Source of the DNA: Octopus vulgaris
Lineage: Eukaryota
Assembly: GCA_951406725.2 (NCBI GenBank)
Contig: OX597819.1
Location: 34,534,001 to 34,598,000, forward strand
Reading direction: 5' to 3'
Length of the DNA stretch: 64,000 bases
The position numbers and the translations under genes are program-made. Under the pieces are notes generated by a model. The model made no database searches. It had not been told where the DNA came from and was given only the letters and a program-made list of their open reading frames with translations. Within the stretch, counting starts at the first letter, position 1. Each line of letters begins with the position of its first letter. This document shows positions 1 to 64,000 of this stretch, piece by piece.

Positions 1-141
1 TAAGTTAATACTTATTCTATTGATCTCTTTTGCAGAACCATTAGGTTACAAGGATACAAACACACCAACACCGGTTGTCAAGTGGAGGTGGGGGAACAAA
101 CATAGACACAAAAACACACACACACGCACATACACAAACAT

Positions 142-180
<39 letters not shown>

Positions 181-249
181 GCCTCAAGCCAACCAAAACC
201 TTGTCAGAGAATTTGGTTGATGGAAACTGAAAGAAGCCTGTCATGTGTG

Positions 250-716
<467 letters not shown>

Positions 717-1948
717 CTGTGTGTGTGTCTTTGTGTCTGTTTGTCCCCCACCACTGCTTGACACCTGATGTTGGTGTGTTTACATCTCCATAACTTTGCA
801 GTTCAGCAAAAGAGAACAATAGAACAAGTACCAAGCTTTAAAAAAAAAATTAGTACTGGGGTTGATACATTCGACTAAAAAAATTTCTTCAGGGCAGCGC
901 TCCAGCATAGCCACAGTCTAATAATTGAAACTAGTAAAAGACAAAACATACATACATAACAACTATGAACAGAACTTTCCTTTTCTAATTTTCCTTTTGT
1001 TTTACCAAACCATCACACCTAGTATTATCTTGGCAGCAATGAATAATTTACAAAGATTTAATAAACATTGATTCATCTTCATTCCATCAACATCAGTATT
1101 CATTCTATTGTTACAATCTATTTTTCCCAAACATCACACCAGTCAATATAGTAAACTTTAGAAGGGTTAAAAAGCGATAACAAACCAAAGTATTAAAATC
1201 ATATTGGTATATATATATATATTTATTTAGAGACCTTGTCTATCCAAGCTAATTGTAAAAGATGTTAAGGTAAAATTGTAATAAGGGAAATAGGTCAAAG
1301 GTGAATACAGAAACAAAAATGAAAATTGATGTTGAGAATTATTTATTATTCACAAGCGCCTCAATGAGTTTCCCTCCCAACTCCAGATCGACTTTAGGTG
1401 TATGTGTCTTAGTTTTAGGTTCAATATTGTACAAATATTCTCAATCACATCCATGCAGCTGCATAAATGTTGAACCTTAAAGTAAATGACAGGCAGTCAG
1501 ACCTGAAGCTGATCAAGAGTAAAGCCATGTCATTGAAGAGGTCACAAACGGTGACAAAAGGACTTTGACAAACACAACTGATTGGGTGATTAACTGAGAG
1601 ATTAATCAATCAATCGGTAAGTTGGTTAAATAGCTAAGCAATTTATGAATAATAAAGAAGTAAAATTGAATCAATGCGTGTGTATATTGATTTCAAACTT
1701 TGGCACAAGACCAGCAAATTTTCGGGTGCGGGGAGGTAAGATAATTACATCAATCCCAGTGTGCAACTGGTACTTATTTTAGTAATCCTGAAATGATGAA
1801 AGGCAAAGACAACCTCAGCAGAATTTGAACTCAGAATGTAAAGACAGACAAAATGCTGCTAAGCATTTTGCTAAGCATTTTGCTAACAGTTCTGCCAGGT
1901 CACTGCCTTTCAGTGCAAGTGTTTATTATAGGCACATGGCCTCCTTAT

Positions 1949-2298
1949 GAAGGTGCATGGCTCAGTGGTTAGAGTGTCAGGCTCACAATTATGAGGTAGT
2001 GAGTTCAATTCCCAGGCCAGGCTGTGTGTTGTGTTCGTGAGCAAGACACTTTATTTCATGTTGCTCCAGTTCACTCAGCAGTAGAAATGAGTTGCAATAT
2101 CACTGGTGCCAATGTGTATCAGCCTTTGCGTTTCCCTTGGATATCATTGTTGGCATGGAGAAGGAAGATTGGTATGCATGGGTAACTGCTGCTCTTACAT
2201 AAAAGAATCTTGCCCAGACTTGTGCCTCAGAGGGTAACTTTCTAGGTGCAATCCCATGGTCATACATGATGAAAGGGGGCTTTTATCCTTTATCCTTT
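1949..2298 (+). mobile_element. tRNA-derived SINE (head B, tail type 3); other copies at 37594-37876 and 61909-62246
   Basis: A and B boxes, a gagcaagacactttatttc core, and a shared 3' module ending ggtgcaatcccatggtca..gaagggggtc. Confidence 0.82.
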
Positions 2299-3069
2299 AA
2301 TGACTTTCCCAGCATACAACAAAAGCAGCTTCAACACAAGTTCACATCGTGAATCTTGCAAACCAAATACAATAATGAGATGTTGGGGAATTATTTGCAA
2401 GGGAAACAAATAAAAAAAAATATATATATAAAAGGTTCATGCAGCTACTTTGTAAAAGAAGCATTCAAAAATAAGGATTATGTTGCTAATCTGTAACAGA
2501 ATCATTCTAAAATATTAAAGTTCGTTGCTATGCTGCTAATTTGTAACAGAAACATTGTGGAATTAGTATTGAAAGGGGGAAAAAAAATTACTGGAGTGTT
2601 TCCAGAAAAGTATAATGATCAAACACCACTTGACCATTTTAAAGAAGGGGAGAGAGAACCAATAAGAGGCTGATGAAAAGTGACTTGGATTAAAAAGATA
2701 CAGTATTAAAGTAAGGAAGGAGAAAATGATGAACTGGTGCGGTGGTTATTGTCAGGGTGGTGAGATTGGCAAACTCATTTGTGCAATTGATTAAATGCCT
2801 GCAGTAATTGGTTATGGCTCTTTACATTCTGAGTTCAAACCAAACCAAGGTCAAGTTTGCCTTTCATCTTCCTGAGGTCAATATAATTGAGACTATTCCC
2901 TCACCACAAATTTATGGCTTTGAGCCAAGGTCAGAAATTTTTTAAGAAATCATCATCATCATCATCATCATCATTATTATGGCCTTGTGCCAAAATTTGA
3001 AAACTATTATTATTATTATTATTATTATTGTTGTTGTTGTTGTTGGTGTTGTTATCATTATTATTATTA

Positions 3070-3133
<64 letters not shown>

Positions 3134-3460
3134 CATGATGCAGGCAGCAAGCAGACAGGATCATTAGAGCATTAGAAAAATGTTTTGCCATAATTCTTCC
3201 AGCTCTTTACATTCTGATTTCAAATCCAAGCAAGGTCAACTTTCATCATAAAGTACCAGTCAAGTACTTAGGTCAGCATAATTGACCACTACCTCACCCT
3301 AAAATGGCTGACCTTCTACCAAAATTGCCTTTCCTCCTTTTGCGGGGTCAATAAAAATGTACCAGTTAAATACTGCAATTGAATTAATCAACTTGCCCTC
3401 TCCCCTCAGAATTACTGGTCTGGTGCCAAAATTAGAACAATTATTATTATTATTATTATA

Positions 3461-4008
3461 TTGAGTTAGAAAGCAGTGCATGCCATCAAAGTGACAATGG
3501 GGTAAAATATACGAAGCACAGTATATCCATTATGACTACCCGTCTGATAAGGGTACACCAGGCACATGCATCACAACCATATGTGCGCAACATAGTGATC
3601 TCATATCAAAATAAACAGTACATGACCTTACAGGTAGGGCCCAGTTAGAATTTTCTTCAGGTTGAGTAGCCCAATTTGCTCAAAAGGTCCCTGAATAAAG
3701 GTTGTTTAAGGATGATGAACGAAACACCCATGTTTCCAGAGGTGAATGATCCAAACCCCAAAGAATCCCTCTCAATACATGGCTATGATGCTCCCCCACT
3801 ACTTCCGTTCATGATCAGAGATGCATATATCATCAGCAACTAAGGGACATGCTCAACATGTTATGGTCAAGCAACAGACAAGCAAATCTGTGGTATTGAG
3901 CAGAATATTTGCTGTGGCCCATCTTTTATACCAAGACATGATAACACTTCCAATCAGTTAAGATCAGAAGCCATGAGAGCCATTGCCTGGTACTGCATCA
4001 GGGCATAA
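3461..4008 (-). mobile_element. ~540-bp (AAT)n-tailed non-coding retro-repeat; copies at 54743-55215 and 53941-54128
   Basis: Clear sequence identity among three copies. The two longer copies abut (ATT)n at the same end. Confidence 0.7.
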
Positions 4009-4850
4009 TTATTTACATCATTGTTGCTTCGTTATATGAGCTGTAGCAAGTTTATGTGTCCATACCAATGCAGTTATCTCTCATATACATTATAAGTGGT
4101 TCCTTAGCTACCTACATCTCTCAGCTCATCTGTGCTTCATCATTCACGTGCCCTAACATTATAAATCCAGTAGAGCTTGCTTGCTTCCTTTCTCTGCAGC
4201 TTTTCTTACATCTTCTACATTCAATATCCACATATCATTACAATGCAACTTCATACTTCACACATACACATCATACAATCTACCTTTGGCTCAAAGAGAG
4301 AAATCTCTAGGGTAGAAAGAGATTTGTGTGAGTTATTGGTGTTTTATATATAAACCCGTCTCTCAGTTGAGAGATCCTAGTCATAAAGGCTTGTAGGTGT
4401 CAGTACCACATAAAAGAGCCCACATAAAAGCACCCATGCTGGCGCAGTGTAAAAGTACCCATCGTGCCATGTAAAAGTGCCTAAGCCAGTGTCACCTAAA
4501 ACTGCCTGTGCCAATGTCACATAAAAACAGCCATACAGGTACCATGTAAAGCTCCCATGGTGACAATGCCAGTGCCATGTAAGAGCACCCATGCTGGTAC
4601 CACTCTGTAAAGTGGTTGGCATTAGGAAGGGCATCCAGTCATAGAAGCCATGCCAAAACAGATGATTGGAGCCTGGGTAGCTCTCCAGCTGGCCAGGTCC
4701 TCTCAAACTGTCCAACCCATCTCATCATTGAAAATGGATGTTTAATGAAGTTGATGATGATGACGATACACACACACATAACTATATGCACACACATATA
4801 ATTATGCATGTAAGTACGTATGTATGTATGTACACACACACATATGTATG

Positions 4851-4886
<36 letters not shown>

Positions 4887-5629
4887 TGAAGAAAGACATC
4901 ATGAGATCATATAGCTTTCTGTTGTAACCAGTAGCAGCACTGGATAACTGCTAAGAGTTTTAATTAGTATGCACATCTGAATGAAACCTAATCAGTGATG
5001 ATAATATAGTTTGAGGAAAGATAAGCTGACCTGTGCTATATGAAATAAAGTCTTCAAAACTGAAGCTCACACCTACAGGCTTGTGTGCATCGTTGTCATT
5101 GTATGTACAAAAATAAGACTTCAAACGAGAAAGTAAGACTCTAATAAATTGAATTTGTGATAAGATATTCATTCTTGATTGAAGTGATCTTTCACTTCAT
5201 TCCAGCAAAAATCTTTGGATGAAGAATAAGGTGCCCCAGTATGGCCACAGTCAAATGACTGAAACAAGCAAAAGGTACAAGATTCCACTTCCCATTTGTT
5301 ATTCTTAGACTTTAAGTCCACCTGTATATAAACACAAAAACACAAATTTTATAGTCACACACATACACATATTACAGACATACACAAATATAGAAACACA
5401 CCAATATGACACAATCTTTAGTATCCAAGCTACATCAGCAGACAGGTGTATAATATATGTATATATACGAATGCTTGCGTAGTTATATGGTAGAGAAGCT
5501 TGCTTCCGAACCATATCTCATTGGGTTCAATAATACTACTTAGTATTTTGGGCAAGTGTCTTTCACAATAACCCTGGGTCAACCAAAGCCTTGTGAGTGG
5601 ATTTGCTAGATGAAAATTGAAAGAAGCCC

Positions 5630-5708
<79 letters not shown>

Positions 5709-6229
5709 TTGTCTTGTGATGGTTGTAAATGAATACCACTGTCATACAGATGGTGTTGTTCATTTCCAGTTTTCCTTGAAAACATGTCTGGTCATGAGGA
5801 AATATTACCTTGCTTGGAAACAGGCAAGGGTTTGGCAAACAGAAAGGACAACTGGTCCAGGAATAAAATCTGCTTCGACAAACTCCTTCTGACCCATCTA
5901 AGCATAGAAAAAGTGAACATTAAATTATAAGGATCATGGTAATGATTATGATGATGGCAATATATATATATATGTGATACAAACATGATAGATGCTATAT
6001 TAAGAAGCATATATACCACTCTGTATGTGTGTGTGTGTGCATGAGTCGACAGACACACACACGTAGTTGATATTTCATCGTGTAGTTACCACACATAAAT
6101 GACTTAGAACAAAGAATACTGTGACCCCGGATTTCACAATTTTGGTTCAGACCCCAATAGAAACCTTGACCCAGAGAGCGTCACCTTATAACAAGTGTTC
6201 ATACTTCCTTTCAAGGCATACACATGCAC

Positions 6230-6273
<44 letters not shown>

Positions 6274-7619
6274 ACGCACGCACACATGCACACACGCACA
6301 CACATGCACAGTGGGAGAGCAAAACATAGGGGGCAGAGTGTGCTAATTACATAGCCTTGTTCACATTCATTCATACTAACATTAACGTACGTCACTTCAG
6401 GTGAACATGTGTATAGACATTGTCCAGCATACACACACACATCTACACAATCATATCCACAAACACAGATTTAAATAATCATTCAAATATGCACACGCAT
6501 GCAGACACACACACACACACAGACACACACACATATTACAGAGGTCCATAAACACAAAAACACAAATTTTATAGTCACACACATACACATATTACAGACA
6601 TACACAAATATAGAAACACACCAATTTTATAGACACACCTACACACACACACACACACACACACAAATACAGAATCACACAAATTTTATACACCCACACA
6701 AACACACACATACACACACAGATGCACACATATTAGATATACACAAATGCAGAAACACACAAATTTTATAGAAACACACACACACATGCACACATATTAG
6801 ACACACACAACTATAGAAAAACAAATTTTACACACACACACATACACACATTATTATAGACACACAACTACAAGTTTTCTCCATTTTTATATTTTATTTT
6901 AACACTTATCTTTTTTTCTATATTTATATTTTTTTATAGTTTCTTGTTGCTACATTTTTTTAAAAAATTTAATCTTAGACAATTCACATGTTATGTCTTC
7001 TTTGTCTTGCAAACTGTTTATCTACTTGATAGATAATTCCTTATTTAGTTACATTCAACAATCATTATATATGTAGAAGCACATGACTTAGTGGTTAGGG
7101 TGTTAGCGTCTAAATCGTAACATTGCGGTTTCAAATCCTGGACTGGGTGATGCATTGTGCTCTTGAGCAAAACACTTCATTTCACGTTGCTCTAGTCCAC
7201 TCAGCTGGTAAATCACAGTAATCCTGTAACATACCAGCACCCCAGCCAGAGAGGAATGTACACACCAGAGAAATAGGGAAACCAACCCCGTGCTCCTTGC
7301 GGCGTAATGAGGACAAACCAAAAATAATATATACAACATTATCATCATCTACATTATTTACATTATTTACATTCAACGGATATTTGTCCTCATCTTGTTT
7401 GTTGTTAACACAACGTTTCAACATAATGTAAATAATGTACATAATTCCTCATCTCTTAAATATAGAACTGTATCATCATCATCCTTTAATGTCCATTTTC
7501 TATGCTCATATGGGTTGGATGGTTTGACAGGAGTTGGCAATTCAGAAGACAGCACCAAGCTCAGCTGTCTGCTTTGGCATGGTTTCTACAGCTGGATGCA
7601 GTATTAGTTTAAAATAGCC

Positions 7620-8140
7620 ATCTGTGTATCATGCTCAGTGTAAGTACATTAGTATAAAACATCTTCTGTTGCATATCTGTATGGAGCACAATGCTTGTAC
7701 AGTAGTGAAATGAATGCGGAGGATTTGGTAATACTAGAAAGACTAGAAAGAAATGATGTGAACATGCTCAGCTAGGATGGGTAATGTTACCAGGCAAGAA
7801 CAATGGCATACATATAAGCTTAAAGAAAAAAATGGGTGCAAGAATCAGATGTAGTCTGCAAGAGAGAAAAGTGCACCAACAGGGACATGATATATATGGA
7901 AGATGACAGATGGATACAGAAGTGCCAAGAAATCCATGTGGAAAGAACTTATAGAAGTGGAAGATTGGTGAAGACTTGGTAGGAAGAGACAAAAAGCTGA
8001 TTGACCCCAGGATGTTGAATTTTAACAAAGACGATGAAGAAAAGCAACATGTGAGGAGATGTTATGTTGGAGAAAACCTGTTCAACTAGTGCATGTATGG
8101 AAAAACGGATGAAAAATGATGATGATGATGACGATGATGA
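7620..8140 (+). mobile_element. Decayed RTE LINE 3' fragment with (GAT)n tail
   Basis: Degenerate RLERND..ML.WM and CG...R..KTW motifs similar to the 57.2-57.5 kb copy. It ends atggaaaaacggatg..(gat)n. Confidence 0.55.
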
Positions 8141-9420
8141 CAAACAACAGTGGTGGTGTTGGCAGCAGTGGAGGCAGCAATGATGGTAGTGACAGCAGTT
8201 GGTGGTGATGGTTGGGCTGGTGGTATATTTGATGTATGCACACAATTCATATAGATGTTTGTGTATAGAGAGGCATTCAAACCTATATATATATATTTAC
8301 CCATATACAGGAAACACATAATTGATTCAAATATACCCTACTAGAGGTCAATGACTACAGATCTATTTCCACTGGTTAACACAAGTTTACTATGTCACTG
8401 TGAGAGATCAAGATTCTTCTTGGATACAAGATTATTTTCTTCTCACTGTAAATATTCATAAACAATGTTTCTATCGTTGGCATTTCTGTCTTCTCCCATG
8501 TGTTTATGTGTGTGCATGTAATAACAAATATACATACACATATCCACACACACACATACACAGACACACACACACACATACACACACACTCACACACAAT
8601 AAAAAAAGTAAACAAAAACTTCTATTGTGTAACTTTAACCATTCATCTATTTCACAATTTGCACTTGTATCTGCTATTCTTTATTGTGATTCAAAATACA
8701 GTTCATTGAATGAAAGAAGCAAGAGAGTTTTCTGGTTTACAAAAGGGCTAAATTGTGGTTTGGCATAACGTAAAATGAACCACTGCTATATGATAGACAA
8801 CAGAAGGATTTCTGTGGTTATTGTCGAATGAATGCTAGCACAAAGATAAAGAATTAACAGGAGCCCATTCTAGGTAATATGTACCCTTTGGCAATGTGTT
8901 TTGTTTTATCACACAAGTACATGAAAACAATTTTTGTAGTAAGGTTGCATAATATGTTATGATAAATCAAAGAAGCATTGTCAAACACCATCTTTAACTG
9001 GGTTACAAAGAAAGAAAACCTGGATTTTTTTTTTTATTTCGTAATATTGCTAACAAACATCCAACAATCCATTTTTATCACTTACTATTCCTTTTGGAGG
9101 GCCATGAAAGCAGGGTCGTCAGACACCTCCTCTATAGAGTCCCATCTGAAGAGTCATTATGCTTTCATGCTGGATTCTTAAGTATGACCAACTGAGAATA
9201 TCTTTTATTTTTTTATCTTTTACTTGTTTCAGTCATTAAACATATTGGGGCACTGCCTTGGGGAATTTTGGGGTGAACTAATCAACACCAATACCTTTTT
9301 TTCTTTTTAAGCTTGATATTTATTTCTATTGGTCTCTTATGCCAAACTGCTAAGTTACAGGGACATAAATGCACCAACACCAGTTTTCAAGTGGTGGTGG
9401 GGGACAGATACAGACACAAA

Positions 9421-9481
<61 letters not shown>

Positions 9482-10886
9482 ACACAATCAATGAATGCAA
9501 TCATAGTTAGAAATAGGAAGCTTGTAGTTCCAATGGAATTTAGATATAACTTTACTTGATATGAGAAGACAGGGTAGTAACTCAGCTTCAATGAGTTTCA
9601 AAAGATGCAATGGGATCTCTAGCAAATTAATACAATGTGATGAATGTGCAAGAGTGATGGCAGCTTCTTTCATGCCCAAAGATCATGAGGAAGAGTAGTA
9701 TGTCCTCAAGTAGCTACGTAAATCAATCCTTGATGCTATAAAGCATTTCTTCTTATCTGTACTTAAAGTGAGAGAGTCAGTGAAGACAATCCAGTCCTAC
9801 TCTTTAGATTTGGAAGTCTGACTTCAGTGGCCCAACAGGTTAAGGTGGCTGTGATGACCAGCAAGCTGTGGGTTGAGTGGCCTTCTCTTAGGTGAATTGC
9901 CTCAGAAGGCTAGACAGCTCCACTTCCATGGGGTTGCCAGAAAGGTGTCAAAGAGGGTTCAGACCTCTTGAGGTTCTCCAGGAGTATCTTTTATTTTTTA
10001 TCTTTTACTTGTTTCAATCATTAGACTCTGGCCATGCTGGGGCACCACCTTCAAGAATTTCTCTTAGTCAAATGAATTAACCCCAGTCCTTATTTTTTAA
10101 AGCCTGGTATTTATTCTATTATTCTCTTTTGCCAAACCGCTAAGTTACAAGGACTTCAAAACAGACCAAGTCAAGTGGTGGTGGATGGGAGAAAAAACAT
10201 ACATACACACACACACACATATGTGTTAGCAATGAAATCCTTGAAATTGCCATATGATTCTCTTGAAATAGTGTGCTACATGGATTTGCTTGTAGTAAAA
10301 ATACATTAAAAGATTTAGAAACAAGTGTAATGAAATAAGTTCAAGATACTTCTGTCAGTCAGTAAGAAAAATCTTTCTCTTTCTAGGAAGCCTACATTAG
10401 AAGTTCAATATATCAAAGCAATAAGTTATGGATAACTAAATACAGAAAGAACAGCAGAGGTTGATAATAAGAACCTCTAAGTTTACAATATTAAGTTGTA
10501 AGAAAAGTGGAGACGAAAAGGTTAGATGAAAGAATGAACATTAAAGGAATTGACCAAAGTATTGCAGGAGGGGAACTGAGATGGAATGGAAAAAGGATTG
10601 AAGAATACTGGGAGAGAAAGGTCAACAGAGACATAAAAAGCAATGGTAAGATCAGACATCAAGATGATAAATGTGACATACAAGTTGACACAGGATTGAA
10701 ACGAGTGGGACATGTAGTACTATCCAGTCCATATCTGCACGATAGAAATATCCCAGACATCATGATACTGAAGAAGGACACAGCCAGGATACTTGAAAGA
10801 ATATTTGCACTAAAATACACAAAGTCTGTGCATGTGTGTGTGTGTGTGCACATATATGTGTGTGTGTTTATGTATATATAAACACA

Positions 10887-11020
10887 CGAACGGGTATGTG
10901 AAACTCCGAGTAACAGCTTTTGTTAAATTTCTGCTGCTTTTAAATAAAGCATATTACTCTACCCCTGGTATTTGAGTACTCTTTTTTCCACCTTGTTTCA
11001 CATTTATGTGTTTACTCCAG
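10887..11020 (+). mobile_element. Short PLE-type 3' remnant starting inside a truncated hammerhead
   Basis: ..CGA acg-ggta-tgt GAAA C tccga G TA acagc is the 3' two-thirds of a minimal hammerhead. A pyrimidine-rich tail and (TA)n follow. Confidence 0.55.
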
Positions 11021-11727
11021 TATATATATATATATTGTTATATTTCGGAATGGTCATATTGCCAGTTTAGCCAATAAAAACACACGCACTATATATTTGG
11101 TGTTATTTTGCTTCAGTGATATTTATTTTTTACATTAATCTTAATCTTATTTCGGCCAAAGTTCTTTCGTCACACTCCTGTGACCGCATCAGTGGTCCTT
11201 TGTTTTCTTCTCACTTACTTGTGTCTCTCCTTACTAACCGTCAGCCATTTTGTATTTCTATTGTATGTCTTCATTTGCGCATGCTTATATCTCTATGTGC
11301 GTCTATGTTTATTTAGTGTGTGTGGGGGGGATGCCTGTAATATTTGTATCTTCTGGTTATATACATTCTTGTAATTTGTATTTTGTTTTTGTTGTTGTTG
11401 CTTTTGTTCTAATTTTATTCATGTGTTTACATCCACCCATTATTATCATTACATATGCTTGTATGTATGTATAACAACAATATTAGTAATAATAATAATA
11501 AATCTAATCGAAAAAAAAAAAAAAAAAAAAAAAAGAATATACATATACATATATATATATATATACATACATATACATATACATATATATATATATATAT
11601 ATACATATATACACACATATATACACATATACATATACATATATATACACATATACATATATATAGATATTCATTTCTATTTCTTTAATTACCTGTGTAT
11701 TTATTATGTTTGCAGGATCCACTATTG

Positions 11728-12349
11728 TCATATGTTGTGGTGTGCGCTATTGCTCCATTCTAGTTTTCTATTCAGGCTAGGTTTATTTTCTATTATATGT
11801 GTAGCTTCTGTAATTTGTCTAATTGTTGCATCTGTTCTATGTGTGGACAATATCTTAATCTCTATGTTATTGATTGATCCCCCGTGTTCTTGTTCGGCGT
11901 GTTGGTACAGAATCGATGAGCTTTTACCTTCCTTGAGTTGTCTCCAATGTTCATTCACCCGCTCACCAATGCTTCTTGCAGTTTCCCCTACGTATGTTAC
12001 TGTCTTGTTACTGCATCGTCCCTCTATACATCTTATACTATAGACCACATTTCTGGCTTTACAGTTCGTTTGTGGGCTAAATCTACATACAGTGCAATAG
12101 TTATCCGTACAGAGAGTTCTACTAAAAGGATAGATTCTACCAATTATAGATCTGATAGGGTTGCCTGGCTTTTCAACAACCTTAATTCTTAGTTTAAGTT
12201 TATCTAGGGTCCTTCTAAAGCGGTACGCTAGTTCACCTCCAGGGGTGGTGTCAACGAACATGACACTCTGGTATTTATGGCTATCATACCAAGAGTTGGC
12301 CTTCCTTATTTTCTTTTTTGTCCTTTCTATAGTGTTCCATGACTTGTTC
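11728..12349 (-). pseudogene. C-terminal ~205 aa of PLE protein: linker, Cys-rich motif and GIY-YIG endonuclease; RT domain missing
   Basis: Uninterrupted frame [72 protein letters not shown] matches PLE GIY-YIG (VVY/YVG, R, E, N and CCHH residues). The upstream part of the 375-aa ORF call is only the antisense of the other arm. Confidence 0.92.
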
Positions 12350-12553
12350 GAAGGTAAAAGCTCATCGATTCTGTACCAACACGCCGAACAAGAACACGGG
12401 GGATCAATCAATAACATAGAGATTAAGATATTGTCCACACATAGAACAGATGCAACAATTAGACAAATTACAGAAGCTACACATATAATAGAAAATAAAC
12501 CTAGCCTGAATAGAAAACTAGAATGGAGCAATAGCGCACACCACAACATATGA
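12350..12553 (+). pseudogene. Inverted duplicate of the last ~67 codons of the GIY-YIG ORF
   Basis: [16 protein letters not shown]...SAHHNI* is identical to the end of the minus-strand ORF. Confidence 0.9.
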
Positions 12554-13079
12554 CAATAGTGGATCCTGCAAACATAATAAATACACAGGTAATTAAAGAA
12601 ATAGAAATGAATATCTATATATATGTATATGTGTATATATATGTATATGTATATGTGTATATATGTGTGTATATATGTATATATATATATATATATATGT
12701 ATATGTATATGTATGTATATATATATATATATGTATATGTATATTCTTTTTTTTTTTTTTTTTTTCTCGATTAGATTTATTATTATTATTACTAATATTG
12801 TTGTTATACATACATACAAGCATATGTAATGATAATAATGGGTGGATGTAAACACATGAATAAAATTAGAACAAAAGCAACAACAACAAAAACAAAATAC
12901 AAATTACAAGAATGTATATAACCAGAAGATACAAATATTACAGGCATCCCCCCCACACACACTAAATAAACATAGACGCACATAGAGATATAAGCATGCG
13001 CAAATGAAGACATACAATAGAAATACAAAATGGCTGACGGTTAGTAAGGAGAGACACAAGTAAGTGAGAAGAAAACAAA

Positions 13080-13124
13080 GGACCACTGATGCGGTCACAG
13101 GAGTGTGACGAAAGAACTTTGGCC
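13080..13124 (+). ncRNA. Hammerhead-like motif with variant core in PLE 3' region (mirror copy at 11154-11198, minus)
   Basis: ggacca CTGATGC g gtcac-aggagt-gtgac GAAA gaac TT tggcc. Stems I and II can pair, but the core deviates from CUGANGA. Confidence 0.45.
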
Positions 13125-13299
13125 GAAATAAGATTAAGATTAATGTAAAAAATAAATATCACTGAAGCAAAATAACACCAAATATATAGTGCGTGTGTTT
13201 TTATTGGCTAAACTGGCAATATGACCATTCCGAAATATAACAATATCTGTTTCAACACACGACTTCACATAAAAAATCTTGCACAACAAATATTTAAAC

Positions 13300-13336
<37 letters not shown>

Positions 13337-13995
13337 CATACATACATACATACATACATACATGTGTGTGCATGGGTATTTACCTTTGTGCCTGTGTTCC
13401 CCCACCACTTCCCATTCAACTGTTTGACAACCATTGCTGGTTTGCTTACATCTCAATAGCTTAGCAGTTTGGCAAAAGAGACCAATAGAATAAGTACCTG
13501 GCTTTAAAAAAAAATAAATGAATACTAGGCTTGATTTGTTCAATTAAAAACCCTTCAAGGTAGTACCTCAGTATGGCCAAAATCCAATAACTTAAACAAG
13601 TAAAAGGCGTCTTTGTGTTTGTGTTTGTGACCCCACCCCACCATCACTTCACACCTGATGCAGGTGTGTTTATATCTCTATAACTTAGCTGTTTGGCAAA
13701 AAGGACCAATAAAATAAGAACTAGGCTTACAAAGAATAAGACCTGGGTTCGATTTCTTCAACTAAAATACCCTTTAAGGCAGTACTCCAGCATGGCCACT
13801 TTTTGTTGTAGATTGGTTACGTGCCTTCAGCCATTTGAGCTTGACAAGTCACCCATACTTTATAGGTGCAAAACCTATGGTCAATTTATGACCAGCCAAA
13901 ACTCTTAACTTCCTAGAAATATACATTATTGCTCCAATACTTCAGGGTGTGCTTCTTTTACAGATATACGAAACTTACTGATGATATATATATAC

Positions 13996-14060
<65 letters not shown>

Positions 14061-14137
14061 TGTGAGTGTGTATGTATATGTATATATCATTTATCCACCA
14101 ATGCAGTGTTGAGCACTCATTCTCATTTTCCAACATT

Positions 14138-14173
<36 letters not shown>

Positions 14174-14693
14174 CATGCTAGCATGGAAAGCAACAATGAT
14201 GATGATGATGGTATATATACATATTGAGAAAGGGAGGATTTCAATGACTTGACAATTAGTAAAAGTGGGTTTTGGTCCATTACCTATGTTCAAATAAAAT
14301 CTAATGTTGTCTATCAAGCTACCATTTAAGTATTTCTCAAAGAGGATCAAATTCATAAGTAAAATCTGGGTTGTTGCCATACTGCTCCTGGTACAGAGAT
14401 GATTTTCAAAGAGATCTCATATCTCTTAAAAAAAAAAAAAATTAAGGTTGATATCTCTTTAAAAGTGGAAAAAAAATACGTGGTTGATAATGAAGAAGTC
14501 AATATTCTGTTACATATACCCTTTAACAATAATAGGAATATATGAAATTTCTTTCAGTAAAGATGAGGAGATAACGTTTCAACACTAGATTGAGACTTAA
14601 TTACAGAAATAATTAATTAAATACTCATCTATCTTTGCAACTTAATTAAACATGATAGTCTTAGAGATATTATTAAATCTAATAAAATGATGG

Positions 14694-14744
<51 letters not shown>

Positions 14745-15234
14745 CATTATTATTATTATTCCTGAAGATTTGAGACTAATTATAGAATTACAGACTAGAA
14801 GATGTACCATTTACTTTGTTACTGAGTACATATTCTACGTGATTCATCTTTGATTATCATCTTGTCTCATTTACTAAATAAATAGTAACATGACTTGCTG
14901 GTTCTACTCTTTATGTCTTTACATAAAAATACCTTGCTCCAATAATCTTCAATATTATCAATATTACAGCAGTGCATTGGCAGAAGTGTTAAAGAGTCAC
15001 ACAAAATATTTTATAGTATTTAGTTCAAATCACACCAGGTCACTCTTACTGTTCACCCTTTCAAGAAGCCAAAACCAGTTACATAAACAAGTACCAGTTA
15101 CATACTAATTTGTTGGTCATATGCCAATATTAAAAATCATTGTTATTATTAATTCTAAATTTTGGTACAGTGGCAGTTCAGCTGTAGTATCAGTGTTAAA
15201 TGACATGTAGTATTAGTAAATGAGTCATATTAAT

Positions 15235-16422
15235 AGGTGAGCTAGTTGAGCCATGACAGAAAATGAGCTGTAGTACTTGTCAGTAGGTGATCCATAGTGA
15301 ATATCAACAGAAGAGCTATAGTACTAATTGGTAATTGACTTGTAGTGCATATCAATAGAAGAGCTATAGTACTTATTAGTAGCTGATCCATAGTGCATAC
15401 CAATAGAAGAGCTATAGTATTTTTTAATAGTTGATCTGTAGTGCATGTCAGTAGGAGAGATGTAGTAATTATTAGTAGGTGATCTTTAGTGCATGTCACT
15501 AGAAGAGCTATAGTATTTATTTAGTAGCTGATCCATAGTGCATACCAATAGAAGAGCTATAGTATTTATTAATAGTTGATCTGTAGTGCATGTCAGTAGG
15601 AGAGATGTAGTAATTATTAGTAGGTGATCTTTAGTGCATGTCACTAGAAGAGCTATAGTACTTATTTAGTAGCTGATCCATAGTGCATACCAATAGAAGA
15701 GCTATAGTATTTATTAATAGTTGATCTGTAGTGCATGTCAGTAGGAGAGATGTAGTACTTATTAGTAGGTGATCTGTAGTGCATGTCACTAGAAGAGCTA
15801 TAGTACTTATTTAGTAGCTGATCCATAGTGTATACCAATAGAAGAACTATAGTATTTACTAATAGTTGATCTGTAGTGCATGTCAGTAGGAGAGATGTAG
15901 TACTTATTAGTAGGTGATCTGTAGTGCATGTCACTAGAAGAGCTGTAGTACTTATTTAGTAGCTGATCCATAGTGTATACCAATAGAAGAGCTATAGTAT
16001 TTACTAATAGTTGATCTGTAGTGCATGTCAGTAGGAGAGATGTAGTACTTATTAGTAGGTGATCTGTAGTGCATGTCACTAGAAGAGCTATAGTACTTAT
16101 TTAGTAGCTGATCCATAGTGTATACCAATAGAAGAGCTATAGTATTTACTAATAGTTGATCTGTAGTGCATATCAGTAGGAGAGATGTAGTACTTATTTG
16201 TAAGTGGCTCGTAGTACATATTGCTAGGTGAGCTGTAGTACTTATTTAGTAGCTGATCCATAGTGTATACCAATAGAGCGAAGTCATAATAGGTGAGGGG
16301 TGTTAAATTTAAACTATCTTCTCTACTAACCTTTCGACAGTAGGAGAGATGTAGTACTTATTAGTAGGTGATCTGTAGTGCATGTCACTAGAAGAGCTAT
16401 AGTACTTATTTAGTAGCTGATC
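15235..16422. repeat. Minisatellite: ~48-bp monomer organised as a 145-bp (48+48+49) higher-order repeat
   Basis: agtagctgatccatagtg recurs at 15378, 15523, 15668, 15813, 15958, 16103 and 16248. Confidence 0.95.
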
Positions 16423-16696
16423 TAAGTTTATACACAGAGCTATAGTGGTGGGGACGAAAGGTTAAGTTGATTAATGCAAGAATTTGAACTCAGTGTTGGT
16501 GTTGGTGGTGTTGTTGGTATTATATATTTACTATTGTCTACTGTCCTTGGTCAGAATTAATATTGTTAAATAATTAAATACTGTTATTATTGTTATTGTT
16601 GTTGATGTTGCCTCTTGTAACCCTGTAGTATTCAAGGAATAAATCATTACTAATAGTATTTGGGTGACTTTCATCTCAACACTTCGCAATTAAAGC

Positions 16697-17350
<654 letters not shown>

Positions 17351-18165
17351 CAGCTGACAGAGAAAATCATTAGAGCATCTGCTAAAATGCCATCCTGTAA
17401 TTAGATTCGATCCTTTACATTCCGAGTTCAATCTGAGGTCAGCTTTGTCTTTCATTCTTTTGCATCAATGAAATAGAATACCAGTTAAGTACTCAGGTCA
17501 ATTAAATCAACTGTACCCTTTCCCATTACAGCTCCCATCTGGAAATGAATTATGTTTATTGGTGTATGTGTGGCCCCTACCTATAACCAACCGTAACCTT
17601 TCCCTACATGGAAATCTATAATTATAATTATTAGTAAGTATTGAAAATGTACACTTATATAGCTGTATTGATAGATCTTATCAAATATGTACTATATAAT
17701 TAAGTATTAAACTGTTATTATTATAAAATGTACATATTACTATTATTATTATTATTATTCAAGGCAGTGAGTTGGCAGAATTGTTAGTGCACCCGGCAAA
17801 ATGCTTAGTGGCATTTTGGCCACTTTTACATACTGAGTTCAAACACCACCAAGGTCAACTTTGCCCTTCATTCTTCTGGGGTCATTAAATTAAGTACCAC
17901 TGAAACACTGGGGTCCATGTAATTGACTAGCCCCTTCTCCCAAAATCGCAGGTCTTGTCCCTTTAGTAAAAATGATCATTATTATATATAATATATATTA
18001 GCATTATTTTATTACTACATATATAATACATATAGAATTAGTATTATGTTATTATATAACACACACACACACACACATACATAGATATGTATATATGTGT
18101 GTGTATATATATATATATATATATTAGGCCGCTGGTGGCAAAAGAATTCTACAAAATTTTTTGCC

Positions 18166-18196
<31 letters not shown>

Positions 18197-18810
18197 CATA
18201 GTATTATATATATATATATATCTGGCCTCTGTGCCAATGGCACATAAAAAGCACCATTCGAGCGTGATCGTTACCTGCGTCGCCTTACTGGTACTTGTGC
18301 TGGTGGTACGTAAAAAAACATTCAAGCAAGGTCACTGCCAGTGCCGCTGGACTGGCTCCTGTGCAGGTGGCACATAAAAAGCACCATTTGAGCATGGCCG
18401 CTGCCAGTACCTATTTCTTTATTACCCACAAGGGGACAAACAAGGACAGACAAAGGTATTAAGTCGATTACATCGCCGCAGTACGTAACTGGTACTTAAT
18501 TTATCGACCCCGAAAGGATGAAAGGCAAAGTCGACCACGGCGGAATTTGAACTCAGAACGTAACGGCAGAAGAAATACTGCTAAGCATTTCACCCGGCGT
18601 GCTAACATTTCTGCCAGCTCGCCGCCGAAAGGCCCTCGTGCCGGTGGCATGTAAAAGCACCCACTACACTCTCAGAGTGGTTGGCATTAGGAAGGGCATC
18701 CAGCTGTAGAAACTCTGCCAGATCAGATTGGAGTCTGGTGCAGCCATCTGGTTCGCCAGACCTCATTCAAATCATCCAACCCATGCTAGCTTGGAAAGCA
18801 GGCATTAAAC

Positions 18811-18852
<42 letters not shown>

Positions 18853-19541
18853 AGATATATATTATAAGTATTATTTGATTATTATACATAATACATATTA
18901 TTCTATGTAATGCATAATATGTATTATAATCATATATCTTTATATATTATAGGTATATTTAGTAGTGAATGAAGTGAAACCATTTCTATTATATCTGAAA
19001 TATCAACAGGAATTCCTTTTCATAAACACCTGTTGTTTTCATGGCACAAACTAAGAGAAAGAAGAGAACAAAAAGACTCAGGGAAGAACAAACTGAGTGA
19101 GAGAGAGAGAGAGAGTAAAAGAGAAAATAAATGAAGAAGGAAAAGTGAGAGGGAGAGAAAGGTAAGGGAATAGAGAGAGACAGAGAGTGAACAAAGTGGA
19201 AAAGCCATCATATTCTTTAAACAAGCTTTTGTCCAGTGTTTAGTTTTCTTTCAACAGAAAACAAACGAAGATAAAAATCAATGACTTAACTAACTGGCTT
19301 AGAATCAAAGTATTTGGCTTATATATTAAACCTGAGGGTACAGAACACACTGGTAAGTGATGGCACAAAGTTGTGGGATGATGTATGGGTGGAGGGGAGT
19401 GTTTGTCATAAGCAGTCAGGTACTTAAATAAAACTACTTGAACTATCTAGAAATATTTGGAAATACATGTGTGTATTTGTCTATACATACATATACATAA
19501 ATATACATATATATATACATATATACATAAATATACATATA

Positions 19542-19587
<46 letters not shown>

Positions 19588-19803
19588 AATATACATATAC
19601 CAATATAAATATATATATATATGTATATATATCATAGGTGCAGGTGTGTCTGTGTGGTAAAGAAGTTTGCTTCTCAACCACAAGGTTCCAGGTTGAATTC
19701 CTCTGCATGGTACCTTGGGCAAGTATCTTCTACTATAGCCTCAGGCCAACCAAAGTTTTGTAAGTGGATTTGGTAGAGGGAAACTGAAAGAAACCTCGCA
19801 TAC

Positions 19804-19844
<41 letters not shown>

Positions 19845-22800
19845 AACTAGTTCAAAATATTTTCATTGTCAACTATCAGGTTTGAGTCCACTTTTATAGA
19901 ATTGTCATTATAAGAAAAATATTAAGAAAATATTAAATTTTTTCATACAAAAAATAACAATACAAAAGTTGTGTAGACTCCTCATCATCATTCTAAAGAC
20001 TACTAAGTTCTGGTGTGTGGTGGAAAGAACAGAAACACCTAGAGAGCTACTACACCACCTGATGGGAATTCATCTCCTGCATTCAGAGACAGAATACAGC
20101 AGTACCATCAGAACATAAGTGTTTATCCTAAATATACATACTAACCGTGAAACACAGGGAAATTATGTGGTCACATGGTATGCTACAAATAGTGAACAAA
20201 TTTTCTTGAAATCATATTGTTCATTGTGTCTAGAAAGAAAAAGACCCCCCACCCCCACCATCCCACCCCAAATATTTATCATAACTTGATCATGTAAGCT
20301 TAACCAGAGTTGACCTGGAGTTAAATAACAACTAAAATGGCCTTTATTATAAATTATAAAAAAAACAGCCTGCAGGAGTGGCTGTGTGGTAAGTAGCGAC
20401 GAGCTAGCATAAATGTTAGCATGCCGGGCGAAATGTTAGCATGCGTAACCATATTTCGTCTCGCATTACGTTCTGAGTTCAAATTCCGCCAAGGTCGACT
20501 TTACCTTTCATCCTTTCGGGGTTGATAAATTATGTACTAGTTATGCACTGGGGTCGATGTAATCGACTTAATCCATTTGTCTGTCCTTGTTTGGCACCTT
20601 GTGGATAGTAAAGAAATACGTAGCTTGCTTACCAACCACATGGTTCCGGGTTCAGTCCCACTGCATGGCACCTTGGGCAAGTGTTTTCTACTATAGCCTT
20701 GTGAGTGGATTTGGTAGACGGAAACTGAAAGAAGCCATCGTATATATGTATATATATATGTATGTGTGTGTATATGTTTGTGAGTCTTTGCTTGTCCCTC
20801 CAACATCGCTTGACAACCAATACTGGTGTGTTTACATCCCCATAACTTAGTGGTTCGGCAAAAAGAGACCGATGGAATAAGTGCTAGTCCTGGGGTTGAT
20901 TTGCTTGACTAAAGGCGGTGCTCCAGCATGGCCACAGTCAAATGACTGAAACAAATAAAAGAAAATAATGTAAAATACAACACTCATGTATAATAGATTT
21001 CTCTAAACTAGCTTATATGATACATCCCAATCTCAGTGACATGGAATGTTGTCTCAATCTTGGTCACATGGCATGGTGACCCCACCTTTTGACATAATGA
21101 TTCCTTAATGACATTCAATGTTATCCTAATTCGAGTAAGATAGTAATGCAAATCTTAAAAGTAACGCATAATTAATTCAATACCATTATAAAACCAACAA
21201 AAATTAGCAGGACATTCCAGAGATATGACACTTTAACACAAGCTGAGCAGGATGTGACCACAGAAATTTAACATACCAAACTAGACACTCCAAAAGATTT
21301 GACTCAGTTTGTTATCCTTCATGATAACTCCCCTGATCCAACCCTAAATTATTACAGAACATCACGGGAAGTGGAGTAGGGTGTACAGAAAGAAGAGAAA
21401 TAAGCAACCCACATTGTTGTGTGTTGTTTTTCAGACAGTTTCCAAATAGCAAGGGAGCCATGATATTGTGTTCCTTCCTTTTAAGTAGTTAAGTGATGCT
21501 TCAATAGTAATGCATGAACCTACTGCAAGCATGGAAAAGTAGATGTTAAAACAATAATGACGGTGATGATGACTACAGTCTTTATAAACATCAACTCAAC
21601 AGTCTTCAATAATCTGTCAAACAAAAGCAACATATAGAGTATTAATATTTGCAATCACCAGACTGGCCCTCATGCTGGTGGCACATAAAAGCACCCACTA
21701 CACTCTCGGAGTGGTTAGCCTTAGGAAGGGCATCCAGCTGTAGAAACTTTGCCTGATCAGATTGGAGCCTGGTGCAGCCTTCTGGCTCGCCAACCCTCAA
21801 TCAAACCGTCCAACCCATGCCAGCATAGAAAGCAGATGATGATGATGACGATGATGAATTAAAGGTAACAAGCTGGTAAAATCATTAACAAGTTAGGCAA
21901 AATGTTAGCAGCGTTTCGTCTGTCTGCACATTCAAATTCCATTGAAGTCAACTTTGCCTTTCATTCTTAAATAAAACAAGTACCAGTTGAACAATGGGGT
22001 CAATGTAATCGACTTACTCCCTCTATTGAAATTGCTGGCTTTGTGCCAAAATTTGACAACACCATTTGCAATAATTCTTTTCTACTCTAGGCACAAGGCC
22101 CCACATTTTGGGGGAGGGAACCAGTCGATTAGATCGACCTAGTATGCAGCTGGTACTTAATTTATCAACCCCGAAAGGATGAAAGGCAAAGTCGACCTTG
22201 GCGGAATTTGAACTCAGAACATAAAGACAGACGAAATACTGCTAAGTATTTCGCCCGGCATGCTAACATTTCTGCCAGCTCGCCACCTTAACATTTGCAA
22301 TAATTAAGTGGTTAGGCAGCTTCAAGGTTTTAAGATTGGTTTCCCCACTGTCACATAAGTTGGACACATTTCACAGTATTTCAGCTTTTGTTACAATCTT
22401 TTATAACAAAGAAGAAATCTTCAACTCATTGTTGAGTCATGACATTTGAGGCAAGGTTTGTTTTTAAAGCCTATCATTCATAATTCTTAGTCCATTTTCC
22501 ACTCTGTCATATAGGCTGGACACATCTCACGGTATCTTAGCATTAGTTATAATCCTTTGGCATCTAAAAAATCTAGTAACAGAGAAATCTACTACTTCTG
22601 ATTGGTGTATGTCATTTGAGGCAGTAGGGGCAAGGTTTTTTGTTTTTTACATAACATCATTGGTATCAAGTTTTTACATTTTAACATCACTTCATGTCAT
22701 GAATTGAGTGTATTTTATTACATCACCAATACTAAAGTTGTCATCTACAGCATAGTCCAAATGTCTCCTCCAACCAATCTTTTATCTTTCATTTGTTTCA

Positions 22801-24121
22801 GTCATTAGACTGTGGCCATGCTGGAGCACCACCTGTGGCCATAGTCTAGTGACTGAAACAAGTAAAAGATTGAAGATAAAGGTAACATTTCAATAACTTA
22901 TTAAATCAACTAATTTTATTTTTCTTTTAACTCCAAATTTTGTTTACAACAGGATTTATATTCAGGACTGTCAGTTCAGCACACAAAAAATACAAGACAG
23001 CCAACAAAGTAGTCTGTATGTGGTCCTTTGACCTACTAGAAATAGCCCTCAAACTTCCTTTAAATCACCACCACCAGTATCACCCCCGCCCCCTACTGTC
23101 TTAGAAAAAGGCAGAAATATTGTCAGACATTCAAACACCAACTTAACTGCCTAAAAATGGAATCTAAATCATTGTGTTCCAACTGAAAGCAAGTATAAAC
23201 ACCCAAACAGGAATTTGTCAGGGATTGATGACATCAGCAAATAGCTAGCCATTCAAGTCCTTGGTGGACACATGAGGACTTCTTTTTATCAGTAGACAGG
23301 GATGACCATCAAAAGCACAATAGACTCAGCAGATGCTGAACTCATTAGAATTCCAGTTGCTGTAAACAAGATATTGATATATCATTAATAACTTTGTATT
23401 TATTTAGTGTCCTTTGATGGCCCATTGTTTGTCTATTAACTGACCAGTGGTTGTAACACAGCTAAAGTCAACTTTCGGCAGGAACTGCTCACTCAGCTAT
23501 AAAATTCAATGACCTCAACAATGCACTTTCAGTGCTCACACATGCACACACACACACACACACACACATTTGGCATGGACACACAAGAACTGATTCACTA
23601 GGTGTAAATATCTCCTGTCTGTCATCGTTGTAACAACAGCATTTTTCTGTTAATGACAGGTAAATATTTTTGTATCTGGACATTACATATATTCTTGTTC
23701 TGTCAGCCAACCAAATATTTTGTCATGGCAAACACATTGGAAAATGACTGGAATGTCATGGTTAGAGTACCTCTGATCATAGGTCAGCTAGCTCAGTTAA
23801 TGTTACCTTGAGGTTAAACAACCACATGAACCCATTTTGCACTGTACCACATTTTCGTGTCAAATCCTTTAATAAAATTTCCACACATCCTCTCATGTTA
23901 CATTTCTCACTTCCAGGAAATAATGGGGTTTTGTGGGGTTTTAAGTTTTCTCCCACTACTACTACAACTGTATTACCATCACTACAACTATAACTGCTGC
24001 TACCACCACCACCACCACCACCACAACTAATATTTCTACTGTTACTATCACTACCACCATTTCTACTACTATTACTACTTTACCACCACCACTTGAACTA
24101 TTGGTCCCCACACCATCACCA

Positions 24122-24164
<43 letters not shown>

Positions 24165-24378
24165 CACTGCAGTTGCTACTGTCACTCTCTCCCCATCACC
24201 ACTAATAATACATACACCACCACTATCACCAACACCACACCTTCATATATAATTTCCTGTTTATATAACTTTAAATTTGATTCATTGAAATGATATTTCC
24301 TTTGGAATTTACTGCAAGGTTGTTTAATTCTATAAAGAAAATTACCAAAATCACTAAAGCTGTATTCATATTTACTAT

Positions 24379-24435
<57 letters not shown>

Positions 24436-24442
<7 letters not shown>

Positions 24443-24756
24443 AACTTATAAGAAAGGGCTAAAGAAAAATTATTTCAAAGCCAATATGCTGATTTTCCAC
24501 ATATAATCTACATGCTATAGAAAGATTGAACTGAAGTCGGGCAAGCTAACGGTTAGCTTGCCCGACTTCAGTTCAATCTTTCAGTAGCGTGTAGATTATA
24601 TGTGGAAAATCAGCATATTGGCTTTGAAATAATTTTTCTTTAGCCCTTTCTTATAAGTTGTTTATAATTTTAATCGTAAAGGTATTTTAATATGCTGCCA
24701 CATTTCTTGATGGAATTTTTTTCTGTAGAGAAAAAAACTTCATCCTATATTAGTAG

Positions 24757-24757
<1 letters not shown>
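24436..24757. mobile_element. Non-coding fold-back insertion in (TA)n, probably PLE-derived
   Basis: 115-bp arms 24436-24550 and 24552-24666 with a 1-nt centre and 3 mismatches, a ~90-nt unique tail, and (TA)n on both sides. Confidence 0.7.
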
Positions 24758-24806
<49 letters not shown>

Positions 24807-25009
24807 TTTAAACAGAGTCTTGATAGATTCCTTCAAAGAATACCAGATAAGCCACCCATAATTGGATACAACTCACCCAACAAGAACTCACTACTTGAAC
24901 AAAACTTGACTTAAACAAAATTTGACTTAAACAGGATTCGAATAATCCTATCAGTTGGTGCTATTAAGTTAGACATGGCCTGGACCAATCTTTGGTCGAA
25001 ACATATCTA

Positions 25010-25013
<4 letters not shown>
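24807..25013 (+). mobile_element. CR1/L2-group LINE extreme 3' end
   Basis: Translates FKQSLDRFLQRIPDKPPIIGYNSPNKNSLL, with a terminal catggcc-gacca/tggtc-gaaac stem-loop. Confidence 0.7.
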
Positions 25014-25054
<41 letters not shown>

Positions 25055-25914
25055 TTATATATTGATGGTTCCCCAGTTACAACCAATGAGAATTCAGTTG
25101 TTTGATCTACTAAATTGCCTGCCCCTTGGATTAGCATATAAGTGGCTGAGCAGTTCACAGACACTTGTACTCTTAACCCTTTGGCATTCAAATTACTTTG
25201 TCGAATGTAATGCTTATTTATTAATATAGTTTTGAAACAATCATGCATTATCTTGAACCTTCAAGATTTTGAAAATGTGGTTGTTTTTATTCTTAGAATA
25301 ACATTATAAGGGTAGACGCGAGAGGCTGGATCTAGTCAGTCCGAACATAAAACAAGTAGAATATTTTGGGCTGGATACGGCTGGTTTGAATGCTAAAAAG
25401 AGATCATAATTCTCAGGTAGAATCATCATGACATAGAGTGTGTGAGAAAGAAGTACTTTAGTACAATCCAGTTGATGAGCGCCTTACAGTTTCTGTCGAC
25501 CCAATTTCAAACACAAAACATGGCATGATCCAAAGCTATAGAAATTTGCTTAAGATGCCTTGCCATGGGACATTATGGTTATGGAGGAAACTTCTTAATC
25601 GCTTGGATATATTGCAAATGTATATGTGTGTGTCAATGAATGGATGAATAGGTAGATGGATGGATGCATGCATGCATGGATGGAGCGATGGACAGACAAA
25701 CATACAGACAGATATGGTCCATCATGCTCTGTGAATTGGTAGTCCCTAAGGAAATAGATACAGGTGGATGGATGGATGGATGGATGGATGGATGGATGGA
25801 TGGATGGATGGATAGGTAGAGAGATAGAGAGAGACAGAAAAGAGAAAAGGAGAGAGAGGGAAAAGAGAGAGAGAGAAAGATAGATTCCATCATGATATGT
25901 AAATTGGTATTTTA

Positions 25915-26045
25915 CTAGGGAAACTAGATACTGGTGAATGGCTTGTGAAGGTTTTACAAACTATATACAACAACGCAGTCAGTAAAGTAACAGTCATCAA
26001 GACAGAGGAACCCATCAAGAGTCCTCAGCCCCCACCACTTATCCA
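25915..26045 (+). mobile_element. Decayed RTE reverse transcriptase fragment
   Basis: Translates LGKLDTGEWLVKVLQTIYNNAVSKVTV, resembling the RTE RT segment LRKLG..EWLV..VQ.MY....SKV. Confidence 0.5.
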
Positions 26046-26187
26046 TATTTACCAGATTACAAGAGAGGATGGAATATATTCCATACATATGAGACATAAC
26101 AATCCAGGATAGAGGAAAGCCTGCGCAATTTGTAAAACATTTCAGAAGTTTAATATGTAATATCTACATATAAACATATGTAGAGAC

Positions 26188-26189
<2 letters not shown>

Positions 26190-26252
<63 letters not shown>

Positions 26253-26323
26253 ATGTATGTATGTATGTATGTATGTATGTATGTATGTATGTATGTGTGT
26301 ATGTATATATGTATGTATGCATG

Positions 26324-26357
<34 letters not shown>

Positions 26358-26399
26358 TGTATGTATGTATGTATGTATGTATGTATGTATGTGTGTATG

Positions 26400-26433
<34 letters not shown>

Positions 26434-26467
26434 TGTATGTATGTATGTATGTATGTATGTGTGTATG

Positions 26468-26501
<34 letters not shown>

Positions 26502-26555
26502 TGTATGTATGTATGTGTGTATGTATGTATGTATGTATGTATGTATGTATGTATT
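26190..26555. repeat. Compound (TA)n/(TATG)n microsatellite, one of many (TA, CA, ATT, GAT, TAG, GGAT, CAGA) tracts
   Basis: Directly visible. Confidence 0.98.
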
Positions 26556-26957
26556 TACATATATGTAAGTCAAAACATATAGATCCACACATGCAAGGAC
26601 ATCCATGTCTGTACACACTTATATGTAAACAGGTACATATATATTCATGTATGCATACACACATACATATACACATGTGCATATGCACACTCACATACAC
26701 ACACACACATATCTACCCTGTCAATGTTGTCAAAATATGGTCCCCTTCTATTAGTGAATCACCTGAAAAGAAAGATCACAGTATTTCCTCTACTTTTACA
26801 TTCTGAGTTCAAACACTGTGCAAGTCAACTTTGCCTTTCATTCTTTCAGGGTCAATAAGATAAGTACCAGTTCGGCACTGGGGACAGTGTAATTGACTAC
26901 CCCTCTCCTGCAAAATTCCAGGCCTTGTACCTATAGTAGAAAGGATTATGTAGAGGT

Positions 26958-27230
26958 GGCATGTGCAAAAAGATTCGAGCGAGGTCGTTGCCAGTACTGC
27001 CTGACTGGCTCTTGTGCCGGTGGCACGTAAGAAGCACCCACTACACTCTCGGAGTGGTTGGCATCAGGAAGGGCATCCAGCTGTAGAAACTCTGGCAGAT
27101 CAAGATTGGAGCCTAATGCAGTCATCTGGTTTGCCAGCTCTCAGTCAAAATCGTCCAACCCATGCTAGCATGGAAAGTGGACGTTAAGCGACGACGATGA
27201 TGATGATGATGATGATGCTGATGACGATGA
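26958..27230 (+). mobile_element. RTE-tailed SINE-like repeat with (GAT)n tail; copies at 4390-4765, 18225-18850 and 21660-21856
   Basis: Shared cccactacactctcggagtggttggc..aggaagggcatccagc..ccaacccatgctagcatggaaa..(gat)n. Confidence 0.75.
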
Positions 27231-28762
27231 TGTTCTGCCAACACTAATAATCTTGAGTGTCTGTCCAATCTGAGATGATCACTCCACTAAGATATATACA
27301 AGTGAGACTAATTTTACAAGTAGTTCAAACATAGTAAAATACTCTGCCTGATGATGTAATGTAATATTAGCAGTGGCCATGGGTGGTTTGGCACTAATAT
27401 ATTGATTACACTAACTGCAATGGTAAATAGATAATACTTGCCAATGAAAACCAATCAAAGGATCTTTATACTCTCCAATGGAATTATATTCTGTTGCATG
27501 CATATAGTTCTGATATTCAACAACAGAACATCTTTGTATAAGAAAACTCTAAAAGCCAAGAGGCATTGCTATTCTTTAAAAGCAAAAAAAAAAAAAAAAG
27601 GAAACAAAACAGTGATTATTTTGTTGCCTTACAAATATAAACAGCAGGGAATAAACTGACATGCCTCTGTTCTCTGGTGTATAGAAAGCATATAAATAAA
27701 GTTGTATTTTTCTACCGCTCATTGATAATTTATACATACAGACATACATATACACATATCTAGCTAGCTAGCTGAATGCATGTATGCGTATACATATGTA
27801 TGTATGTATGCATGTATGTATGTATGTATGTATGTATGTGTGTATGTGTGTATGTATGTATGTATGTATGTATGTATGTATGTATGTATGTATGTATGTA
27901 TATAAGAGCCTCAATAACTATTCTGTTTATAAAAACAAATCACTCTAAAAGAAATTAGAGATAAAAAATAGTAATGTGTTGCTCTTAACTGTATACAATT
28001 TCTTAATCATCCTCCTGATTGATTTTACATTCATTTCCCTATGGCTTGGCCAAGTCCGCTTAGCTACATTTAACATCAATTCAACAATAACATGTAGTAC
28101 TAACATCACAGAGTAGATACATCCTGTTCACGTATCCTGTTCAGGAACCAATAAGGCATCTTCTATAGACATTGATCAACTAATGCATCCAAATCTGAAA
28201 CTTCCAAATACTAGGGCCACAAGTTAGAAAATGTTAGCCTTACATTGGCTCAGCGAGTGATTCAGCATATGTGATTGGCCTATGTGAGTGGTTAAGAAGT
28301 TTGCTTTGCATTCATGAGATCCTAGGTTCAATTCCACTCCTCAGTATTTTTGAATGTCCATTTTTTTTTTTTTTTGAATAGCCTTGAATTGGCCAGGTGA
28401 GGTGATTGAAAATGAGCGGTCAGAAGCTGCACAGAATCAACAGATACATTATACTGTATGTGTAATTCAAAGAGCCAACCTAATAAGACACTCTATGTCA
28501 TGTTGACTATGCCTGATAAATACGTTAAGATACATGTGATTGTGGAATACTCAACCCCTTACACTACATGTCAATGTAATTCAGTTGATCAAACTTTTTT
28601 GCAACAGTGGATCTTGATGCACACAGAAAGCTATAAATAATCTTATATCATAAAAGAGAAGCTGATCTCCATCTGTCTGTCCATAACATCTGTGCAGAGA
28701 GAGGGAAGAAGATGAGGAGGAAAAGTTATTGTTGAGAGAGAAGCACAGTGAGAGAGAGAGAG

Positions 28763-28801
<39 letters not shown>

Positions 28802-30444
28802 TAGATAAATAGGTGGTGTTGTCACCTTAGTAACTACCAAGTCTTGATTAAAAACACCAGAATTTTAAGTGCAATTCTGTCAACACAATGTAACAAAGAC
28901 CTCAAAAAGAGACTATGAATATATATAATGCATAAAGTTATTTGTGTGTGTATGTGTGTGTGTGTCTTTCAATATATAGACAATGCAACACAGACTTTAA
29001 AAAAAGACTTTCACTTTGAACAATTTATGAAGGTACATGTTTGATTAACAAATATGTTACTAGCAGCATAATAATGGACAATGACCTAGTAGCACATAAA
29101 TATTGTGTTGGAAATCCCTTTGGGACTGAAAAAGTTGAAGACTGCTTGTAAAACTTGAACCCACATCTGCTGTAGACATGACAAGACTATAGTTAAGAAT
29201 TTCTAACTCAACCTTATTGGCAGTTTTCTACACAGTTTCACTCGCAATGCTGGGATCAATATCCAACTATCTCTTTTATCTCTTTTACTTGTTTCAGTCA
29301 TTTGACTGTGGCCATGCTGGAGCACTGCCTTTAGTCGAGAAAATCGACCCCAGGACTTATTCTTTGTAAGCCTAGTACTTATTCTATCGGTCTCTTTTGC
29401 TGAACCGCTAAGTTACAGTGACGTAAACACACCAGCATAGGTTGTCAAACGATGTTGGGGAGACAAACACGGACACACAAACATATACATACACATATAT
29501 ATATATACATTTATATGACGGGCTTCTTTCAGTTTCCATCTACTAAATCTACTCACAAGGCTTTGGTCGACCAGAGGCTATAGTAGAAGACACTTGCCCA
29601 AGGTGCCACGCAGTGGGACTGAACCCAGAACCATGTGGTTGGTAAACAAGCTACTTACCACACAGCCACCCCTACGCCTATGATAAAACTATGATAAAAC
29701 ATATTTGTCCAACATATCTTACAATGAGATTGAACACAAGACCTGATTCATACTCATACTAATAAGTCAATGTGAAATCAGAGAAATGTTTAATATCATT
29801 AAATACCTAAAACAAGTAAAAAGTTTTGGTTCACAGAAAGAGCACTTAATTGATTCAAATGTCTGAAATCACAATAATGGTTCAAACTGATGGCCATCAA
29901 CATCAAAGTACTTTTAACTATGGAATACATGAACTTTGGCCCATCTCTAGGTACGCATCAACATAAATGAATATGACTGTTTCATTGTACATCAATAGGT
30001 CTGGGTCAATTTGCTTTGACTATTAATTGTGTATCACTCCACAGGGCAAAAGAACAAAATTAAGGTATGAATGTACAGGGAGACACTTGTTGGCTTGTGC
30101 AGAAATGTAGCCATACAGAGTGTATGGTAGAGTATATATATATATACATATACATATATGGCTGTGTGGTAAGAAGCTGAAGCTTGCTTCCCAACCGTAT
30201 GGTTCCAGGTTCAGTCCCTCCATGTACCACCTTGGACAAGTGTCTTCTACTAAAGCCTCAGGCCAACCAAAGCCTTGTAAGTGGATTTGATTAATGGAAA
30301 CTGAAAGAAGCCTATCATGTGTGTGTGTGTAAGGAGAGACAAAGGGATAGAGAGAAAGAGAGTCATGTGGCATATATTGAGGTACAAGTATATATGAACA
30401 AACAGGTATGTGATTTATCATTATATATATATATATATATATAT

Positions 30445-30812
30445 ATTAATAGTTATCGCCATACTAATATGGCAGTCTTATAAATATAAGACTAAAGCTG
30501 TCGATGATTAGCTCCATGAGAGGCCACCGCCTCAAGCTAGCTATTTGACACACAATCTGCGTCCATTATAGACTTTCGAACAGGGGAGGTCAGCCGCTTC
30601 ATCCTGCTGACCTCCCCTGTTCGAAAGTCTATAATGGACGCAGATTGTGTGTCAAATAGCTAGCTTGAGGCGGTGGCCTCATGGAGCTAATCATCGACAG
30701 CTTTAGTCTTATATTTATAAGACTGCCATATTAGTATGGCGATAACTATTAATTTCCAGTAACGCTGCCGTAATCTCTTTTAGAAAGACTTAGTAATTTT
30801 AATATTTCTATT
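30445..30812. mobile_element. Non-coding fold-back insertion in (TA)n, probably PLE-derived
   Basis: Arms 30445-30594 and 30606-30753 (one 2-bp indel), an 11-nt loop, a ~60-nt unique tail, and (TA)n on both sides. Confidence 0.7.
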
Positions 30813-31754
30813 ATATGTATATATATATATATATATATATTCATATTAGACGCTTGAAGCACAAAAATATAGTCATGTTGTGTCTAGAGTAGTACAAATA
30901 TATAGGTAAATAGTATGTACAGTGATACAAATATATATGCAAGCCTGATGTATAGTGGTACAAGTATATAATTGTGTGTAGAAAAAGATGCTACTTTAGC
31001 ATGCAGTCTACTGCAGTATCCGTAGTCTATGCTGTTCTGGATTAGGATAAGAGTTAAGAGCTAGGATTAGTGTCAGGCTGCATGCTAAAGTGTAAATGGC
31101 CAGGTGGACTGCATGCTAAAATGACACCAGAGCAAAAATATAGATAGAGCAAACTCATTCTGCAACAAAAGCCAATATGAGAGTTTCTCTCTTGGTATCT
31201 ACCCCAGTATAGTTTGTTCTAACAGAACATTCATGTTTAAGTAGGGATAAATATTACATCTGAGTATTAATACTACTTTTGTATATAGATATACAGTGTG
31301 TTTGATGGTCCAAATATAGTTATGTCGTGCATATAGTAAAACTATGTTTGCTGAACATTACAACTTGAAGATTGATTTAAAGAAATTCACAGTTCATAAG
31401 AAAGCAATGTCTGTTTATAAATAAAACATTTATGTGCTTCATTCTATGTTATATTATTGTTTAGTACTGCATGAACCAGCAAAGACATTCCAGCCAAGAC
31501 TGTTAATCTAAGACCACATCAATCGATTAGTCTTGCATTTTTGAATAGGGTGTATTTTAAGGGAGAATTGGTTGTTAGTTAGAGCATGTCAAGCAATAAC
31601 ATAGAGGCTCTAGCACTGATTCATGCAATGTTATGTAATACTGTGAGATAAAACTGTGCAAGTAGAAAATTTATAACTTTAGACTTGTTGCTTAAGAAAG
31701 TCATGTTTAATAGACTCGGACATAGCTGTGTAGTTAAGGATTGGAGTGGGTTGC

Positions 31755-32350
31755 TATCTGTAATATGAGATAGTAGTGGGATGGTTTTGTTACTGTAAGA
31801 CATAGTATAGTATGGTGGCTTGTTACAGTGTAACAGTATGACTTAGTAACAAGCAGAGTGACTCGTCATTGTGACACAGAAAGTAGAAGGGTAGCTTATC
31901 AGATTGTGACACAGCAAGGAGTTGGGTAGCTTGTCAGTGTAACTGAGCAAAGAGTAGGGTGGTTTGTCAGTGTGACAGTGGAATGGCTTGCATTAGTGTG
32001 ACAAAATGAGTTGCAGGGCGACTTGCTATAGTATGACATAGAAAGTAGTGAAGTGGCATATTACAGTATGACATAGCAAGTAGTGTGATAGTTTGTCAAG
32101 AGTGACATACCAAGGAGTGAGGTAGTTAGTCACAGTGTGACATAGCAAGGAGTGGGTGGCTTGCTTTAGTGTAATCTAGCAAACAGTGGGGTAGTTTGTA
32201 GTGTAATATAGCAAGCAGTGTAATAGCTAGTCACAGTGTAACATAACAAGGAGTGGAGTGGCTTGTTGTAGTATGACATAGCAAGCAGTGGAGAGGCTGG
32301 CTTGTCACAGCATGATGTAGCAAGCAGTCGAGTAATTATCCACAGTGTTA
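31755..32350. repeat. Diverged ~33-bp minisatellite
   Basis: Recurrent gtgtgacatagcaag(g/c)agtg..gtggcttgtcaca. Confidence 0.85.
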
Positions 32351-33624
32351 CAAACCATGATGTCCAGTTTTGGGTCTATAGGATACAGGAGTCCTGTTGC
32401 ATAATAGTATGAAGTGGTATGCTGCAGCAGAACATGTCAGTAGTGGATGTATGGTTTTAGTTTTGATGGAAAAATATTAATTACAGCAATAGCTTCTGAT
32501 ATACCAACATCTCCAAGGCAATGCAGACAATCCATATATCTTTAAATTGATTGTGGTTGGTCAGGAGAAAAAAAACAAAACAAATATTAAATAAAAAAAA
32601 AAGAAAAAACAAAAATAAACCAGCATTCATTGGCAATGATTAGATAAGTGAATAGCTGTGTATCTAAAGTATTAAACTACTGAGAATTACATCAGTTGTA
32701 ACAACTGTGGAAAACCAACAAGAATCTAAAAATGAAGCCAGGCAGTTTTTCTGAGTCTTTTTATAATATCAACTAATCAGAATCTGAAATTCTTAATATA
32801 GATTTCTATGGATTCTAGCGCAATTTGTCTCTGTTTTTATTTATCTTTTTCATTCTTTTTTTTTTTTTCCCACTTCTCATTGCAATTACAAGAGTTTTCA
32901 TTCTCTGCCCTCATCACAAATTCCTCATACCCTGCTGCAGTAATCCTGGGTGTGTTTTGTTCAATAAAACAATAAAATTTAACTGATTCTTGTAACCCTG
33001 AAGCTGCATGCAGTAAACAGTAATATATTCATATAATACAACACAATTTGTGAGTTTGTTTTTTAAACACGAAAAACACTGTGCAAAACACTAAAAAAAA
33101 ATCTGTAGTAAAATGTTTTACATATTTGTTTCTTTACATTTCTTTTCTGTTTTCTCATTTAATATTTGTCAATTCCAAACAATTCTATGGAACACTAAGA
33201 ACAGCAATCATTATATTTACAGGAAAAGAAGAAAACTAGTTAATGCTTTAATTCTAAATCAAACAAATTGGACTTGGATCTAAATGTGACATGACATTAA
33301 ATTGTCTTAAATTTGAAATGTACCAATTAATTTAATTTGACATTGATGAAATAAATAGTGGTTTGTTGGTAGATAGCTCTGTTATCTTTGATTCATCAAA
33401 TTTGATACGTTAGAATGGTTAATAAGAACATTTATTGGTGGAATTTCAAACCATTTAAACCAGTTTTATACGGGATAAAAAGTTGAAGTTAACTTTAATT
33501 AATATTTTAATTTATATAATTATACTACTGAATAAAAATTATGGAACATTTGTAAAACTGTCTGATCTATGTCATAACAGAAAGGAAGGCACGTGTGTGT
33601 GTGTTTGTGTGTGTGAGAGAGAGC

Positions 33625-33703
<79 letters not shown>

Positions 33704-34457
33704 GGACAGACAGACAGAACAAGTTCAAGTGGTCTGCTAATTTGAACTTCTATGTAGTCTCTGTCCTGTCCAATACAGCAGCCAAATTCCCCTCAACAAA
33801 TGACAGCACAACCGGAGTAAAGATACTGAGGGCTTGGCTATAACAGGGATTGAACATGGAAGTTTTTTTTCCCTTGATCTAAAATGTTGAACAACTTATT
33901 CCTTAAACTGGAGTTTCTATGCAGTCGTTCAATCTTCTAGAAATAGCAACTAAATTTCTTTCAAATCATACTCTACTGTTTTAAAAAAGGGAAGACAAAT
34001 TGCATGGTGTGTACAAAATGGTGTGTCGAAAGAAAAACAGGATGGCCACAGATGGAATGCCTTTAATCATAGGACTGCTCAATTATAGCTGATAATGGAC
34101 TGGATAACAAACATAAATTGTATTTAGTAATTTTAGAACCAAATGTTGTGCTTTCATAAAAATTTCTGGGGAGAAAAATGACTGAAGTTAAAGAATTATT
34201 GAAGATAATTACAGAGATGGTAAGTTTGATTGTCTTGCTTCATCAAGTGAGAATATACATGGCTAAAACTCAAGTAAGAGATATAATTTAAGATCCATTC
34301 TTCATTGAAGTTAATAACAAAAAAATGTTGTGACAGTTTCAAATAGTTTAAACTGATTTTAGAATTAACTTTGGTTTGAAAGCGCGAAATCCTCCAGAAA
34401 TATGTCCTGGAAGTTTCAATACACTAGGATCATTTCCTGGTACTTGCCAATGCTTCA

Positions 34458-34898
34458 CCCTTTAGCATTTAACCCTTTACTGTTCAGATTATTCTATCAA
34501 ACATAATGCTTATTGATTCCCATTGATTTGAATTAATCATGCATTTTCTCATATCTTCAAGATCTTGATGATGTAATTACTTAATGTAGAATAACATTGT
34601 AGGGTAGGTGTGGAGGCCTGGATCTGGTCAGTCTGAACATAAAACAGATTAAATATTTTGGCCGGATATGGCCAGCTTAAATACTAAAGGGTTAAACTGA
34701 TCATATCTGGCCTAAATATTCTCTGTTTTACATTCAAGCTGGCCAGATCTGGTCTCTCACACCTACCCAACAATAACATTCTAATAATAAACAATTACTA
34801 CATCGAAATCCTGAAACTACAAGATAATGCATGATTAATTCAAAACAATATGAATAAATAAGCATTATATCTGACAGAGTAATCTAAACGCTAAAGGG
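34458..34898. mobile_element. Two nested piggyBac-type MITEs of one family in opposite orientation (inner copy 34473-34691)
   Basis: cccttta...taaaggg termini, with the inner copy bounded by TTAA. Related copies lie at ~25177-25400, ~42195-42416 and ~45728-46360. Confidence 0.75.
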
Positions 34899-35104
34899 AT
34901 AAATATCACTGCAGTAGACATAGCAACCCAGTGGTTTAGTTTCCCGTCTGGCTATTCAATATGTTGTAATAACATTATAACAAACACAGCAACCTAATGG
35001 CTAATTCTATTCCTGGTTATTACAGAATGTGATAGAAACTAATATTTGAAAAATAATGACTTCTAATTTGGATACAAAGCCAATAAGTTAAGAGGGGAAG
35101 TTCG

Positions 35105-35346
35105 CTCTATCTGCAACGATTTCATCTCAATCGAAGGAGAGGGGCTTTCTCCATCCGGGTTGCAGATCCGTGGAATAAGCTGCCGGACGAGATAGTGAAG
35201 ATGCTGACGACCGCTCGGTTCAAAGTCTCCCTTGACCAGAAATGGCCTGAACTCTTTGCATGAACACCACCCTGTACATAACTCTATGTCCCCCTACATG
35301 GCCTTGCTTTTTGCTTTTTGAGCCAAAAAATTAACTTAACTTAGTT
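35105..35346 (+). mobile_element. CR1-group LINE 3' fragment
   Basis: Translates LYLQRFHLNRRRGAFSIRVADPWNKLPDEIVKMLTTARFKVSLDQKWPELFA*, followed by a short UTR and a (ttaac)n tail. Confidence 0.8.
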
Positions 35347-35702
35347 CAGTCGTTCCCAAACTTTTTTAGGTTGCCCCTCACCACCACCACCACCACTCAC
35401 CCACCCACCCTTCCTAGCGCCCTCACCCCAACTAACCATCACAAACACAGACTTCTTTCTGAAGCAAATTCAAAGCAACTGTATTTCACAAATAAAACTT
35501 AACCTAACGAACCTGTTATTTTGTTGTCTTTACATGAATCGCTACCTCATTATCACCCCACTTCCTACATTAATTGCCACCCCATTATTGTCCCACTTTT
35601 TACATGAATTGCTACCCTATTATCACCCCACTTTTCTTCAACATCCCTTTGGAACTTTCCACTACCCCATGGGGGCAATACTGCCCACTTTGAGAACCAC
35701 TG
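35347..35702. mobile_element. hAT (Charlie-like) MITE
   Basis: cagtcgttcccaaa / tttgagaaccactg termini, with 8-bp flanks acttagtt / ggttagtt. Confidence 0.7.
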
Positions 35703-35838
35703 GGTTAGTTGATATCATACATGGCTAGTACTTTATTTTATTGACTCCTACAAGGACAGAAAGCAATATTGACCCCAGCAGAATTTAAACTCAGAATGTA
35801 AAGAACTGAAGGTGATTAGCAGAACAGACAAAATGTTT

Positions 35839-36224
35839 GGGATTGGAAGCACTCCGTCGGTTACGACGACGAGGGTTCCGATTGATCCAATCAACGGAAC
35901 AGCCTGCTCATGAAATTAACGTGTAAGTGGCTGAGCACTCCACAGACACGTGTACCCTTAACGTAGTTCTCAGGGAGATTCAGCGTGACACAGAGAGTGA
36001 CAAGGCCGGCCCTTTGAAATACAGGTACAACAGAAACAGGAAGTAAGAGTGAGAGAAAGTTGTGGTGAAAGAGTACAGCAGGGATCACCACCATCCCTGC
36101 CAAAGCCTCGTGGAGCTTTAGGTGTTTTCACTCAATAAACACTCACAACGCCCGGTCTGGGAATCGAAACCGTGATCCTACGACCGCGAGTCCGCTGCCC
36201 TAACCACTGGACCATTGCGCCTCC
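35839..36224 (-). mobile_element. tRNA-derived SINE (head A, tail type 2) with TSD
   Basis: A and B boxes on the minus strand, with 12-bp TSD gacaaaatgttt. It is inserted into another SINE. Confidence 0.9.
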
Positions 36225-39068
36225 TGACAAAATGTTTAGCAGCATTTCTTCTAGCTTTAAGTTCTGAGTTTAAATTCTGCCAAGTTTGATTTTTGCCTTT
36301 CGTTCTTTTGAGTGTATGATGAAATAAGTATTAACTGAGCATGGTAGTGGGGTGAGGGCTATAATGAAATTACCCTCTCCCTCAAAATTTTTAGGCTTTG
36401 TGCCTGTAGTAGAAAGTAAGAAGAAAGAAATGTAAAGAGCTGACAAAAGAAATACTGAAAAGCATTTTGTTTGGTGCTCTAACGATTCTACAGATCCATC
36501 ACAGCTGCCAATATTAGAAACAAGAAAAAAACAAGATAAACAGCTGATACACTAGTATTTCCATGTAATGACACTGTCAGGAAAGGAAGGACAAAACTGG
36601 AAATGAAGAAAAGAAGTTCACTCAAAAGGCCAAGCAACAGTGTTAAATTGGTTAACAGTGGTGGTGCCCCAGCATAGCCGCAGCCTTCGGGCTAAAACAT
36701 TTTTATGGATTTAAGATTAAATCTACCACCTAAGAACATGGATAATCTCTCCAAACAACAGTATTTCACTAAATTTCACTTACAAGGAACTTGACATACA
36801 GAAGGATTGAACCTGAAGTCACATTGTTGTGAAGCAAACTTCTTACCCACGCAGTCATATCTGCACTCTTGGACCATGTGTCTGTCTGGAAACATTAAGA
36901 TTCCGACATAAAATATTAAAGGGAAATAAAACTATGCTTGAAACTGTAATCTTTGGTGAAATTTGCAGCATTTTCTGTTGTCTGGTTAGAAACAGCTTAA
37001 AGATGATTCTAAAACTGTCTGGTCCTATGCTGAAACTAACACATAACTGATGGCAAATGATAACTATGTCTATATATAATACATACAATGATGTCTACAT
37101 AAATATATATATAATAACACAGATGGGTGGTGTATTTGTTCTACACTAGTGAATGTATGCACAACTGGAAGGACTAATCTGTATTTGTTTAGTAAGTATG
37201 TGAGTGTCCATACATATTGTTAGTGCACACATATACTATCCCCAACTCTCTAGCTTGGCAGCTCTGTTATTAAAATACCTTCATTCTGTTGGATTCTGAA
37301 AATTATATATATATATGTATGATAACTATCTGCATAACTTTATCTACATAAATATATATAATCATGCCTACAAAAATATAACTGTATCTACATAATTATA
37401 TATAAGTATAGCTCCAATAAATACATAAATATATGTCTACATAAATATATCATAATTGTATTTGCATAAATATATAACTACATTTATGTACATATATACA
37501 ACAATGTTTACATAAATATAGGCTAGCTATACCTGCATAAATCTACTAAAATAAACTTCATTGTGTATATGCATGTATGTATATCCTCATTGTGAAGGTA
37601 CATGGCTCAGTGGTTCGAATCCCGGACCGGGCTGCATGTTGTGTTCTTGAGCAAGACACTTTATTTCACGTTGCTCCAGTTCACTCAGCGACGTCACAGG
37701 TGCTAAGCTGTATCGGCCTTTGCCTTTCCCTTGGATAACATCGGTGGCGCAGAGACGGAGGCCAGTATGCATGGGCGACTGCTGGTCTTCCATAAACAAC
37801 CTTGCCCGGACTTGTGCCTGTGAGGGTAACTTTCTAGGTGCAATCCCATGGTCAGTCATGACTGAAGGGGGTCTCAGCTCAGCAGAATATCCTCATCATA
37901 TATATACACACACACACACAAACCACCACCACCACCACCACACACCACACACCACACACCACACACACACATAGGTTGCCCTGATAAACCATAATAGTAC
38001 TAAGACAAGAGACAGAAGAAGAGAACAACTAATGAAGGGAAGATAAAAGGAAGCAAATGATGGGATGGAAGAGAAAGAGGGTTAAAAAGAAGAGTGATGA
38101 GAGGAGAGAAAATCTCACTCACATATACATGCACACTAACATATGTATGTGTACATACATGTACATACAAATTGTGTCATAGGTAATTAGGACATAACAG
38201 TATGTTTGAAAATTCATCCTCTTCAATTCTGGTATCTTCAAGATTCACAGTGCAAAATTCGCAAAATTTCACATGTAAAAAAGTATTCTTTTCTCAATTG
38301 AACACACACACACACACACACTTACACAAGTACATTCACATATTCAAATAGTATGAGCAGCCAAAACCTCAAAAGTAAATGGAAATACCTCATTCAGGAA
38401 ACATTTGAAGTTTCTTTTTAATTATGTCTTTTCTTTCCTGCACTGAAAGAAATACGATATATATATATATATATATATATATCTTTTCTGTCCCACTAAA
38501 TCATTCATTTTAATATATTGCTTAAATAATTTATTTTATGGAGATCAGTGCTAGAACAAAGAAAACTGTGAGTTGGCTTTCTTTCACAAATATTTTCAAG
38601 GGATTTTCTCAGCAATATCATTCATGTAAACCCATGTAACTAAACTGCAAGCAATAAAATCCACACACTTTCACAAACAGCATTTTTTTTACAATAAATG
38701 TGTATGCTCAACAATGATTGCATAAATAGCTGCATAAATCTCCCAGCCATGGAAAAATTTACTTCAACAAATACCCTCTGATTCATGCAAGTATGGAAAA
38801 GTGGATGTTAAATTATGATAATAATGATCACACACACACACACACACACACACATGCACACAGATAGAAATGTGTGTTTCCAAACACCACCTAACTGTGT
38901 GAAGTCATGTAGCTGAAATATCAGTATAGAAAATTAGAAGACTATCAAAAGCTCCATTCAAAAGAACGTTGATTGTAATTACAGTGATATAGACACATTT
39001 TAAAGTAATACAGAACGCTGAGAAACACTGATGTAGTCCAGAATTACAGTATTTTTAATTCAGCATAT

Positions 39069-39486
39069 GGATCTTTTCGGTTTGAACGGCAGTTTTTTCT
39101 AGCGGTGTCATATGAAATTGTCACCCATAATTATGACCCTAGTATCAATCTATTGCAATTCAATCTGTTTTAGGGTTAGGGTTAGGGGTGGGGGAAGGGT
39201 ATCTTTTTTTCTTCACAAATGTAAATAAACTCAATCTGTTTCTTAAACGAGGAACATATTCATACGGCACAGAATGTTTTTTTACCTCAATAGACGTCAG
39301 TGATTGGTTGAAATTGCAGAAATTGAAGAAAAAAAAACAACAAATATCTTACAAACTATAGAATTTTCTCAATAAAGCCAAGAGAAAAAGATGTTTTATA
39401 AACACATTCTACCTGTATACGAAGTTTAAAATTTTTTAGTTACCTAGAAATTATGTTAAAAACTGCCGTTCAAACCGAAAAGATCC
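39069..39486. mobile_element. MITE with 28-bp TIRs and probable 8-bp TSD (superfamily unresolved)
   Basis: ggatcttttcggtttgaacggcagtttt / aaaactgccgttcaaaccgaaaagatcc, flanked by cagcatat / cagcaaag. It contains an internal (TTAGGG)3. Confidence 0.85.
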
Positions 39487-39699
39487 CAGCAAAGAAATAA
39501 AGCAGTTTTATTTAAGAATGTCTTTAAATGTTACATGGACTGAGTGAGATGAGGAAAATAATAAAATTGTAATTCAGATAGCATATCACACCTTGCTCAA
39601 TATTAAATTCCAAGCAAAGAATGCCATATTAAATTAAGGAACTTGCAAAACCCTATCATGCAATGCAACTGCAAGCATAGGAGATGGACAAAAGATTAA

Positions 39700-40037
39700 T
39701 GGAAAAAAGGCATTGAGGCGCAATGCCTACCCTGTGTGCACACAAGGATAAAATATAATTTAATTTAATAATCTCAGATGAATTCATATTTCAACAAAAT
39801 GACATCAAGAGTTATTTCCCCTGCTTATTGCATATGCATATGTAACAAAGAAAAAAAAAACATTTTGATTCACCTGACCAACATTTAATGAGTTCGAGTC
39901 ACTCACTCAATGAGTATTTCTGCCAAATTTAGTGAAAATCCGTTCAGCCGTTTTTCAGTAATTTTGCAAACACACAGATAAACAAACAAAGATGAGCAAC
40001 TACAATACCCTTACTTTCACTTACATATGCAGGGTAA
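39700..40037 (+). mobile_element. Helentron/DINE-1-like (HINE) non-autonomous element
   Basis: ccaaatttagtgaaaatccgttcagccgttttt core, an acag/aaac microsatellite, a 5' hairpin aggcattg..caatgcct and a 3' taccct..agggta hairpin. A related architecture lies at ~55455-55780 (minus). Confidence 0.5.
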
Positions 40038-41707
40038 TGAATAAGTACAATAAACAGCTACTGGACAAAAGCTTGGTCAAGATATACAATAGATATATCC
40101 TTGTCTTAATGAGTTTGTATGCATTAATGTATATCAGTTTAAGAATTTCTACTGAATGTGGGAATATTTGATGAAATATTTGAAGAGAAAATCTTCATTG
40201 ATGAAGGAGAAAATAAACTGTACTTGTAATGAACTTGGTTTTATTTAATCCCCAAGTCAGTCCTGATCAAACAAGCCTAAGATCAGATATGACGATGGGT
40301 CTCAATATTTGCAACCCAGTAGAAGTAAAGAGCTAGAGCCCAGCAATTATTTAATCTGGCTCAGCTGTGACAGGAAATTTACTAGACAAACCAATCTTGG
40401 TGGGAAATGTTATACATTACAAAGATAATTCACATATGGACATGTAAACCTGTAATTGTAAATCTGAAACTAAGACTAACAAGATGAATGTTTCCTTTCA
40501 GAACATCAATATTGTATTACAATTACATATTCAAAACATATGTTTGTGATCCCAGAAAATATCTTTGCTTATTACTTTAGATAGTTACCTAGTTTGTGAA
40601 CATAAGAGATAGAGAAGCCTCCAAAGTTTACTCTTAACACAAAGATGTGACAGGAAATAATATTTAAGTTAATTTTGAAACAAAGTTAAAACAAACACAC
40701 ATATGCACACATGCACACATGCACACACGCACACACTGCTATCAGCTATCTAATATAATCTGTAGGTAAAATATCCAAAATTGTATACATAGGAAGGACT
40801 AATTACATTAAAGTATATCAGAAAGAGAGAAACAATAGAAAATATAATCACCAGAAACATTAGAGAACCATACTAATTAAACGGATAACTCCTAAGGACA
40901 AAAATAGAGAATAATTTAATCATTCATTAAAAACAAAAGAATGAATAAATTTAATTCTTTTTCAAAACTAATGTAAGATAAATCAGATAAATAATTCAGG
41001 AATAGACAAACTGAAATCCTAAATTACATTGCTTTAATGTCATTTATTTTCTCTTTGCTGACAAAAGATTGCACAGTAGAGTGTCCTACTGTTTATTCTA
41101 AACATAAAGTTTCAGACTCACATATCTTAGTTACCAGCAAATTAGTATAACTAACCTACATTTGTTTTCTATTTACCCTATGTCTAGTTTATGTTGCATC
41201 AACCACAAACTGATGGCAATCCTTCTTCACTCAACATTTCTACCTTAGTGTAATCAATTTACTCATCTATCTGGTATATATAAGCTATGGACCCTGATAC
41301 CACCCAACCCATTTTTAAACTGTCTTACCTACCTCTATTCCACTCAGCTAATTAGCTGATATTTGGGTGGGTTCTTTACCATTAATTGTCAGATCTGAAG
41401 AAAAAGGGTATGCTTATGACTTTCACAGTCTCTCAGAGATCAGTGAGATTAAAGTCCTAGTTGCTCTTGCACTATTGCAATTCAACGCTTGTGAGAAAAC
41501 ATGGGCAGAGGGGGGAGTTCCAGAGGGATGAAAGTCTAGAGAGGAAGGACAGGGAATACTGCTTAGTGTGAAGCCTAAGAGATATATGAGCAAGAAGAAT
41601 GATGAGAAGAGGAGAGACAAGTGAGCTAGGAGCACCAGGAATTAACGTGAGACCAACCAGCTCTGAGGAGCTGAGGCATGAGTAGTAATAAGAAAGGCAG
41701 AGAGACA

Positions 41708-41952
41708 AAGAGAGGCTGGAGTGTGATTAACTTCATGCCAATCAGTTGGGAGGCCCAAGAGAGGCTGGAGTGTGATTAACTTCATGCCAATCAGTTGGGA
41801 GGCCCAAGAGAGGCTGGAGTGTGATTAACTTCATGCCAATCAGTTGGGAGGCCCAAGAGAGGCTGGAGTGTGATTAACTTCATGCCAATCAGTTGGGAGG
41901 CCCAAGAGAGGCTGGAGTGTGATTAACTTCATGCCAATCAGTTGGGAGGCCC
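41708..41952. repeat. Perfect 49-bp tandem repeat x5
   Basis: aagagaggctggagtgtgattaacttcatgccaatcagttgggaggccc, five identical copies. Confidence 0.97.
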
Positions 41953-42559
41953 TTTTCATCAACGTATCTGTGTGCAGCAACAACACTGTCTCTATTGCAT
42001 ACCTCATCTAAGCTTTGTAGAATATCAATAATAACTGAGAGATGAAGTGTCATACATAACAGACATACAAATGTATAAATTTTGTTTTTGGTAACTCAAC
42101 GCAGCACCTATAAAAATTTATGGAAGATAAAAGGCAGAAAATAATATTTAGACCAGAGTCCTGGCTAAAATAGTTACAGAGGGAACTCCATTGACCCTTT
42201 AACATTTACATTATTCTGTCAAATGCTACACTTACGAATTCACACTATTTTCAATTAGTCATGCATTACCTTGTAGCTTTGATATTCCGATGAGGTAATT
42301 GTTAATTTTTTTAATGATATTTTAGGGATGGTGTGAGAGACCAAATCTGGCCAGTTTGAGCATAAAACAGGTAGAATATTTTGGCCAGATATGGTCAGTT
42401 TAAATGCTAAATGGTTACAGGTACCCATGAATCAGGTAGAAGTTCTTCCGAAAACTTTCTACAGTTTCTGTCAACCAAATTTCACTCACAGTTCTTTGGC
42501 TGACACATCAATATGGTAAAAGGCATTTGATTACGTTGCTTCACATAAGGTACAAAGCA

Positions 42560-43240
42560 ATGAGGGTCCTGAGTAGGACTTGAAACTGCATTTGGTAGTG
42601 GGGCTCTGGTTCAGGATTTCCAGAATTTTGAGGAGAGTGGAACCACCTCTTAGCCACTATTGTTCCCAGATCTACTTTATTCTGGAATAGCAGCATCTGT
42701 CAGAATCCCAGCTATGGGTTAATTAGTAAGGCAGTCAGGTAGATGGGAAGGAATAGGCACAATCCATCTAAGGGAAAGAAAACCCTGATTCCAAACCTCC
42801 GCTGTCTTGTAGCCATATCCAGCCATTGGAAAGGCTTTGGGAGTAAACTTGGAGGTAAAATTGTGAGTCAGAGCCCCTGAGACAGTTTAACATTGTCTCC
42901 AACCTTGTTCTAACAACTCCTACAATAATAGTGATGCCAGATTGTAATGGCCATTGTTGTTCCCACCATGGAATGAGAGGGGGTACATGCAAAGGTAACA
43001 ACCTGCTGCACAGGCAAGCCTACCATGCTGCCTAGGCTTAGATCTTATTGAATACCCTTTGGTGAAGAGACAGATGAATGCAGTTGAAGACAGATCCAAG
43101 GAAATGGACACTACAACTCAAATGGTACAGAGAAGCCTTACAAGTGTGGCATGAGTGGCAGAGAGTACCATTCGCATATTAGCCTGTTTAGTTATAGACA
43201 AAGCTGTTCCAGCAGAGTGGACAATTGGTACCTTCATCCA
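42560..43240 (+). mobile_element. Probable decayed RTE-type LINE 5' region
   Basis: Higher GC; aaaccctgattccaaacctccgctgtcttg resembles RTE 5' UTRs, and it ends at an IGT-like endonuclease start. This is recognition only. Confidence 0.35.
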
Positions 43241-43921
43241 TGGTCAATAATGACAAATAGAAGCCACAGAGATAACCACACAGCTGTGTCATCAACCATA
43301 GCTGTGCAATAATTAGAAGCAGGGAAATTCTTTGTAATAACATATACAGTCATGTGCATTATACAAAAGAAGATAGCTACCACAGAAAGAAGCTGGTGAG
43401 GATATTAACTTAGTATCTAATTAATTCATTACTTACACAATAGGGTGAACTAATGTATTTTAATTAAAGTTACGCCTGTAGTGATAAGAAATAATTATTA
43501 ACTTGGTCAATAGAGGCAAGGGAGGTAAATCTGAAACATAAATTAATTAAAAATAAGAATGACAGTATTAGAGTTGGAGTGGAGTCTATTATTGATAACT
43601 ATGGTGATAAATCTAAACTTCTGATAAAAACATTTCTAGAAGGGCGTGTCTTTGTTATCCAAAAGCAAGAAATAATTACCAATAACATTATATAATAACT
43701 CTTTCTATTATAGACACAAGGCCTGAAATATTTTTGGAGGGTGCTAGTCAATTACGCAGTGCTCAATCAGTACCTATTGAATCCTGAAAAGATGAAAGGA
43801 AAAGTAGACCTTGGTAACAATTGAACTCAGAACACGAAGAGACAAAAGAAATGCTGCCAAGCATTTTGTCTGGTATGCTAATGCTTCTGCCAGTTCACTG
43901 CCTTTCTTATCTTATATATAA

Positions 43922-44766
43922 CTAGCTTAAGGTGACCCGCTCTACGCAAGGGTGAGGGTGTGGTTGTGACTTCCTGTTGCTTCCTTTCTGTTTCTTATCG
44001 CCACATTCTCCCTTTTTGTTTCTCTCTCCTTTCTCTCTCACTTTCCCACTCTCTTACTCTTCCTTTCTCTCGGACTCTCCCTCGCTTTCTCTTACTCTCT
44101 ATCTTTCTCTATTTATTTCTCTCCCATTTATAAAAAACAAAAGATCTTGAGTAAGTTGAGAAAGAAAATATTTTGAAAGATCAATCATAAATATCAGGTA
44201 GTGACAACAGAAAGCATGCTTGCCTTTTGTACGTGCCACTACTTGAGCAATTAAAAATAAGGGAAAAAAGGATTTTTTTGTTAAATTTAGTACTTATTTT
44301 GGGAATTTTTCGATGACTGACCATGCAAATGAAAGCTCTAAACACGGGCTAAATGCAGTTGTAAATTTCTTTCAGAAAAAATGAAAACTGTAAACAGTAA
44401 AAAAAAAGGGCAAAAATACATAAAAATGAGAAATTTTTTTCAACTTCAAAAATCTTGCCTTAATTTTCAAAATTTAAAACCCATTTTCCTCACTTAAATT
44501 ACAAATCCACTTCCACTTCACCATGTTGAAAATTTGATTGAAAAAGGTGTCCAATTTAGACCCCCAAGTGTTCCCCAAAATCAAAAATATCCCCATTTTC
44601 ACACCAAAGCAACCACTGCAGCACCCCAAAACGTCTCCCAATCAATTTCTCACCACAAGTTACCTCCTCCTGTAAATTTGAATCCCCTTCCAGCCCCATT
44701 TAGACCCCTTTTAACATATAAATCCAATTTGTATCAACGTTCACCTTCTTCATTTTATAGATTAGA
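43922..44766 (-). mobile_element. Non-autonomous Helitron
   Basis: The minus strand begins TC(taatctataaaa) and ends with a GC hairpin (cccttgcgtagagcggg) then CTAG. It is inserted between A and T with no TSD. Confidence 0.7.
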
Positions 44767-44804
44767 TGTAGACAAAGATTAAAGCAACAAAGCAGCTTCT
44801 ACAT

Positions 44805-45132
44805 CATTGATTCCCAACATGGAGCATACACCCCACTAGTGGAGCCCGGGAATCCAAATATTTTTTTCTTTTCCTTTTTTAGTGGGACATGGAATTGTGA
44901 GTATCTTTTTTTTTTTACGGCAGACATACTACACCTATACTCAGCCTAGCCAAACCAATCCCTCCAGCCAAGCATATTGTGTGAAGACTGTTTGCCACAG
45001 TATAGCCCTTTAAGGAAAGTTTATAATTATGAAATATTAAAGATAAAGTTGTTTTTTCCAACCACTAGTGGGGCTTACACTTTTCTGGAAAGTTATAGTG
45101 GGGCCTGGGGGTAAAAATGTTGGGAAATATTG
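44805..45132. mobile_element. hAT (Charlie-like) MITE
   Basis: cattgattcccaacat / atgttgggaaatattg termini, with 8-bp TSD ttctacat / ctctacat. Confidence 0.7.
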
Positions 45133-45149
45133 CTCTACATAGTCACTTT

Positions 45150-45540
45150 ATCTGCTAGAAATAGTAGCCAAATATCTCTCATCACACTGCACTGTCTTAT
45201 AAATGGAAAAAACTTTGGATTATGTATTACTAGATGTCCTAAAAACTCAGGATGGTCACAGCAGGAAAGCCTTTGATCATAGTTCTGCATGATCAAGGGT
45301 GAACCAGGACAAACAACAAGCCACTGAATTGAGCTAGAAAATAGTTGCTATACCACACATATCTGCTAGAAATAGTAGCCAAATATCTGTCATCACACTT
45401 CATTGTCTTAAAAAGCAAAGACTTTGAATTATATACAACTAGATGTCCTGAAAATTTGGGATGGCCACAGCAGGAAAGCCTCTGTCATAGTTCTGCATGA
45501 TCAGAGCTGAACTAGGACTAAGCAACAATAACAAGCCAAT
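45150..45540 (+). repeat. ~210-bp tandem duplication of a dispersed repeat; other copies near 20170, 23015 and 33915
   Basis: atctgctagaaatagtagccaaatatct occurs at 45150 and 45361. Confidence 0.8.
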
Positions 45541-45900
45541 ATATTAATTTTTTTTTTTTTTCATATTTCTTTATTGCCCACAACATAGAGGGGACAAACA
45601 CGGACAGACAAAGAGATTAAGTCAATTACATCGACTCCAGTGCATAACTGGTGCTTAATTTATCAACTCTGAAATGATGAAACGGTTGTTTGCCACACAG
45701 AAATATGAGGGATGTTAGCCACACGAACCCTTTAGTATTTAAATCAGCCATATCCAGCCTAAATATGCTTCCTGCTTTATGTTCTAACAGGCCAGGTCCA
45801 GCCTATCACACCTACCCTTCAATGCCACTACAAAATATAGAATCTCATCATCAAAATTGTGAAACTAATTTTGAAGCAATAACATAATGCAAGATGAATT

Positions 45901-46288
45901 GGGATGGAAGCACTCCGTCGGTTACGACGATGAGGGTTCCGGTTGATCCGAATCAATGGAACAGCCTGCTCGTGAAATTAACGTGTAAGTGGCTGAGCAC
46001 TCCACAGACACGTGCACCCTTAACGTAGTTCTCGGGGATATTCAGCGTGACACAGAGAGTGACAAGGCCGGCCCTTTGAAATACAGGTACAACAGAAACA
46101 GGAAGTAAGAGTGAGAGAAAGTTGTGGTGAAAGAGTACAGCAGGGATCCCCACCATCCCCTGCCGGAGCCTCGTGGAGCTTTTAGGTGTTTTCGCTCAAT
46201 AAACACTCACAACGCCCGGTCTGGGAATCGAAACCGCGATCCTATGATCGCGAGTCCACTGCCCTAACCACTGGGCCATTGCGCCTCC
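45901..46288 (-). mobile_element. tRNA-derived SINE (head A, tail type 2) with TSD
   Basis: Nearly identical to 35839-36224, with 11-bp TSD caagatgaatt. It is nested in a piggyBac-type MITE. Confidence 0.9.
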
Positions 46289-46569
46289 ACAAGATGAATT
46301 AAAAACAATGTGAATAAAAAAAGCAGAACATTTCAGAGAATAATCTGAATGCTAAAGGGTTAAAAATATAATGAATATGTTAGCTTCCCAAGAGAGATGG
46401 CATTTCAAAAACAAGAATGTATACAATGTATTCCTTCCTGTAAAGGATTGTCCTAATGAAAATCCCTAAAACATAATAAAAAACAAAATAAATCCAAAAT
46501 TTAAAAATAGAAAAATATTGCTGGATTATTCCAACAAAAAATCTATGAAATACATCAGAACTGTTACTA

Positions 46570-46807
46570 TTGGGTTGGTGCATAATTATTGCAGCTTTTT
46601 TTTCAATAAAAGCAATAACAACATGTAACAAAAACATCTTTAAATGATTATTCTGGAGCATATTCACCATCTACTTCAATTACTGCTTCCCATTTGCTTG
46701 GCAGACAGCCAGACCATCATTTAAAGACGTTTTTGTTAAATATCGTTATTGTTTTTGGTGTCTAAAATTTGTTGAGAAAAAGCCACAAAAATTATGTACC
46801 GACCCCT
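46570..46807 (-). mobile_element. Mariner internal-deletion derivative (MITE)
   Basis: TA followed by ttgggttggtgcataatt / aattatgtaccgaccc termini. The minus strand retains the mariner C-terminus LPSKWEAVIEVDGEYAPE*. Confidence 0.8.
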
Positions 46808-46920
46808 TATATTCCCTCAGATATGGTGCCAATGTCTTTTATAGTTTGAGAAGGTCAACATCTCAACAGATATGAATCACTAGTTTAAAGAATACAAAAA
46901 CAGAAACACATCATCATCAT

Positions 46921-46951
<31 letters not shown>

Positions 46952-46952
<1 letters not shown>

Positions 46953-47608
46953 AGGCAGCAAGCTGGCAGAATTGTTAGCAAGCTGGACAAAATGCTTAGT
47001 TGTATTTCATCTATCTTTACAATCTGAGTTCAAATTGTGCTGCAGTCAACTTTGCCCTTCATCCTTTTGGAGGTCAATAAATAAAGTACAAGTGAAACAC
47101 CAAGGTCAATGTAATCAACTATTCTCTAACCCCAAAGTTCCGGGGCTTGTGCTTTTAGTAGAAAGGATTATTATTAAAGGTGGCGAGCTGGCAGAAATGT
47201 TAGCACCGACGGGTGAAATACTTAGCGGTATTGCGACTGCCTTTATGTTCTGAGTTCAAATTCCGCCGAGGTTAACTTTGCCTTTCATCCTTTCGGGGTT
47301 GATAAATTAAGTACCAGTTACGCACTGGGGTCAATGTATTCGACTTAATCCCTTTGTCTGTCCTTGTTTGTCCCCTGTATGTTTAACCCCTTGTAGGCAA
47401 TAAAGAAATAAGAATCATCAGCATGCCAGGCAAAATGCTTAGCACCATTTCATCCCTCCTTACATTCTGAGTTCAAATTCCACCACAACCAACTTTACCT
47501 TTCATCCTTTAGGAGTCAATAAAATAAGTACTAGAGAAACATTAGGGTCAATAAAATCAACTTCACCTCTTCCCAAAAATTTCAGGTTTCATGCTTTTAG
47601 TAGATAGG

Positions 47609-47612
<4 letters not shown>
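46952..47612 (+). mobile_element. Cluster of 3 tandem or nested Meta/MESC-core-like SINE copies; many others across the window (e.g. 17760, 18410, 20397, 22075, 54508, 55250)
   Basis: Repeated gagctggcagaa..ctgagttcaaattcc..gcctttcatcctttcggggtcgataaa..agtaccag. Confidence 0.85.
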
Positions 47613-47647
<35 letters not shown>

Positions 47648-47650
<3 letters not shown>

Positions 47651-47745
47651 TAGTTTTATTTTTATAGCGTGCTTTCACTTCACTACCGAGCGCAGCTCTG
47701 TGTGCCTTGGGTATGTGCTGTGATTTGTTGTGATACTCTGATGGT
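47648..47745 (-). mobile_element. Probable R4/Dong-type LINE 3' end embedded in (TAA)n
   Basis: A ~100-bp unique insert between two (ATT)n arrays. A similar (ATT)n-anchored piece lies at 54143-54230. Confidence 0.45.
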
Positions 47746-47771
47746 TATTATTATTATTATTATTATTATTA

Positions 47772-47808
<37 letters not shown>

Positions 47809-47828
47809 CATTATTATCATTATTATCA

Positions 47829-47883
<55 letters not shown>

Positions 47884-48264
47884 CATCATTATTATTATTA
47901 TTATTATTATTTAAAACAATCTCATGCATCCTGATGCAACTTTCTATAAGGAGCCTATAAAACTAAGTTGCATGGGACCAAAGCTAACTGTTTCCAACAA
48001 TGTATATTAGTGAACCCCTACTAAATATGCTGTGCACTTCTTTGTTTTGTCCACTCACTCACATATGCTTTCAGTGCAAATAGTTTAGTAGTTTTGCTAT
48101 ACAGCACCATGTTTTACAATCCTGCAAATAATAATAATGGTATTTATATAAACTTAAATCTTACGGTAATCACTGTGCAATGACTAAGGAAAATAGTCTA
48201 ATAAAGGGGCATATATATATATATATACACACACACAAACACATACACTCAAACACAGATTCAC

Positions 48265-48329
<65 letters not shown>

Positions 48330-49519
48330 TGTGTGTACGTATGTATTCACAAATATGTGTTTGCATGGTTGTGACTTCCTCTTCTCTTGACATTGTCCAA
48401 AACAAGGGAAGGACACAAAATGATGTCACCATATAGACATGCAAATAATGTCACAGTATAAATGGTACCATTGGTTACAGCTGCTGTGAAAACATGTCAT
48501 CATTCAGCTGTCCCATGTTTGATAAATCAGAGGAAATAGCACCTTACTTGCAAACAGGTAAGAGCTAACAAAAGAAAGGGCATACCACCAGGGAGTGACA
48601 GTGTGGTAGGAAGTTCGCTTCCCAATCACATGGTCCCAGGTTCAGTCTTCTACTATTGCCTCAGGGCGACCAAAGTCTTGTGAGTGGGTTTAGTAGATGG
48701 AAATTGAAAGAAGCCCATCATGTGTGTGTGTGTGCGCATTTCTTTGTGTTTGTGTTTGTCCCCCACTACTGCTTAACAACTGATGTTCTTATGTTTATGT
48801 TCCTGTAACTTAGCAGTTCAGCAAATGACATTGACAGAGTAAGTACCAGGCTTTAAAAAATGATAAATACAAGGATCAGTTCATTCAACTAGCATAGAAA
48901 AGGTGGACATTAAAATGATGATGGTGAAGGTGGTGATGATGATAATGATATATTTCATAAAATTCATTCTGACTGGGACTTCGAAATTTACAAAATTTTG
49001 CCTGATGAATCATCCAACCAGACGGGTTGAATAAGCTGTCAGCCGAAACTTAAAATGCCGATTAAAATGAATTCAGTAATAAATTTTAATTAACTTTCAG
49101 TGTCGAGTCTCTTCATTAATTAAGAAGTGTTTTGTTGCTACCTTTTAACTTGATTTTAAATAACTTCTTTAATTTAATATATGTGTATGTACATATGCAA
49201 TAACTTGTTATGCAAAAAGGTTAATGATGATCTGAGTCAATCTGTTATTAAATATATACATTGCCAACTACATGTTGATTGCTATGTTCATTGTTTGGTT
49301 CTGAATTCTATAGAAAATCTATAAAGATAACTTAAAAGTGGAAATATAATCAAAAGTGTATATTGTTGTTAAATGTTCGAAATACAAGACTAGAAAAACA
49401 GCCAACAACTGATGAAAGGTCATTTTTTATGCTTGTTTTGCTTTCCATTTGTGTCTTGTTCCGAAGAATAGTTCATGTGTACTGTTTCGTACTGTTTCAT
49501 GATGTCCTGTGCCCACATA

Positions 49520-49555
<36 letters not shown>

Positions 49556-49557
<2 letters not shown>

Positions 49558-50121
49558 TATAAATGAGGGTGAAAAATTAGATATTAATTTAATAATACCG
49601 TCAGTTTAACACCAAGTGGCCTAGCACATAGAAACCAGAGAGACAGTACAAATTTATACATAAATATAAGAGAGTTAACGTTAAGTGGCTAACTCTTAAA
49701 TTAATATCTAATTTTTCACCCTCATTTATAAATTTATAAAATAAGTATGCTGCAGCAAATATTGTATGCGGTATTGGTTTCCACGGAGTCTTAGCATGCT
49801 TTTGGCGGGAAGCTAAACCACAACTATGTATGCAATCAATCAGACCGCATGAGTATTTTATCGCCCGTGTGGATCTGATAAATTGTATCGAGGACAAATA
49901 CTGCTGATGAATTATAGACATATATGTGAGTATAATTGCATATTATGTTGATAAAGAAACAATTGTTCAGTATTAATCTATCTTTTCATTGTATTTCGCT
50001 TCCCTTACGTTGAAGGTAATGTTATTTCTTCTGTGGAAACAATCTTCGGTGGCTATACCAGAATAAGGAGCTATTTCTAGCACTAGAGTTAGCCACTTAA
50101 CGTTAACTCTCTTATATTTAT
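49556..50121 (+). mobile_element. Hammerhead-containing non-autonomous PLE/retrozyme-like insertion with interlocked inverted repeats
   Basis: Two 37-bp perfect inverted pairs (49556-49592/49696-49732 and 49660-49696/50085-50121), an internal hammerhead, and flanking (TA)n. Confidence 0.75.
49897..49974 (+). ncRNA. Minimal type I hammerhead ribozyme (predicted)
   Basis: aatactg CTGATGA [45-nt stem II region] GAAA C aatt G T T cagtatt. Perfect 7-bp stem I, intact CUGANGA/GAAA core, and palindromic ACAATTGT stem III. Predicted cleavage is after 49967. Confidence 0.8.
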
Positions 50122-50182
50122 ATATATATATATACGTATAGATGTAAGTATGTACATATACGTATGTATATATGCATATATA

Positions 50183-50418
50183 TAGGGTGGCCCCAAAAGT
50201 AGGTTTACAGTTATCACATAGGCATTTGCAATTTCTTTTAAAATATTTTATTACATTTAAATTTCTATCTTACAAAATGAAAACGGAGCTTGACAAAATT
50301 AAGTAAATTAGCATAGAATAACGGTTTCATATTTTTTCATAATTAAGATCTAAACTATTAAGATATGAATGCAAAAGAGATAGTTGAATAACTGTAAACC
50401 TACTTTTGGGTCACTCTG
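50183..50418. mobile_element. Tc1/mariner-type MITE
   Basis: ~30-bp TIRs agggtggccccaaaagtaggtttacagttat / ataactgtaaacctacttttgggtcactct in a TA-repeat context. Confidence 0.8.
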
Positions 50419-50448
50419 TGTGTATATATATATATATATATATACAAC

Positions 50449-50481
<33 letters not shown>

Positions 50482-50877
50482 GATATATACATATAAGTGG
50501 AATAGGGTATATTTAATGACATAAAATAAACTCTAGATGTATTGAAAATATCCTCATTTCCAAAGTAGTTTGGTACCACCTACAAATGAGAAGGGGAGAT
50601 AATTTCAAGAATTAGAATTCTACAAAATTAAGAGGACAGTTGAGGACATGTTCCAGCTTCAATAGGCATCAACATCACAGCAACTGTTCTACCTTATGTT
50701 CAACTGATGAAACACAGAGAGAGAGACAGACAGACAGACAGTTAGACAGAAGGGGGGAGGAAGAAAGAAAAGAAGGAAAGAAAAATTTCTTAGTGAGAGG
50801 TAAATGAATGAACTAGCAAAACTAAAGAGTCAAAAAGTAAGAAAAAAACATACCTTATTTACTTTGTATAAGTTTGA

Positions 50878-50908
<31 letters not shown>

Positions 50909-51444
50909 CATACATGTGTGTGTGTGCATGCGCATGCACATGTGCATTTACAATAATATATATATATATATATATGATGAAGCCTTCCGGCTTCACAGAC
51001 CCCAGTTGAACCGTCCAACCTATGCTAGCATGGAAAACGGATGCTAAATGATGATGATGATGATGATGATGATATATATATATATATACATATGTATATA
51101 TATATATATATGTATATATATATTATAAACATACATAGACAATAATATGCAAAAATGTACAGAAATACATAACAATCAAAATAAAATATGAAACACGACC
51201 TCCTCCTGTTTGTGTTTGTTTGTGTAGTAAAGAAATAATATCCTAGTACCATGTCAGCCCTTTCCCGGCTGTTGTAACTGTGTAAGTTAGTCACCAGGTG
51301 GCACCGTAGTCCAAACATCAATAACAACAACTACTACAATGTTTGAAATCAAAACTTAAGCCAGAATCTAAACAGCTAGTGTAGCACTAATATCTACCAC
51401 TACTACTGCTGCTGCTGCTGCTACCACTACTACTACTACCACTA

Positions 51445-51519
<75 letters not shown>

Positions 51520-51932
51520 TTACTACAAGTCGTATTTTTGCCACATGTCAAACTTCCAGTAATATTCTGCTTAAGGATTGGCAAATTTTATGGGGTTTTT
51601 TCTTCTTTTTTTTTCAAAAATAAAGAAGCAAAAACAATTTTGCTTTTTAGGCATTTATTTTTTTTTTCCATAATTTCCTTTACTTATTGTTCATGTACTT
51701 TTTCTTCCATGTGAATTTATACATATGCTATAAACAGACATGCAAAGACAGTCAGCCAGACAGACGCATTTTATGACAAAACATACACACACACACACAC
51801 ATATTTATATAGGTTTGCGAGTGTGTACACAAACATTATTCATTAAAAAATTCTGCTTGTTGACAATCCTACAAAATAAACCAATTATAATCTATAATAG
51901 TAGAAGTTAACTTAACCTGTTCTCAATAATTC

Positions 51933-52102
51933 GGTGTAGGAGTGGCTGTGTGGTTAAGTAGCTTGCTTAGAAGCCACATGGTTCCGGGTTCAGACCCACT
52001 GCATGGCACCTTGGGCAAGTGTCTTCTACTATAGCCTCGGGCCGACTAAAGCCTTGTGAGTGGATTTGGTAGATGGAAACTGAAAGAAGCTCGTTGTATA
52101 TA

Positions 52103-52153
<51 letters not shown>

Positions 52154-52360
52154 ATGTTTGTGTGTCTGTGTTTGTCCCCCCAACATCGCTTGACAACCGA
52201 TACTGGTGTGTTTATGTCCCCGTAACTTAGCGGTTCGGCAAAAGCGACCGATAGAATAAGTACTAGGCTTACAAAGAATAAGTCCTGGGGTCGATTTGCT
52301 CGATTAAAGGTGGTGCTCCAGCATGGCCACAGTCACATGACTGAAACAAGTAAAAGAGAG
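51933..52360 (+). mobile_element. Dominant tRNA-derived SINE with internal (TA)n(TG)n; full copies also at 60102-60507 (+), 29271-29678 (-) and 20369-20963 (+), plus many fragments
   Basis: Head ggagtggctgtgtggt..ggttcagtcccactg, an internal microsatellite, and tail catggccacagtc..gactgaaacaagtaaaaga. It is repeated throughout the window. Confidence 0.9.
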
Positions 52361-52750
52361 TGTAATTACTTAACTCTTTGCTTCTAGTGGACACAGACAG
52401 AAACGAGGTTTTTTTAAAACTCAATATATATAAAATGATTACTTAAACCCTTTTTATACTAACCTGCTCCAAACTGCCACCAGTTCTATGATACAGACTT
52501 CTAGTTTTAAAGGGGTCTAAATTAAAACCATGGAGATACATGGCTTAGTGGTTAGAGTATCTGATTCATGACCATAAGATAGTGCTTTCAATTCCTGGAC
52601 TAGGCAATGCATTGTGTTCTTGAACAAAGCACTTCATTTCACATCGCTCCACCAGGCTTTCTCGCTCTAGATACACTGCAGTGCCCAAACGACCCACAGG
52701 GAGTTAAGGGACTTGTCAAATTAAAACCTTCCTTCAAACTTTCATGTTAA

Positions 52751-52970
52751 CCCTTTCGTTACTGTATTTATTTTGAGATGCTCTGTGTTTCTTTCAATTA
52801 CTTTAAATATAACAAAGAATTTATTAAAATAACTTAGTTATCATTAAACTAGTGTTAGGAACATAAATTGTGACTAAGGTTTGGTGGAAGATTTTAATTC
52901 AAAACTTATGGAAACAAGATATTTGTACTCAGACCCAGAGGCGGTTTCAGCCAGGTTGGTAACGAAAGGG
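52751..52970. mobile_element. piggyBac-type MITE
   Basis: TTAA-ccctttcgttac ... gtaacgaaaggg-TTAA. Confidence 0.85.
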
Positions 52971-53144
52971 TTAAATAATATTTCAAATACCTGATTAATA
53001 AACAACAAAGTTATTCTAATAAATTTCCTGTATTTCAAACTTGTTTTAAATACAGGCAGTGTGTTTCACCAAAAATATAGTAGCAAAAATTTCGTTTTAA
53101 CAGGAAGATAAAATGTGGAAAAAAAAATCACTTATGAATTAAGC

Positions 53145-53312
53145 AAACTACACTTAATCACACACATTACAGTATACATACACAGACAAAATAGAACACA
53201 GATACAAAAGAACATATGTTGACAGTAGAACATATGCACACATACACACAGCAGAATGCACACAGACAGCACAACCAATAAATGAAAAGAGACACACAGA
53301 CAAACACACACA

Positions 53313-53398
<86 letters not shown>

Positions 53399-53696
53399 GA
53401 GCAGAAAATATTTTGCCTTTCTTTTACTTACTTTAGTTATTGAACTGCAGCTATGATAAGGGCAACCAGCTTGAAAAGTTTTACTTTAACAAACTGACCA
53501 TAGTGCTTTTGTGTGTGTGTGTGTGTGTGTGTCTCTCTCTCTCTCTTCTCATTTACTGGTTGTGCTGTCTGTGTGCATTCTGCTGTGTGTATGTGTGCAT
53601 GTGTTCTACTGTCAACATGTGTTCTTTTGTCATGTTCTATTTTGTGTGTGCGTGTGTGTGTATATATATTGTAATGTGTGTGAATAAGTGTAGTTT
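53145..53696. repeat. Diverged ~170-bp inverted repeat
   Basis: 53145-53310 is the reverse complement of ~53510-53696, with scattered mismatches. Confidence 0.85.
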
Positions 53697-53827
53697 TTCA
53701 GTCTGGTATATCCTTTGTCACTTTTGCCAAACCACTAAGTTACAGACATATACAAACCAACAGAAGTAGGTGGGCTGACAAGTAGGTGGGCAAACACAAG
53801 ACACACACATACACACACACAGACTCA

Positions 53828-53868
<41 letters not shown>

Positions 53869-54402
53869 ACATATAAATGCCCAGTCCATGCCAGCATGGA
53901 AAACAGATGTTAGAAGATGATGATGATGGTGGTGGTGGTGGTGCTCAAGAGGTTCCTGAATAAGGGTTGTTAAAGGATGGTAAATGAAACACCCATGTTT
54001 CCAGAGGTGAATTATTCAAACCCCTATGAATTCCTCTCAAAACATGATTATGATGCTCCCCCACTACTACTGCTTGTGATCATAGATACACATATGATAA
54101 CCACTGCTTGTTACTGCATCAGGGCATTTATTATTATTATTATTCTATGTTTGACTTTTACTTTATGTCTGTACAAGTTGGCTCCAAGTCTCACCCAGAG
54201 ACCTCAAGAGACAACAGGCTGGAAGTTCTGTGCCATATATTTGGGGTTTTTTTTTCCTTCTTTCTTTTTTTTCTGGTGTTGTACTAGTGAATGTCTAATA
54301 CATTAAAAAAAATAATAAAAAATAAAAAAATAAATAAATAAATAAATAAATAAAAAGTTTGTTTTAAACCTTGGGATTACATAGAGAGTATTTTGCGTAG
54401 GA

Positions 54403-54443
<41 letters not shown>

Positions 54444-55214
54444 CATTGTTAATATTAATGTTGTTGTTGTTATTGTTATCACCATCATCATCATCATCCT
54501 CATCATTAAGGCGGTGAGCTGGCAGAATCGTTAGCATACCACGTGAAATGCTTAGCAGTATTTCATCTGTCTTTACACTCCGAGTTCAAATTCCACTAAG
54601 GTCAACTTTGCCTTTCATCCTTTTGGGGTCAATAAATTAAGTACCAGTTGTGTACTGGAGTCAATTTAATCAACCAGTCTCCTCCCCAACAATTTCAGAC
54701 ATTGTGTCTATAGTAGAAAGAATCATCATTATTATTATTATTGAGTGAGAGAGCAGTTCATGCCATCAAAGTGACACTGGGGTAAAATATACGAAGCCCA
54801 ATATACCCATCATGACTACCCGTCTGATAAAGGTACACCAGGCACATGCATCACAACCATATGTGCGCGACATGGTGATCTCATATCAAGATAAACAGCA
54901 CATGACCTTGCAGGTGGGGCCCAGTTAGAATTTTCTTCTGGTCGAGTTCCCATCCCGCTCAAACGGTCTCTGAATAAGGGTTGTTTAAGGATGTTGAAAG
55001 AACCACCCATGTTTCCAGAGGTGAACTATTCAAACCCCAAAGAATCCCTCTCAACACATGGCTATGATGCTCCCCCACTACTTCTGCTCGTGATCAGAGA
55101 TGCACATATCGTCAGCCACTAAGGGACATGCTCAACTGGTTATGGTCAAACAACTGACAAGCAAATCTGTGGTATTGAGCAGAATATTTGCTGTAGCCCA
55201 TCTTTTATACCAAG

Positions 55215-55247
<33 letters not shown>

Positions 55248-56159
55248 GTGAGGTGGCAGAATCGTTAGCACACTGGATGAAATGCTTAGCAATATTTTGC
55301 CCGTCACTACCTTCTGAGTTCAAATTCCACCAAGGTTGGCTTTGTCTTTCATCCTTTTGGGGGTGGTAAAATAAGTACCAGTGAAACACTGGGATCAATG
55401 TAATTGACTAGTCTCCTCCCACAAAATTTCAAGCCTTGTGCCTTTAGTAGAAAGGATTATTTCCATAGCAAAGGCGGAGGTATTGTTTCCAGTTGTGTCT
55501 GTTTGTTTGTCCATAGACAAAATATCTCAAGAACCGCCGGATGAATTCAGATGAAACTTTCAGGGATGTTTGGCCTCGTGACTAGCACGAACTGATTTTA
55601 GGATTGATCCGGTACTGGACAATAATTCTGGATTATTTTTCCAGTTTTTTTTACTTAGTTTTTGAGAGCAGTCGGGTTCATTTTTATTATTCTCGTTTGT
55701 GAAGGAGTTTAGTTTATTTTAGATATTCTCATTTTAAAAATCATCTCTGGTTAATCATTGAAAGGACGTTGGTGTTACCTTATTACTATTATTGGTCAAA
55801 TTAAATGTTACCTTATTACTATTATTGGTCAAATTAAATATAGAGGTGCTTGATAAGCACCTCTATATATTCTGGTTTCAAATCTTGCCAAGCTCAACTG
55901 GTTTTCAACATTCAGTGAATACTAATTATATTACAAAAATAAGTACTAATTATATAATTAATTTAATCAACTGTACCTATATTCCTACAATGTGTTGTTT
56001 TCTACAGAAGGAGAAATCAATATTTTCCTAACAAAATTTGAATTTCAGAAGGAAATGACAATTTTAAAATTAAACAGAAACAACAAAACTGTATAATTTA
56101 TTTTGTAATTTAGTGGGGAAAGAAATGGAGAGAGAGGTGGAGGAAGAGAGAGAGAGAGA

Positions 56160-56204
<45 letters not shown>

Positions 56205-56364
56205 AGAGAGAGTGTTGTTTTCTGGTAGATGAGAATATTGTCTGGTCTACTCCACTGTATTGTTGCCTAACAATATTTTCCTCTGCTAAGTTCATCAGCT
56301 ATAGATTCTAAACCAACCCATAACACTGCACACACATTCACATGCACACAGACACACACATATG

Positions 56365-56401
<37 letters not shown>

Positions 56402-57164
56402 GCATGCACATACACATAGGATAAGTGACATATTTGACTGTTATTTTTAATATTAAATAATATTATTGAATAGGCACAGGTGTAGCTGTGTGGTTAAGAA
56501 GCTGGTTTCTTAACCATATGGTCTTGGGTTCAGTCCCACTGCACAGCACCTTTAACAAGTGTCTTACTATAGCCCCAGGCCAACCAAAGTGTAGGGAGCA
56601 GGTTTGGTAGACGGAAACTGAAAGAAGCTTGTCACATATATCATAATCATCATCATCATTTAATGTCCGTTGTCCATGCTGGTATGGGTTTGGATGGTTT
56701 GACTGGGCTGGCATGTTGCAAGGCTGCACCAGGATCTAATCTGATTTGGCACGGTTTTCTACAGCTGGATGCCCTTCCTAACGCCAACCACTCCGAGAGT
56801 GAAATGGGTGCTTTTATGTACCACCAGCATGGGTGCTATTTGTGTGATGCCAGTATCTGCCAAGGCTGCAATTTTACTTGGCTTGATGGGTCTTCTTGTC
56901 AAGCACGACATAATGCCAAAAGTCTCAGTCATTGCCTCACTGAGACCTTTGCCTCTATGAAGCTCAACACTTGAAAGGAACTCAGCCACCTTGCCTCTGT
57001 GAGACCCATTCAAAAAGAACTCAGCCACTTTGCCTCCACGAGGCCCAACATGCAAAAGGGCCTCAGCCACTTTGCCTCCATGAGGCCTGACATTCAAATG
57101 TTTTTTTTTTTTTTTACAAGCCACCAGCTCAGGTGCACTTGGCTTAATGGGTCCTCTTAAGCAG

Positions 57165-57497
57165 AGCACATTGCCAAAGGTCTCAGTCGCTAGTCATTGC
57201 CTCTGGGAAGTTCAAAGTTCAAAGGTCATGCTTCACCGCTTCATCCCATGTCTTCCTGGGTCTACCTCTACCACAGGTCCCCTCCACAGTTAGAGATCAA
57301 CACTTCTTTACACAACTGTCCTCGTCCATATGCATTACATGACCATACCAGCGCAGTTATCTCTCTTGCACACCACATCTGATTCCTCTTATGCCCCACT
57401 TTTCTCTCAAGATGCTTACACTCTATTGAACATGCACACTGATATTGCACATCCAGCCAAGCATACTGGTTTCATTTCTCTCAAGCCTATGCATGTC
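57165..57497 (-). mobile_element. RTE-clade LINE C-terminal fragment, continuing into an RTE-tailed repeat down to ~56640
   Basis: The minus strand gives LRWYGHVMHMDEDSCVKKC..VEGTCGRGRPRKTWDEAVKHDL, and a (GAT)n tail lies at 56640. Confidence 0.8.
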
Positions 57498-57514
57498 CTC
57501 ATATATATACTAAA

Positions 57515-57838
57515 AGGAGCACTCCGTCGGTTACGACAACGAGGGTCCCAGCTGATACGATCAACAGAACAGCCTGCTCGTGAAATTAACGTGCAAGTGG
57601 CTGAGCACTCCACAGACACGTGTACCCTTAACGTAGTTCTCAGGGAGATTCAGCGTGACACACAGTGTGACAAGGCCGGCCCTTTGAAATACAGGTACAA
57701 CTCATTTTTGCCAGCTGAGTGGACTGGAGCAACATGAAATAAAGTGTCTTGCTCAAGGACACAACGCGTCGCTTGGAATCGAACTCACGACCTTACAATC
57801 GTGAGCCGAATGCCCTAACCACTAAGCCACGCGCCTTC
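57515..57838 (-). mobile_element. tRNA-derived SINE (head B, tail type 2)
   Basis: The head gaaggcgcgtggcttagtggtt...ggttcgag-type and ttgagcaagacact core are joined to the same 3' module as 35839 and 45901. Confidence 0.85.
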
Positions 57839-58286
57839 ACCCATATATATATATATATTGTTTGTCTGTCCACAAGACCTTGGGTGTATGTATGCCTATA
57901 TATGTGTGTGCTTACATTAACATGCACATACTTATCAAAATAATTTTTCTCTTATTCTTCTATCTTTTGTCATTTATTTACAGCTATGTGTAGACCCATT
58001 AACTGTATATATAAAAAAATAAACTGTATCCATTCCCTCTCATTCAAAACATGAAACCTATAGGCAAATAGCAACATGCTGTATAATCAAAGCAGGCAAA
58101 ACTTGAGTTTATTGAACAAGGTACATTTTGAAATGTCACCGGAAGAGACACGTCTGCACTGAAGGATGCACCATAACCAGTTCTATAGTATCTCACCCAT
58201 GAGGGAGGCTCAATGCAAGATGGGTTGAAACAATCGTTGTGATTAGTAAAGAATCTCGTGAATTCCATTTCCTCTTTCTCTCATTT

Positions 58287-58337
<51 letters not shown>

Positions 58338-59119
58338 ATGTCTTTCTGTGTGTGCATGTCTTTCTGTGTGTGCATGTGTGTGTGTGTGTGTGTGTGTGTC
58401 CCCTATTACTGCTTGACAACTGGCATTGGTTTGTTTCCATGCCTGTAACTTAGCAGTTCCACCAAAGGGATTAATAGAATCAGTACTAAGCTTAAAAAAT
58501 AAAAGAACTGGAGGTTGATTTCCCCCGGTGTAACCACAGTTGAATGCCTGAAACAAGTAAAAGATAGAATATCTAAAAGACAGTTTATTAATTTTGAGAA
58601 CTTGTATGAGTTTACCTTCCCCAAATAAACTTGATCAGGTGATTCTTTAGGCTGGATACCAGCTGCTCCTTTTCAACAGATATTGCTTCTTATCAAGAAA
58701 AATATTTTCTGAAATTCAGTCATTTGATTGGCTCTTGTTGTTGTCATTAATAATTTAACTTTTGATAGATATCCTATCCCCCCACCCATAAACTACTTCT
58801 ACTGACAACTCCCAGCATTCTCTACAGTTCTCTTTCTTCATTAGAAGTATCTGCTTGTCTGGTTTACTTAATACCTCAGTTGCAATCTTCATAATGTCTA
58901 GTTTAGTTAAATAACAACCCAATTTAATGTAGAAATATCTTGTTTGCTTAAATAATACCCCAATTGTAATGTCTATAAGCAATTCTACTCCAAATAGAAT
59001 GGAGAGAGAAATGGAGTAACAAGAACTATTGAGAATCCCTTATCCAAAATCCCCAAGACTAAAAGTTTTTTTGAAGATTTCAGATTTTTTTGTGGATTTC
59101 AGAGTATTTTAATATTAAC

Positions 59120-59645
59120 GTGCAACCGTTCAACGACGTGCAACCAAGAGAATACCCTCCATCAGGCATTTGCCATACTATGAACGCCTTACTTCTCTGG
59201 GCATGGATACATTGAAAGTCCAACGTCTGGCAGCTGACTTGGCAGACACCCATAAAATTATTAACCATCTTACAAACAATAACTCTGAGCACCTTTTCAA
59301 ACTCAACCCATCTAACACCCGTGGGCATGTTTACAAAGTCAGAAAACAGCACAGCTCCCATGACTTTTGGAAACATTTTTTCACGCTAAGAGTTGCTGAA
59401 GCATGGAACAAACTGCCGGCATCAGTTGTTAGTTGTCGGAGCACTGCATCCTTCAAAACTTCCAGGATTCCTGAGATTCGCCAACACTACACCTGATTTT
59501 CTCCCCTCCATACACACGCAAGCATGTATCTGATTCATACACTGTTCGCTCTCCAGACATTTGTACATTACTGCATATACTTTATACGCACCTTTGACAA
59601 GTTGTGGTGCACCTGAGCACTGTATACAATAATTTCCTTATTATA
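59120..59645 (+). mobile_element. CR1/L2-group LINE 3' fragment (ORF2 C-terminus and 3' UTR)
   Basis: PYYERLTSLG..TL..RL..DL..THKII...NTRGHVYKV...FFTLRVAEAWNKLPASVV...SFK is a typical CR1/L2 ORF2 end. A UTR with a stem-loop follows. Confidence 0.88.
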
Positions 59646-62278
59646 ACATCTATAAAATGGAACAGCTTGAAGATGGAACCCAAGTCTAAACACAGTTTCC
59701 ATTTACATTTCATAATATGGCTTATATATATATATATATATATCCTGATTGCAGTAACAGATAAACTTTAAATAATTTTTTATGCGTAATACCATCAGGA
59801 AGGTAAGATATCTGTCTCCACCTACAGTGTCACATTTTGATGAAAAGGTTACAGTACACATACACCATTTGTATTTTATTTTTTACAGCATAGGTATTAG
59901 GTTCTATGTGAGATGTAAAAGCAAAGCAATGAATATGATTACAGGCAAATAAGATGAAAAGTGAAAAAAGTCAGCGTTTAACACTCATACATGGAGGTGA
60001 TATTCAGATCTCACATAAAAATAATGCTTTGTGCTTACTGCACAAAAAACAAAACATAATGATTACTGCTTACAAACTTAAAGATAAAAGCCCGCCAAAT
60101 AGGTGCAGGAGTGGCTGTGTGGTAAGTAGCTTGCTTACCAACCATATGGTTATGGGTTCAGTCCCACTGTGTCGCACCTTGGGCAAGTGTCTCCTACTAC
60201 AGCCTTGGGCCGACCAAAGCCTTGTGAGTGGATTTGGTAGACAGAAACTGAAAGAAGCCCGTCGTATATATGTATATGTATATATATGTGTGTGTGTTTG
60301 TGTGTCTGTGTTTGTCCTCCCAACATTGCTTGACAACCGATGCTGGTGTTTTTACGTCCCCGTAACTTAGCAGTTTGGCAAAAGAACAGATAGAATAAGT
60401 ATTAGGCTTACAAAGAATAAGTCCTGGGGTCGATTTGCTTGACTAAAGTCGATGCCCCAGCATGGCCACTGTCAAATGACTGAAACAAATAAAAGAGTAA
60501 AAGAGTAAACATGTCATTTCAAAATAAAAAAACTTTTGGATTTTGGAATTTTGGATAAAGGATTATCAACTGCATAAACCCCTATATCTATGTAGGGCCT
60601 TGCATACAGGTATATCAACATATAGAAGCACACATATATTTTATTCTTTTCTTGTTTCAGTCATTAGACTATGGCCATGCTGGGGCACCACCTTGAAGAA
60701 TTTTTAGTTAAATCAATCAACCCCAGTGCTTTTTTTCAAGCTTAGTACTTATTCTATCAGTGTCTTTTGCCAAACTGTTAAGTTACAGGGATGTAAACAC
60801 ACCAACACATGTTGTCAAGTGGTGCAGGCGAGGTGACAAACACAGACACAAAGACACACACACATAAAGATATGTATATGCTTATATATACAACGGATTT
60901 TCTTCAGATTTCACCTACCAAATCCACTCACAAGGATCCAGTCAGCCCAGCAAACAAAATCCTGCAAAGCATTTTGCCTGGCATGCCAATGATTCCACCG
61001 GCTCACCACCTTTATCTGTTATATAAAATCCGTTCTGTTTGTCTGTGCGTGTGTCTTCTTGGATCTCAGGCATCCTCCATCCGATTGCACTTAAATTTGA
61101 TATGTAGATACCGACGGTATCAGGGCGTGTATAAGTCTTGAAAAAATTACAAAAATCGATTCAAGGTGAGAATGCAACCAATAAAGTCGTGGGAACATGC
61201 ATTTGTACGTGCAAGTACATCTGCTGTTGTGATCAATACTACACATATGCGAGTAAAATGCACGTGCAGTTTGCACAAAAGAAGTCGGCTGGCTTGAAAT
61301 AATGCCACAAAATGCAGCATATTTAAGAGACCAAAATAGTAAGATGCAAAAGAGATATTTTCTTCAAACTTGGCATGAAGGAAGGAAAGACTATTTGATT
61401 TCTCAAGATGTTTTTTTTTTCCTTAATTTAGGTTAAATCAGTGTTTCTCAAATCAGTGTTTTGAGAAAATTTGGTTTAAATGCACCGTCCATTGGACAGG
61501 GAGTGTTTTGCTTGTATACACGTATAATAGAAATCTATTTGTAACAACAGAAATATCTACTGGCAAATAGCAAGTACTCAACAAAGAGCATATAGAGCAC
61601 TCTTTTGTCTTTCTGCAGACAATATTTTTTACTTCCAGTGACTCACTAAAATACATTAATCCAAACTGTAAATACTTAGAGAGAGAAAGGGCATCTAGCC
61701 ATAGAAATCGTGTCCAACCTCCAGGCCCCACAACAAAAAATAAAACATGAAAAGTATAACATAGCTGATCGGTTATTCTCTACTACTTTGTATAATAGAT
61801 GATGAAGGACTGTGATGAATGGCAAGTTGCTGTGATACCTGTCCCTTTCATTCATTCATTCATACATGCACTGACCCATACATATAGATGTGTATGAATA
61901 TGCCTGTTGGTGCATGGCTTGATGGCTAGAGCAATGGGTTCACTATCATGAGGTAGTGAGTTTGATTCCTGGCTCAGACTGTGTGTTGTGTTCTTGAGCA
62001 AGACACTTTATTTCATGTTGCTCCAGTTCATTCAGCTGTAGAAATGAGTTGCAACAACCCTGGTGTCAAACTGTATCAGCCTTTTCCTTTCCCTCAGATG
62101 ATATTGGTGGCATGGAGAGGGAGGCTGGTATCAATGGGCAACTGCTGGTCTTCCAAAAATACCCTTGCCTGGACTTGTACCTTGGAGGGGATCTTTCTAG
62201 GTGCAATCCTAAGGTCATTCATGACTGAAGGGGGTCTTCACCCTTTATACATACACACATACAATGTGCTAATATATA

Positions 62279-63547
62279 CTGGGGTTGAACAAAATAACGG
62301 AAACACCTTCAAATTTCAAATAAGCTTATTTTAATATCGGGTAGGACCACCTTTGGCAGTAATTACAGCTTGAATTCTACAAGGTAAGGACTCGTACAAA
62401 GTTTGAATTGTTTCCAAAGGAATTTTTGTCCATTCTTCAGCTAAAGCAGTCTGCAGTTCTTGTAGTGATGCTGGTGAAGGATATCGACTCCTTACTTGTT
62501 TTTTCTAAAATGCACCATAAATGTTCAGTAATATTGAGATCTGGGGACTAACATCACCAGATAAGATGTTCAACTTCACTAGAATGTTCCTCATGCCATT
62601 CAGTAACAACTTTAGATGTGTGAATTGGTGCATTATCATCCTGAAAGATTGTGTTTCCTTCCGGAAACAGTTCTGCAACCATAGGATGAATTTGATCAGA
62701 TAAAATGCTAAAATAACCTTGACTATTAATTCTGCCATGAAGGAAAACCAATGGGCTGGCAGATTTCCAAAATACAGACCCCCAGATCATCACAGATCCT
62801 TCTCCAAGTTTAACAGTTGGAAGAAGGCAATCTGGGCCAAATGCTTCTTTTGGCTGTCTCCACATGTATACTCGGCTGGTGGTCAGAAATAAGGTAAATG
62901 ATGACTAGTCCAAGAAAATAACATTCTTCCACTGCTCTAGGAACCAATTCTGTAGGTTTTTACTCCACTTTAAATGCTTTGTAACATTTGTTTTTGAAAG
63001 TAGTGGTTTTCTGGTTGCTGCCCTCCCATGAAATCCAGCTTTGTGCAGCTCCCAGTGAACAGTTTTTATGGAAACTGGGTTCTCAAGGTGGTCATTAAAC
63101 TCTGCAGTACTTTTGGGAGCTGCATTTTTGTGATCCTTTCTAACAATTCAAGTAAGAGTTCGGCAGTCCCTATCTGAAAGTTTTGGTTTTCTTCTGGAGT
63201 TTTGTTTCAACACAGAGGTTTTTCCCTCTTTCTCAAGGGCTATCATTATTTTCAAGAGAGTACTTCTTAATACACCAAACATTTCGGCTGTTTTTCCTTA
63301 TGCTAGCACCTGCCATATGAGCACCAAACATTTTGACCTCTTTGAAAGTTCAATAGATCTGTCATTTTAATGAATTTTAATTACCTTTTTTCTCATATCT
63401 GAAAAGAAACAGCAATTTTGGCAAAAACATATTAAACACACTATTAATAAATCAAAAAAGGCATAAAAATAAACAAGCTTTTGATGATTTTTATAGATAT
63501 TTCAAAATTATGATGCTAGATGTTTCCATTATTTTGTCCAACCCCTG
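62279..63547 (-). mobile_element. Tc1-family DNA transposon, full length (~1.27 kb), decayed
   Basis: 27-bp TIRs ctggggttgaacaaaataacggaaaca / tgtttccattattttgtccaacccctg, with TA at the left end. Transposase motifs lie on the minus strand. Confidence 0.93.
62330..63365 (-). pseudogene. Tc1 DDE transposase pseudogene (frameshifts and stops)
   Basis: PTVKLGEGSVMIWG, IFQDDNAPIH and SPDLNITEHLW motifs. The ends are approximate. Confidence 0.88.
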
Positions 63548-63566
63548 TGTATATATATGTATGAGT

Positions 63567-63609
<43 letters not shown>

Positions 63610-63908
63610 CCAGTTTGTTTTGATCCATTCAGATCAATATAATTTTTTCCTTAATTAAATGAACTTTGATACATAGTCATTCACTCTTGTTTGCAATGTC
63701 TCAATAATGGTTTCATTGATCTTCTTTAATTCAAATAATTTCATTTCTCATTAAAAGTCGTGGATTACAATCTTATTTTGGAATAAAAGGATGAAAAATA
63801 ATTGTTTGATGTGGCATCTTTGGTTTTTAGTCTGTATCACTAGTCATATATAATTATTTACACACACACACACACACACACATATGCATACATTCATACA
63901 TATATACA

Positions 63909-63954
<46 letters not shown>

Positions 63955-64000
63955 CATCACCATCATCATCATTTAATGTCTGTTTTCCATGCTGGCATAG

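Follow-up and report, generated by a model that had tools for sequence, protein, structure and literature searches.

Hammerhead ribozymes have already been described in Penelope-like elements (PLEs) and in retrozymes, and the class is not new. The metazoan PLE motifs compiled in PMC4209133 are of type I and combine a CUGANGA box, an extra base between positions 9 and 10.1, an enlarged helix II and a palindromic helix III; the compilation also sets out the dimer logic of hammerheads with a small helix III and reports weak cleavage by PLE representatives. Animal retrozymes, as presented in the main text of PMC7229834 and in the parts of Li et al. 2026 (10.64898/2026.07.22.740005) that we drew on, are non-coding, carry one type I hammerhead, form self-paired circles and have been proposed to use PLE machinery, a link that these two sources argue from co-occurrence and phylogeny. 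Hallmarks of PLE insertions, as given in sections of PMC8557442, are inverted 5′-truncated copies and (TA)n targets, and the purified PLE protein, in the experiments of PMC11167929 that we drew on, cleaves both strands of AT-rich DNA, extends each of them and primes synthesis within its RNA.

We analyzed a window of 64,000 nt from Octopus vulgaris (contig OX597819.1) that carries a motif of this kind. As set out below, the motif is almost certainly a real hammerhead and the DNA around it is very probably an insertion of the PLE type. Our preferred reading, which we regard as likely, is a non-autonomous, non-LTR-retrozyme-like unit of 493 nt mobilized by Penelope-like machinery. In the literature outside subscription papers we found nothing on cephalopod hammerheads, retrozymes or inverted retrozyme insertions, while bioRxiv supplements may list similar motifs; the main text of PMC7229834 contains none of the words "inverted", "octopus" and "cephalopod". 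The parts of the hammerhead are as follows.

49897-49903, plus strand: 5′ strand of helix I (AAUACUG), joined to CAGUAUU by 7 Watson-Crick pairs
49904-49910, plus strand: core box CUGAUGA (C3 to A9), read from the sequence
49911, plus strand: A left unpaired after A9, ahead of helix II, from folding; an extra base typical of PLE hammerheads
49912-49954, plus strand: helix II hairpin of 17 pairs, loop at 49930-49935 (6 nt), U-A closing pair, from folding
49955-49959, plus strand: extra A and core box GAAA (G12 to A15.1; GAAA at 49956-49959), from sequence and folding
49959-49966, plus strand: palindromic helix III, ACAAUUGU, 2 bp with a tetraloop as monomer and an 8-bp duplex as dimer, from folding
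49965-49967, plus strand: GUU triplet with H17 at 49967, read from the sequence
49968-49974, plus strand: 3′ strand of helix I (CAGUAUU); position 49971 varies between copies

The motif contains the CUGANGA and GAAA boxes, the NUH triplet and A15.1-U16.1 of a type I hammerhead, and it has the type I topology of an open helix I (7 bp) with closed helices II (17 bp) and III (2 bp). From hammerhead numbering, the cut would be expected between 49967 and 49968. A first-pass annotation of the same DNA had described the motif as a type I hammerhead like those of PLEs, with a 7-bp stem I and CUGAUGA, GAAA and GUU elements. The stem is present as seven Watson-Crick pairs (49897-49903 with 49968-49974), each element lies in the sequence at the position listed above, and the core, topology, extra base and palindromic helix III agree with the class. 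Among the 56 motifs of PMC4209133, GUU is the triplet in 15, and helix I reaches at most 6 bp as given in the PDF text of that compilation, compared with 7 bp here.

Two alternatives are that the repeat DNA, being AT-rich, contains the motif by chance, and that the site is a C/D box snoRNA with its terminal stem and UGAUGA; we consider these readings extremely improbable. The window contains 26 CUGANGA sites on its two strands, and the hammerhead site alone is closed by a helix I of at least 4 bp. Block-wise dinucleotide shuffles produced a helix I of at least 7 bp in 0 of 500 cases and of at least 4 bp in 14 of 500. As a further control we took at least 120 metagenome stretches that carry both core strings, a looser pattern whose matches were all taken as chance; among the matches listed, 0 of 120 had a helix I of at least 6 bp and the longest measured 5 bp. 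Both sets of counts are somewhat flattering, since the motif descriptor was drawn after the site had been seen. The exact motif pattern gave no match in metagenome and viral contigs. The fold of the 78 nt alone, with a z of -1.8, is what a chance match can claim in its favor, and for a snoRNA there is an Rfam snoR21 match that covers exactly 49897-49974. This match was rejected, as it reaches 20.8 bits where the cut-off is 45, with E=4.1, and box D (CUGA) is absent before the 3′ stem. Neither reading accounts for a site that lies within a multicopy element of PLE-type insertion anatomy.

The 45 nt that the first-pass annotation assigned to domain II, and called atypically long, were recovered when we counted between the CUGAUGA and GAAA boxes. 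Helix II has 17 bp, compared with 8 bp or less among the 56 motifs in the PDF text of PMC4209133. The attata/tataat helix that it placed there has to be given up. These six pairs have a probability of 0.0 both alone and in context, 19 bases ahead of GAAA would stay unpaired if they formed, and the whole-motif fold that includes them reaches -1.5 kcal/mol, compared with -12.2 kcal/mol for the fold with the 17-pair hairpin. In the hairpin, 49912-49929 pairs with 49936-49954, with one A·G mismatch after the fourth pair and one bulge. Its pair probabilities are mostly >0.9, and the stability of domain II was matched by 1 of 500 mononucleotide shuffles.

The core had also been called well-formed, and its bases are all intact. 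A49911 faces A49955 and the first pair of helix II is U49912-A49954, hence the G10.1-C11.1 pair is absent. Because an unpaired A thus stands on either side of helix II, the core is not fully regular, and since this usual feature at 10.1-11.1 fails, we file the motif as a variant rather than as a plain member of its class. The irregular 3′ A49955 can be described in one of two ways: either helix II opens with an A·A mismatch in place of the conserved pair, or it closes with U-A and is followed by an AGAAA box. Among the 56 motifs tabulated in PMC4209133, where G-C is the usual closing pair, U-A closes helix II in 2, and one box reads AGAAA; exceptions to the 10.1-11.1 pair before G12 have been published (PMC3088659, and the parts of PMC4209133 and PMC7229834 that we drew on). 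The A·G mismatch at 49916/49950 falls after 4 bp, which is the site of loop 2 in canonical hammerheads, and we speculate that it might interact with sequence lying past helix I. The first-pass annotation had suggested an Infernal-type search as a check; our Rfam search returned no hammerhead model at gathering score, nor did one appear when all 48 matches with an E of 10 or less were considered. The dimensions of the motif fall outside those published and the Rfam models do not recognize it, so that whole families of this type may be missed by descriptor searches.

The hammerhead lies in a 566-nt insertion within (AT)n that consists of two pieces placed head to head, with the junction at 49696.

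49523-49554, no strand: left (AT)n tract, presumed insertion target, read from the sequence
49556-49696, minus strand: inverted 141-nt piece, X(37)-Y(67)-Z(37), which ends in (AT)n, read from the sequence
49696-50121, plus strand: sense piece of 426 nt, Z-W-hammerhead-V-X, read from the sequence; highly self-paired as RNA
49696-49732, plus strand: block Z, 37 nt, identical at 37 of 37 positions to the reverse complement of 49556-49592
49777-49813, plus strand: 5′ arm of predicted long-range helices around the hammerhead, paired with 49998-50040 at a mean probability of 0.90-0.99
50085-50121, plus strand: block X, 37 nt, which runs into (AT)n and is identical at 37 of 37 positions to the reverse complement of 49660-49696
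50119-50134, no strand: right (AT)n tract, read from the sequence

Since X and Z are each present twice, the two pieces describe a unit that is circularly permuted and measures 389+104 = 493 nt, with the order W-hammerhead-V-X-Y-Z followed by W again. The two 37-nt overlaps therefore bear out the permuted structure that the first-pass annotation had assumed. The fold of the 426-nt sense piece has a z of -4.52 and was matched by 0 of 100 shuffles, the antisense fold has a z of -0.87, and of 32 control windows folded alongside the element, 0 reached a value as low as its own. We saw no further copy, no tandem array and no autonomous partner of the element in the window.

This anatomy shares features with two described systems. 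As in the PLE insertions detailed in parts of PMC8557442 and PMC11167929, there is an adjacent inverted 5′-truncated copy at the 5′ end, a (TA)n target and two alternative 3′ ends. The two ends are 104 nt apart here, compared with a 30-40 nt "tail" in those insertions, and unlike in them both ends are AT-rich like the target and no ORF is present. Together with the 5′ truncation gradient described below, the inverted copy and the (TA)n target are the marks of a PLE-type insertion. With the non-LTR retrozymes of PMC7229834 and Li et al. 2026, in so far as those texts describe them, the element shares a non-coding, low-GC and self-paired unit with one type I hammerhead, the self-pairing being judged on the fold of the 426-nt sense piece, and it also shares the occurrence of more-than-unit insertions beside monomer copies. 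Its 493 nt exceed the 170-400 nt of the circles given in the main text of PMC7229834 and fall within the 51-972 bp given in the parts of Li et al. 2026 that we drew on. The main text of PMC7229834 describes canonical hammerheads in tandem arrays, whereas the hammerhead here is of the atypical PLE type and the copy stands in (AT)n as a monomer, both inverted and permuted.

Twenty listed sequencing runs, from 10 studies and under 4 organism labels, share part of the stretch, none of them with half its words; none of these is registered as RNA, which says nothing about expression. We analyzed copies in the contigs of 4 of 24 listed runs, placed on the stretch, of which 774, 610, 469 and 56 matched, mostly at 90-99% likeness. 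In run X1 the summed depth is ∼1-3 × 10^5 at the Y-Z end and 10^4 within the hammerhead's 3′ half, and it drops to 6 × 10^2 where W begins; most single listed records of this run have a depth of 27-62, and a summed depth is no copy number. We take this fall in the 5′ direction to be the slope of 5′-truncated retrocopies. Copies of the family most often have their 3′ end at Z, as judged by a depth peak and by loose contig ends, and those loose ends continue into (TA)n. A search with the Z-end pattern gave no match in genome and viral contigs. We also note that 49556-49631 has 7-20 times the depth of 49632-49650 and that several different loose ends join near 49595-49632. These last ∼75 nt seem to be common to other families or to very short copies, and may be a candidate RT recognition element.

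The Z-to-W junction is crossed by diverged records in 3 of the 4 runs (X2 13, X5 22, X8 27 and X8 28), and the W-to-hammerhead junction is crossed in run X8 (records 27 and 29). Because both junctions recur, the permuted order belongs to the family and not to one locus, and the recurrence of Y-Z-W implies that the template was multimeric or circular. The same observations bear on the possibility that we are looking only at the pseudo-LTR (pLTR) of an autonomous PLE, inserted as a truncated, partially tandem and inverted copy, with neither a self-standing 493-nt unit nor a circular RNA. The extra base after A9, the long helix II and the lack of a canonical loop-loop motif are all traits of the pLTR type, depth at the Y-Z end is 20-30 times that of the hammerhead region, as though this end were common to a larger family, and retrozymes are proposed to derive from pLTRs in the part of Li et al. 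2026 that we drew on. Set against this, the Z-to-W junction recurs in diverged records, none of the tested frames of the insert has a Pfam match, and a contig that appeared to run out of the unit beyond 49807 in fact continues in homologous sequence. On this balance we think a bare pseudo-LTR quite unlikely and keep the self-standing 493-nt unit as the preferred reading.

That contig, X8 record 28, has 523 letters and a depth of 192, compared with 7-25 for the other listed X8 records, and carries Y-Z-W in one piece. The idea that it passes from the unit into an autonomous body was rejected in view of the letters beyond 49807, where 19 of the 30 listed match the window and ∼9 would be expected. 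Upstream of 49711 its 152 letters equal 15+18+37+67+15, provided that a 15-letter loose end before 50067 belongs to it, an assignment that the circle arithmetic assumes for an otherwise unnamed end. After 49807 it has 267 letters; subtracting an overlap of 30 letters gives 237, which is the length of 49808-50044. An assembler with k=31 reports one turn of a cycle as the unit plus 30 letters. The record, with 523 = 493+30, would thus fit one turn of a circle, and the same contig would result from DNA in a tandem array or from RNA transcribed off such an array. All runs consisted of contigs, in which neither cleavage, nor an RNA end, nor a circular junction was observed, and that X8 is RNA is a guess.

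Whether the predicted hammerhead cleaves seems to us about evenly balanced. As a monomer, helix III has a probability of 0.12-0.14 in context, while the ACAAUUGU self-duplex, the self-complementary stem III of the first-pass annotation, forms 8 bp at -6.4 kcal/mol. From these folding predictions, the best reading is that the hammerhead would need dimerization or help from protein. The expectation of dimer-dependent activity had been raised before; the weak monomer helix and the possible 8-bp duplex favor it in the model, but there is no second hammerhead motif at the locus, and this single-motif copy therefore cannot dimerize in cis. The label "minimal" was also loose, in that a 2-bp helix III with a tetraloop is retained, an arrangement found in canonical metazoan hammerheads and in some PLE variants covered by PMC4209133.

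A related possibility is that the motif is a hammerhead relic, or an RNA structure without catalysis, inactive through its A·A mismatch and long helix II, and that the family spreads without cleavage. The 10.1-11.1 pair that is lost here is the second most conserved one (PMC3088659), and the MFE structure ties up core bases 49905-49908 with 49962-49965 (P 0.22). In the purified system, according to the experiments of PMC11167929 considered here, the hammerhead cleaves only with protein and is dispensable for PLE insertion in vitro; in the parts of Li et al. 2026 used here, 1 of 9 predicted Xenopus dimers cleaves and 8 of 9 do not. Against an inactive motif stand the intact core bases and the precedents in PMC4209133 for a U10.1-A11.1 closing and an AGAAA box.

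The 40 variant rows listed for the copies (46 further rows exist, and haplotypes were not given) include none in the core or helix III, which is a weak argument against a relic with about one expected. Four of the 5 listed change sites in the motif are 49919, 49938, 49921 and 49971, and only the last of these breaks pairing: 49919 C>T and 49938 G>A retain their helix II pairs, and 49921 T>A, the majority letter, is by inspection absorbed by a shift of the bulge from 49943 to 49945. The changes 49971 T>C and T>G, together the majority of depth, break helix I if 49900 is unchanged, and this partner position is absent from the 40 listed rows. Across the sense piece, 19 listed variants fall at predicted paired positions, where the pair is preserved by 7 and lost with 12 when the partner, mostly outside the listed rows, is taken as unchanged, which weighs against our preferred reading; calls of a gained pair at 49761 and 49858 were hairpin-loop artefacts and were dropped. 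We consider a dead hammerhead rather unlikely, and we retain a mobile unit whose hammerhead may act in dimeric or protein-assisted form.

In the mechanism that we propose for this unit, it would depend on a PLE for two enzymes, a reverse transcriptase and a GIY-YIG endonuclease. Tandem copies elsewhere would be transcribed, and two hammerheads would pair through the ACAAUUGU palindrome, perhaps with the help of protein, and cut after GUU, freeing a unit-length RNA able to circularize. The PLE enzyme would nick both strands of the (AT)n tract and prime cDNA from internal AT-rich sites of a template that is either circular or longer than one unit. One cDNA would have started at the X end (426 nt) and the other at the Z end (141 nt), and the two, extended from opposite nicks, would have been joined head to head at 49696. 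The present copy is probably a passive single-hammerhead insertion. A stronger version, which we offer tentatively and with well under even confidence, is that an abundant circular RNA of ∼493 nt, with its hammerhead of 17-bp helix II and AGAAA box, is reverse transcribed by the PLE enzyme from internal AT-rich sites. If this is true, a head-to-head inversion in (TA)n on a permuted monomer would be direct structural evidence that PLEs mobilize retrozyme circles. One insertion here unites a retrozyme-like permuted monomer with a PLE insertion signature, and the question of who mobilizes animal retrozymes, and from what template, can be tested by mapping copy ends in the genome.

A Pfam search of the tested insert frames gave no match, and no RT or GIY-YIG ORF was found at the hammerhead locus. 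As to a coding origin of W, one plus-strand frame has neither a homologue nor a Pfam match. The last 27 residues of a second W frame likewise have no Pfam match; the end of this frame is reminiscent of a GIY-YIG C-terminus, and W may thus have had a coding origin. A minus-strand frame across the motif gave no match in one search and 7 short matches to repeat proteins in another (1 of 7 inspected), which we took as chance. PLEs can carry introns, and a good-looking splice donor, AAG/GTAATG, lies on the sense strand at 50015-50023, 50 nt downstream of the predicted cut site; no joint in the contigs supports splicing there.

No host exons were recognized in the window. Among 139 frames scanned of the 231 listed, the only Pfam match is HTH_Tnp_Tc3_2 (E 1.2e-10), in a Tc1/mariner-type transposase fragment on the minus strand at 62908-63147. 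A second, unrelated PLE-type insertion occupies 11278-13000, with part of an ORF at 11731-12360 on the minus strand that contains a GIY-YIG domain just under the cut-off (Pfam E 0.00039) with a Cys-rich linker ahead of it. The inverted arms of this insertion, 416 nt (100%) and 257 nt (99%), are nearly identical, and it is therefore probably young. SINE-like repeats with inner microsatellites lie at 45900-46290, 47170-47410, 48580-48860 and 51930-52350, and these we take to resemble octopus SINEs.
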